Source: Convolutriloba macropyga
Taxonomy: Eukaryota
Assembly (NCBI RefSeq): GCF_964194025.1
Contig: NC_134470.1
Coordinates: 21,266,001-21,330,000 of the forward strand
Length of the DNA stretch: 64,000 bases
Reading direction: 5' to 3'
This document shows positions 1-64,000 of this stretch, piece by piece. The notes below the pieces were generated by a model. That model was not told the DNA's origin. It was given only the letters and a program-made list of their open reading frames with translations, and made no database searches. Position 1 is the first letter of the stretch. Every line of letters begins with the position of its first letter. A program made the translations under genes and the position numbers.

Positions 1-975
1 TATCCATAACTGTCTGTTTTTGTTTTAAATCACAACAAAGTTTTCATGGACAACTGCTTCACTTTTCCAATCTAACATCAATGTTTTTCTTAATAAGTCT
101 TAAAGTTCTCGGCTTCAAAACTTCCAAGCGGTTAAAGTCAAAAATGTGATTCGTTTCTTTAGAAATCTACTGTTGCTCGAAACGAGTTCACCTTTGACCT
201 TCTCCGTTTTCGAGTTAGACAACACAAACATTTTGGAGAATATGGCCGTTGGCATCAAACCATTAAATCTGTACAACATTAATCTCCTAGCACTTTTGTT
301 GTTTATTTTAAGTTGCTAAAAGATCCTTATGATTTCCTTTTCCAGAATATGGTACATATTGGTCAATTTTTTTAAATCACAACAACAACCGTGGACAAAA
401 ATTTCAGTTTTCTGCATCAATTTTTTCCCTTATAATTTTATTTTCTCCGCTTCACAACAACCGAGCGTAAGAGATCAACAGCGTGATTGTTTTCGTTATA
501 ATCTTACTGAAGCTTTAAAACAATTTCAGATTCTCTTCCGTTCGTGCCCCCAGTTACAGAGAACGTGCCTTTACATAGTAAATCATTAATTGAAAATATG
601 GAACGTGCGTCTGGGGGGCTTAAATAATGTGCGCCCAATATGCTGGGGGGGCACAAACGGAAAAGATCCCTATTTCGACTCTGGCCTTTCCGGTTCTTGT
701 CTTAGACAACGCAAATTGTGCACTTAATCGTTGTTTCGCGTCTACTGGAACCGGTTTTCGACTTTTCGTCAGTAGAAATTACAATCCTTTTTGTTGAAAG
801 AGTAATATAGAGGTGGGTTGTTGGGGAGCATTAAAATGTGCTACTACCTCTATTTTTTTGGACTTCTGCTGGAACTTTTCTGGTTCCTTTTCATCACGCA
901 TAGAAATACTACAGCAGCGACTTCCATATGTCAGTACCTGTGGTAGAGCAGATAAGTTAAGTCCTAGTTTCAACG

Positions 976-1176
976 CCCGGGCCGAGGATTTTCCCCAAAA
1001 ATAACAAGAGTGTAATAAAGAGTGGAATAAAGAGTGTATAATTATAGTGTATTTTTAAAAGTGTAATAAGGGTGTACTAAAGAGTGTCTTATCCCTGCTA
1101 ATTAAGAGTGGAATTGGCTTTACACCCTTATTCTCGCTTAATAACGGTGGAATACGGGTGTACGCCTCGGCCCGGG
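976..1176. mobile_element. MITE-like element, ~200 bp, with 12-bp terminal inverted repeats and internal ~13-bp subrepeats
   Basis: CCCGGGCCGAGG at 976-987 and its exact reverse complement CCTCGGCCCGGG at 1165-1176. The interior has repeated AAGAGTG(T/G)AATA-like units. No coding capacity and no clean TSD. Confidence 0.65.
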
Positions 1177-2659
1177 AGGCATTCTGACTTTTGATCACAT
1201 ATTTCGGCTCCCTGAGTGTAGAGTATAAGTTGTATTTATTGCGTTTGCTCTTACATTTGATCTCAATCTCCAGTTTTAGAATCTATCAAGGTCATAAAAT
1301 TTGGCTTTTTTACACCATATGGGATTTGGACAGACAGCATTACTCGTGCTTTTTAACGCACCTGTCTTTGTCTTTATTCTACTTTACGTCTAGTTCAAAT
1401 CAACTGAATTTTTGCGCTCACTATCTAGAGCCAGATGAATGGGGCAAAAAAGTGTGTATTCTCCAGTTCTAGTTCAAAGTCAAGCAATCATTTGAGAGAA
1501 GGCTGTAAAAAAAACTCCCAATTAACAGCTGATCGGTTTGAAATTTTTACCCAACTTGTTGCAATAAATTAGATATATGAGAAGAACTTTTCAACAGCAG
1601 CTTATTTCGTCTACGTGCACTTTTTGGGTTTAACGTGCGTTCTAACCAAATATTTTTAGGGAATTTTTTATTTGTTTCATTCTCTTCTAAATTATTCTAT
1701 GATCAGGTATCGCTGGAGTGGAACTCACTGTCATTGTAGCTGCTGTATAAAAGAGTAAGTTTACAGATATTTAAAATTCGCTGGAGATAATATCGGTTAG
1801 CCGTGTCCGCAGCTGTTCCTATTAAACAAGCACATAGGTGCATTCCAAGTAAGAACAGTCCTAGTCAGAACACATATCATGTAAGAACCGTCACAGACCA
1901 AGTAAGAACAGTCACTAAGAACAGTCACTAAACTTATCGTCTTTACGGTTTCAAATGTTCGGCAACAACACGATCAGTCATGCAAATGCTTGAAAGCTTC
2001 AGAAGAAGACTGTTAGATGGATAATCGGTAACAAAGCGATATCTTATATTAGTCAATTAAGATCATTAAACAAAATAACTTTTCCAATGTTCCTGAAGCT
2101 AATTAATTTGCATTACGCTGAAAATTAAATAGAACAAAAAGAAGAGTTTTTACACAAACTTGCACTCAAGGGACTGTCTAGCGACATTTTTAACGTTTGG
2201 AAATGACAAACAGAAAAGCACAAAAGAGATATTTACCGAACAACACAAAAGAGAATAACATCCCCAACGGGTCAAACAAACCGATTGCTAACTTTCATGT
2301 GGAAATTTGTAAAACGAATTGATGACAAAAAATCTCTGCACGTCGTAACTGTTCTACGACTGTCATTTCGTAGAAAAACGAGCATATGTTTTCTTTAAAA
2401 AAACGACTGGCATTTATTTTTCCCTTATGGCAACAGCAAAACCCCCAAAACAACATATTGTGATTTCTACTTCAATAAACTGAGCTGTAGATCAAAAAGC
2501 TGACTTGTACAAAAAAACTTTGAGCGGTGGACCTCCCGTTTTTTGGTCAGAACGAAAAAAATTGACCTTCTGTCCGGAACAAAAGTTGACCTTCTGTCTG
2601 TCTTCTAAGTAATCAGTATAGACAATATTGTACCTGCCTATGACATTTTTTGATAAGAG

Positions 2660-3185
2660 GAGGAGATTATCTTTGATTCCAATGACAGCTAATATTTTTC
2701 TCATCGATTACTTTTATATTCAGACTAGGAACGCCAGGTCTCCATTGCCGTTGGGTGTCTCAAGAGTGAATTGTAAGTTTTTATGAAGAAAATTTGCATA
2801 ATTAAGGTACTCAAAAAGGTTCCCCTGGACAGTGCACATTATGTCGTCCATATAGCTCTTGAATAATTTCAATTCCTGTGTGTCTTCTGTTGTACCTCTT
2901 CCTGTACAATTCAATTCGAACAGATCCATACAATTTCTAGCATGTTCTTATACTCGGTGTCAGTGATACTTTGGCATTTTGCATGTTAGTTTTTTTGCAT
3001 GTTATGAAAATAGTTTTTGCTTGTCATGAAATTAGTTTTTTGAATGATTTGCCCTCAACTACTTTCCCTCGGAGAATAACTCGTCGGTTACAGTTATTTC
3101 GCATTCCCTTCATGTCAGGAGTTTTGTCCTCCCTTCCATCATTTGGTTTCTGCAAGTATTTTTCAAAAAATTTTATCTACAATTA
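2660..3185 (-). mobile_element. Penelope-like element RT fragment, copy A (degenerate, PHD insertion)
   Basis: Minus-strand translation gives ...HAKCQSITDTEYKNMLEIVWICSN... then KLFKSYMDDIMCTV...ANFLHKNLQFTLETPNGNGDLAFL, i.e. PLE-type RT motifs C-E (YxDD; N..H..LQFT.E; L.FLD). Confidence 0.85.
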
Positions 3186-3189
3186 AGGT

Positions 3190-3540
3190 TTAAACAATTC
3201 CATAGCTTGCAGCAGAAGAAACAGCCAAGAGGTAACACAATAAGATACCAGAGCCTTCTTCGTAATTCAGATTGGGAAATAGCCTTTTCTCAGTTTCTCT
3301 GAGAAAAGTTTCTAATCTCCCAAGGTTTGTTTTTGACGGCATGTTACAATTGGAAGCATAAAGGCAAGCATAGTTGACACGTATTTGTAGCTCCATTGTT
3401 AAACCAAATCCAGGTTGAGCTCGATTGCAGTCATCCAAATGTTCATTGTAAGAAAGTTTTATTCATCAGCTAGCAGGTAAGCAGTGGATTGAAAAATAAC
3501 GTTCAGTAGATAAATTTTGAAAAAAGGGAATAGCTAGGGA
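3190..3540 (-). mobile_element. Degenerate LINE (CR1/L2-like) RT 3' fragment embedded in the PLE tandem unit, copy 1
   Basis: Homologous to 5245-5840 and 6600-6880. The last of these reads LPNVIFYSSDYRFADDLKF...QWSYEN on the minus strand (LINE FADD motif). Confidence 0.6.
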
Positions 3541-4014
3541 AGGAATATGAAAGGACAACTGAGTCAGTTGCTGATGGATCTGATCAACAATCTTCTACAG
3601 AATGAGGAAATGAAATGAGAAATGTCGACATCAATATTAAATTGATTTTAAAAGACGAACGTTTGCGAACGTTGCTCTCATTGCCAGATTAAACACTCCA
3701 ATAGAACTAATTGCAATGTACATGAAGTTGTCTTTGACTCCATTTATTGAACTCTAAAAATTAAGTCGAAACTACAGCGATTTTTTGAAAATATCTACAA
3801 TTAAAATCACATTCACAACTTTTTATTTATATTCTTTACACCAAAATTATTTCAATCATTATTCCATAGTTTTTGAAACTCTCGGGTATACTGTTTTTTT
3901 TTCTGAAAAAGAATTTTTTACTTGCATTCTTGTCGTTTGTTATCGTTTTCCTGTTGGGACAAAATGTTGAATTAACATGTACAAGAGTAATTTTTGAATT
4001 TTAAAAGTAACATA

Positions 4015-5240
4015 CTTTGCATTTGAACTAAAACTTTAATGTCAATTCCTGCCCCCCCGATACTCGTCAAGCGTATTTAGTTGCCGTTTATATTTTTATA
4101 CGTAAATTGCTGCTATTATCAATAGTATTTCAAGCCCACGACATGCATCTAAAATTTCCCATTCAATATTTTGTGTTATACCACAACCTTCAACGAGGTG
4201 TTGTCCCACAGGGGGATCTTCATTTGATGCTCAAAATTCTGATGGTGACAGGTCGATTAATTTTGCCAGCAAAGACGTAACAGCATCCAATAAATCCAAA
4301 TTTATATATCAGATACAATCTCAGATTTTTATCAAAGAATGCTTTGAGGGTTTGCAAGCAAGTTTTTAATTCTCTTGTTGTGAAAACGTCTTGAATATCA
4401 CACAATTTCTCAGTCTAATTGCAAAGGTTTGAGTGATATGTATCCTCTGTATTCAACAAAAAATATCGGTTTAAGCCCATTTTTGATAAGATTTTAATTA
4501 TTATATTGAGATGTTGTTCATTCTTGTGAGGTTTTGTTGCAACATTTCCCTCCGTGATCATTTTATATAACGTCTCATTAACAATACTGAAAGACCAGTA
4601 TATTGAATACTGTTTTTCCGTCCACAAACCGTGATTTTTAATGAGAGCAACCTCAAAGGAGTGTCAGTCAATGATTGCATTGAAATTCATAAGTACACAG
4701 CCCTGAGTCACTTTTTTTATCTTGTAATGATGCACAAATACGGAAGTTCAAGATTATGCGGGTATCAGTGGATATTTGATACCAATGACAGCTAAATTTT
4801 TTCCTTTATCGTTTAATTTTATGTTCACGTCTAGGGACGCCAAGTCTCCATTGCCATTGGGTGTCTCAAGAGTGAATTGCAAGTTTTTGTGAAGAGAATT
4901 TGAATACTCAAGGTAATCTAGAGGGTTCCCCTTGACAGTGCACACTATGTTATCCATTTACATCTCGAACAAATAAAGTTCTTGTGTGTCGTCTGGTGTA
5001 CCTTCTCCTGCACAATAAGAAAAGATTCATACAATTTCCTGCATGTTTTTATACTCCGTGTCAGTGATCCTTTGGGATTTTGCGTGAAACCAGTGTTTTT
5101 AAGATCCGCACTCATCTCTTTTCCCTCGGAAAATAACTTCTCGGTTACAATTAATGCACATTCCCTCATGTCAGGAGTTTTGTTCTCGCTTCCCTCATTT
5201 GGTTTCTATAGGTATTTTTCAAAAGATATTATACCCAAAA
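4015..5240 (-). mobile_element. Penelope-like element copy B: RT (with PHD insertion), thumb and GIY-YIG endonuclease region, degenerate
   Basis: ISFEK..KPNEG, PHD-type Cys/His pattern, MDNIVCTVKGNPLDYLEYSNSLHKNLQFTLETPNGNGDLASLDV, then FTTRELKTCL..LK..FDKNL..YLIYKF...GC (GIY-YIG-like) and QHL.E.C. Many stops and frameshifts. Confidence 0.85.
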
Positions 5241-5244
5241 TTAG

Positions 5245-5840
5245 ATTTAAACGATGTCTTCGCCTGTAGCATAAGATATGGCCAAGAGGTAACTCATTAA
5301 GATACCAGAGCCTTCTTCATTTTTTAGATTGGGAATTATTCATTTCACAATTTTTCAGTGAAAAGTTTCTAATATCACAAGGTCTCTTTTTGAAGGCATG
5401 TATCAATTGGAAGCATAATTGTCAATTGGAATAAGCGTACTTTTCACTAGGTTTAATTTGGCCTTTTACCTGGGGATTTATCCTTTCAATGATACGTTTC
5501 TTTTTTTTTATTGAAAAATTTTTTTTGCAATGTTTAAATTCCGGCTTTTACGTCCTGGCTCTAAAACAAATTACTTGGCATACTAAAACTGAGATCTTCG
5601 GCAGACTTTTCATATTGCACGATTCACCGAAATGAACTTGCAGATTAGGCACTTTATTAGGACTAAAAATATGGTATTTTTGAAGTTAAATTTCAAGTTT
5701 TCGTAACTCCATTGTTAAATCAAACCAAAGTTGAGCTCAATAGCGGTCACTTAAATGTTTATTGCAAGAAAAACTTTGAATCATCAGCATGGAGGTAATC
5801 ACTGGAAAGAAAAATAACGTTCGGTAGATAGTTTATGAAA
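5245..5840 (-). mobile_element. Degenerate LINE RT 3' fragment, copy 2
   Basis: Minus strand ...ADDSK...QWSYENLKFNF. It joins the PLE RT at the same point as copy 1. Confidence 0.6.
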
Positions 5841-6324
5841 ATACGGAGAAGTTAAGGAATGAATATAGAAAAACACCCGATTTAACTGCCGATGAATTTG
5901 AACAACAACCTTGTAGAGGATGAGGAATTGAAATGTTGAATGAGAAAATAAAAATTAAGTTGATTTAAAAAAACAAACGTTCTTCGTCAGGTTAAACAGT
6001 CGAATAAAACTATTGACAAAGTATTTAGTCTTGTTTTTGACTCAACCTATTGAAATCTAAGAAATGAATTATGAAATAATATCGAATTTCTAAAACTATT
6101 TTCAGTTTAAATCACATTTTAACGTTTTATTTACATTTATTATACAAAAATTATTTTTCAATCTTTATTCTAGAGTTTCTGAAATTCCCGAGTATAATGT
6201 TTTCTGTTCCTGAAAAGCAGTTTTTACTTGCATTTCTATCTGTTGCTATCCTTTATTTGTTGAGGTTGACAAAATTTTGAATTAACAAGTACCAGAAAAA
6301 CTTTTGAAAACCGAAAGTCAAGTG

Positions 6325-6530
6325 TTTTGCATTTGAACTAATAATTGCATGTCAGTTCCCGCCCCAGGTACTCGTCTTGCGTATTTAGTTGCGATTTTCA
6401 GCGTTTTGATGTAAATCGCCTTTATTCCATTTTTTTCAACCTCGCGAATAGCATCTAAAATCTCCCTTTCAGAAATATGTGCTGCACCACAACATTCAGT
6501 GAGGTGTTGTCTCACAGGGGAATCTGTTTT
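6325..6530 (-). mobile_element. Penelope-like element GIY-YIG C-terminal fragment
   Basis: ORF 6318-6515 (RQHLTECCGAAHISEREILDAIREVEK..IKAIYIK) is homologous to 4020-4220 and 7380-7490. Confidence 0.7.
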
Positions 6531-6599
6531 TTAGGAGATTTTGAGTGGATTTCATACGTGTCTTTTACTTTAATGGATTTTTTAGAACATTCAATACTC

Positions 6600-6880
6600 T
6601 TTTCTACGAGTTATCTCTAAATTAAATTACTTTGCACTGTAATAACAATATCTGTGGCGGACAATACATTGCAGTATCGATTCAACCAACTTAGGCGCTT
6701 TATTAAGAATAATAATATGTCTTTTTTAAGCTAAAAATTCACATTTTCGTAACTCCATTGTTAAACCGAAACCAAGTTGAGCTCAAAAGCGGTCACCCAA
6801 ATGTTCATTGTAAGAAAACTTCAAATCATCAGCAAAGCGGTAATCACTGGAATAAAAATAACGTTCGGTAGTTATTTTAT
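6600..6880 (-). mobile_element. Degenerate LINE RT fragment, copy 3
   Basis: TTTGCTGATGATTTGAAG (FADDLK) on the minus strand near 6815-6833; homologous to the other two copies. Confidence 0.6.
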
Positions 6881-8261
6881 GAATATACGGAATAGTTGAG
6901 GAATGAATGAATAAAGAAGAACACCCGAGGTAACTGTCAAGGAATTTGAGCAAGAATTTTGTAGATGATGAGGAATTGAAATGAGGAATGAGGAATAAAA
7001 AAATTGATTTTAAAAATACTAACGTTTTCGAATATTGCTTTCTTTGTCTAGTTAATTACTCGAATGAAACTATTTATAATGTATATAGTCTTGTGTTTGA
7101 GTCAATTTTTTTAACTTCAAATGATTTAAGACAGCAAAGACTTTTTTAAATTATTTACAGTTGAAGTCACACTTACAACATTTTATTTACACTTTACACA
7201 AAAAATTTTTCACTCTCTATTCCGAAGTTTCGGAAATTCCCAGATATACTGTTTTCGTTTTCTGAAGAGCAGTTTTACTTGCCTTTATCTCTGTTGTTAT
7301 CCTCTGCTGGTTGAGGTTGACATAATTTTGAATTAACATGTACCACAATAACTTTTGAACTTCAAAAGTCAAAAATTTTGCATCTGAACAAATACTTCAA
7401 TGTCAATTCCTGCCTCCGATCATCGTTCCTCGTATTTAGTTGAAGATTCAGCTTTTTGACGTAAATCGTTGTTATTTTTTATTAGTTTTTCAACTTGTTT
7501 TTAAGGCAAGTTTTTAATTTTGTTCTTGTAAAAATGACAGGAATATCACACAATTTCTCAGTTTACTTGCAAAAGTATGAGTGATGTTTCCTCTGTAATA
7601 GAAAAAAGAAATCGATTTAAGTCCATTTCTGTTGGGACTTTTAATTTTTTTGAGATGTTGTTCATTTTTGTGGGGTCTTTCTTTAACTTTTCTATTTGTG
7701 ACTATTTTATCGAACGTCTCCTTTATATTCCTGGAAGACCACACAATCGAATACTGTTTTTCAGTCTAGATTTTCTGATGTTTCTTAGGATCTACTTCAA
7801 AGGATGCAACCAGTCAAGGGTTGCATGGAAAATTTTATGCACAGTCATTTGAATTACATTTTTTTATGTTTTAACGGTGCACAGCAACGGAAGTTCAAGA
7901 TTTTGCCGGTATCGGTCAATATTTGATACCAATGACAGCTAATTTTTCTCTCATCGATTAAATTTATTTTCAGATCTAGGAACGCCAGGTCTTCGTTGCC
8001 GATGGGAGTCTCAAGAGTGAATTGTAAGTTTTTTGTGAAGAGAATTTACGTACTCAAGGTAGTCTAGAGGGTTCCCCTTGACAGTGCAGACAAATTCTTA
8101 CATAAACATCTTCAATAATTTCAATTCCTGTACCTTCACAGTTGCACTTTTCCATGTACAATACGAACAGATCCTTACAGTCTCCTGCATGTTTTTTTAC
8201 TCGATGTCAGTGATACTTTGGCATTTTGCATGAAAGCATTTTTGCATGATTTGCACTCGAC

Positions 8262-9642
8262 AAAACCATGTTGACTCTTATTTGACAAAACCATGTTGAC
8301 TCATAGTTATGAGCTTTCGAAAATGCATTGTGCAAGATTTTTCAAAAGTTCCTAACTAAGAGTCAAAATGGTTTTGTCTGGAGAAGATCTGTGCAAACAA
8401 ATATGCTGTTGTTTCTCAAAGGAATATATAAATTTTTTGATCACGACACTCACTCAGAGATAATTGTTTTCTACGCTGACTTATCAAAAGTTTTTGGCGA
8501 AGTACCTCTTTTTGAATTAATTCAAAAGTGGACTGACAATAGAGTTGGCGGATATTTGCTTGAAATGTGAATCGAATATTTGAAAATTCGCCGACAATAA
8601 TATGTGCGTGTGGACAGTACATGTTGAAAGAAACTCGATATAACAAGCGGGGAACCACAGGGGTCGCTCCTAGGCCCATTACTGTTCTGTGTATTTATTA
8701 GAGATCTTCCAGATGTCCTGATGTTTCCTGAGTCGTTTATCTTTGCTGATGATCTTAAAATTTTGGCTGTGCAAAGAAGCTACTGGGAAGTTCAAGATGA
8801 TCTACATAGGATTGAGAACTGGGTAATCAAAAATAAAATGTAGCTGGCAATGAACAATTAAGCATATCTGAAAATCAGAGGTAGGGACCAACAGAACAAA
8901 TTGATGGGAAAAAATTGGCAAAAACCGCGACTGTCAAAGATCTTGGTATTCACGTGGCCATTGATGTATCGTGGAAGCAGCATATTGAATAAAGAATGAA
9001 GAAAGCAAACAAAGTTTTGTACAAGCTTAAGCGAAATGTTGCAATTAAAGTAAACCCGTTTGTGAAATTGGGATCATATAAGTCCTTAATTTTGCCGTTA
9101 CTCTTGTATGGTTTCACGTGCCCTGTCAGCAGGAAGAACTGAATTTCAAATTAGAATAGTTTTTAAAAAAGATAGTCAAATGGACACCGAGAAATAAAGA
9201 AACAAAATACAAAAGCCAGGTTTGACAATTAAACATATTGCAACTACCAGTGTTTATCCAGCTTAACGACCTTTTACTAGTTTCCAAAGCTCTGAAAGAA
9301 GAGAATAGCGGCATCGAACTACAAGAAGTACATACGAAAGAAAAGTGGAACAACAAATTTTCAAAATAACGAAAACTCAAACATAGAAAGTGAGCAGCGA
9401 ATTCACCTTTAAAACATGTCGAACTGCAAAACACCTAGAAAATTTATTAAAAAAGAGAACCAGTTGGACTGAAAAACCGAATGCTACGAAAAATGTGGAA
9501 TTTTTTTGAGAAGAAATTTTCTGAGTAAAATTTATGCACTTGGAATTTGTTCTGCGATTGTCAAAACTGTAGAAGTTATTGGCCATTATTTTAATTTGAT
9601 GACGGGGACTTTAGACCCTTCAGCACAGCTGTAAATCCCAAC

Positions 9643-9676
<34 letters not shown>

Positions 9677-9690
9677 ACAAGAACAACAAC
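8262..9690 (+). mobile_element. 5'-truncated non-LTR retrotransposon (CR1/L2-like) RT, nested in PLE copy C
   Basis: YADLSKVF, TSGEPQGSLLGPLLFCVFIRDLP, FIFADDLKI, C-terminal CTWNLFCDCQNCR and a (CAA)n tail. Flanked by ACTCGAC at 8255-8261 and 9689-9695. Confidence 0.9.
9639..9690 (+). repeat. (CAA)n microsatellite, LINE 3' tail
   Basis: About 17 imperfect CAA units directly after the LINE 3' UTR. Confidence 0.9.
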
Positions 9691-10290
9691 TCGACCTTCG
9701 GAAGGTAATGCGTCGGTTACAATTATTTCTCATTCCCTTCCTGTCTTGTCAGTATTTTTGTTTTTCCTTCACTCATTTGGTTTCTGCAAGGATTTTTCAA
9801 AAGATATCCACAAATTTGCCAAAATTACCGCCAGCGAAGCACCCATGGCTAATCCATCCGATTGAGTGTACAACATTTTTTTACACTTAAAGTGAACATT
9901 CACTACGGGTATTCTCAAAAAGCTCTTCATAGCTGACCTCAGAATCTCTGGGGCCTCGTCACTGGAGTACAATTCTTTCAGCGCAATTTTAATTGCCTCT
10001 TCAGCCGGTGCAATCTTTAACGAACTGTGGTCTATTTTTTAGGTAAACTTCTATGAGCTTCACGAGTTTTCCATCAATCTCAATTTTTGGTTGCTTGAAG
10101 AGGAGTAAAACGATAAGTCAAAAAGAAAACATAAGCCTCATGCGAATCGTTATCAATTGTTTCAAGAATATCACAAAGAAAACAATTGATGGGTAACAGT
10201 TGTAGGATAACGAAACGCCGTTCTCTGAACCCGAATTGTATCACAACGGGGACGCATTAGTATCAGGGGAATGAGCCCTCGTCGTTAGGG

Positions 10291-10419
10291 NNNNNNNNNN
10301 NNNNNNNNNNNNNNNNNNNNNNNNNNNNNNNNNNNNNNNNNNNNNNNNNNNNNNNNNNNNNNNNNNNNNNNNNNNNNNNNNNNNNNNNNNNNNNNNNNNN
10401 NNNNNNNNNNNNNNNNNNN
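10291..10419. other. Assembly gap (N run)
   Basis: Run of n characters. Confidence 1.
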
Positions 10420-13200
10420 TGGGGAATCACACCCCGCGTTTACAATCTAGGATTGGCACGTCAGTTTGTACATAAACAAATAAATATCCAAGTACAGGGA
10501 TTGTTTTCAGTCTAATGTCTATTAAAATAACTCCACATGTATTCAATATGTTTGTTCTTCAGATTCTTCGGGTTAGAGGAATCAGGATCTCTTTGCACGA
10601 CGTGTGTTCTGAATCCAGTCTTATACCAAAAGTTATGCCTCTGTAATTCGTATCTAGTGTCTGGAAGCACAACACGACTCCGTCTAGCGCTGTTGGTGAT
10701 GTTGAATTCTTTCGAAAAATCGACATTGTACCTTCCTTCCAAGATGTTACTGAAAAGCAGAAGGTCTTTAAGCACTTTAAAGTAGAGTGGTGGTAATAAG
10801 TTGGATTTGGCCAAAGCGTCCTTGTAGTCTAAATTTCCGCAAATCCTCTTCAGAACCTTTTTATTGAATTTTTCAATGATTTCGAAATTCGTTTTTTTAG
10901 TTCCCAGCATTCGGATAAAGATAGCATCGACATTGATATTATTGATCGCTATAGGTCGGCTTTAATCTTGGTGCAAATGATCGTACTTCTTCTCAACCGA
11001 AAGAACGATTTTCTGGCTATTTCAACTCTTTCTTCCACATGCTCGTTCCAGATTAGTGATTCATCCATGAACAAGCCAACGTCACGAACCAGGGTTTTGT
11101 GGTTTGAATTTTTTCCATCCATAATAAAACAAAAATCTTCTAGGGTGTTCTTATTTCTACTGTACTGAAATTCGCTAATAGAACTTTTTTTTCAAATTGA
11201 ATAGTAGATGGTTTTGCACACTCCAGCTATGAAGGGCTTGTAAGTCGGTTTGCTGTTTTTCTAAGGTTACTTGTTCAGGTCTGCCATTGTAAAGCGGTTT
11301 TAAATCATCAGCAAATAGTAAGGCTAACGTTGAGGAGATCGTTTATGTACATCAGAAAAAGAAATGGTCCCAATACCGATCCCTGTGGTACTCCAGATGT
11401 TACAATTCGCTCAATTGATAACTGGTCACCTATTCGCACGTTCGGTGTTCTTCCTAATAATTAGTCTTGTATCAATTTAATTAAGCCTTGAAGATTGGAA
11501 TTTGAAGTAACTTTTTCATTAGGATACTTTGTCATAGTTTGTCAAACGCTTTGGAAAAGCCAAATAAAATAAATAAATTAACAGATCCTCTCGAGTTCAG
11601 GTGTGAGTAAATATGAGATAAACTGTATAGTAATTGTAGTACAAAAGAAAGTCTTGGCCTAAAACCAAATTGGAAATTGATTATACCATCAGCAAACGCA
11701 ATGTAAATTGGTGCAAAGGTAAGTTTTTCAAATGATTTTGCGACAGTGTTTAATAGAGTAACTGGCCTATAGTTCGAAACTTTTCTTTTGTCACCATCTT
11801 TGTATATCGAACTGACAATACCAGTCTTCCAAGCAGACGGATATTTGCGCAATCGCTTGATATTACAGAACGAGTTTTTAGGGGACGTAGCTATTGATCC
11901 CCGCATCTTTTAAACAATATGGGTGGTATCGAATCTTGACATCTGCTCTTCGAGATGTTAAGTGACTTAAACTCTGTTTTGATTAAATCTTCCGTAATTG
12001 AGTTGTCATTTCCCCCAAAATTATGCTGTTCGCTTGGTTCGAAGTATTGATTACCGTCATCTGCAGTACGCAACATTCTTTCATCAATAGATTTCTGCAC
12101 TGTGTTTTCAAGCTTATTCTCATTCAGTTGTCGATCAGTTAACTGCTTTTGTATGCAGGCTAGTTTACAGCAGATTTCATTTATATCATCGTGTCCATCT
12201 CTGAGAAGTTTTTTACCACTCTCTTTGCAGTCTTTACAGAGCAAAATAAGCCCTGAAGTTCTTTGCAGACATCTAAGGACACTTGTAGCAATGCTGGAAC
12301 AATCACAGGCGTCTTACCAGCAACCACATTTAAAACACCAAACCGATCTATCTTTGCATTCAAGATTACAGGTACCACATGGGTACTTCGTTGATTGAGT
12401 TTTACCTTTATCTCCCAATTTTAAAGAGTTCAAGAGTACAAGCCCCTTCCTACCAGTTAAGGTTGCGAAGGCACTCCAACAAAAACAAACAACACAATCA
12501 AACAATCAAAATTTACCTATTGAGATGTTTCGCTCTTTCTCTCTGCTTCTTTGATGGCTTGTTTTTCTTTGGCTTGCACCGTTTCGACCTCTTCTTCTTG
12601 TCACTCTTGTAAAGGCTTTTCAAGTTCCTTCTGTGCCGCCAAATAGTTGAGAACAATCGGGCTTCAAGTTCAGTGGACGGGTGAGTTTGTTTTAGGTCGT
12701 CTAAAACTTTGAAATCTTTACTCTTGCGATGGGATAGAAGGTTTGATTTAACGTCTAATATGTTAATTTTGCTCTCCAATAATTTGCGAAAAATGCGAGG
12801 GGCTCCTTCACGTCTACAATACACAACGGCTTCGATTCGATGACTGAATTCACGCAGTATTTCGAGTAACTTTTCAACACTTATGGCCCTGTAGTTGTTG
12901 CTTTTATGTTTGTTTATCGAATTACTGATAGCGTCGTGCCAAATTATAACTGTTTTCTGGCAAATATACCCTGTCCTCTCAGTAGAGTTTGTAACACCTT
13001 CAATGGGTTGTTAGCGTTCTCGTTGAAGCTGAGCCCTCCAAGACTGTAACTTCTGCCAACTAATTCACTTCTGAGTTTGTAGGGTATCCTTTTGATTGTA
13101 GCATGCAGCGAGCTTGCACCAATTATGTAAACCATAAATGCCCGCCTCTAAAATCCTTTTCACGAAAAGGGCTCTCAATAATCCGGTCTATATAATAATG
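10420..13200 (-). mobile_element. Degenerate LINE (CR1/L2-like): SGNH-like ORF, PHD finger plus coiled coil, RT; no APE endonuclease visible
   Basis: 13135-12513: VYIIGASSL..SLGGLS..WHDAISNS (SGNH-like). 12390-12225: CGTC..VWCFKC..CDC..LLCKDC (PHD-like). 12000-10460: [57 protein letters not shown]. Confidence 0.88.
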
Positions 13201-13402
13201 AAATAGGAATGACTCGGGGCGCAGAACTATCAGGTGAACTGAAAGTGAAGTTGGATTTTTTAGAAATCAGTTCATATGTACAACAATTCTATGAATGTTT
13301 TTTCTAACAATAAGAGTCAACATTTAAAATTAACCAGTATCCTGAAGGCTTAATAATTGCTGAATATTTTGAGTGTAAATTTTAGAAAGTAAATGTCACG
13401 CA

Positions 13403-14998
13403 ATGGACAGTTTGCTTGCTTTACAGACAGAAGTCCTCCGAAAGACGCGAGAGGGAGAGCAATCACAGCAGGATAAATCACGAAGTGATCATTTGCAGTT
13501 TAAAAACCAAAGCAAAAGTCCTGTTCTATCAAATCTTAATGTGAAGCAAAGAGTTGACAATGAGGACGAGTCTGACCTAGCAAACTCTAAAGCAATGTTG
13601 GAAGCGAAAAGCAGCTTCTATGATAAGATGCAAAACTCAAAAGGCATTGGCAGCGATGGTTCGAAAAGATATTTGGTCGACTTTGAGAGCAAAATACTTG
13701 AAGACCCATCAAAAGTTGAATCTTTGAGAAAGGAAGGGTCCTCAATCACGTTTGATGAAGCCGAAGAAATATTTGCCCCAGTTCATTACCAGCATATGCG
13801 CGAAAATGAAGCACGCGAACTAGGTGTCGGATACTTTGATTTTTCGTTGGATGAAGAGACAAGACAAAGTCAACTTGGAATGTTGAAAGATTTGCATAAA
13901 GAGACCAAAGCAAAACAGAACCAAAAAGACCACCAAGAGAAACAGCGACAAGCAGCTCTTCAGGAGAGACTGAATAAGATTAGAGCGAAACGTAATTTAC
14001 CGCTGGTTAAATCTGACGTGGACTGTGACGAGAAATTGCCACTGGATAAGGATGAAACGATGGAACGGGAGATCAACAATGAAATTGAGCAGAATCGATT
14101 AGAGAACAAGTCGAATGCACTTAGCGATAAGAGAGAATGGGATAGTAGGAAACGGACACTTGTCGAAGTCGTGGATGAAAAACTCAAGAAGTTACGAGAC
14201 AACAGGGATCCAGATTTTGCCCCTCCCTCTTTTTACGAAGATGCAAATGAATCATCATCACCTAAGAAGTCCTGTAATTCTATAAGGAATGTTCCCGGAA
14301 CCGGTGCTTTCGTATCTTCAACTGGAAATGCAATGAAGGCGTTGGAATCAATGTATGACAACGGACCCAAAAATATGAAATCTGGGCTTGGACTGTCTAG
14401 AGATGGAGACATTGCTGGTCTTGTGATTGGCGACTCAATTCAAAAGCGAGTAATTGCGGAAAACATCAGTGATTATGTATTTGTTAGAGGTTTTGGTGGT
14501 GCAAAAGCTAAAGATCTCAGCGAACGTTTATCTTACTCCCCTTCCAGACAGATAAAGCATGTGATTTTGAGCATAGGTTTAAACGATGCCTTAGCCTGCA
14601 GTCAAGACGATCTTGAGTTTCGCGTTCATTTCAAAAAGTGTATCGATTTAGTTCATCAAAAATTTTGTCCTCAGGTATTGCAAATTGGAACTTTAACTCC
14701 TACAAGAGGCGATTCCAATCATGTCAATGTGTACGTTGAGCGAATCAATAACCTCATTAAAGCACTTTTCAATGAGTTTGTGTATGACGGGACAAGTATT
14801 CAACTGTTGGACGTGAACGCTGCGTTTCAAATGGCGATAGCTCCTATTTGCCCTGACGGAGTGCACCCATCGACGGAAGGTGTTATGGTTTTAGTGCAAT
14901 GTTACCGACAGCAATTTGAGGCATCGGGGATTGAGATCAATTGGGATCAGGAAGTGACTGTTAGAGCACCTCCCGAAAAAGAGCGGAAAAAGTTTTAA
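13403..14998 (+). CDS. CCDC174: CCDC174-like protein fused to a C-terminal SGNH/GDSL hydrolase domain (531 aa). Possible short upstream exon 13209-13233 spliced to 13386.
   Basis: CCDC174 signatures: SLLALQTEVLRK, SKAMLEAKSSFYDKM, YLVDF, PVHYQHMRENEARELGVGYFDF, KREWD, RDPDFAPPSFY. Then VIGDS / RGFGGA / SIGLND / DGVHP. Uninterrupted ORF. Confidence 0.88.
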   Translation: MDSLLALQTEVLRKTREGEQSQQDKSRSDHLQFKNQSKSPVLSNLNVKQRVDNEDESDLANSKAMLEAKSSFYDKMQNSKGIGSDGSKRYLVDFESKILEDPSKVESLRKEGSSITFDEAEEIFAPVHYQHMRENEARELGVGYFDFSLDEETRQSQLGMLKDLHKETKAKQNQKDHQEKQRQAALQERLNKIRAKRNLPLVKSDVDCDEKLPLDKDETMEREINNEIEQNRLENKSNALSDKREWDSRKRTLVEVVDEKLKKLRDNRDPDFAPPSFYEDANESSSPKKSCNSIRNVPGTGAFVSSTGNAMKALESMYDNGPKNMKSGLGLSRDGDIAGLVIGDSIQKRVIAENISDYVFVRGFGGAKAKDLSERLSYSPSRQIKHVILSIGLNDALACSQDDLEFRVHFKKCIDLVHQKFCPQVLQIGTLTPTRGDSNHVNVYVERINNLIKALFNEFVYDGTSIQLLDVNAAFQMAIAPICPDGVHPSTEGVMVLVQCYRQQFEASGIEINWDQEVTVRAPPEKERKKF

Positions 14999-15253
14999 TA
15001 AATTGCGTGTTGTAGATATTAGACAAAAATATTCCGGGATTCATGTTTTTAGTTGCAAGCCCAAATGGGAGCGGTGTTGAAAATTTAATTTAATTCATAA
15101 AACGCGATTTATCAAAAAAGGCATTGTATTCGTTTTTTCTGCTATAGAATAAATTAATTTTACGTAACTATAATCAATTTAATGGTTTCCTGAATCATGT
15201 TTGATGTTTGCAATGTTTTCTCAGATAATCTGAATAGCGATTTTCAGAAATTG

Positions 15254-16723
15254 ATGTTTTCTTTCGGAGCTAAATCAGCAGCCTCTACAACTCCTAATAC
15301 AGGTGGCCTCTTTGGAACTCTCGCTAAACCTCAGACTTCAGCTACCACTGGGTTCAGCTTCAACCCTACAACCTCTACCTCGTCTCAAACTGGAACAGGT
15401 TTGAGTTTCAATTTTGGACCCACAGCCACTACTTCGGCTTCTGGAGGCCTTTTTTTGACACAACCTGCAACGTCTTCTTCCGGAACTGGGCTGTTTGGAA
15501 CCCTCAACCCAGCCAAATCATCAGCGCCGTCTCTTTTTGGTGGATTCTCAGCCACAACAAGTACTGCAGGAACCGGTGGACTATTTGGAGCAAAGCCAGC
15601 AGGATCTGGGACGTTATTTGGTCCAACGCCAGCTAGTCAAACCACAAGCGCTCCTCAATTTAAAGGACTAGGAGGAACTGATTCGGTATCCACCACAGCC
15701 GGCCAAAATGCTCAAAACGCAGGCAGTGCAAGCCAACAACCGAAGTTAGCGAAGGAGTCGAATGTTCCTCCCGAGTTATTACAGCACGTTGATGCTCTGA
15801 AGAAACACATTGTTGAAGAGAAAAAGTACAGAGATGAAATCAGCAAAAACTCGACCGCTAAGCCGCTTTTTGAAATTCAAAGTGAAGTTTCGAATCTCCG
15901 AAATGAAACCGTAATGGCATTCAGTTTGGTTCAGAAATCATTGAATCATGCTAAGAGTATTAAAGAAGAGTTTAATCGAGAACTTAAAAATTTCGAAATG
16001 ATATCTCGGGTTAGAGATACCCCAATTGCCTTGCAAGACGCTTATCACAACCCAATTGTCTATTTTCAAGAAAAAACTAATTTCTTTCTGCAGCAAATGG
16101 TTAATTTATCTGACCAGTTGCAGTTAGTTGAAAGATTTTTCGCCGAAAGGCATGGAACGGTTACAACGGAGGATTTTGTAGCCGGCTTGCAGCAAATTAA
16201 CGATGTTTTTGTCGGCTTAGTCGGAAAGTATCAAATGTTGCAAGAACGTATGGAGCAATTAAAGGCCGAATATCTTCACTATAAAAAAACAACCCAGCAA
16301 GATTCAACAGACGTGTTCAAAAAACTGCAGAAAGACTCCTTAAATCTGAATCTGGCCTCGTTGTCACCGAGTAAATACCCTGATGTTAAAAGTATGGAAA
16401 AACGAGTGGAATTCCGTGATATCAGCAATACGAACTCGGCTGTAACTTGCACAATTGGGCCGAATTGTTTCACTGTTTCATCAACGACTGATTCAAATGC
16501 CGTAATTGGAAAAGCTGGACTTTTTGCGGGAGCAGGAAATACTACTGGTTCAGGTCTTTCATCATCAGGATTTGGCACTTCGTTATTTGGAACCCCTAAT
16601 CAATCGACGTTAGGAGGAGGATTGTTTGGAACCCAATCATCAGGACTTGGAGTTACCTTTGGAGGAACTAGTCCGGCAACGCCTGCGTCTAAGCCAGGAA
16701 CTAAACGGAATAAAAGCAAATAA
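15254..16723 (+). CDS. NUP58: FG-nucleoporin Nup58/p45 (central channel); likely start MFSFGAK at 15254
   Basis: N- and C-terminal FG/GLFG-like Thr/Ser-rich repeats flank a central coiled coil. The motifs KGLGG.D, KESNVPPELLQHVDALKKHI and DSTDVF match Nup58. TTTTCAG acceptor-like site at 15241-15247. Confidence 0.88.
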   Translation: MFSFGAKSAASTTPNTGGLFGTLAKPQTSATTGFSFNPTTSTSSQTGTGLSFNFGPTATTSASGGLFLTQPATSSSGTGLFGTLNPAKSSAPSLFGGFSATTSTAGTGGLFGAKPAGSGTLFGPTPASQTTSAPQFKGLGGTDSVSTTAGQNAQNAGSASQQPKLAKESNVPPELLQHVDALKKHIVEEKKYRDEISKNSTAKPLFEIQSEVSNLRNETVMAFSLVQKSLNHAKSIKEEFNRELKNFEMISRVRDTPIALQDAYHNPIVYFQEKTNFFLQQMVNLSDQLQLVERFFAERHGTVTTEDFVAGLQQINDVFVGLVGKYQMLQERMEQLKAEYLHYKKTTQQDSTDVFKKLQKDSLNLNLASLSPSKYPDVKSMEKRVEFRDISNTNSAVTCTIGPNCFTVSSTTDSNAVIGKAGLFAGAGNTTGSGLSSSGFGTSLFGTPNQSTLGGGLFGTQSSGLGVTFGGTSPATPASKPGTKRNKSK

Positions 16724-17251
16724 ATTTGTGTGTATGGATTCTTTTGTATTAGGTTTGAATTGATGTTTTGTTTTCATGAAACAATTATTACTCTTAAACG
16801 AAGTTTGTAATATCTATTGGTTTGTTTTCGTTTAATTGATCTGCAATTAGGGACAATTTAAGACATGCCATACACAAGACAGTTCAATGACCACCGTATT
16901 TTAATTGGCCGAAGAGTTTTGCTCCCTTGCGCTTTAATATGGCCCTATCAAGTATCATTAACGTACATAATTTGTGCAAACCTCTCAGTATGATTCAACA
17001 AAAGTAGCAGAGTAGTTTTCCTTAAAAATCAGATGACTATACTTTCCTCTCTGAAAGAATTTGGATTATTTCTGGATAATGTTTTAAAAATAAAATCCGT
17101 TTAGAGTTGGCAGAGTTTCGTGTTGCATTCGAGCCCGTTTGTTCCGGTAGTTTTCAATGTATATCTTTAAAGTCAGTGTGCTATAGATTGTACTTGACAA
17201 TTTCAGATTTGTGTGTTGAGTATACAGCAACAGCTACCAACATCCGCCAAT

Positions 17252-18486
17252 ATGTCTGAGTTAGAGTCAATGGTACAGGTGGAGAAATCCTTCCAGAAGC
17301 AGCACTCATACACTGTCTCTAAGGAGATGGTCATCAAGGGCATCCACAGGAGGAAGAGGTGGCACAAGGCCATTGGACTCGGATTCAAGACTCCCAAGGA
17401 AGCCATTAGGCATGTACTCTCGTTTAAATTCACTGTCCAGTACGGAGAGATGACACGAAATTCAAAATTATTGACGACCTTGCTCCTACATCAAAATCTA
17501 TTCGTGCTCTTAATGATTGAACGAACACTGTTGAAATGACTTACCAAGTCTTTGTCAGTTTTTGTTGTTTTCAAGTGAAACAAAGTTGATTGCTATAGGT
17601 CATATTGCTAATTAGTCACCGAACCCCGAGCCCTTAAGAACAGAGAAATCAAATTTTTGAAAGTTCTGGCAGATTTTCGAGGCGTTGCATATGATCTCTA
17701 TTTGAAGCACCATAAATAGTTCTTGCAATATATACACAGTCAAAGACCGCATCTATTAAATTTGGTGTCCACGTGGTTTTTACTAGGTGATATTTAAGGC
17801 TGCATTAGCATTGGAGTGCTATATTTGTTTACCACCTTTTGCATGCTGAAAGATCATGCATATAGTTAGGCGATGAAAGTGTGTGTGAATGTGTTTGTTT
17901 TGTAGGGGACAATACATTGACAAGAAGTGTCCCTTTACTGGACAAGTGAGCATCAGAGGCAGGATCCTCAAGGGTGAAGTGAAAAAGATGAAGATGCACA
18001 GGACCATCGTCATCAGAAGGGACTACCTCCACTGGGTCAGTAAGAAATAGTGATCCTATCTACCCTTTCACCTCAGTCATCTCAAAATTGGTCATCCTGT
18101 TGCTTCTGTTTTAACAAAGTTGCTTCTGTTTTTCTGTGGTCGCTAATGTCATTTTTTGGAATCCTGAAAAACTGAATGGAATGTCTCATTTCGTGCGCTT
18201 CGTGTCTAAGAAAGAATTGTCCAAGTGATACAGAAATTGATGCCAGTTCGCAGCTTATTGAAAAATGCCTTCTATAAAGATCCGTGTTTAGGTGCGAAAG
18301 TACAAGCGATACGAGCGAAGACACAAAAACATGTCAGTTCATTGCTCGCCCTGTTTCCGAGATGTTGAGATTGGCGATATAGTGACTGTGGGTGAATGTC
18401 GACCCCTCTCCAAAACTGTTAGATTCAATGTGATCAAAGTGACGAAGCCAGGAGGCAGTGGAAAGAAAGTGTTCTCCAAGTTCTAA
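17252..18486 (+). CDS. RPS11: 40S ribosomal protein S11 (uS17); exons 17252-17409, 17906-18035, 18292-18486 (483 nt, 160 aa)
   Basis: [107 protein letters not shown]. Splice phases are consistent. Confidence 0.97.
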
Positions 18487-18760
18487 AGCACCCTATTGAA
18501 GTTCTTCACTGAATTTTGCTAATGAATTTGTTGAGAATTCAAGTTTGAGAACAATGCTTTTTCAACTTTCGAGCTCGATGCGTACTTTTTGATCGAGCTT
18601 ATTAAAAGCAAGCTAGGGAATAAATGGTTGCGTTTACATTTTGTCATTCACTCCCTGCCATAATAATTTTTTTTAAAACCTTAAGCAACCTCAGTGTCAT
18701 GCCATTTGAAGGCACTAATTTGTGCGAATAATTTGAATTGTTTTGATAATGTATTATATG

Positions 18761-19440
18761 AACAAATATTTTATCATGTTTAATAGTCGCCCTCATCTTC
18801 TCAGCCGGCTATTGTAGTGGTACTATTTTTTCTCACAATTAATAATTTGAAATATTTTTGGGCGCTTTTTATTGCGACTCGTAGAGGAGTATTGGTGGAG
18901 CGTCTTGATAATTTATGGAGTTTATTAAAAATGGTATGTGAAAGTCAATTCGGCACGTTGGAAATAATTATTTTGGTCAAATTTTTGAACGATTTCAAGA
19001 GCAGAGATAAGAGAAAGTACATGCCTGACCATACCGCATTTTTGAGAGAGTGTGAATATTAATTGGTGACAAAATTTTCGCTGAGCGAGCATAATCCTCC
19101 CAGCTAACAAATATTTTATCATGTTTAATAGCCGCCCTCATCTTCTCAGCCGGCTATTGTAGTGGTACTATTTTTTCTCACAATTAATAATTTGAAATGT
19201 TTTTGGGCGCTTTTTATCGCGACTCGTAGAGGAGTACTGGCGGGGAGCCTCTTGATAATTTATAGAGTTTATTAAAAATGGGATGTGAAAGTCAATGCGG
19301 CACGTGGAAACTAATTGTTTTCGTCAAGCGTTTGAATGATTTCAAGAGCAGAGATAAGAGAAAGCAATTTTCTGACAAAACCGCATTTTCGAGAGAGTGT
19401 GAAATAGTAATTGGTGAAAAAAATTTCGCTAAGCGAGCAA
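18761..19440 (+). repeat. Two-copy tandem duplication, period 345 bp, each copy beginning with a family-B-like hairpin end
   Basis: AACAAATATTTTATCATGTTTAATAG(T/C)CGCCCTCATCTTCTCAGCCGGCTATT starts at 18761 and at 19106. Confidence 0.9.
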
Positions 19441-21390
19441 ACTGTTGTGATCATGAGTGACTTTTTTGAAGCAGTTTTTTAGTTTTAAATTTACTTTTTC
19501 GATTAAAGTAGTCTTGCTAAACCATATCAATAAGTAGCTGTACGTCTATGGATTTTTTTTCTGACCATCTCAATCATAGACTTTTAGATGCAATCTTGAG
19601 CTGTTTTTTATTTCCCCGTTTTAGACACATGGTGTTTCGTATTCTTTTTCAAGGTAAAACTGTCTTGGGTTACTTTTCTGGTTCAAATTTAGTTTTATTT
19701 TAGTTTTGGCGACCTTTTAATACCTATTGATATCTTTTTAAGTTTGTTTTAGCCGTCGAAGATTGTCTAAGCGCAGTCAATTTTTTGCTTCTTTTGAAGT
19801 ATTTTGTCACCTGTCTTTTTGGTTTTCCGAATAGTTGTCTATTATCTTCTATTTTTATTAGAGTTTTCTCAGGGTTTTTTTAACTAAGTGAAACAATTAA
19901 AGATTGAATAGGCTAGATATAAAATAAATGAACCAATGCTGCTGTTTATAGTTTATGGTGCTTTTCTTTTGTATTTACGTGTAATATTTAAGTGTTTTTT
20001 GTTTGCATTTACATGTAGTGTGGGCGTTCAAGGATTAAACAGAAACTAGTTTCTATTGTGTGTTGAGAACCCTTCAATTTTTAGAGAATGTCTTCTTTAA
20101 TTTTTTAACCTTTTCCTCGTTTTTCTTAGATTTTTTATCGTTTGTTTTCTACCATAAGGTAGTCATTCGTTAAGCAATGGTTTTAGGGTAGTAACTTGTC
20201 AAAAGTTTCCAAAAAAATGTCATCACATTTCGCTTTTATATTCTAATTGGTTCCCCCGTTTGTTGTCTCAAATTGAATGCTCTATTGATGTAAATAGTTT
20301 TAATAGTTAATTTAGTGGGTGGTTAGGGCATAAGTTAAGTTTTGCTCCGAATTTTTTATTCCTGCGATGTTTCATGAATTTTGAAGTCAAATTAGAGAAG
20401 TAATTTTGGTGGCGCTGAAACAGGAAGTAGCGAAAAATCGACTGGTTTTGTGATGTGATTTTTAAAACTCTAGTTTTAAGCAGGAGTGAGAAAACGGCGT
20501 TTTAACCAATTTTGCTTTCTCGGTTGATTTTTGCACATGTGCAGAAATCTTACTTTCTTTTTCGAGTTTTTCTCTGAATGGTTTTCTATGTCTAATCCAA
20601 TTCTGTTTAGTCAATGAAAGTTTGTTGAAATGGATTTCAAGACTTGGCCTGCTGTTTTTACAATCCAAAGATTTAGATTGTATTGATGAGCTCTTTTTAA
20701 GATCGGTTCACGCTTTTTTGACTTTTTAATAGCAATGGGAGGTCAAATTAGAGCGGTGATTTTATTCACACTGGAGTAGTCAAAGGAACAAAATGGCCAT
20801 TAGGCACGAGGAGTGATTTACTTAAACTACCTTGAATGTGGAGTGAGAAAGTTTTCCATTTTTGAAGATTTTTGTTCCATCGTGGCAATTCGACTTCTGT
20901 TTTAAGCGCTTTTCTCTTGATTATGATTAAAAAGTTATACATGGGTTATAATTGCTTCTATTTACAAACGCTTGAATCCCTGATTTTGCAGCTAATGCTT
21001 TAACGGCTTTGAAAATATTTATTGTCGTAAAATTTAAGTGCATTTGATGTTTTCACGTATCTTCTGTTCTTTTGTCTTATCACTTACTCTGATTAATGAA
21101 AGAAAAATGATTTTTCAAACTAAATGATTTAGTAGCTAAATGATTTTTTAAACTTTAAAACGCATTTATTTAAAAAAAAGTATTAGCGATTTTTCTGAAC
21201 TTGCCTGTTGGTGTGCACAATTTCTTATCTTATCAATGAGTCATTTGGAGTAGGTGTCATCTGTTGCTATTGCACCTAATTAATGGTTTAAATTTTTAGC
21301 TAGCGCCTTTTATAGCCTTAACACTATTTCAAAAATTATATGCGAATGTTTGAGTTTTGCCTGTATTTGTTGTTGCTTTTGTTGTCTTTT

Positions 21391-21886
21391 TTAATAGCCG
21401 CACAGCGATAGCGGTGGCTATTATTGGCCTTCTCTTGGTTTTATTTCGTCGTCAAGATTTTTGTTACGACCATATGACGTCACAACCACTTCAAATCTAC
21501 CTTTTGTTCTTTCGTTCATGCAATTTCAACTGAAGTGCGTGCGTAACGTCATTTCATTCTTAGTGGAGCGAGTTTTGTTGTTCATTCGCGTTATTAAATT
21601 TTTGGTCACACGTGACTTATCTCACTCTCAAAAATGACTTCCTCACTTTGAAAATGAATTTTTTTACTTTAATTCAAAGTGAAGGTCAAATGATTGTGTG
21701 TCACTATTAAAGAAGGTTTTTTGAGAGCAGCGTATAGAGGTAGCCGTAACTTATACAGATTCTCAATCAAAATTTAACAACTCATTCTTCAATGAAAAGA
21801 CTAATTTTTTTGGTCTGTCTTTACTGTTTTTTGTAGACTGCAGATCTAAAGCTATTGCGGCTATTTTCTGGCAATCTGCCAGCTGT
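21391..21886 (+). mobile_element. HINE/DINE-1-like non-autonomous element, family B, short copy
   Basis: 5' AATAGCCGC (21393-21401) with adjacent partial inverted repeat GGCTATT. 3' GCGGCTATT (21857-21865) followed by hairpin CTGGCA-ATC-TGCCAG (21868-21882). Confidence 0.7.
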
Positions 21887-24800
21887 GTTCAATTAATTCC
21901 ATTATTGACAGGTAGTACCGGTGGCTACCGAGGCGTAAATGGGTCTAATTAGTTGCTCGAATTCATAACTGGTTTTCATGATTTTGTTACTATTTTTTGG
22001 TTTGACGAAGATGTTGGTGGGCATTTTTGTTGCTTATCTTGTGGTATAGGAGCTTAATTTCAATTAGAAACGTTCTCCATGGACAAGTGCGGCATTTTTT
22101 CCAATTTCATGCTGCAGCTTATTTTTGTCTTTTGATTCTAGCGTTTATTGTGGATGAATTTGAGTCTATTGTTTTTGAAATGTTTTTTTTTGTATTGAGA
22201 AATTTTTTTACTCTAATGATGTAGGCTAAATTGTTTTAAATTATTTTGTTATACGATTGTGGTTGAGGCCAGTAATTTTTGATAAAGATCTTGATTTTTG
22301 TCACAATTGTTTTAGTGCATTTTGTATACTGTCTTTCATCGATTTTGTCAAGTTTGTTGTGTTGTGTTGTGTACGCATTCTACCGACGTGTTCTGCTAGG
22401 TTTATCACTTCTTTAAACAATTTTTTTTTCTCGTTTTAGTGCACAGCTTGTGCGAAAATCTTTTGGACTTCTCTATGCTTTTTCATTCGGCTCAAAGTGC
22501 TTTTTAAGTAGCATTTCGTTTGCCAAATTATATAGAATCTTTAGAGTCAATATCTAAAAAGGAAATTAAAATTAGAAACAAACGAGATAAACCCATAAAG
22601 AAATTGTAAGTCATGCCATCCCTAATGCTTTTGGTTGTGATAATGCCCCATGTATCCTCTCAATGTGAAAGAGGAGTTTGTCCAACTAAAAATGACATCA
22701 ACTAGGTTCGCACTGTTTTTTTTTCTAATCCCAATCCGGGTTATAGACATTAATGGCGACTTAAACTAAGCCCAACAAGATGCTCTAGTAAACTCGTTCG
22801 GAATTCCTAAATTTTGTTTGGATTAGTTTAATTTTTTTTTTGTTTTAATTTTGCACCACCTTTAATTTTCCCATAAGTTTTGTCATGAAATTTTTGTTCA
22901 CGCTTTTCATTCGTTCAGGTATTACCGAACTGTAGTTTGTGCGCGATTTCAGTTTTTGCCACCTAAAATGTTTTTCTCTAAGTGGTTCTAAAGCCACACT
23001 TTAATAAAGCGTACTTGTTGGCAAAATATAGAAATCATTGTCTGACGCGATTTCAGGGAAACATTTAAACATCATTCAGAAAATCAAATATTCTCAAATA
23101 ACAATTTTACGCTGCTCTTCGAATTCTTTGAGCTCAAGGTTTTTGGTATAAATTAATTTTTTTTTGTCAATTTTTTGTATTGCAGTAATTCATCTGTTTT
23201 TTTAGTTGCGTTCTTCCGTATTTTTTTTCGTGAGAAGTATTCAATTAAATCTAACTGAAATTATCTAATTATATATGATGCTATTTTAAGTGGTACCCGT
23301 CTTTTGTGGATTAACGGTTGCTGTTTTTTGACATGCTTGGAAAATGCGAGCTTCAAATGACAGAATTTGATGTTTTTTAATAGGGCATTTCATCCTTACT
23401 TTCTTCAGAAAATCGCTCCGCTCAATTAAATTTTGCTCGTATTGTTAGCCGTTTTGGTTTAGGTAATTCGTTTTCCAAATTAACATTCTGCTATTGAACA
23501 ACGCAGTTATTTTGTGCTCTGCCGTTTTTGGTGTTTATAGCTTCGAGCATTCTCCAGATGACTTTGCTTGTTTGGATTTCAGGTTTGAAGCCAGATTGCG
23601 ACAGTAATTAAATGGCAAACGTCATTAAGTTTTAAATTTTGCAAAATTTGTAATTGCTCTCAAACGAAATTTGTAGCAATTATATTAATCTTGTCGGTCT
23701 TCATTTTTCATGCAATTTTTCGTACCACCGACTTTTTGTCTGATCGTTTTTGTCTTCTGGACATTTGACTTTTTGTCGTCAAAAACAAGTAGTCTGGAGT
23801 GCATCAAGTCCCAGAGCGGTTCTTTTAGAGCTTTATAGCCTCTGTGTATAAATTACCTAAGCACCATGATATGACAATATCATGGTACGAGGGGCCATTT
23901 TTGTGGTTTAGACCCTTCACTGGTCCACCTTCTTTTTCGTCACCCGTGCTTCATTCAAGTGTGTAAACTACCCTCCCTAAACGCCATCTAGCTCTTGACG
24001 AAGCCAACGGCTCTCCTGTTGTTTTAGAGCAAGTTTTCTCGGTCATTGATATTTTTTTTGAAATATTTCGTCTGAGTAATTTGACATCTTTTCGATTAGT
24101 ATTTAATTGGCACAGTTGCTTGGTTTGAGCATTGTCTTAAATTGCCCTAGCGAGATCTAACTGACCTCAATTGCGGGCGCTACTTTGCGTCATCATACTT
24201 TTCAGAAGTTAGAACCACAGTGCGCTGATTTATTTTAAATAAATGTGTGATTCAATTATAGGACCACTACTGATGTTTATTTTGGGTTGAGTACACCATC
24301 TGATTTATTCATTTGAAAATATGTTCGTCCACCTCCAGGGATTATGTTTCAGTTATGTGCCGCTATATTTTTTTTCAAATTTTAGATTCTATTTAGTTAC
24401 TCGAGATGTATCAGGTCGTTTTATGCTCTTCGGAAATTCGGTAATTGCTGTGAATTTCCGCTTTAATCAACAAAGCAGTTAATTTTCCTCCAATTTTCTT
24501 TTCGTTATTTGTCCTCCAATTTTCTGTTCCTATTTGTCCTACCTTAACACAATGACGCACCGGGCCTGTTCCAACATATATAGGCAACAATCCATCAAAT
24601 TGATAGACAATAAAAGCGGAATTTAACTGCTTTGTTGATTAAATGTGAGGTTTGAGACTCATTGTTTGACTGTTGTGAGCCGAGATAGGTTTATGGCATA
24701 TTTTGAAAGGACTAGACCGCTTTTTGGGCACCTTTGAAAGCTACAAATTACATGGGTGACTGAGTCCCTTTTGTTGGAAATAAATACGGCGTGTAAACAC

Positions 24801-26146
24801 GTATGTTGTTTACATTTCTTAGATATTTCTACACCTGCTTGTTTATTGAAATCAGTCTCTTTTGGCATGCAGTTTCAAACATGAGTCGTCTAATACATCC
24901 GCAGAGGTTGCATTAAGTGTGAAACCTGTAATGAGGGTAGCCAGCCAATATGTGGTCAGTCGAAAAAGCAGAAATACCAAAACTTTGCCCTGAAATACAC
25001 CTTTGGAACAAGACAGATTCTTTTTTTTTCGATACTGCGATGAGCTATACAAATGTTCACAGCGGCCCCCTGCAACACAATTTCTATATAATTGGAAAAA
25101 TTGTTTTGAACGTGAATTACAATCAATAATTGAGAATTAATTATAATACTCAATAGAAATAATAGAACTCAAATAATTCATGAGTTCAACAATTTTTTTG
25201 AAGATTTGGTTCTGTTTTTTATTCGTTTTCTTTCTCCAGTTTCCTCCTTCGACGACCATGAATGGCTATAAATGGAAACAAAACTGTAATATATGGATCT
25301 GTTTTGAGATTGTTCTGCCGCGTGCACTTGCCCTGGTATCCTTAAATAATAATAGAAGCTTTACTACTACTAGGAGGTTGATGTTGGCTCTAAAAGCGTC
25401 ACTGTGCTTGTAAAAGGTGCATAGAATTGTCGCCATTGATAGGTCAGAGCAGCTGTCACCCTTTTTGTGTGCAGGCATTCATAATTCACCAAAATCCGAT
25501 TACAGTTTAATGCCACTACCGCAGGCTAATACCAACACACCACCTCAATTTCCTTTTATTACCTTTGTTACCCCGCTAACTTTGTTCAATTTTCCTTTCT
25601 TCCGTGAGATTAGTCAAATCGCAACAATGCTCTTACCCCGAAAATTCTTGATCTGTTTTCCCTTTTTTCTGCAGGTTGTTTTTCAACTCAACCCAATTTT
25701 TTTTATTTACCTCGGTATTTATCTTGTCTACTTAATCTGTCGCGTTGTTTCAAGTCGCAGAATTTCCGTAAAATTTTTTCGATTCTTTGGAGCCATGTTG
25801 GCGTCGATGTCATTATTATAGCTGCGAATAGTTAGCTGAGGAAATCTCCGGTGTGGTTGTTTCTTGATCAGCTCTTCCACGTTCAATTTTTAAATTTTTT
25901 TGTGGACCAAAGCCTAGAAACGCATACTTTCCGAGTTTCAATGCCGCTATTGCTGTTTCTATTTGTCTGTTTCTATTTGTATGGCGTTTTTGGCACTCTA
26001 TGACACAAAGTTTCTGTCAAGTGTAATTACGTACTTACCTTCCTTCCTACTGGAAATTTGAGGTAAGATGAGGACTGCTTCTTATCTGATTTTTGTGACA
26101 AAAGATTTGCGAATCTAGCAGTTATTGAGTTAATTATTTGTTGCTT

Positions 26147-28558
26147 TTAATAGCCGCGAAGCGATAGCTGAGGCTATTATTGGCCTTCTCTTGGATTTTT
26201 AACGACTCGAAGAGGAGTATTGGTTTTCTCTCGGTCCTCACGCGGCATTTTGACATAAACGCGAAAGTGAGAAAAGCTGTCATGGTGAACCGATTTTTGC
26301 CAACCGAGAGAACTTTTTCGATGATGCGCTGCGTTAAGTGAATAACTTTTTGACTTTCAAAAACGTTCTTGAAAGAACGGCGCATATAGATAAACGTTTT
26401 TGCCGGTTTTTCGTCCATTTGGCTCAATTTTTTAACTTGTAATTTAGTTTTTTGTAGAAATTGGTTTTGATCGATTTTTTCTGCACTAATATAACTTTAT
26501 GAAATTGATACCACTAAGTTTTGCAGAGCATAATAATAGTTTTCAAGTGTAAAATGTGCTCATCTTAATTTTAAAATTATTTTTTTCATTAATTTCTTTC
26601 TGTTTGTATCTTTGAGCGGATTTTGAAAAATCAATGTATATGGCAACGTTCGGTTGGCAACTCATGCATTGAACAACTCTTCATTTAATCCGTTTTTTTT
26701 GCATTTTTTGTCATTTTTAATTTTGGTTTTTATGTTGAAAAGTTTTGTTTTAAAGTTTTTCTGTGCACAGCCAGTGGTTTAATTTGGTGTAATTAATAAT
26801 TTGATTTTTGACGTCTAATCTTTGAAATTCAAACGAAATTTAATTCAAAATAACAATTTTGTTTTTTTTTAAATTTTAATATTTTGACAAGTTTTTCTGC
26901 AAAGTATTTTAGTTTAGCGAATCTCTTTAACCGTTTCTCAATTTTTTATTTCAACAGAAGCATGGCTGTGTATTGTTTTTGAGCCATTTTACCTAAATAA
27001 ATATATATACTTTATTTTGGATCAAAAATTTTTAAATTTTTGATGCCGCATGTGAAAACTGTGTTAAGGTCAAACGGCTGAACTCTTCGAAAAGCAGAGA
27101 AGAGAGGATGATTTTTGGATCGTATCGTTGAAAACTATTGTGTATATTAAAGGCGAGAAAGGTAGTTGTTAAAAAATTGCTAATTGAACAAATTTTTTAT
27201 CACTTGCGGCTTTTTCAAAAGTTTTTTTTTTGCTTTTTTTTCCAATTTTTCAGTCAAAGGTGTTTCTGGCAATTATCTATTCTAGTAGAAGTGTGTTTCG
27301 AAGCACTTTTGACCATCTGGAGCAAATATTACACGTTTATATCCAATCTTGATCTAATTTACCATTTTGCATCTTTTAAGTTTTTCTTGCATTTTGTTTT
27401 CCTTTATTATTACCTTATTATTATTTTTTATTACCTTTGCGGAGTTGTGTGGTTGAAACTAATTGTTGTAGCAGTTTTAGTGATTGTTCGTTATGATTGA
27501 TAGTTTTGGTGAGGAAAATTGGGTAAATTCGAGCATATTTTGCCGATAGTTGTATGTTTTTATGGTTTTGGTCTTCTGATCTTACGCGTCCTGCTCTATT
27601 TTTTTTCAGTCAATTCTCAGTTGAGAGTTGTTTTTTAGGTGTTGCTACTGTGAACGGACACTTCAAATCTAGTCATGGCAATTTTCTCTAACATTAATTA
27701 CTTTGTTAAGTTTTTTGCTCTTAGCAGTTTCCAACAGGCAATTGATTTTTCTCTCCCTCCTTTTGGATGAGTGACTGAGCTGTTTTTTTTTGCTCTTATA
27801 TTTTTACTTCTGTTTTTACTTCTCAGTCAAATTTTGGTTGGGTGACTGATTACCGAGATAATGTAATTGACATTTTCTCAAATTAGTGGTTCGGAAATTG
27901 CATTTATCGTTTGCGATGTTTTTAGAGTTCTATTTGCGGTTTTGTACACCGTCTCCTGTCTCTTTCGAGTTTGTTTTTTAAATTTTTATTGGTGTTCTGT
28001 CAATTGTTAATATTTTGCCAATCATGTGTATAGCAGGTTCCTTTACCAATATTTTTTTTGGGGTGGCCACTGAAGTTCAATTTTATCAGGTTATGTCTCA
28101 GTTTTTGGCAGATACTTTTGTCGTATTTTTCCTGTTTCAAATTGCTTATTATAATTGTGGAATATGCATTAGGTCATTGATTATGGTAACTTTTCTACTA
28201 CGGTTCGTTTCCGGAGTTCTATTTTTTTATTTCGTCAAGATTTTCGTAACGACCATATGACGTCACAATCACTTCAAATCTGCCTTTTGTTGTTCATTCA
28301 TTCATACAATTTCAACTGAACTGCGCGCGTTACGTCATTTTTCACTTTTGCTGGCGCGAGTTTTTCCTGTTCATTCGCGATATACAGATTCTTGATCAAA
28401 ATTTAACATCCTGTTCATTCGCGATATACAGATTCTTGATCAAAATTTAACATCTCATTTCTTAATGAAAAAAACTAATTCTTAGTTTGTCTGTTTCTTT
28501 TTGAGACTGCAGATCTACAAAGCTATTGCGGCTTTTTTCCGGCAAGCTGCCAGCTATT
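26147..28558 (+). mobile_element. HINE-like family B long or nested copy
   Basis: Same 5' end (TTAATAGCCGCGAAGCGATAGCTGAGGCTATTATTGGCC) and 3' end (CTGCAGATCTACAAAGCTATTGCGGCT..CCGGCAAGCTGCCAG). 28230-28558 is collinear with 21446-21886. Confidence 0.6.
28366..28453 (+). repeat. Exact 44-bp tandem duplication
   Basis: CCTGTTCATTCGCGATATACAGATTCTTGATCAAAATTTAACAT x2. Confidence 0.95.
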
Positions 28559-29203
28559 TAAGTTTCCTGATGGATGAATCAATATAGACCATCAGCTGTT
28601 ATGTCTATTAATTGGTTAAGCTTGTCTTTTTCGTACGTAGTGTTGGTTCTTTTTTCTATCTAATTTTTTGGGCGCCAGGAACTTTATGGTAGCCTGGCTT
28701 TTTTCAAGTAATCTTGGTTCGGTGGATTTTTTTTGCGGAAATATACAAAAAAGTCCACTTGAAAAACTGAATCGATTGAAATTTTCTACCCCTTTTACCT
28801 TTCCTACCCGTTCATGCTCCATATATATTCTTATGTGCTTATTTTTACTTTTTGAAAATTAGGAATTGAATCTCTTAAAATTGCTAATTAGATATTACTT
28901 AATTGCTAATTAGAGTGAAGCAGATTCAAAAGAAAAAGATCTGGAGTGGCAATATTGTAACAAATTATTAGTAAAAAAGTGCAAAAAAACGGTAAGATTA
29001 ATTACCTGAACCATTACTGAGTTCAGCTTTTCTTGGGTACCCTGGAGTTTTTTTTGTACTTAGATCAATTTCACTGTCGTTGTAAGTACAGTCAATTTTC
29101 ATGCAAAAAAAGATTAAAGACTTTCTTGGATAACTGGCGCTTGCTAAAGCTACAAACGGAAAGCTACAAAGCCGAGTCTTGACAATTAAGTACATTTGCT
29201 TAA

Positions 29204-31142
29204 TTAATAGCAGCAAAGCGATAGCTGGGGCTATTATTGGCCGCCTCTTCTTTTTTTTACAAATCAGTCTTTTTTAAGATCTGCTCACACTCTTTTGACC
29301 ATTTCTTGTCAATGAGAGGTCAAATTGGAGTAGTGATTGTAATCACACTGGAATAGTAAGACGAGCGAAAAGCGAGTAGCTATAAGGCATGACATTGTTG
29401 AAAATTGCTTTAAATTCAATTGAGGAAAAGGTTTCGTAACAATATTTTGTTTCTTGAGAGCATTTTTTACGTGCCGCAATTGTTTTCTCTTCATTTTCTG
29501 TAGGAATACTTTTGGAGGAATAAGTGATGCGTTTGTTCTAATAATGAACAGTTTTGGATGTTTAGACCCCACAAAAGGCAAATAATTGTTTTCAATACTT
29601 TGACGTTAATTGAACTTCTAAAGTAAGGGATTGTTTGGATTTTGCCTGTTCTTTGTTGTTCTTTTTGTTGCTGTGTTATTTAGTCTAATTAATGTGGGTT
29701 CGCAATGGGTTCTCCGTTGAGGTTTTTTTGATGAGTTTGTTTTGCGGATATCTAAATCGAATTCGACGAATTTTAACCAATTTGACACAACTTGAGTTCA
29801 AATAAATCTTCAAAATTGTTCAAAATTGTGCAAAACAATTTTGTATTTTAGATTTTTCCTTCTACCGTTCTTTTTATCGTCTAATAAGTCAGCATCTTTT
29901 TGGACAGCTCCGAGTAGCTCCTCTATGAGCCAGAATTTGATCAATTTAAAGGTTTGCACGCATATCTAATGTTTTCACTACTTTGACACGACTTGCAATC
30001 GAAAAAAGATTTCTTAGCAGTTTTTTTGTTGTTTTCCAGTTGTTTTACCGCCTCGCCTCGTTAATGATAGATCTCATGGTCCATTTCATTAGGCACTTTC
30101 GAGTTTTCTACATCTTGAATTCAATACTGAATATCTCAACGAATCTGACGCAACTTGTTTTTGAAAATTATTTGTTATTTTTTAGATTTTGTGAGCTCTG
30201 GTAGTTGTTTATTTCACCTCTCTAGGTTCTCTAATGAGCCATGTTTGAGTGTTTTCAATTGTTTCATTCATAGTCAACAGTTTTTACGACTTTGACAGGA
30301 TTTGCTTTTAAATTTACTCATTGTTCGCTGGATTTTGCCGTTCTTCGCAATATTTTTTTTCTTCGCATAGACATTAAAAAGCTCTCAATTGAGTCAAACT
30401 AAGGTTTTTAGTTTTTTGTTGATACTTTTATTGACTTTGGCGACTTTTTTGAACTTTTGATTATTGTCTTCATTTGTTGCTACTTTTGTTACGTGGCACC
30501 CGAATCTGTTTTTTATTTTAATCGAAGTTGATGTCTTTTCTATCTATAAATGGTGGGAAAGAATCCGAGGAGTTCAGTTTGCCTTTGCATGTTTCAATGG
30601 CTTTGTGCCACTTATTTTCAATGAAATAGCAAAAACAGGCTTTTGTCAAATGTTCTTTTACTTGTCTCTGTGGTTTTCTGCAAATTTGGTGTGTACTCTA
30701 ATAAACTACTATTGTTTAAAGGTCTTTCGAAATTGACGTTGTTCGGCTTAATAACTCCGATGAGCGTATTATTCTAAAAGTGAATTGAATTATTTTTTTT
30801 TAGATTTAGGTAGTGTTCTTTTCATTATCGGAGGCTGCTCTTTCATGGAGGCTGATTATGTTGTCTTCTGTTTGTTCGATTCCTTTAATTGTAATTCAGA
30901 AATGACTTCCTGGCTTTGAAATTGACTTTTTAAATTCAGTTCAAAGAGATTAAGGTTGAGTGAGTGCGTATCACTCTTATTGAAAATTATTTGAGAGCAG
31001 CTAATTGAAGCAGCAATAAGATAATCAGGTTCTTAATGAAAATATAACATCTCAGAATTCAATTAACAAAGATTTTTTGTTCATTTTCTTTTACGATTTT
31101 GAGACTGCAGATCTACAAAACTATTGCGGCTATTTTCTGGGC
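29204..31142 (+). mobile_element. HINE-like family B copy
   Basis: 5' TAATAGCAGCAAAGCGATAGCTGGGGCTATTATTGGCC; 3' CTGCAGATCTACAAAACTATTGCGGCTATTTTCTGG. Confidence 0.6.
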
Positions 31143-33276
31143 TATGTTTGATTTGCTTAAGTTGACAAAAAATTTAGTTGAATTATCAAAATTAGACAGC
31201 TCATTTTTTATGCAATTGATCAAAAAGTAAACTTGGGTAATATACTGCCTCTTGAAGATAAAAAAATCTTTTATTGTAAACTCGATATTTGTAGTTGTAA
31301 CTCTTTCTTTTTTTGATATACGCTTTTTGTTTTCTTGGACCAGAAATCCAACAAAAAGGGAAAATATTTATCAATTGGAATTTTTGGTTTAATATCATTT
31401 GTTCATTTATATCAATTCTTTTGTTGTTGATTCTCTCAAACGCAATTTCTTTCCTGATGTTGGACTTTCCTGTGCTGCCCGTGGACTCGCACGATCGATC
31501 TTGTGAAATATGAAAAATGTTAGCAACTTCAATGGTTATTCTGCTGACTGTCAATTTTTGAATAGCAAGTTTGAAACCTTTTTCTCGAGATTTCATAGTT
31601 GCTATCAACTCTTTCATTTTCCTGATATGAAAAATTACTGGTTGCGTTCCAACCTTCGATTGTTTTTGTTGTTAAATAAATCGTTAAAAATTTGGTTTTT
31701 AGTAGCGAGAATTATTTGTAATTTGTTATTGGGTATTGAAAGCTCGAAAGGTTCAGTTTGCAAGGCTTTGTTTTTACAATTCTTATAGATGTCACGTTAC
31801 AATTATCTCTGTATTAATTTTGCACTGATAATTGAAAAATGTGATAAGAACGATCATTAAACCGAATTGGAATCTTTACTTTGTGAAGTTTTGGCTTTTG
31901 TATTAAAAACGCAATTTTTTACTATCCAAAAGTTTGAATGTTTTGGGACCTTGGCACCCATGGTATAAAAAGAGTGGGGTAAAAGGCCTCACTGCTATTA
32001 AAAATTTGGACATTTTGCAGCTGAAATAATTTCGTAATTTCTCTCGCTTATCATTAGGAATTGTTTCCTTGCTGAGGATTTTACAAAAATACTTTTCGAT
32101 TTTTAAAAACTATTTTGGTGATAATATTGGTTTGAAATAGCCTTGATTGTATGGCAATGAATGCTGAATTTGATTTATTTGATTGCCGTGGGGACGAATG
32201 AGTTGTCTAATTAGTGTCATTTTTGCAAATCTTTGGTGAAGGAATGTCTCGATCTCAGTTTTTGTTTTGCAACCACTTTGTCACTTGAACTTCAAAAGTT
32301 CAATTATGAACAAGTTCATAAAAAGGTTGGAGTTGGTCTGAATGTTTCATTTTTGTTTTATTTTGTCGAAGCATAATATATAGCTTTTGAATATAACATA
32401 GGTGTGCGTTGTGCGTTCATATGCCACGTTTTTAACGTTATTTTGAGTGACGCGTTGCTCTTTCTCAGGCTGTAAAGGCTCCGAAAATTTTGTTACTTCG
32501 TTCTCTGATTTTTTGTATCATGTGAATATTCTAAATATAATGTAAAATATGTAAATAAGTTTAGATGGTTGTTGAACATGGTCTTAGAATAGTTTTATTT
32601 GTAATTTGACTATCTCTTGATTTGGCTGATTAAAAATCTTAGAAGTTGATTGGTTTTCAGGCACAATGTAAATACACGCAAGTACACACCACCTCTCAAA
32701 ACACGCGCACAATTTACCTCAGTTGAAAACGTAACAAGTAATATAGGTAAATGGTGGAACTTGATGTTTTCGAGCATCATTTGGTCACAAACAAAAAACC
32801 TTGTACAATTATGTAAATTGTAACTAGAACAATTTGAGAAGAGAGCTCTTACCATTGATGCTTCTTGCAGCGAACAACACAGCTTGATTGTAATTCAAGT
32901 CAACTTTTGTCAGATTTTACCAACCGGTCTTGTCGAGAAAGCAGCTCAACTTGGACCATGTTATAAGCTGAGATTCCATCTTGAAACTTGACGATTGTTA
33001 CAGATGTAAAGCCGTGTTTTGTGGCGCTGAGCAGGCGCCAAATTTATCAAATCTGAAGTTAATGTTGCAGAAAATTATTCCCGTGATGTTGGCTTGTTTT
33101 ACATGAAAAGTACAACTTTTGCTGTTCATTTTGTCAAGTGCCATCTCGTCTTAATTATCAATTTGCGGCTCATAACTGTTGATATCTATTTACAACTTAT
33201 ACGTTAGATCGTTTGAAGCCACAATTAAAATCGTGTGCTGATTTTTGGACAAAGTTTGCGTTTTACTCTTACGAAA

Positions 33277-35859
33277 ATGGATTCTTTGGACGAGAATTTT
33301 GATTTTGAAGATACTTACGAATCGGCAGTTCATCAAATCAAAACAGCTGATGAAATCAAGAAATACGTTGTGGATGAAAAGTTGACTCCAGTCGAGCGAT
33401 TTCTGCATATTCTGAACAAAGGCGAAGATGTCCAGAAGTACAGTGCTTTGAGCAATGTTGCTTCATTGATCAAGTCTTGCGATAACAAAGATAAAGAAAT
33501 TGTCCTTAAAAAGGTTTCATCCTTTGTTCTCGATTCGGGAGAAGATTTCAACGTAATGATGGCGGAACAATTTCCGATATTGTTGAAAGAAAGCTTTATT
33601 AACGAGTTACTATTTCTGCGTCTTCTTTTTCCGACAGTAATTCAAGGTTTGCATGCACGTATGTCAATTATATCACAAGCATGGAATAATTGTTTGCTTG
33701 AAGTCCTCCCATTTTTGCCCAAGGAGATTTTGAAAAAAGAAGTTTTGCCGATTGTGCGTAAGCACAGTGATTTGAGGCAAACTGTTCAGACCAGAACGTT
33801 CGCCTGTCGTTTGGTGAGTAAAATGACACATTATTACGACAACTCCCTAATAATGCAAGATTTGGTTCCCATCATCAAGCATCTATGTCAAGACATAGAG
33901 TACGAGGTGCGCTGGAATATGTGCGTGAGCCTGGTACCAATTGTTAAGTCAATTGACACTGAAACTACTGCTAATACTTTACTGCCAGAACTCATCGAGT
34001 TAACAAACGATGAGGAAAAAATTGTCAAGTTTAAAGCGCTCTCCGCTTTAGTAGACTTCGTCCCCTTTTTGGACGAGGACTGCGTATTCTCAACGGTGCT
34101 TCCTACAGTTGACAGGTACATGGAATCAACGTCCCTCAAACATGATCCCAACATCGTGGAACTTTCGCGAGTGTTTGGTGGACTTTGTTTCCAACTGGGT
34201 CATCATCTAAGTGAAGATCAAAGAAATTATTACCTTAGTTTCTACAGGAAACTATCGACCAATGGTCTAAGTGATTCGGGCTCCAACTCAGAGAAAGTGC
34301 GAAGAGATTCAGTACACTTAATGCCTGCAAATCACCAGAAACCTGAAACTGATAAGTTTGTGGAGTGTCGACAATGCGCTGCTTTCAACTTCCCAGCTCT
34401 GCTAAGCTTTTGTGGCAGCAGTGGGTTTTCACAACAGCTTGAAAGGACATTGTACAGTTTGGCCACAGATCCGGCTGTTTCGGTGCGAAAAACAACTGCC
34501 GCGGGTTTCCATGAGTTGGTTAAAATGATGGCTCCCAAAGCTGTAGTGCTTGAAAATATTTTACTCCAGTTACTCAAAGACGACAACTTGGAGGTGAAAA
34601 CAGCAATAACTAAGCATCTCAACATTGTCATAATTTACATGTACGATTCATCAATCAGTCATACTTCTGAAAAGTGCTTACAAGATAAAATTGTAGAAGC
34701 GATTATTGAAAGTTATCAAGTATTGAAAGCGAGTCATAACTGGAGAGCTACCGTCACTATTGTCAAACATTTTTGCGCGATACCGAATTGCTTCCACGAT
34801 GATATAACGTACAAAAAAGTGTACCCGTTATTATACGGAATTGTAACTTCACACAGTTCTAGACCTATTAAGGAAGCTGCATGTGAATCTCTGTCTTGGC
34901 TAGTTCGTTCAAATCGCAAGTTCGACCAACGCAGCGAAATGGTCGCATCAATTATAAACAATCTAGCTGCGAGCGATTCTTCAGCGCAACGTTTAATGTT
35001 CATCGAACTTTGTCGGTGCTTTTCAAAACACTTTTCCCGCAAGTTTTTCAAAGAAAACTTCTTTGACCACCTTATCAATTTATCAGCAGATAAAGTATTA
35101 GATGTTAGATTAGCAGTTAGCAAATATTTGCCCCAAGTTAAGTCCATGTTGAGGTTGCCTGTTGATCGGAATCTGCTTCACAAGCTGGAGTTGGCTGTTC
35201 GGAGTTTGATTAACCAAGATTACCAAAACCGGCAGTCGAGTACTCTGACGTCGACTATAAGGTACTACACGCAGCTGTGTGACCAACAGGAAACCATAGT
35301 TGAAAGTGCCATTGATCATGTCCCAAAAACTGAAGATGACGTAATCGATCATCAGAAGGAAGAAGAGGAAAAGCTGATTGAGGTGAATCATAAACAACGT
35401 CGGAGAAAAACAATTTCCAAGTGTACGGAAAACGGCACAGGTGCAGTAAAAACGACGCCAGGAACCAAAAGTTCTGATCCGTCCTCAAATGGGGGATCAA
35501 AAGCGAAAAATCTCAACATTTCTCCCACATCTCAAACTAACGGAATCTCTCTCAGTGCTAACGCCTCCCCGCTTTCACCGCCTCTCAAAAGCCCGCTCTC
35601 TGTTAAAATTGTGCAGAGCCCGGCTGGTAATAAAAGCGGGAATAATTCGCCTTCGAGGACGAATTCGATTAAGGCCAGAGGTAGCGGAACCTCTTCGCCT
35701 CTTATAATGAAGTCGCAGCATAATAGTAGCAACAATCACTTGACTCCGAATGGTTTGCACGAATTGAGACGTGCTTCAATGCCAGTTGCACTGCCTTCCG
35801 ATGGAAACATGGGATCAAAACGGACTACAGTGTCCTCTAAATCATCTGCCAAAAAATAA
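33277..35859 (+). CDS. PPP4R4: Serine/threonine-protein phosphatase 4 regulatory subunit 4 (HEAT repeats, Ser-rich tail); uninterrupted ORF, likely ATG at 33277
   Basis: LTPVERFLHILNKGEDVQK, LCQDIEYEVRWNMC, LLPELIELTNDEE, CRQCAAFNFPA, VRKTTAAGFHE, FSRKFFKENFF and DHQKEEEE match PP4R4. Confidence 0.9.
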   Translation: MDSLDENFDFEDTYESAVHQIKTADEIKKYVVDEKLTPVERFLHILNKGEDVQKYSALSNVASLIKSCDNKDKEIVLKKVSSFVLDSGEDFNVMMAEQFPILLKESFINELLFLRLLFPTVIQGLHARMSIISQAWNNCLLEVLPFLPKEILKKEVLPIVRKHSDLRQTVQTRTFACRLVSKMTHYYDNSLIMQDLVPIIKHLCQDIEYEVRWNMCVSLVPIVKSIDTETTANTLLPELIELTNDEEKIVKFKALSALVDFVPFLDEDCVFSTVLPTVDRYMESTSLKHDPNIVELSRVFGGLCFQLGHHLSEDQRNYYLSFYRKLSTNGLSDSGSNSEKVRRDSVHLMPANHQKPETDKFVECRQCAAFNFPALLSFCGSSGFSQQLERTLYSLATDPAVSVRKTTAAGFHELVKMMAPKAVVLENILLQLLKDDNLEVKTAITKHLNIVIIYMYDSSISHTSEKCLQDKIVEAIIESYQVLKASHNWRATVTIVKHFCAIPNCFHDDITYKKVYPLLYGIVTSHSSRPIKEAACESLSWLVRSNRKFDQRSEMVASIINNLAASDSSAQRLMFIELCRCFSKHFSRKFFKENFFDHLINLSADKVLDVRLAVSKYLPQVKSMLRLPVDRNLLHKLELAVRSLINQDYQNRQSSTLTSTIRYYTQLCDQQETIVESAIDHVPKTEDDVIDHQKEEEEKLIEVNHKQRRRKTISKCTENGTGAVKTTPGTKSSDPSSNGGSKAKNLNISPTSQTNGISLSANASPLSPPLKSPLSVKIVQSPAGNKSGNNSPSRTNSIKARGSGTSSPLIMKSQHNSSNNHLTPNGLHELRRASMPVALPSDGNMGSKRTTVSSKSSAKK

Positions 35860-37591
35860 AAAAAATATTAGTAGACTTAGAATTGAGTTTAAAACTACTG
35901 GTCTTAGCCTTTTTGGTGTCTCTATTGCTTTGATTAATTGTTTCGCCCATAAAGGTAGAACGCAAACGAACGTATCGAATATACTGGTCGGATTTAAGAG
36001 TATAAGTGCAGATTTAAAACATGCAGATTAATGCATCCAGAATTATTTTTTTGAATGGAGGGAACAAGTGTATGTAGCCAGTCCCACGACACTGCAAGCG
36101 TCTACTGTTAATAACTGAACTAGCTTACAAATAATGTTTCTGACTTACAGATCAAATACGAAGATTAAGTTTAGAGAATCCCTTTTTACAGTAACCGGCT
36201 TCAAAAGTGAGTGGTTTACTTAAGCATGACGGTATCGGCGGGCGCTTTTAATGAAAGTTGCAGCGCAAGCAAACGATTAAATTGAACAAAAGAAAACTGG
36301 CATGAAAACGACCAAATGGAACCTATTTGCATGTCTGAAAGTTTTCGAAAGTTCGCTTGCGTTGCAATTTTTGAGACTTACTATATAAAAGGGTATGTTG
36401 TTTCCCATTTGCATGCTTACACAATTCTGAACGATCGTTTGCTTCGTTCCTTTATGAGACATACGATATTCAAAAGAGGTCAATTTCGATCCATTCATTA
36501 GTCAATAAATTGGATATTTGCTGCTTTTATGTGGGCATTTCATCATTTAATTTTCAACTCTTAAAACGTGCTTTTTTCGCTCTGTTAGGTTTGCAATTAA
36601 TAGATGAATTAAATTCTACTATGCATTTGAATATTAAAGAGTTTTTTGATTTTCAATGATACTTTCTGGTATATTCAATAGGTTTATCTTAAACTGCTGT
36701 GATATTGTAAATATGTACATAAAATGCTATGATGTAAAGCTTTTGATTAAATTTTTGATTGATCAATTTTGTCCTTTTTGATAGTATAGTAATTAAAAGT
36801 TAAAACATTAATTGTTTTTGGAAAATCGCTGTGCAAAATTGAGTGTATCTGAATTGTTATAGCTGGTGGTAGGCTTTAATTAATCCAGTTAAATGAAAAA
36901 AAATGAAGAATAATTGGTGGACCATTTTGTGCATTATTCAATTGAACAGTAATTTATTGATTGTTCAGATGTAAAGTCAATGGTTTGTAACTATTAGACG
37001 TCATTGTAATGAATTTTTCTGTTTTAATACAGAATCAGAGCTCAAATCAAATTGAACTTGTGAAAGAAGTATTTTCTATAGTGGCCACTGACGTGTTAAA
37101 ATTGCGGCGTTGCTATTAAAATTTGAGGGTGGCAGTATTAAAACAGCGCTTTTTGTAAAATTTTGGGAAATGTTCTCAGGTTAAATGAATTAAGTTTTCT
37201 TTGGTTTCGTAAAATTCCTTTTTGGACCGATTTCGCAGATATTACCCGAGCTCTGTGTGTTAATAATTTTTAAACAGGTATTAAAAACACTATTGGTATT
37301 TTGGACAGAACGTTTTAGGTATTGTAAACAGAACTGTGATCTATTCTGTTTCGTCCCTTCAGCTTATTGGGCATATAATTTTTACGCCCTCGAGGCGCAC
37401 GTGCACTTTTTTTTATATAGTAACGTCCTACGTAACAACGCATGATAGCAACAAAAATAAACAATAATGCGGGTGTGGTTTCTTTAAAAATAAGATTATA
37501 TCAAATTTTAGATTTGACTAATTACTTAATTTTAACATCGAAAAAACTAAGAGACAAGAAATTTGAGGTTTTTTCTTTGAAACTGAGAGGG

Positions 37592-39818
37592 AACAAGGAG
37601 GCTCGGTAATGTGCGTTTGGACATAATGTTCTGACCCCGTTCCAAATAGAAAACCAAAAAATCATATTGTTCAAGAATAATTGGTGTATCCAATTAAAAA
37701 TAGCTTTAAGCTCTAACCACTATACAAATGAAACAACAAACTATTAGAGCGCCAATGATACTTGCCATTAAGGAGAGTAAGAATCAAGACAAACCATAGA
37801 ACCAAATAAAATAAAAAGTTTTACATACGACCCAAAACTGAATGACTATCCATTTTTTCATAAAAAAAACTTAAGGAAGAAAATAATAAAAAAAGAAAGC
37901 TAAACCGAATGACTTGCATTTCACCAGAGAAGATATGGAATCTGTTATTAATGAGATTATTTAACATTTAGATAGAAAACGAAAAGCGCAAAATAAGAAA
38001 ATACGTTCGCACTTTTTGAAAACAATTAAATTCAAAGTCATGAAAGCAATTCGCTATCTACTGGAATCAATCTTTTGCGTCGTGTATACCTTAATGCAAA
38101 ATATTTGGCCCTGGGGTTTTTCAGAAGGTAATTCTACTAAAAAAAGAACCAATACAAGCAAAAATCCTCCAAACGTTAATTAAATTTTGCAAGGAAACGG
38201 TATAAAGCCTAGCAGAGCAAAATCTATTCACTAAAAATATCGAATTAAGTTAATTGTACATCTTTTGAAAATTTGGAAAATGTCAAAAAACGAATAAAAA
38301 ATATGAAAACTTGTGGTATAAACGCTCAATAATCATTATCTGAAAAATAAAGCAGCAATCTTTCACCTTAAAAATTTTGCTACCTTTCTTTGCTGAGACT
38401 ACGATAGAAAGTTGCAGAATTAATATTGAAATTGGCAATTTTCAAAAGACCCAACTCTTTTGAAAACATTTTTTAAAGCATCAAGCAATAACAACCGTAC
38501 GCTTTCAACTAAAAAATAGCAATTAGTTTTTTTTGTTGCTTAGCAAGCCAATTGTACATGTCAAAAATGAGACTTAGTCAAGAGGCTACACATAAACACT
38601 GAATACAGGCAGAACTAATTTAATGCAGATAGCGTTGAAGCCAAAGACCATATGTTTTTCGATGATTTCATTAATTATGTTCATTGACGTCACTTGGTAC
38701 GTAAATTTCACCTGTCAATAATAAAAGTTTGTTTTGAAATCATTCTGGTCTGTAAATAAAGGTCTGTAATAATTAATGAACTATGAAATTCCACAACTCC
38801 ACAAAATCTGGTCCTGCCTCTGATGCTTCACAATTAAATCAATAATGTCTCAATTGTTACAAAAATAGCTCATTTGGCAAAAAGTCGTTATATCACATAT
38901 AGATGATGACTTTTGGATACTTATTGAGTTATATAATTAAAAAACCATTACGTGTCAACTGAAAATATTAGATTTTTTTGAAAGCTCCTTCGATTTCGGG
39001 TATGACCATTAATCAATTAGACTCATTTAATAATTAGAACCTACGAAAAGAACAAATGATGCCAAAACTCAAGATATAATTAAAAATGTATAAAAACAAT
39101 TTGTCGGGGGCATGAAAACCATGAGTTTTACTCATAAAACACAATATACTTATTTGACTTTATTGGAGCATTAAGGGTTCTCTTTTTAATTGAATGAAAG
39201 GGTTCTCTTTTTTAACCGGATGAAGACAATGAAAAAAATTTAAAATGGCACCCAAATTACATTCAGAATCCTTTTCATTGCAAAAATCAACGATTAGACC
39301 AACACTGGCCTTGCTATCGCTGCGCGGCTGCTAAAAAGTCATTTTTTCTTAAAATTGCGTAATAGTTTTTTTGGCAAGTGAAAATCCTTATATATCAAAA
39401 TAAACTAAACTTTTTAAGTATAAATGTCGGTTTAAATTAGCGAAGGACCACGAAAACGTTTCCAGAAATACTTTTTCAGGAACCGGAATTACTTAGCCCC
39501 TATCTGATTGAAGAAAAATTATGCCAGCATTTTTGATGTCAGCACCACCTGTGAAACTGTACAAATTGGAACAAGAAGTTAGAGCCATTCATGGAAAAAA
39601 GAAAAATTGCTCAGTTTTCAAGAATTTAGTTGAAAATTTTGCTAAAACAGGTGGTTCAAACTATTCGTCAACGATCTTCTATCTTTCTGCGCTTGGCAAA
39701 TTTTCTCATGATACCACTCAGAATCCTTTACGATGAATATATCGATCGGCAGAAAATGACTGAACAAAAAAAACAGTGGAGTACATAGCTCCTCACTACA
39801 GTGGGTCGGAACAATAAT
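37592..39818 (-). mobile_element. HINE-like family A copy (diverged interior; contains a family-B 5' end near 39300-39335)
   Basis: Left end AACAAGGAGGCTCGGTAATGTGCGTTTGGACATAATGTTCTGACCCC and right end GTGGGTCGGAACAATAAT match the ends of 51197-53820. Confidence 0.65.
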
Positions 39819-40546
39819 GAATCGTCAGTGTTTTAAATTAGTGTCTAATATTATAATCAATTTGCTTCATATTTTGTGATATTAAATAACTATATGCTTA
39901 CAAATTTTTGAATAGAAGTAACTACATACATAAGAGCGGTAAGAATAAACTTGTACCTCTTTTGCAATAGTTGCCAAGTTGGTCTCAGTTGCATCGTTGC
40001 GCTTATTTAATTTCAGCAATCACGTACGTATTCATTGTCTTGGTTTTGATTTGAGTAGATGAGATCAAGTTTGTTGAAAGAGGCTTGCTTTATGCACGTC
40101 AACTGTATCAGTTGTCGCACTTTGATTTTTGCTCAAAATTTGAATAACGTTTGCTTTCAACGCTGCAATTTTTTGTCAAAAATTGAGACAATGTAAATTC
40201 AAACATGAATGTGTTACACATTTGGTCTACAAGTTAACTGAACATTTTTTATTACTGTCCTATAATTTAAAAATGGTTCCCTATTTATAGACAAAACAGC
40301 CAAGAATTCACTCTAAGCCCATTTTTTATTTCAACACAATTTTCGTTTTTGTAGGGGAGAACAGACTGCCATTTGTGTCATAATTAAGCTATCAGCTTCC
40401 AGAAACTAAAACATATCGATTGGGATTGAAAGGACAAAAAAAATTTAAGTGCCAACTACTTTGATCGGATTTCTTATTCCTGTTTTTTTTTTCAATGAGA
40501 GGATACAGGGATTAATATCAATATCAATAAACAGTAGACCTGATGA

Positions 40547-43500
40547 ATTATTGTTCCGACCCCACTTGTGGAGGGAGGAACTATATACTCAAACGGGTTT
40601 TTTTTTGTTCAGTCAATTTTGGCCGATCGATATATTCGTCGTAGACAAATGTGAGTGGTATCATTAAAAAGCTGGTCCAGCGTAGAATTCAAAATTAAAA
40701 AGATTTTTTTGATTTTCGTTTTTTTTTCGAGGAGTTATCGAGGATTGAAGTTTTGCGTGAACACGGGATATTTGTTCTTTTAGTGTAATTTTTCTGAAAA
40801 TTAAAATATTTTCTATAAAAATAGTATTTCAAAATTAAATTTTACGCCAAAAAATGAATCAATTTTGTGTTCCTAATAGACTAAAGGCGATAAAAAGTAC
40901 TAGTTCTGGTCTCATAGGGAAGTTCACTATCAAAAAAAAAATTCGAATTCTATTTGAGAGCTCTTTTTTAATAAATTTTTTCTCCTTTTTTGCTTTTTTT
41001 AAGTCACCTAGAAACAAGTCACTTTTTATATCGAGGTTCTATCAATGAAAAACCTCCTTCACATTCAGATGAAGCCGAATGAACAAAAAACAGCGTTTTC
41101 AAGGAATTGCGGATGTTTTTTTTTGGCTTAGAACTCTGAGTTTTCGTAATTTTAAATGAAATTTTTAATTTCTTTTTGAGGTTTTACTAATTTATTGGAG
41201 TCCTATGGCATGGATTCATTGGCTAACAGAGCAAAATTTTTCATAATGAGCATTAAGTGAACATATCTAGTGCTTTGAGGGGACAGCTAATGGCTGTTAA
41301 GACTTAAAAAACAATTTTTCGAATTTTTTTTGAACATTAAAGAATCATAAACTTTTTATCGTTAACTGTAAGTCAGTACAGGGCGACAAATCCGCCTCCT
41401 TTCTACTGCAACCAAATTTAATCTGGTTAGCGGTTTTGTATTCTAACTATTGGTTATATTACTTTAATAACACAAGATTTCAAATAATTAAAAAAAATTG
41501 GATATTTTCGTATTATTGGTTACTTTTGAAATCTTATCACATTCAAATATTGATATCCCCAATTGGCTTACAGAAGAGGTTCAGCGGATCACAGATAAAA
41601 ATTTCATAGAAAAATCTGTGGTTTAAATGGCTTCGACACGTTCTTCTCGCACTTTTCTTTTGAATTTTTGGTTTTTGCCTGTTTTTGTTGTTGTTTTAAT
41701 AGTCATAAGACTTATTGTGATATCTTTTCATTACCTATGCATGACCAACTTAATTGTACTCCCAGGGGGCATCTTTGAGTTTATTTAATGACTTCCGTTG
41801 AAAGCTATTGAAATTATTGGCTGTTAAGAATTTAAAAATAGGTTTTCTGAACACTAACAAACCTTAAAATTTTATGTGAACTGTTAGTCAGTGTCAGTAT
41901 TGACAGCACCCACTTGCTTTCTATTGCAACTAAAATTAATCTGTTTAGCGGTTTTATCTTCTAACTATTGATTATATGACTTCAATGACACAAGATTTCA
42001 ATTCTTTTTTTTAATTTTTTTGGATATTTTTGTATTATTGGTTACTTTTGAACTCTTATCACCTTATCCAAACATTTTACACATTATCAAAAATTAATTA
42101 TAGCCCCATTGGCTTTGAGAGGACGTTCAGTGGATAAAAGATAAATCTTCAAGGAAAAGCTAATGGTTTAATTGGCTGCGACACTTTCTTCTCGCACTTT
42201 TCTACTGAATTTTTGTTTTCGCCTGTTTTTGTTATTGTTTTCACAGTCATAAGATTTATTGTGATGTCTAGTTTTTTATCTATGCATGACAAAGAACCTT
42301 TGTCCCCCATCGGGTTATATCTGAGCGTAGTTATTGAGCTCCGTTGAAAGATTTTGAGTTTAAAGGCTGTTAAGAGTTTAAAAATAATTTTTCGGAATTC
42401 TTTTTTGAACATTAACCAATCCTAAATTTTTTTTCGTAAAGTCTTGGTCAATGTCAGTACTAAAAGAGTCCCTTTTCGTTCTACTGCAGCCAAATTTAAT
42501 CTGGTTAGCGGTTCTATCTTCTACTTATTAGTTTTAAAACTTCAATGCCACGAGATTTCTTATTTTTTTAACTTTCGGGTACTTTATTTTATATTTGGAT
42601 CCTCTTGAAATCTTATCACATCATCCTACTGATGCTAGTCCCTATTGGTTTAGGGAAGAAGTTAAGCGGATCATAGATAGAGTTTTCAGAGAAGAGCTTA
42701 CGATTTGAATTGCTTCGACATTTTATTCTGGCACTTTGCTACTGAATTTTTGGTTTTTGCCTGTCTCTGTTGTTGTTTTCATAGTGAAAAATTTGTTGTA
42801 AGGTCTTATTTATGAATTATGATTTGCAGACAAACTTGTTGTCCCATCGAGGCATTATTTAGCGTATTTACTGGCTTCCGTTGAAAGCTAACGAATTTAA
42901 TGGCGTTGATAATACGTGCTTTCTCGAAAATTTCGTGGTTCTAATGTATTTGTTCATATTTGTTGATTTTTTGAAATTATATTGATAAAAAGGAGAAATC
43001 ACATTGCTCTTAAAATTATTGGAAAATAGAAGGGTTTTTAGTGGCAAGTTCATTTTTTTAATGCCTTCGACACATTTCTCGCTCAATTTTTTCTTGAATT
43101 TGCTGTTTTTGTTCTTTAGGTAGCCGTAAATTGATGACAGGTCTCCTAGGCTTGTAATTGTGGATTGAATGATTGCTGTTACCTAAATCAGTCATTTTAT
43201 AGCGAATAGTCTTTAAAGTTTATTATGAACATATTGAAATATTTTTTGTTATTTTAACTTATTTTCATCAATGAGAGGTCCCATCAAATTTCTTGTATTT
43301 CAAGAAATAACATACCTATTGATATTATTTTTTACTAATATTTTGTTTGTTGGAGAAAATGCGTTTTTCTGAACGTTTATAGAGTGTCCAATTTTTGTGT
43401 TTTTTTCTCTTCTTTCAGAACAATCGCGTAATAACAGATCCCAATGGTTTTCAAATGTGGCCCAAGTAAACTTATTTCATTTCTCAATTCAAATCCTTCA

Positions 43501-44172
43501 GCTGAATTAGAAATTACAATGGAAATAAAAATGCGTAATATTCCTCTGATAGCTAATGACTTTAATGGTAGCAATAGTTTTTGTTTTGATTTTCTTTTGT
43601 TTTCGTTTCTATGGCTTAGTCTAACCAAAGACAGGTCCTTTTGGTTTTGTAATAACTTTTTAGTAATTTATCAAGGATTTTTAGTTAAAAGCTAATGATT
43701 TTTAAGATTTTTGAAATTTCTTGGTGTAAAAAATGTTGATTAATTTATAAGTTTTGTCTCACTGTTCGTTCTTTTTGTCGGCTTGTTACCTAGTCTCATT
43801 AATAAAACTCTATCTGCTGAATAGTTAGGAAAAAGTAAACTTTTGTAGTTAAGGCTTTATCTGACTGCTTTTTGACTTTGTTGCTAGGCGCTTTTAAACT
43901 TAGATATTGAGTTTTTGCCGTGAAGTTTTTGTTTGTGCTAATTTTGTCGTTTGTTTTTTTGTCTCTTAGTCTCTTTGATGTCAGATCACGTTGGCACTGT
44001 AATGAGTCATGGCATTATGTAATTCAATTAGTAGATAGGTTGTGTAACGATTGTTTTAAACTCAAACATCTATTTTTGTTATCTCTTCATTTGCTTGACA
44101 ATTTAGTCAAAAATGTAGATGGGCTCGGGTCGGAATATCATGTGTGAACTCACATTAACGAGCCGCCTTGTT
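40547..44172 (+). mobile_element. HINE-like family A copy (left arm of large inverted repeat)
   Basis: 5' subTIR TGTTCCGACCC (40552-40562) plus CCCAC-TT-GTGG hairpin. 3' subTIR GGGTCGGAATA (44127-44137), hairpin ATGTGTGAACTCACAT, end CTTGTT. Confidence 0.75.
41292..42905 (+). repeat. Three diverged ~530-545 bp tandem units inside the family A element
   Basis: GGCTGTTAAGA recurs at about 41292, 41819 and 42365; TAATCTG(G/T)TTAGCGGTT recurs with the same period. Confidence 0.85.
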
Positions 44173-47100
44173 AGAAGAAAATTCAAATAGCTGCCATCTA
44201 AAACTAGGATTTATGGGTTAATGACGATTCTAATCTTGATATAGTTTTTTGACGCGTTTTATTTTAGATAGATCCTTTGCTGATTAACTGCTGATTAAAA
44301 CTGCTTTGAGCAGAAGAAGCGAAAAAGGAGACTAGCATAGAGAATGCAAAAAGTTAAACCAGCTGTGAACTAAGATAAAACGACACAGATTTTTGTGCAG
44401 TAAAAAAAACCCAAAGATTTCTGCTGAAAAACAACAACCTTTTCAGAGAACTATTAGATACTAACACCAATCAGTACTGTTTTAAAGGAAGTAATTTAAA
44501 ATTAATTAATTAAATAACTAGCCCCATAACCAACTGAAGTAAAAACATAGAAAAATTCAATTACTCATATTGTAGAAGTGCGCATAAAAATGAAAACCTT
44601 TCTGCAATCATTTTGAGATGATTAACTTGCTCACGCAACAAGAGCAAATGTTTTTTGGTTTTTGGATCAATTTAATAAAAAATTTACTGTTTTATGTTAG
44701 CAAAATTCTAGCAATTAGTGATACCTAAATTTTTGTCAGCATCTATTCAATCCTGAATGGGCATCTATGGGCATTTATTCAATCCTGATTGCATGCAATA
44801 AAATAGAACAATGGGCAAACGATTGCTGAAGTAGTCTAAAAACATCCAAATGGCTCGTAAACCTACAAATAAGATTTATTGCCAGAAAACTTCTAAACAT
44901 GATCAATACAAGCTGACAATTATTGAATTAAACCCAATAATTTCTTGTTCTCTCGAAAATAACGATGTGAACAGAAACCAAGCCTCTCTAATTTTGATTC
45001 CCTCTCAAAGCTTGTTCAACAGTCAAATTACTCCAAATTTTCACGCGTTTCCTTTCCTGCGTCAAGTTCATTCCCGTAAAATTGATTCAGGACGACAGCA
45101 GGACGAGATCCGGAAACATTTCGAATTCGTCTTAAGTCAAATAACGAAAAATATCTGGGAAAATCAGGCAAACTCAATTAAATATAATATAAAAACACAT
45201 ACAAATGAGAAACTTTTTTATGCAATCCGGACTATGAAACAAAAAATATTAGACAAGCCATAAAAATTTTCACAATTATCTCAAATTTTTAAAGAGAAAA
45301 AGGAAAAATGTGGAAAAATTAAGAAAATGTCTCAGTTTTGTGTCAAGTGTTGTTGCAAAAGAAGATCTGTGCACCAATAAAACTTCAGTCACTGCGTAAT
45401 ACTAAACGTCCTGATAGATGTTGTGCTGCTGATTTGGCCAGTAAAAAATCTTTTATAAAATATCATATAAATCTCATTCCGTTTTGTCAACACTACAAAA
45501 ACGAAATGATTTATCAAAAGCAACGGAAGAGTTTTGTTTATTGCCATGTTAAATGGGTTATATTTTGATCGTTGTTGTTCTCAGATTCAATTTTTCTTGT
45601 TGTTCATTAGATTTTGTTTCTGTTTTATCATTATTTTATCCTGCGGTCACTTAGTAACTAAAACTCTAAATTTTCGGTTGAACTTGACTGGAGCTTATAA
45701 TTTTTGAAATTGGTTTTGCTGATTCCTGAAGTGGTATATTTTCCTGTACAACTTAGCTTTTTAAAAATTTTATCTCCATATAAAAAGAATCAATGTAAAC
45801 TAGTTGTACTTATAAAGATCACGGAGTGCGGCTTAGAGCAATTATTACACAAATCCTTCAGCATGGTCGCTGACTTTTTAGGTATCCAAACACAGTCCTG
45901 AGTATTTTCCAGAGTTTTGTTTACTCTTTATTTTCTCTTTTATTAAGCTGCGAAATTTTGGAACCAGGATGAAAGAAAATGATCAGTACATAAAAATTCC
46001 TTTTCATTAATAGAGATATCCTGTTTCTATGACTAATAAGTTTAATTAAATTGTCGGCTTCAATGCATAGTTTTTTCGAAACAAAAATTTTTTTGGTCAA
46101 ATTAATTGTGATGTGTTCTGTAATTCGTTTTTTGTTTGAAGAAGATCTGTCAAGAACTGCTTTTTTTGGGTTTTTCGCTGATAACTGACTGTTTATTCTC
46201 CGGTAACTTCAGTTAGTGTTTCCTGGAAGAGCTTTTAAATTTCTCCTTGACACCTATTTTTCTGTCAGTTTGTCCCGACGGAGATGGTTTGCTTTCATTG
46301 GAGAGATTGATTTCAATGGGAAATGCAAGTGCTTTAAAAAATCTTCAATATATTTTTTGAAATTTTAAAATATTGACAGCATCATCCAGACAAATAACTT
46401 AGTATTAATTCCACGGCTTCTTTTGATTTTCGTTAAAAATATGTATTTTCTGGCTTGTAAAGGGGACATTTTAAAAATTATGAAGGATAACTGGACAAGG
46501 AAATACGAAGATTGTCTCTACAGCAAGGTGTTAATAAATTATTTTTATTTTGAATTTTTGCTAATTTGTTATCTCAGAAATTTGAAGAACTACAAAAAAC
46601 TCACTGCAATTAGTTTCTTCATCTTTCTCGGGTTCTTTCTTGCGCTCTTGAAGCTTTATGGGAAGCAGAACTATAAAGGGAGGCTAAATTTTTAGAAAAA
46701 AAATGTCAAAAAATTTTCTCTTTATCAGAAACAGTACACAAGTTAAAGCGTCAAAGACACATGATGTACAAAAAACCTTTTGAAAGCAATTTTTAATGGA
46801 ACGAGAAAACGGCAAATTCAATTTGAAATATTAATTAGTTTTTTGTGGGCGCCGCTTGATTCTTGGCCACACTAACTGTACATGAAAAAATGACCTCAAA
46901 GATCATTTAGGTTTCAATGGAAACAGCGGAAGACACTACTAAAAATCAGGACTTTACAAGTCTTTTGGAATCACGAAGACAAAGATTATAACTCCTAAAA
47001 AATAAAATGTTCTAGTTTTCTTATAAAATTTCCTGACATTTTACGCCTAGACTAAACCCATGTCCTTCAATTAACCAAAGATTTGAGTTGACTGAAAATT

Positions 47101-47529
47101 TAAAGATTCGATGGCATCAAGGATACTTGAGACTATACCAACAGAAAACATAATTTCTGGAAAAAGTGGATTGTATTGAGTGGTCTCTATATTGGGAGTG
47201 ACTTTCAAATCATTTCGGTCTTGAGTTGACCTTCAGGTGCTTTTGGACTTCATGAAAAATTCAAAAATATAGCGAACATTAATTTGCTTGTTAACTTCTC
47301 AATATGTTGGGTGGAATTATTGATTTTTAGACTTGGTTCCAAAAAGTTTTTTTTTCTAAACCAGAACAACAGAATACGCAATCACTTGAGGAAAGCAGAA
47401 AAAATTTTTTTCAATATTTTCTTTAGTCGATTTTCCTGAAACTTAAAATATTAATAATGATTGTACTCCTCTGTTTGCCTCAACATGATTATCAGTTCCA
47501 TATAAGAGAAATTATAAAGGACTATTTAA

Positions 47530-50500
47530 TCGACATTGTCTCTGAATTTTAAAAACAAGTCATTTTAGGGAGGTAGAAAATCGTGTCCTAATTTTTTTAA
47601 ATGAGTAGAAATGGCTCCAGTTAGCTTAGGGATTAATTTGACCGAAAAAATTGACGTTGCTAACTAATTTTGCGACAATTTTATCAACAAAAACAGAAGT
47701 AAATCAGTTTTCTCTGAGAAAATTGAACGATTTCTTTGTTTCGTTTATTACAGGGAGTTATCGATGTTTAAACTAAAATAAAGTGAATTCCGTTGTTTTT
47801 ATTCAAATTTTACGTAATTTTTCACCAGATTTTCATAAATTTTGCTAAAACGTGTTACTACTTCGAAAAACAATGTTATTGGTTTTACGGTTGAGGATGG
47901 AGAAGGCTCTCCAATTTGTTTTATCCGAGTTTCTTGGTTAATATTTCTGCTATATTTTCGAATTTGAAATATTTTTTTCAATCGAAAAAGGCTCCAAATT
48001 AAGTTTGGTTTCCTACTTCGTTTAAATTTGCAGGAAGTAAAAACCTAATAATATCTGCTGCCACAATCTTTGAAAACTCCAAAAAAGATAGTTGTACATT
48101 TGCTTCCTGTAGGAGTTTTCTGGAATTAAGTTATTGACGGTTTTGCAAAAATAAACCTAATAATTATGCAAATATTTTTTGCTGTTTTTTGAAACATTTC
48201 ATTGGCTGTTTGATCTATTTTGAGACATATGGAAAAATTAATTGTTTTTGTTGGACGCTGAGAAAAATCAGGGCTAGATTTCAACTTATCATTGATTCTT
48301 ACGATCATTAATTATTCGGATTATATTAGGGCGCGGTCTTCAAAATTTTTTTGCATTTTTGTTTTTTTACGTTGATTACTGACCATAATTGCTTCAAATC
48401 ACTGCCCAAACAATCACAGATCCTAATTACAACAAAAAAGGCCATAGGAAGTTATAGTTTCTCTTCAGAGCAAAGCACATGTATTTTTGTAAACTTTAAA
48501 TGATTTCTTTCTGTTTTTGGATTCATTTGTCATTCTTTTTGCCGCCTCATAGCTAAATTTAATTAATTAGCGAACATTGTGTTCATAAAGAGCTGCTGGT
48601 GAGCTTATACAATGCCTCCAGTTGTTTTAAAATGATTACTTTAAAAGAATATATTTGTTTTAAAAAAATGTTGGTGAAGTTTTGAAGTTTGTCATTTCTG
48701 TCCTTTCGCAATTTGTCATTATTTTTCTGTCCACAAGTAGCATAGTCTCAATTTATACAGGGCCATACTTATTCCAAGTTTCAAAAACTTTATATTGGTT
48801 TTATACAAGTAATTTTTTGGCTTTCCTACGAAATTACAAAAAAGTTTCAAATTTTTGCATGTTTTTCTGTTTGAGGTAGTTATTTTTCCTTTTTCAACAA
48901 ATATTAAGTATAGTTCAACTGGGCATTGAAAGGATGCGCAAAATTAACATTTTAATGACTTCCGTAAATAGCTGATAGTTTAAACGACTGCGAAGCCGTT
49001 CTCTCACAATACTTATTGTTTGGATTTGTCTTTGCCTGAAATTGTGGTTCTTTTCGTTTTTAACGGCATATTCCTGCCCATCAAAAGCATTAAGAGCTTC
49101 AATCGGTGTTTAAATGAATCTCTTTGTTGTTTTCGGATTAAAGCTAAAAGTTTTTTTGACTTTCAATTAATTTTCAAGAAAATAATTTTGTACTTCCCAA
49201 TTTTCGCATATTTTCCTGTTTTTGCAGTTGTTATTTGTACTCTTTTCAATTTATCAGATTAAAGTCTAGTATAGTTGTCTGTCATTGAAGGAATACGAAT
49301 AAGAACCTGTTTAAAGACTTCGGTGAATAGCTTTTAGTTTTAACGGCTGCGCATCGGTGCTCTCCCAAAATTTTTAGGGTTTTTGTTTTTGCCTATAAAA
49401 TCGTTCTTTTTGTTGTCACTTGGCATACTTATGACAATCAAAGGCCTTGAGTGCTCCAACAATTTTTTTAACAGAATCTATTTTTTGATTGCAGTTTATA
49501 GCTAAAGCCTTCAAAGACTTGCAATTAATTTTTTTAAGGAAACATTTCTGTTACTACTATTTTTTGTTCTTTGTCGTCAACAAGTAACCAAGTCTTATTA
49601 TTGATAGAGCTATTCATTTTTCTGTTGCTCTCTACAACTTATTTTCTGTCGGGTATGTTTTGACAGATGTCTATTGGGCTGAGAATAGTGTCTTCATAAG
49701 AATTTCGTGAGTTTTCGATATTGGTCAATATTTGTTTTGTTGTCTTTTCCACAAAGACCCTTTACCTTGTAGTCCCATTTAAAATCAAAAGGGACCAAAA
49801 GCAAATCGTTTCAACGTTTTCGTCAGTTCAAAGTTTTAATTGGTTTTTATTGTATTTTACATGTAATGGCTTCAACGCTGTGTCTTCGATAAATTGTTTG
49901 TGAAATTTTGAGTTTGAGTCCTGTCCGTATTTGCCGTTTTTGTCGTCGTGAATTTGGCCTCAATAATAACAAGCACAATTGGGTTCCTGAGCAGTTGCAA
50001 ATTGATATGTTTTGGTTTTAATTTGAAAAGCTATGGTTTGTTTGATGTTTTGGAAATATTTGTTAAAAAATCAGCAGATTTTGAGCTTTGTCACTTGTAC
50101 GTTATTTCTTTCAATTTTGTAGCTGGGTCCCTGTAACGAGAAGTCGCCTCCTCTTTCGAGTAAACCAAGATCTAATCCTTTAAAAGTTTTAAAACTAATG
50201 GTTTCTCGGCTTTGGTACTACGCATCAAGAAACGTGTGCTTTTTGGATAGTTGCTCATTCTGAGTTTTTTGTTTCCTTTACACATTATCAAACTAATGGG
50301 CTGGCCAGATTGGCTTTGAAAAAGTGCAAAGTTGACCGTATCTGATATACTCCATGAAAATTTTTTGGTTTCGCGGTTGCTGAACTGCATTCTTGTCAAA
50401 TTCAAATGTTTGTGTTTCGTTTTTGCTGTTTTTGCAGTCGTCCGACATATTACTGATAACGACAAGTTTCAATTGCTTCACATGACGTATGAATTGGCCT

Positions 50501-50996
50501 TGCTAATGAGCCGAGTTAATATGAAGTGGTTTCAATCAATTTGTATTGGTTGTTTTCACAAAGGAAAACGTATTTTTGAACTTTGTTTTTTTTTGCTCTT
50601 TGTCGACCTGTCACTGAGTCGCATTATTGAGAGGTCTTAATCTTATCCAATGAACATCTAATGAAGTTCAGGTTGATTTGGTTCGATTGGGTTTTACCTG
50701 ATTTCTTTTTCATTTTGCTATTTTCTGTTTTTTAAATATAGTCCTCCTCGAGTTTTGGTCGTAATTAATGTTTGCTATTTTTTGGTTTTGTGTGTGTCTT
50801 GTCCAGTACTCTCATTGATGGCAAGTCTCATCGGCTCTCTAATCCAGCTTTGTTGTTTCACGTACTTGTTTCTTGAAAGATATGTGTTTATTTGGACCTT
50901 TTCATTCTCTTCCTCATTTGGTAGACTTTTAAATCAAAACGTGGTTGAGCGGGGTGGGAACATCATGTGCGAACGCACATTACAGCCCCTCCCTGT
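47530..50996 (+). mobile_element. HINE-like family A related copy (3' end clear, 5' boundary uncertain)
   Basis: GGGGTGGGAACA plus perfect hairpin ATGTGCG-AA-CGCACAT (50965-50980). Weak similarity to the family 5' region near 47740 (GGAGTTATCGA). Confidence 0.45.
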
Positions 50997-51196
50997 AACT
51001 TGAAAATTGAGAAATGAAACGAATTTTTAGTGCTTGGTTTAATTGAGAACGTCACAAGTGTTCGGATGTAGGATACATAAAATAGAACTACTTCAAACAA
51101 AACTTTTTGCCGCAATGACAAAAATGATCCAGAATTTTTCTTAAAAATGACAAAAATTGTTCAGTTTTTGATTTTTTTGTACTGATTTTTTATTTG

Positions 51197-53820
51197 ACAA
51201 GGCGGCTCGTTAATGTGCGTTCGCAAATGATGTTCTGACCCGAGCTCATCTACATTTTTGACTTAATTGTCAACCAATTGAAGAGATAACAAAAATAGAT
51301 GTTTGACTTTAAAAAACACGTTACAAAACGTAAATACTAATTGAATTACATAATGCCGTTTCTCATTACAGCGCTCACGAGATCTACCAATAAAAAGACT
51401 ACGAGAAAAAACAGCAAACAACAAAATTTGCAAAAACAAAATTTTCACGGCAGAAACCCAATATATAATTTTAAAAGCACCTAGTAACAACGTCAAAATG
51501 CAATCAGATAAAACCTTAACTCCACAAATTTAGTTTCTGCTAACTATACAGCAGATGTACGTTTTTCACAATGAGATTAGGTAAAAAGTTGACATACGGA
51601 AAAAAATGAGGTTAAAGTCAAAGATCAATCAACATTTCTTAAACCAAATAATTTCAAAAGTCTAAAAAAATCTTTAGCTTTTTAACAAAATAATTCTTGA
51701 TAAATTTACTAAAAAGTCAATATGAAACTAATGGGACCTGTCTTTGCTGAGACTAAACATAGGAATAAACTAAATACGCAGAAAATCTCAAAAAAACGAA
51801 CAATTTACACAAAGACGCAGAAAATCTCAAAAAATTAAGAACAATAACATAAATTATTGAAGCCATTAAAATCATCAGCTATTATCTGAATTTTATTTAT
51901 TTTTATTTCAGTTTACATTTATACTCATTCAGCTAAAATTATACTAAAAGAGAAAAGAAGTTCGTTCATTTGGGCCATATTTGAAAATCATTGGGATCTG
52001 TTATTACCTGAATAAGCTAAAAGGAGAGAAAAAAGAAACACAAATACACCACTCACAATATTTTTTATGAAAACGCATAATGTCCACCAAACAAAACATC
52101 AGTTACGACATAATATTAGTAGACAAGTTGTCATTGAACATTTACAAGACATTACAACAAGTCATTGACTATGAAAACAAAAACAAAAACAGGCAAAATC
52201 CAAAAGTTCGGTAGAAAATTGAGAGAAGAAAGTGTCGAAGCTATTTAAACCATAAGCTTTTTCTCTGAAAACTTTTTCAACGATCCATTGAACGTCTTCA
52301 CTAAGCCAATGGGAGCTCTCAATATTAGGATAATGTAATACGATTTCAAAAAAAACCAAAATTACTAGAAAAAAATCCAATAATTATAAAAATTATGAAA
52401 ACCTCGTGCACCGAAGTCAAAAAAACCAATAGTTAGAAGACAAAACCGCTAAATAGATAAATTGTGGTTGATGCAGAAAAAAAGCGGTTCTGTCATTACC
52501 GAGACTGACTTACAATCCACGAAAATAAGCTTAAGATTGATTTATGTTCAAAAAAAATTCAAAAAAAAATATTTTTAAAGTCTTAACAGCCATTAATCTC
52601 AAAAGCTTTCATAGGAATTCAATGAATACGCTCAGCTATGCCACGATGTGAATACAAAGATGTTTATCATGCCTAGCTTATCAATAAGACATCACAATAT
52701 GTCTTATGACTATGAAAAAAAACAACAAATACAGGCAAAAACCAAAATTTCTTTAGAAAAATGGGAGAAGAAAATGTTGAGGCCATTTAAACCATATTTT
52801 TTTCTCAGGAAGTTTTATCTATGATCCTTTGGACGTCTTCATTAAAGGATGATGTAGCATGAAGTGGCATTGAAGACGTATAACCAATAGTTATTTGATA
52901 AAGCCGCCAATGAGATTAACGTATGTTGCACTGGTATGAAGGAGTTCAATCCTGTTTTACTGAGACAAACTTACAGTTCACAAAAATAAGTTTATGATTT
53001 ACTAATTTTAAAAAAAATTTCGAAAATTTATTTTCAATGTCTTAACAGCCATTAGCTGTCCACTCACAGCACTAGATAGGTTCACTTATTGCTCAGTAGC
53101 AAATCTATTACACCTTTAGTCAAAAAATTTATGCCATGGGATTATAAAACTTTAGTAAAACCTCAAAAAATAAATCAAAATTTTATTTGAAATTACGAAA
53201 TTTGAGATACGAATTAAAAAAAAAACATGAGCAATCCCTTCGAAACAAATTTTTTGTTCATTGGGCTTCATTTGATCGTAAAAGAGGTTTGTTATTAACG
53301 GAACTTCGATATTAAAAGTGTCTAGTAGTCTCTAGGTGACTTGAAAAAACAAAAAAATTGCAAAATTTTCTAAAAAAAAGAGCTCCCAAACCTATTTTGA
53401 ATTTTTTTATATATATATTAAACTTCCCTCTAAGACTAGAACTAGTCTTTATTATCGCCTTTCGTCTATTAAAAACCTAAAATTGATTTACTTTTTGGCA
53501 TGAAATCTAGTTTTGAATTAAATTTTTCGTAGAAAAATCGTTAATTCGAACGAAAATTACGGTAAAAGTGAACAAAAGTGAACCAAATATCCAGTGTTCA
53601 CATGAAACTTTAAACCTCGATAACTCCTCGAAAAAAAAAACGAGATTCAAAAAAATCTTTTTAATTTCGAATTTTACGCTGGACGAGCTTTTTAATGATA
53701 CCACGCACATTTCTCTACGATGAATATATCGGTCGGCCAAAATTCACGGAACAAAAAAAAACCCATTTGAGTATATAGTTCCTCCCCCCCCCCCCCCACA
53801 AGTGGGGTCGGAACAAAAAT
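51197..53820 (-). mobile_element. HINE-like family A copy (right arm of large inverted repeat; two internal tandem units)
   Basis: Reverse complement is collinear with 40547-44172 throughout. CTTAACAGCC unit marker at about 52582 and 53041. Confidence 0.75.
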
Positions 53821-55624
53821 TTTTTAAGTAGACCTGGATTCAAACTGATTGTGTTGGATTTTAACCAGCGTGCCATACTTGAAATGAGAGCAAACTATCT
53901 AGAGTACAAATGTTATTCATGAAAATGAAAACATTCATGCCCAATTTTTCTCGGCCTCAAGTTAAGCTTCGCAAAATTATAGTAAGTTTTCCTCTCGATT
54001 TTTTTAATAAAGAAACTGAAGAAGTTTGTAGGGACTATCTTTGCTACGCACGCTCTCCCAGGAGACGAGACGTCTTGTTTGTTTATGTATACGTCAGCAA
54101 GTTTTTTAATTGCCAAAAAGTTGACTCTTTGAGAAGAATCTTCACTTCTTCTGGCTCTTTGAGCAATTTCGTTTGTGATGAAGATTAACAATGTTGTCAA
54201 ATATAATCTTTTTTCATGTAAGGCCCGTAAACTTCGGCTTCACTAAACTTACGATTTCAATATTTTCCATGAGGACAATTACATGTTTCTCAAATCTTTC
54301 AAATTTTATTTAGTGCCAGCCTGATAATCTGGTGAGAACTTGCAGAGAGGCGACAGGTGCAAAAATTAGTTTCACGACATTTGTTGTTTCTTTTGTTTTC
54401 TTTAGTTTTAAAGTAATCAAAATGTCAGAGAAAAATTCACAATCCTGTCTAGTGATTGGCTCAATTTTTACTGCAGCTCAAAATGTGCAAGAGTTATTCT
54501 GTACCGGCAGGTACGTGAATGCGAAAATCCAACAAGAGAATTGTTCGAAAACAAAAAGGCAAGAGAGACTTAAAATAGGTCCCAAAAATGAAACGAATTC
54601 GACTGGTAATAAAACCACAAATAAAAAACAAACTTTCGATTAAATCTTATGTAGCAAACGATGTAATTGAACAACAGTTCGCTTTTGGCGTCTCCGGAAA
54701 AGCGCTTCTTGTTTCATTTTTTACATAAAATCGGCATTAATATCATTTGCTCACATATCTTGAGTTGAAAGCACAGTAACGCAATACGACCGGAAACAGC
54801 TGAAAATTGAAATGAAATTGATGAAAAATAAACCAGTGTTTAATTAATTATCCATAGCTCTCAAACTAAAATTTTTCATCACGGCTGGATTGAAACTAAG
54901 CAATTACAGATAATCATTTTGTATTTTTTGCTGATTTTGGTGTTGTTAATTTTTGTACATTTTATAGGCGGGATTTTTATAACATGTCACTTCATTTATT
55001 TATTGATGCTGAAAATTCTAATTTGATTCCTCATGTAAAATCTTGGAAAAACGGTCCAAAAGCTCCTGTCAAAATTTTAACGCAATTATTGCTTTGTTGT
55101 CCGCATTATTGCATTAAACTTTAAACAGCAATACTGTACGATGATTTATAATCGACATTTTTTTTGAACCGCGATACTTTAAACTGCAGTATTTCGTGAT
55201 ATCTTTTTGAGCGGTATGTTCTGATCAAACTTCGACTTAAACTTCACAAAGCTGCATAAATGCTGGTAGGACTCATGACTCATGAAAATCATGGGAAATT
55301 ACAAAGTTACCTTTTGTACGACTTTTGCTTGGGTCTTTTTACAACTCAGTGAAAATCGCTAGCATGTGAATCTGTGCACATAAAGTTTATGATACTTAAC
55401 TGATTTGTTTCCATTGAAACGTGTGGATGAACTGGATTAAATTGCTTATGTCAGCACATTTTTTTTGCTGTTTGGTTATTTTACCTCGTCACAGCTCAAA
55501 TTCTCTGATTATTAAAGTTTAAGAAAGTTAAGATCTGTGACACCACAATGGAAATTTCGAATAGCACAATCCCGTAACAAAAATAAAGACGAAAAACCTG
55601 CGCAAATTAGCTGCTCTTTGCGAA

Positions 55625-55906
55625 ATGAAGAAACCTCAAAAAGATTCAGAAGGCGAGGGTGTCTTAGAACAATCCACTAAATCAGAAGATAATGTCGTAA
55701 AATCGACGACGAAGACGAAGAAAAAAAGCAAGAAGTCAAACGACTATTTCTTAGCTCTCAAATGGCTATTAAGAGTATCTTTTCTGCTCTGTTCAGTTAT
55801 AGTCACCTTGACCGCTATGACCCTCTGTGTTATTTCGTCATTCATGTCCATGCGTGATCTCAACATCGCCCTTGAGACTTATTTGAACGTGAACAAAGCT
55901 AGAAAG
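55625..55906 (+). CDS. Probable first coding exon of an unidentified membrane protein
   Basis: ATG, charged N-terminus, hydrophobic segment WLLRVSFLLCSVIVTLTAMTLCVISSF, then a strong phase-0 donor AAG|GTGAGT at 55906/55907. Composition resembles the host genes. No downstream exon identified. Confidence 0.5.
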
Positions 55907-56669
55907 GTGAGTCAAATTGAGGAAAGCTAGGTCCGATTTGTAAAAACAGTTAGTTGTCTTTTGGATTATAGCTGCAAAGCTGTACGTTGAGCGTAGTTAT
56001 AAGAGTCTGGTGATTCGATTTTTGCGACAGGAAGGAATGTCTTGAGATTCGAAGATTTTACTTTTAAATTAGTGGAGTGAACAGGGTATTGGATATAAGA
56101 CAAAAGCAATTTTTGCAGCGAATGACACTTGACGATGTAAGGTTGTCAAATGTCCCTATTAGACGTCTTTAAACTCTTTAAGCAGTTGTACAATGTTTTA
56201 TTGTTTCTATCCTTTGCATCTTTTCTAAAATCCGCGTTGTTATCCAGGGCAAGAGTTCTGATGAAAATTGGGAAAATATTAAGCGACATATTATTTGTTT
56301 TAAGGAGAAGTCTTAGCTATTGAAGAAAAATGACTGAAAATTTGGGGTAAATAATTTTTAAATTTTGCAAATGCACAAAACATGAAATATGCATTGCACT
56401 GTCATCTTACATCAACTTCGGACAAATTCTCAAATTCTGCTCAATGACATAAGTTGTTGATGGATAAATTGTTCCATGTTTGGTTTAACGCTTAGGAGAT
56501 AATATTTGGCGTTAGTAATCATTTCAGCCGTTTTCATAGTTTTGTATTTTACCCTCTTTTCAACGTCTTTTATGTGAGGTTTTAGATTCCTAGGACGTCA
56601 TTTTGCTTGAATGTAGGTTACTGGATAGTTTCTAGAGACAAAGGAATAGTTTTGAGGATATTGATATCA

Positions 56670-59600
56670 AAAAGTCATTAAAGAGCAAAAAAGAGCAACG
56701 TTCGAGAACAGTCGCTTACATATTCATGAACTGAATTGAAACTATTGCACTGCTTACGTAAAAATCATGGCCAAATTCGCGTTCGAACCTGAAATTTGTT
56801 CTATTACTGACGAAAAAATGCGAAACATTCTTACTTATTTCCATAAAAAACTTATTGAAAAAGACGACCAAATAGTTTCTCTGACAAACCAAGTTACCGA
56901 ACTGGAATCCAGAGTGATTCAATTGGAGCGGTATAGTTCGAAAGACACAATCATTATAAATAACCCCCCTTTGCAACCTGGTAACGCCAACAGAACGGAT
57001 CAAATTCTATTTTTCTTTAATAAATGTTTGAATTATTCCATGACTCCGGACGCAATCAAAGCCTGCCACCCCTTGGGTAATTGGAAAGGTAACTCCTCCC
57101 CCTGCGGTAATTGTCAAATTTATTTACTACAACGATAAAATTGAACTATACAATCGTCGACCAATGCTCGCAAATTTTAGGAACCCTCTAAATGGTAAAC
57201 CCGTATATATGAAAGAACGTCTCCCCCAACATGATTTGGCCATTCAAAAACGCGCTAAGGAACTGGATTTGGTCACCACGAACTACAACTGTAGGGTAAA
57301 ATTGTTTTTGAAAACTGAAAATGGGCGTTTAACACAACCTGTTGAAAATCAGACGCAGTGTACACTCCCTTTCGACTTCGTGTTTTCGTAACAGTTTTAT
57401 TATCAAGTAATTGGACAATCATCTATCACTTGGAAATGGATAAACATTTGAAATCGCTTTTGTTTATAAACGTGCAATCCTTAAGATCCCATCATGACCA
57501 ACTTTGCTGTCAACTAGAAACCCTCGAAACCAAACCAGCTGTAATAGCTGTATGCGAAACCTGGCTCACTGATAACGATCCAATAGACATGTATTTCATA
57601 ACAGGGTATCAAACAATTATAGTAAAAAATAGAAACGACAAAAGAGGAGGAGGCGTTGGCTTTTTTGTACGAGATGATTGTAAGCTAATATAATATCCAC
57701 TTTCTTTTTTGAAGGAAATCTGGAGCACCTACTTCTAACCATGAAAGCGATGAAAGTAGAAACTATTATTTGTGGTGACTTTAATATTGATATCTTTGAT
57801 ACATATGATCAACAGTACAAAAACTTGATCAATTCATTTAACAATGAAATGCAAAACGCAGAAAGCACAAGAGTAACTAAGTTCACGAGCAAATGTATCG
57901 ATCATATTTTGTCGCAACAATCGAAAGAAGTATCAACCCTGAAATGGACTTTCAGCGATCATTACGCTCTACTTTTTGAGTTTGAATTTTCAGTCTCTAG
58001 CTCTCAATCTAATGAATTTTATTACAGTCGTAACTTTAAATTTTTTGAGAATGAACAGAATTATTTGAACTTCCTCTTCATTCTCCAACATAGATTAAAC
58101 AAGATGAATGATTATGATCTTGAAAGTTCTTGGTGTGAACTAAGTTCAATCATTCTACAAGTTTTCGATGATAAATGTCCAATTACGAACAATAAAATCT
58201 TCAAAAACAGTTGGATGACAAACAGGTTAAAGAATCCTATTAGCAAAAGAGATCGTGCTCATGATACACTCATATCTCACCCAAATAGTAAAAACGAAAT
58301 CCGTTTCAAGCAATTACGTAATTTAGTAACAAATGAAGTGCGAAATGATTGAAAACAGCACTATGATCAAAAACTGACGTTGTCAGGTAGCCCAGCTCAA
58401 AAATTTAAATTGCTCAAGGAATTCCTAGGGCAAAGGAAAAAATCAGTCATAGATATTGATGTGGAAGAATTTAATCACTTTTTTATCAACGTGGGGAAGA
58501 AAGTGAGTAACACAAATTTTCAAAATGTAGAAAGTGAGCCAGGTTTACCCTGTCACGACAAAACTTTTTCCTTATTTCCCGTTGACACTAAGGAAATTTT
58601 AAATATAATAAGATCATTAGAAAACAAAAGAACAGCGGGTCATGATGGGATCAGTAACAAACTTTTAAAACTAGTAGCTTCAGTTGTCAGCTATCATGTG
58701 GCTAAACTGATAAATAGGAGCATTCAAGAAGGATTTTTTCCGGTTTGTCTTAAAACAGCTAAGGTAATTCCTCTACATAAAAATGGAAATTTTGAAAACC
58801 CTTCAAACTATCGACCAATTAGTCTTTTGTCATCCCTAAGCAAAGTGTTTGAAAAACTCTTGAATACAAGGATGGTTGAATTCCTCGAAAAACATCAACT
58901 TTTTTCAGACGAACGGTTCGGATTCCGGCAAAAACGCTCATGCGCGCGCGCTATCGCATCAGTTACAGAACTGATGCGAAATGTTATTGAATCACAAAAA
59001 ATGGGTTTCGCTTGCTTCATTGACTTTCAAAAGGCATTTGACACAATTGATCATTCACTTCTTATGAAAATATTACAAAATTTAGGCTTTCGAGGAAAAA
59101 TTAATACACTCATTGCTTCATTCCTGTCAGATAGAAAACAAAACCGAAAAAACTGGAAATTAATGTAGGTGTTCCATAAGGATCAATTTTGGGTCCGTTG
59201 CTGTTTCTTTTGTTTATCAATGATCTGCCTCAGATTGTTCAAGATAGTTCAAAATTAGTACTTTTTGCAGACGATACAACAATTTTAACATCAGGCAAAA
59301 ACTCGGAAATTGAGGAAAAGCTCAATAATGACTTGAAAAAGATTGAAAATTTGTGTTCAAGAAAAAAACTTGTCCTAAAGAGTAAGAAATGTAAAATTGT
59401 AGGTTTTGGCCGGAATCTACAAAAATCAAAAAATCTGCTATTAGGCGAAGTTCTTGAAGAAGTGGTTTCGTTCAAATATCTAGGATTGTTCATAGATAAG
59501 CATCTCAATTTTGATCTACACATTGAACATGTTGAAAAAAAGTTAGCAAAATTCAACGGAATGCTGTTCCGAGCAAGAAACTCTCTCTCGAAAATTTTTC

Positions 59601-60252
59601 TATTACAAATGTATAATAGTTATGCCAAACCAATGATATCGTATGGAATTTTAGCTTACGGTTCGGCGAAAAAAAAACAAAACTCAGTTCTATTTTTTGT
59701 CTACAAAAACGCATTTTAAATACTATCTTTTTCAAGAAGAGAGGAGACCATGTATGCTATCTTTTCAAGGGTTACAGCGTGCTGTCAGTTTTTGATTTAT
59801 ATTTTGATGCTCTTTTAAAAGAGATCCTGAATCAGATTGCAAAAGTTTCTCTTTTGAATTTTCTTGATGTTGACAGTAACAGACCAAACACGCGGGCGTC
59901 CATTAAGTCACTCATCCCTTTGCCAAAAGTCAAAACACAGACTCAGAAGAAATCCTTGAGATTTTCAATAATAAAAATGTTCAACTATCTTGCTAAAGAA
60001 AGTCTATTACCCAAACAAGTAGCTAAAAAAGAAAATTTTTTGATTCGAACTAAATTTAGGGCATATTATTTGGATAATAAAGATGTTTTCGGTATGTTTT
60101 ATTAGGTATTGCACGTTCTTTTTCTCTGGCCCCTCTTGTAGAGTCTTTTGACTCGTATGGTCTCCAAGGTGGTAAAATGATTAAATTTAATACTCTGTAT
60201 AAAGTACTCTGTATCGTCTACCATCTGAATTTAAATAAATCAATCAATCAAT
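56670..60252 (+). mobile_element. Near full-length but disrupted LINE (CR1/L2/Crack group): ORF1 plus APE-RT ORF2
   Basis: ORF1 56767-57390: coiled coil plus LERYSSKDTIIINN..IKACHPL. APE 57436-57980: INVQSL, VCETWL, RGGGVG, GDFN, CIDH, SDH. RT: NYRPISLL, FIDFQKAFDTIDH, GSILGPLLFLLFINDL, LFADDT. 3' AATAAA(TCAA)n tail. Several stops and frameshifts. Confidence 0.93.
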
Positions 60253-61949
60253 AAAGATATTCAAAAAACATCTTTTGAATAGAATTTGCATTTTCAATTC
60301 ATTTGAAAGTTTATCATTTGTTGTTTATGATCTATGGGTGGCAATGAAAATTTTCTGGAGATTGTAATTGGATTAGTCAAAAATTTCTGCTCCTTATTCA
60401 AATTTATTTAATCTCAAGGAGCCAGTAATCATTTTTCAAATTCGTGCACGGCTATTGGCATTGACCAATACTTGTTTTCAGAAGTATGAGTGATTTTTTG
60501 TTCATATTTGCCCACATATATTGTTCTTTTTGTTGTTCTGTCATTGAATTTCTTTAATGACAAGTCCTTTCGGTTTTTAATGGAGACGGAAATGACAGTA
60601 ATTAATGGTTTCGGTTGCCGTTAGTCTTTTTTTAATAATACTTAGGGTATCTATTTTTGAGTTTGGACCGTATATGTTGTTTTTTTTAGATATTCTCTTC
60701 ATAAATTGATTTTGAGTTTTTCACTTTTGACCGTAATTTTTGTTTCTTTGCTGACCTGCTTCATGAGCTCAATAATGACAGGTCTTTCGTGTTTCGAATG
60801 AACTATCAGTGAATTTATTCAGAATAATAAAAGGGGTAATAGTTGACAGCTAATGATATATGTGACTTGGACATAATTTGTTTTTGTAAAACGTTAGTGA
60901 ATATAGGGCTTCTGACCTTATTTGTTGTTCTTTTGATATCCTTTTGCTTGGGCTTTATAGTGACAGGTCTTATTACCTTTCTAATGAGGAATAAGAGAAT
61001 TGATTTAAGTGTTTGTATAGATATCTACTAAGCTACTAAATTTTGTGGCTTTTTATCTAATTGGTTTCATTAAATTTCATTTTTGTTTTTGTTTAGTTTT
61101 GTTTTTGATTTTAGCCGTTTTTCTGTTTGATTTGTTCGGTTGGCTCTAAATGTGATTGTTGAAAAGTTTCTTGGCTTTCTCGTATGATAAAATGATTTGA
61201 TTTTACTTTTATGGTGCACTTCCATTAATTTCTCTCACTGACGATGTTTGCTTCATTACAATAAGGATTTTTGTTCCTTTTTGTTTTCTTTTTACTTGTA
61301 ACTCGTTCATATTAATGACGATCTGAAAGGATGATTCCCCATGATTAAACGTAACAGAGGCTGATTTTTGATTTCAGTTTAGAACTTTTAGTTTTAATGA
61401 GTGTGACCCTACTTGTTTTCACACAATATTAATGCGTTTTTGATTTTGGGTCTTTTCGTTTACTCTTTCAACAGTGAGAGGTCTCATTGGCGTTATGTTA
61501 CTCCTAATGGGTGACAGCTTAATGCGGTTCAGGTGTTTTGGTGTGCGTTTTAGTGGCTTTTAAGATACTGTTTCAAAAGCTATCTTACCACTTCTGTTTT
61601 GATTGGTTTTTGTCAAAACCGGTCTACCTTGTTCGTGAATTGTATTTTAGCTTGTTAGCGGATTTAATGACACTACCAATTTTCTGAAAGAAAAGAAATG
61701 AAAATTGTTTCTTCTTCAGATGTTTTTGTTCCCGATCTTGACTGTACGGTAATATGATTTCGAAGAACATGTTGGATTGTCGAGTATTTGTTATCCAATT
61801 TTTTGGATTTTAATTCGGAACCTGTCCTGATAAGTTTTTTTCCGCTGTCAGGGTTTTTGTTTCCACCGTACGAGAACACGCTCTCTTTAAATCTGGTTTT
61901 TAATTATTCATTTTATTCAGTTATTTTTGAGTGAACTGCGTAAGTGACG

Positions 61950-62280
61950 CCAATTTTTACTCTTAGGATAGCGAGTTTGTACATTCTTGTGAATAATTCT
62001 TTGGTCACACTTGACTCACCTCACTCTCAAAATTGATTTTTTCTCTAGCTATTTAATTTTTCTTTACTTTAGATAAGGTCAATTGTGTGTGTCTGTCTAA
62101 CGGAAGCTTACTTGAGAGCAGCTAATATAAGCAGCATTAACTTATATAGATTTTTAATCAGAATGTAACATCTGAGCAATTAATTAAAAAAAATTATCTT
62201 TTTCAGTCTGTTTCTATCTTTTTGAGGCTGCAGAAGTTATGTACAAAGCTATTGCGGCTATTTCCTACCAATCTACCATG
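61950..62280 (+). mobile_element. HINE-like family B 3' portion
   Basis: TTGGTCACAC..CACTCTCAAAA, GAGAGCAGC and ACAAAGCTATTGCGGCTATTT (GCGGCTATT at 62254-62262) match 21600-21886. Confidence 0.6.
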
Positions 62281-64000
62281 TTAATGTTTTTAAATCGGTG
62301 TAGAGCCTCTAAGACAAGAAATGTTCCGCATGAAAATTAAGTGCGTATGCCGAGCTCGTGGAAAAATTCAAAAACAGAGAAAAAGTAGAAAAGTTATTGT
62401 TCATACTTCATTCTAAGTGATTTGTTTTGCATTATCGGTTTTTCTGTTAGGCATGAGTGAAAGAGTGCTAGGGCGTCTCTAAGAACCTTTGTTGAGTTCA
62501 TTTCTTTCATAGATCCTGAAATTTTTTTGAGGCCCCAATTGAACAAATTGTTTTTAAATTTTTGAGAACGGTTGTTTTGTCTTTTATTAGTGCGTCGTTT
62601 ACTGATTCTTCAATCTTTCCATCAGCTGTCAATTGAAGAAAAAAGTTACAAATCATGTTTAGATTTTTTGTTTAGGAGCAATATTTGGGACTTTGCAAAT
62701 TTTCTTATCAGATTTCAATTTTTTAGTTCTCCTGTAAGTTTTCGAGTTTTCTTTGAACTAAACAGATGAATAAATACTTGAAGTAAGGGAGTAAAGTGTA
62801 AATGTCAGGTAACATTTTGTCCTTTAACGCTCACTTTTCGTTTGATATTTTTTGTTGCAAAGTTGGGAATCGCAGTTTTGATAATCTTTTTATGCTGTAT
62901 TTTAAATATATTTCATGTACGTGACGTTCATTTGTTTCACTCATTACGAATTGCATGATTAGTTTTTGATCACAAATGACAATGAATTCCTTCGCTCTGT
63001 AAATGTTTGGGCACTGATAATGAAGTCCTCTGAGGTTATCTCTGAATCCCTTCAGGGGCATTGAAGAACACATGTAGAGTGCATGTGGTTATAAGTTGGG
63101 CCTTGCAAGGGGGATGAATTAGGTATATGATTTTCTTGAATAGAATTAAATCAACAAATGCATTCGAGTTGAAACATTTTTTGTAGATTGCATCAGCATC
63201 AACTTAGCTCTTTTTATGGCTTAACAATATTTTACGACACTGTATTTTTCGCTGATCGATCGCCAATTTGCTGGCTATGTATTGAAATTTTAATAATAGC
63301 TGAGATAGCAAGATATTATTGGACTTCTTTGGTTTTTTTGCAACTCAGAGAATTTGAATTGTATTGCTGCATTATCTCTTTTAGGATGTCTTCACACATT
63401 TTTCTACTTTTTTCGTAATGAGAAGTTCGAGAGGAGTAGTGATTTTAGTCGAGGTGGCATAGAAAAAGACAAAAATATTTAGTTCCAACGTCTGAAATTG
63501 TTTCAAACAGCTTCTGAAGTAAAATGAGAAATTGTTGTTTGAACAGATTTTTGTTTTTTAAGAGCGAATTATTGTTCACGTGCGGTAATTTGTTTTCTGT
63601 TTTCAGCTGTTTTAAGGTCATAGTTGAGTAAAAAAAGTGATACTTGTATTCTATTAATGCACAGTTACAGTTGTTTAAGCCCCTCAAAAAGCATGTTATG
63701 GTTTTTCAGAGTCCATTTGTTTCCTTGAACTTTTAAAGATTTTTTCCCGTTCTTGTAGTTTTTTATTATTGTTGCATCAAGTACTATGGCTTTTGATAAG
63801 TCAGAATGGCTCCGTCATTAGTCAGGTTAAGATCTAATTAATCGTTTTACTTTAATTTCTAGCTGTGTTAGAGTTATTTTTGAAAGTTATTTTGTTCTGT
63901 TCTGAATAAAGTTGATTGATTTTTTTCAGGATTTTGCCTGTTTTTTTAGTTGTTTTTGTTTAACTTTCGCTTAGGCTTTTTAACGATTGGTCCCACATAT

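What the first reader, a model, noticed from the sequence alone, without database searches (positions are those of the whole stretch)
13403..14998. CCDC174 fused in frame to an intact SGNH/GDSL hydrolase domain
Seen: one open frame carries the CCDC174 motifs up to RDPDFAPPSFY (~14235), a ~60-aa linker, then all four SGNH blocks: GDS (14429-14437), RGFGG, GLND (14576-14587) and DGVH (14855-14866). The Ser-Asp-His triad and oxyanion residues are therefore intact. Established: CCDC174 is an eIF4A3/exon-junction-complex-associated protein not known to me to carry an enzyme domain. This style of SGNH domain (VIGDS..R..PGA..GxND..DGxH) is typical of CR1/L2 LINE ORF1 esterases and shares its fold with the RNA-binding OSK domain of Oskar. 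Inference: a lineage-specific chimeric gene, plausibly from domestication of a retrotransposon ORF1 esterase, coupling an mRNP factor to an esterase/deacylase or RNA/lipid-binding module. An unbroken ORF amid heavily decayed TEs suggests purifying selection.
Basis: partly seen in the sequence, partly recalled or inferred. Interest (0 to 1): 0.88.

Follow-up and report, generated by a model that had tools for sequence, protein, structure and literature searches.

The report
CCDC174 fused to LINE-type esterase
In this acoel worm and at least three related acoels, the only copy of the splicing-associated gene CCDC174 carries an intact esterase domain whose nearest relatives are retrotransposon (LINE ORF1) esterases; the fusion is conserved and looks like a transposon domain taken over by a host gene, but its expression and activity are untested.

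Summary
Window 13403-14998(+) is one 531-aa ORF with a CCDC174/DUF4078 part, a roughly 60-aa linker and an SGNH/GDSL domain in which all four catalytic blocks are intact.

- **Real gene.** It is single-copy at DNA and protein level. It is the only CCDC174 homologue in the 1.18-Gb genome, and contigs of four read sets reproduce it without change.
- **Conserved.** The same fusion occurs in Symsagittifera roscoffensis (68% identity, same Nup58-like and RPS11 neighbours) and in two further assemblies. One of these has a 1,614-bp GT..AG insert inside the esterase domain; removing it restores a colinear protein.
- **Under selection.** Synonymous sites are saturated (pS 0.80-0.93). The esterase domain has pN 0.12-0.16 and is more conserved (80% identity) than the CCDC174 part (62%) or the neighbouring nucleoporin (69%).
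- **Likely origin.** In 1.84 billion representative proteins, the only relatives outside the fusion are ORF1-like esterases of about 300 aa (E down to 1e-28). Those I could check sit upstream of endonuclease/RT ORFs, and the genome holds hundreds of such LINE copies at 22-34% identity.

A tree places the fusion among these esterases, but the nesting is not statistically secured (AU p 0.22). No RNA data exist, and the substrate and role are unknown. I rate it a new variant of transposon-domain domestication.

The parts
13403..14998 (+). Whole fusion ORF, 531 aa, intronless
   Evidence: orthologues
13403..14236 (+). CCDC174 part (aa 1-278), ending in the conserved RDPDFAPP motif; the GRSR motif (PF25449) of canonical CCDC174 is absent
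13775..13990 (+). DUF4078 (PF13300) match, aa 125-196
14237..14428 (+). Linker, aa 279-342, predicted disordered. Up to about aa 316 it is shared with an SGNH-less acoel-type CCDC174 (P0005). From about aa 322-330 it is homologous to the pre-esterase segment of ORF1 proteins. The junction is therefore near 14350-14390.
   Evidence: pN/pS 0.27-0.38 uncorrected
14447..14881 (+). Lipase_GDSL_2 (PF13472) match, aa 349-493; the folded SGNH domain spans about aa 336-510
14429..14437 (+). Block I GDS (nucleophile Ser345)
   Evidence: invariant in alignment A2
14486..14500 (+). Block II RGFGG (oxyanion Gly)
14576..14587 (+). Block III GLND (Gly392, Asn394)
   Evidence: invariant in A2
14855..14866 (+). 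Block V DGVH (Asp485, His488)
   Evidence: His invariant and Asp nearly invariant in A2
14997..15002 (+). AATAAA overlapping the stop codon; there is no AATAAA inside the ORF
15197..16723 (+). Nup58-like FG nucleoporin, the syntenic neighbour; 69% identical to the S. roscoffensis neighbour
17213..17539 (+). ORF that I read by eye as an RPS11 exon (not checked against Pfam); RPS11 is the third gene of the shared gene order

Best explanation
This is a genuine host gene of a group of acoel worms. The sole CCDC174 orthologue is a coiled-coil, spliceosome-associated RNA-binding factor. At its C-terminus it acquired the esterase domain of a non-LTR retrotransposon ORF1 protein, without that protein's own N-terminal region or ORF2, and the chimera was then fixed.

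Shown here:
- One unbroken ORF in four genomes, with shared gene order in the one relative whose neighbours could be read.
- A single copy in this genome.
- Strong purifying selection, strongest on the esterase domain.
- Invariant Ser/Gly/Asn/Asp/His catalytic residues.
- A confident SGNH fold.
- Nearest relatives that are retroelement ORF1 esterases.

Inferred:
- The protein works as a CCDC174 that carries, on a flexible tether of about 60 aa, a catalytically competent short-chain acyl/acetyl esterase. Like the ZfL2-1 ORF1 esterase, this domain may also bind acidic phospholipids.
- This would bring an esterase or lipid-binding activity to CCDC174-NRDE2-U1 snRNP complexes.
- The CCDC174 coiled coils would take over the multimerising role of the lost ORF1 N-terminal region (a coiled coil in ZfL2-1 ORF1p).

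My odds: real and selected fusion 0.9; TE origin 0.75; catalytically active 0.6. The substrate is unknown.
For: The ORF and its domains are. It is the only CCDC174 in the genome, and NRDE2 is also present. The esterase stretch is single-copy by protein (next best 22-34% identity) and by DNA. Read-set contigs match it exactly.

Orthologues with the same architecture are P0002 (S. roscoffensis LOC134855271), P0003 and P0004. The S. roscoffensis gene is intronless and followed by Nup58-like and RPS11 genes. In L025, removing a 1,614-bp GT..AG segment restores a colinear 523-aa protein with DGVHPS intact.

On selection, NG86 dS is undefined or above 1.8. pS is 0.80-0.93, against pN 0.12-0.16 for the SGNH part and 0.24-0.32 for the CCDC174 part. 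The neighbouring nucleoporin is 69% identical, against 80% for the SGNH domain.

An exhaustive phmmer search found 33 hits. The non-fusion hits are ORF1-like proteins of about 290-340 aa, with E 1e-28 to 1e-20. The P0036/P0065 cluster lies upstream of Exo_endo_phos + RVT_1. P0034 and P0037 lie upstream of an AlkB-like ORF and RVT_1. The best own-genome hits are followed by LINE ORF2 homologues.

The AF2 model of aa 301-531 has pLDDT 89.6. Foldseek returns SGNH hydrolases; the ZfL2-1 ORF1 esterase (4c1b) has the highest identity among the listed matches, at 22-23%. In the tree, the fusion clade has 100/100 support and sits among ORF1 esterase clades.
Against: No RNA evidence exists: the four runs that hold the stretch behave as DNA. 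Nesting within TE esterases is not significant (AU p 0.223). The outgroup was only two SGNH+TSP1 sequences from the same assembly, and the sister TE lineage is unresolved. Retroelement linkage was verified for only three of the outside hit clusters and for the own-genome copies; P0059 and P0062 lie on short contigs without context. At profile level, the family is as close to a bacterial 'PAF-AH-like' SGNH (2hsj, E 5e-23) as to ZfL2-1 (E 6e-17). Catalysis, substrate and any link to splicing are inference only.
Confidence: 0.75

Rival explanations
1. The fusion is real and selected, but the SGNH domain is used non-catalytically. It would act as a binding module for acidic phospholipids or membranes (as shown for the ZfL2-1 esterase) or for RNA (as in the OSK domain of Oskar).
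For: [quoted passage not shown] Relatives P0035 and P0036 give weak OSK (PF17182) matches at E about 5e-6. CCDC174 is an RNP protein (PMC10351895).
Against: All catalytic residues are invariant across four species despite saturated synonymous divergence, whereas OSK, as I recall, lacks the catalytic triad. The fusion protein itself gives no OSK match. The ZfL2-1 esterase did not bind oligo(A) RNA (PMC3905857).
Confidence: 0.15
2. The esterase domain was not taken from a retrotransposon. It came from a cellular SGNH gene or from a bacterium by horizontal transfer, or the TE esterases and the fusion domain share a cellular ancestor.
For: The AU test does not reject a tree with all TE-type esterases together and the fusion outside them (p 0.223). 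The family profile matches a bacterial SGNH protein (2hsj) better than ZfL2-1. The best structural matches are PAF-AH Ib and bacterial GDSL proteins.
Against: Single-sequence phmmer over 1.84 billion representatives returned only 33 hits at E <= 0.001. Besides the fusion orthologues these are ORF1-like proteins and shorter proteins of unchecked context, and no hit was shown to be cellular or bacterial, although the hits' taxonomy is not given. The best PDB sequence match of the domain alone has E 0.09. The genome carries hundreds of LINE esterase copies as potential donors. A second single-copy SGNH gene of the same type exists in the genome.
Confidence: 0.1
3. The long ORF is not expressed as one protein. 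CCDC174 and the esterase would be made separately (internal start, early polyadenylation or splicing), or the 3' half is untranslated.
For: There is no RNA evidence. One variant signal, ATTAAA, lies at 14756.
Against: The linker is kept in frame without stops in four genomes and evolves under constraint (pN/pS 0.27-0.38 uncorrected, NG86 omega 0.06-0.19). The other frames are closed. There is no AATAAA before the stop codon. NCBI's gene model for S. roscoffensis is a single 528-aa protein.
Confidence: 0.05

Closest known systems
Esterase domain of non-LTR retrotransposon ORF1 proteins (e.g. zebrafish ZfL2-1 ORF1p, PDB 4c1b; CR1, L2, RTE/RTEX and Penelope-like elements)
   Same: It is an SGNH fold with an intact catalytic site and an upstream coiled-coil region. 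The nearest sequence relatives are ORF1 esterases upstream of APE/RT ORFs. 4c1b has the highest identity among the listed structural matches.
   Different: It is single-copy and syntenic with no ORF2. It is fused to a host protein instead of the ORF1 N-terminal region and evolves much more slowly than the TE copies. It is only 22-23% identical to ZfL2-1, so it belongs to a different ORF1 lineage.
Canonical CCDC174 (human, vertebrate and echinoderm; partner of NRDE2, U1 snRNA and EIF4A3)
   Same: It has the DUF4078 core and conserved motifs (LEAK..Y, LVDFE, VHYQ, GVGYF, REWD, R.P.FAPP) and is the single orthologue in the genome.
   Different: It lacks the GRSR motif PF25449. The low-complexity C-terminal tail is replaced by an enzyme domain. 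No enzyme domain was found in any other CCDC174 homologue retrieved.
PAF acetylhydrolase Ib catalytic subunits and sialate O-acetylesterases
   Same: These are the best structural matches (Foldseek E about 1e-7, TM 0.6-0.7) and also strong profile matches. This suggests short-acyl or acetyl ester substrates.
   Different: Identity is only 14-19%, there is no detectable single-sequence similarity, and the domain context is different.
Host exons and genes derived from LINE ORF1 (L1 ORF1-derived exons, PMC12129022; L1TD1, from my own knowledge)
   Same: A LINE ORF1 segment became part of a host protein under selection.
   Different: Those cases derive from the L1-type RNA-binding ORF1. Here the esterase-type ORF1 domain is retained with its catalytic residues. 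My one literature search listed no paper reporting a domesticated ORF1 esterase.
OSK domain of Oskar
   Same: It is an SGNH-like fold placed in an RNP-organising protein.
   Different: OSK lacks the catalytic residues (my own knowledge). Here they are all intact, and Pfam OSK does not match the fusion protein.

Membership tests
SGNH/GDSL hydrolase superfamily | Block I GDS(x) with nucleophile Ser | tested here: met
   GDS at aa 343-345; Ser invariant in 24-sequence alignment A2 and in all four orthologues
SGNH/GDSL hydrolase superfamily | Block II Gly and block III GxND (oxyanion hole) | tested here: met
   RGFGG at aa 362-366 and GLND at aa 392-395; G392 and N394 invariant
SGNH/GDSL hydrolase superfamily | Block V DxxH (acid and base of the triad) | tested here: met
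   DGVH at aa 485-488; His invariant, Asp nearly invariant
SGNH/GDSL hydrolase superfamily | Three-layer alpha/beta/alpha fold | tested here: met
   AF2 model pLDDT 89.6, pTM 0.86; 102 PDB matches at E <= 0.001, and all natural proteins among the 50 listed are SGNH hydrolases; Pfam PF13472 above cut-off
SGNH/GDSL hydrolase superfamily | Hydrolytic activity on esters | not testable with these tools
   Needs recombinant protein, p-nitrophenyl esters and an S345A control
CCDC174 (PF13300 DUF4078 family) | DUF4078 domain above Pfam cut-off and conserved family motifs | tested here: met
   66.3 bits against cut-off 25; 25 invariant columns with metazoan CCDC174
CCDC174 (PF13300 DUF4078 family) | GRSR motif (PF25449) upstream of DUF4078 | tested here: not met
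   No PF25449 match in the four acoel-type proteins scanned or in P0014 and P0028, whereas it is present in the echinoderm proteins P0006 and P0007; precomputed Pfam lists it for the fish, tunicate and bryozoan hits; the region is deleted in alignment A3
CCDC174 (PF13300 DUF4078 family) | Orthologue rather than extra paralogue | tested here: met
   Only one match in the 1.18-Gb genome
CCDC174 (PF13300 DUF4078 family) | Binds U1 snRNA and 5' splice sites with NRDE2; interacts with EIF4A3 | not testable with these tools
   Known for mouse and human (PMC10351895, PMC13270137). An NRDE-2 gene exists in this genome, which is context only.
Retrotransposon ORF1 esterase (as a current mobile-element gene) | Lies upstream of an endonuclease/RT ORF in a multi-copy element | tested here: not met
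   Single copy; the next gene, 199 bp downstream, is a nucleoporin; gene order is shared with S. roscoffensis. It is therefore not a TE gene today.
Retrotransposon ORF1 esterase (by descent) | Nearest sequence relatives are ORF1 esterases | tested here: met
Retrotransposon ORF1 esterase (by descent) | Phylogenetically nested within retroelement esterases | tested here: inconclusive
   The best tree places it inside a polytomy of ORF1 clades, but the AU test does not reject placement outside them (p 0.223)
Retrotransposon ORF1 esterase (by descent) | Transposon-specific conserved positions (H191 and S228 of ZfL2-1 ORF1p, PMC3905857) | not tested
   I obtained no residue-level alignment to 4c1b
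OSK domain (PF17182) | SGNH-like fold without catalytic residues; Pfam OSK match | tested here: not met
   No OSK match at E <= 1; the catalytic residues are intact

The most novel reading that the evidence does not exclude
Acoels turned a LINE ORF1 esterase into a working enzymatic arm of the CCDC174-NRDE2 nuclear RNP machinery. It would act in one of two ways. It could act on an acylated or acetylated RNA, protein or lipid ligand at U1 snRNP and 5' splice-site complexes. Or it could work as a decoy or restriction module that recognises what LINE ORF1 esterases recognise, steering nuclear surveillance onto the very abundant esterase-bearing LINEs of these genomes. A second single-copy, conserved gene with the same type of domain (G000:C7:54096650-54098644) hints that such captures may be recurrent in this lineage.
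Probability: 0.12. Interest if true: 0.85.

Novelty: new variant of a known kind. Interest (0 to 1): 0.55.

Why it matters
The role of the esterase in esterase-type LINE ORF1 proteins is still unclear; lipids and membranes have been suggested (PMC3905857). A host gene that has kept this domain catalytically intact under strong selection, attached to a known U1-snRNA/5' splice-site factor, gives a tractable single-copy setting for asking what the domain binds or cleaves. It would also be the first CCDC174 with an enzyme domain and, as far as my limited literature search shows, the first domesticated esterase-type ORF1. The scope is narrow: it covers a group of acoels, and function and expression are untested.

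Tried and rejected
- **RNA evidence.** The look-up of sequencing runs found no RNA run. The four holders are DNA-like contigs spanning intergenic DNA, so transcription across the junction could not be tested. S. roscoffensis loci came from a tool whose loci cannot be used for run searches.
- **Bacterial relatives.** The search for related loci with alignment A2 against bacterial and archaeal genomes failed because no stretch was conserved enough. I therefore made no direct bacterial scan and had no bacterial outgroup.
- **PDB sequence searches.** The domain alone gave nothing significant (best E 0.09). A LINE ORF1 (P0036) matched ZfL2-1 only at E 0.62, so the transposon-specific residues could not be checked.
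- **NG86 dN/dS.** dS is undefined for most pairs because synonymous sites are saturated. I report uncorrected pN and pS instead.
- **AU test for nesting.** Inconclusive.
- **Full-length AF2 model.** Low confidence (mean pLDDT 57), so it gives no information on contacts between the two halves.
- **'TE that captured CCDC174'.** Rejected because the gene is single-copy with shared gene order.
- **Retrogene origin.** The intronless state is not evidence for this: neighbouring genes and NRDE2 are also single open frames here.
- **Bacterial promoter/terminator scan.** Uninformative for a eukaryote.
- **Earlier scan notes near this place.** They concern other elements and did not bear on this finding.

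Full report
**Observation.** Window 13403-14998(+) is a single 531-aa ORF.
- Pfam finds DUF4078/CCDC174 at aa 125-196 (66 bits, cut-off 25) and Lipase_GDSL_2 at aa 349-493 (41.8 bits, cut-off 32.9).
- The two other frames across the junction are closed by stops.
- An AATAAA overlaps the stop codon at 14997, and none lies inside the ORF.

**Is it an assembly artefact or a recent TE insertion? No.**
- Contigs from four public read sets (one study, DNA-like) cover 13160-17900 with no differences and no joints.
- In the 1.18-Gb genome, the DNA of 14400-14990 occurs once.
- The protein domain matches itself at 100%. The next matches are only 22-34% identical: 150 scored places, many of them multi-copy ORFs of 189 aa or about 320 aa.
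- The CCDC174 half also matches only this locus, so this is the sole CCDC174 gene of the organism.

**Relatives.** A search of 5.8 billion proteins found the same two-domain architecture in three further proteins:
- P0002, Symsagittifera roscoffensis 'uncharacterized protein LOC134855271' (528 aa, 68% identity).
- P0003 (523 aa, 64% identity).
- P0004 (60% identity; the gene call is truncated).

The window is therefore from another acoel. In S. roscoffensis the gene is intronless and followed on the same strand by a Nup58-like nucleoporin and RPS11. The window has the same nucleoporin at 15197-16723 and, by my reading of its translation, an RPS11 exon at 17213-17539.

In P0004's locus (L025) the last 77 aa lie 1.6 kb downstream in the same frame. 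Removing a 1,614-bp GT..AG segment (L025:5747-7360) gives a 523-aa protein colinear with the others and with DGVHPS intact. I read this as an intron, or an intronised insertion, gained inside the esterase domain of a host gene.

All other CCDC174 homologues retrieved lack any SGNH domain. These come from echinoderms, fish, a tunicate, a bryozoan, a nematomorph and unnamed assemblies.

The acoel-type proteins also lack the GRSR motif (PF25449) of canonical CCDC174.

**Selection.** Between the window, S. roscoffensis and P0003's species, synonymous sites are saturated. NG86 dS is undefined or above 1.8, and pS is 0.80-0.93. Non-synonymous divergence and identity by region:

| Region | pN | Identity, window vs S. 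roscoffensis |
|---|---|---|
| SGNH domain | 0.12-0.16 | 80% |
| Linker | 0.20-0.26 | 68% |
| CCDC174 part | 0.24-0.32 | 62% |

The syntenic nucleoporin is 69% identical. The esterase domain is therefore the best-conserved part of the gene. The linker is kept in frame under constraint, which argues for translation as one protein.

**The domain.**
- Ser345, Gly392, Asn394 and His488 are invariant, and Gly343, Asp344, Asp485 and Gly486 nearly so, in a 24-sequence alignment of fusion and ORF1 esterases.
- All are identical in the four orthologues.
- An AF2 model of aa 301-531 is confident (pLDDT 89.6, pTM 0.86).
- Foldseek returns SGNH hydrolases: PAF-AH Ib subunits, bacterial GDSL proteins and sialate O-acetylesterases at E about 1e-7. 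The ZfL2-1 retrotransposon ORF1 esterase (4c1b) has the highest identity among the listed matches, at 22-23%.
- The full-length model is poor (pLDDT 57), with long helices in the CCDC174 part and a disordered linker at aa 278-353.

**Origin of the domain.** An exhaustive phmmer search of 1.84 billion representative proteins gave only 33 hits. After the fusion orthologues come proteins of about 290-340 aa whose C-terminal 200 aa match at E 1e-28 to 1e-20 (28-37% identity). All ten that I scanned with Pfam carry GDSL domains, and some give weak OSK matches. Context could be read for three clusters:
- P0065 (the P0036 cluster) lies directly upstream of ORFs with Exo_endo_phos and RVT_1 on a 5.4-kb marine contig.
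- P0034 and P0037 lie upstream of an AlkB-like ORF and an RVT_1 ORF on 5.2-kb contigs.

In the window's own genome, the best SGNH matches are decayed copies. Nearly all that I examined are followed downstream by sequence homologous to that LINE ORF2. L010 shows an intact 300-aa ORF1 esterase followed by a second long ORF that matches the N-terminal part of that ORF2 weakly. L016 has an esterase ORF followed by an ORF with a Cys/His-rich motif that I read by eye as PHD-like, the combination named in the title of a cited CR1 study (reference list seen).

Homology to ORF1 proteins begins at about aa 322-330, and similarity to an SGNH-less acoel-type CCDC174 (P0005) ends at about aa 316. The junction therefore lies near 14350-14390. 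Only the esterase domain plus a short preceding segment was captured, not the ORF1 N-terminal region.

**Phylogeny.** I built a maximum-likelihood tree of 44 SGNH domains, rooted on two SGNH+TSP1 proteins from small contigs of the same assembly.
- The three full-length fusion domains form a 100/100 clade on a stem of 1.0 substitutions per site, with short internal branches.
- The clade sits inside an unresolved polytomy of ORF1 esterase clades.
- The AU test does not reject a tree with all ORF1-type rows together and the fusion outside them (p 0.223).
- At profile level, the family is no closer to ZfL2-1 than to a bacterial SGNH protein.

TE origin thus rests mainly on two points: only ORF1-type proteins are detectably similar by sequence, and donors are extremely abundant in these genomes. 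The LINE clade (CR1, L2 or another) was not determined.

**Mechanism.** In mouse ES cells CCDC174 binds U1 snRNA and 5' splice sites together with NRDE2 and promotes use of weak 5' splice sites (PMC10351895). It also interacts with EIF4A3 and affects alternative splicing in oocytes (PMC13270137). An NRDE-2 gene is present in this genome. [quoted passage not shown]

My best reading is a CCDC174 that carries a catalytically competent short-acyl esterase or lipid-binding module on a flexible tether. The substrate is unknown. A purely binding role, or an anti-LINE role, is not excluded.

**Verdict.** This is a conserved chimeric host gene specific to a group of acoels. It is very probably a domesticated LINE ORF1 esterase domain, and it is annotated only as 'uncharacterized' in the one named relative. 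It is a new variant of a known kind (host capture of a TE domain), of moderate interest.

Noticed in passing
G000:C7:54096650-54098644 (-), locus L033:1141-3135: A second single-copy long open frame (665 aa) carries a LINE-type SGNH domain at aa 409-545 and an N-terminal 400 aa with no Pfam match. It is conserved at 73%, 56% and 52% identity in three other assemblies (P0075-P0077). It may be a second host gene built on the same kind of esterase. A further 815-aa frame with an SGNH match lies at G000:C7:21601440-21601859 and was not examined.
   Followed up: partly
Contigs of P0034 and P0037 (ENA ERZ21818094, about 5.2 kb) and L046:97-2259: These are retroelements with three ORFs: an ORF1 esterase, a 168-177-aa AlkB-like 2OG-Fe(II) oxygenase (PF13532), and an RVT_1 ORF of up to 1,074 aa. 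I do not know of an AlkB-like ORF described in a LINE-like element.
   Followed up: no
L028:1-12176 (ENA ERZ25071281, 13-kb contig at 1x): A tandem array of units of about 3.4 kb. Each unit has an intronless, SGNH-less CCDC174 copy (339-355 aa, 48% identical to the window's) plus a 175-bp satellite block. The organism is unknown, and the contig label suggests a circular or low-coverage assembly.
   Followed up: partly
window 13403-17539; G000:C16:43778989-43780005: The CCDC174-SGNH gene, the Nup58-like gene and the NRDE-2 match (within a 1,025-aa open frame) are all uninterrupted here, with only 199 bp between the first two genes. RPS11 appears split in the window but is a single 160-aa ORF in S. 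roscoffensis. This suggests many intron-poor, tightly packed genes in these acoels.
   Followed up: no
L037 (G000:C3634:3368-7030) and L038 (G000:C761:2323-5784): Open frames combining an SGNH domain with a thrombospondin type 1 repeat, on small contigs of the assembly. One has an unusual amino-acid make-up, so they may come from another organism such as the symbiont or prey. I used them as the tree outgroup.
   Followed up: partly
window 12070-13190: The stretch upstream of the gene is covered by many short, very high-depth, slightly divergent contigs in all four read sets, so it is repeat/TE sequence abutting the gene's 5' flank. The unique contig starts at about 13160.
   Followed up: no
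window 14402-14404 (aa 334): The window encodes Ser at aa 334 (GLGLSRDG), whereas P0001, from another assembly of apparently the same species, has Pro, as do the three orthologues. This is probably a haplotype difference.
   Followed up: no
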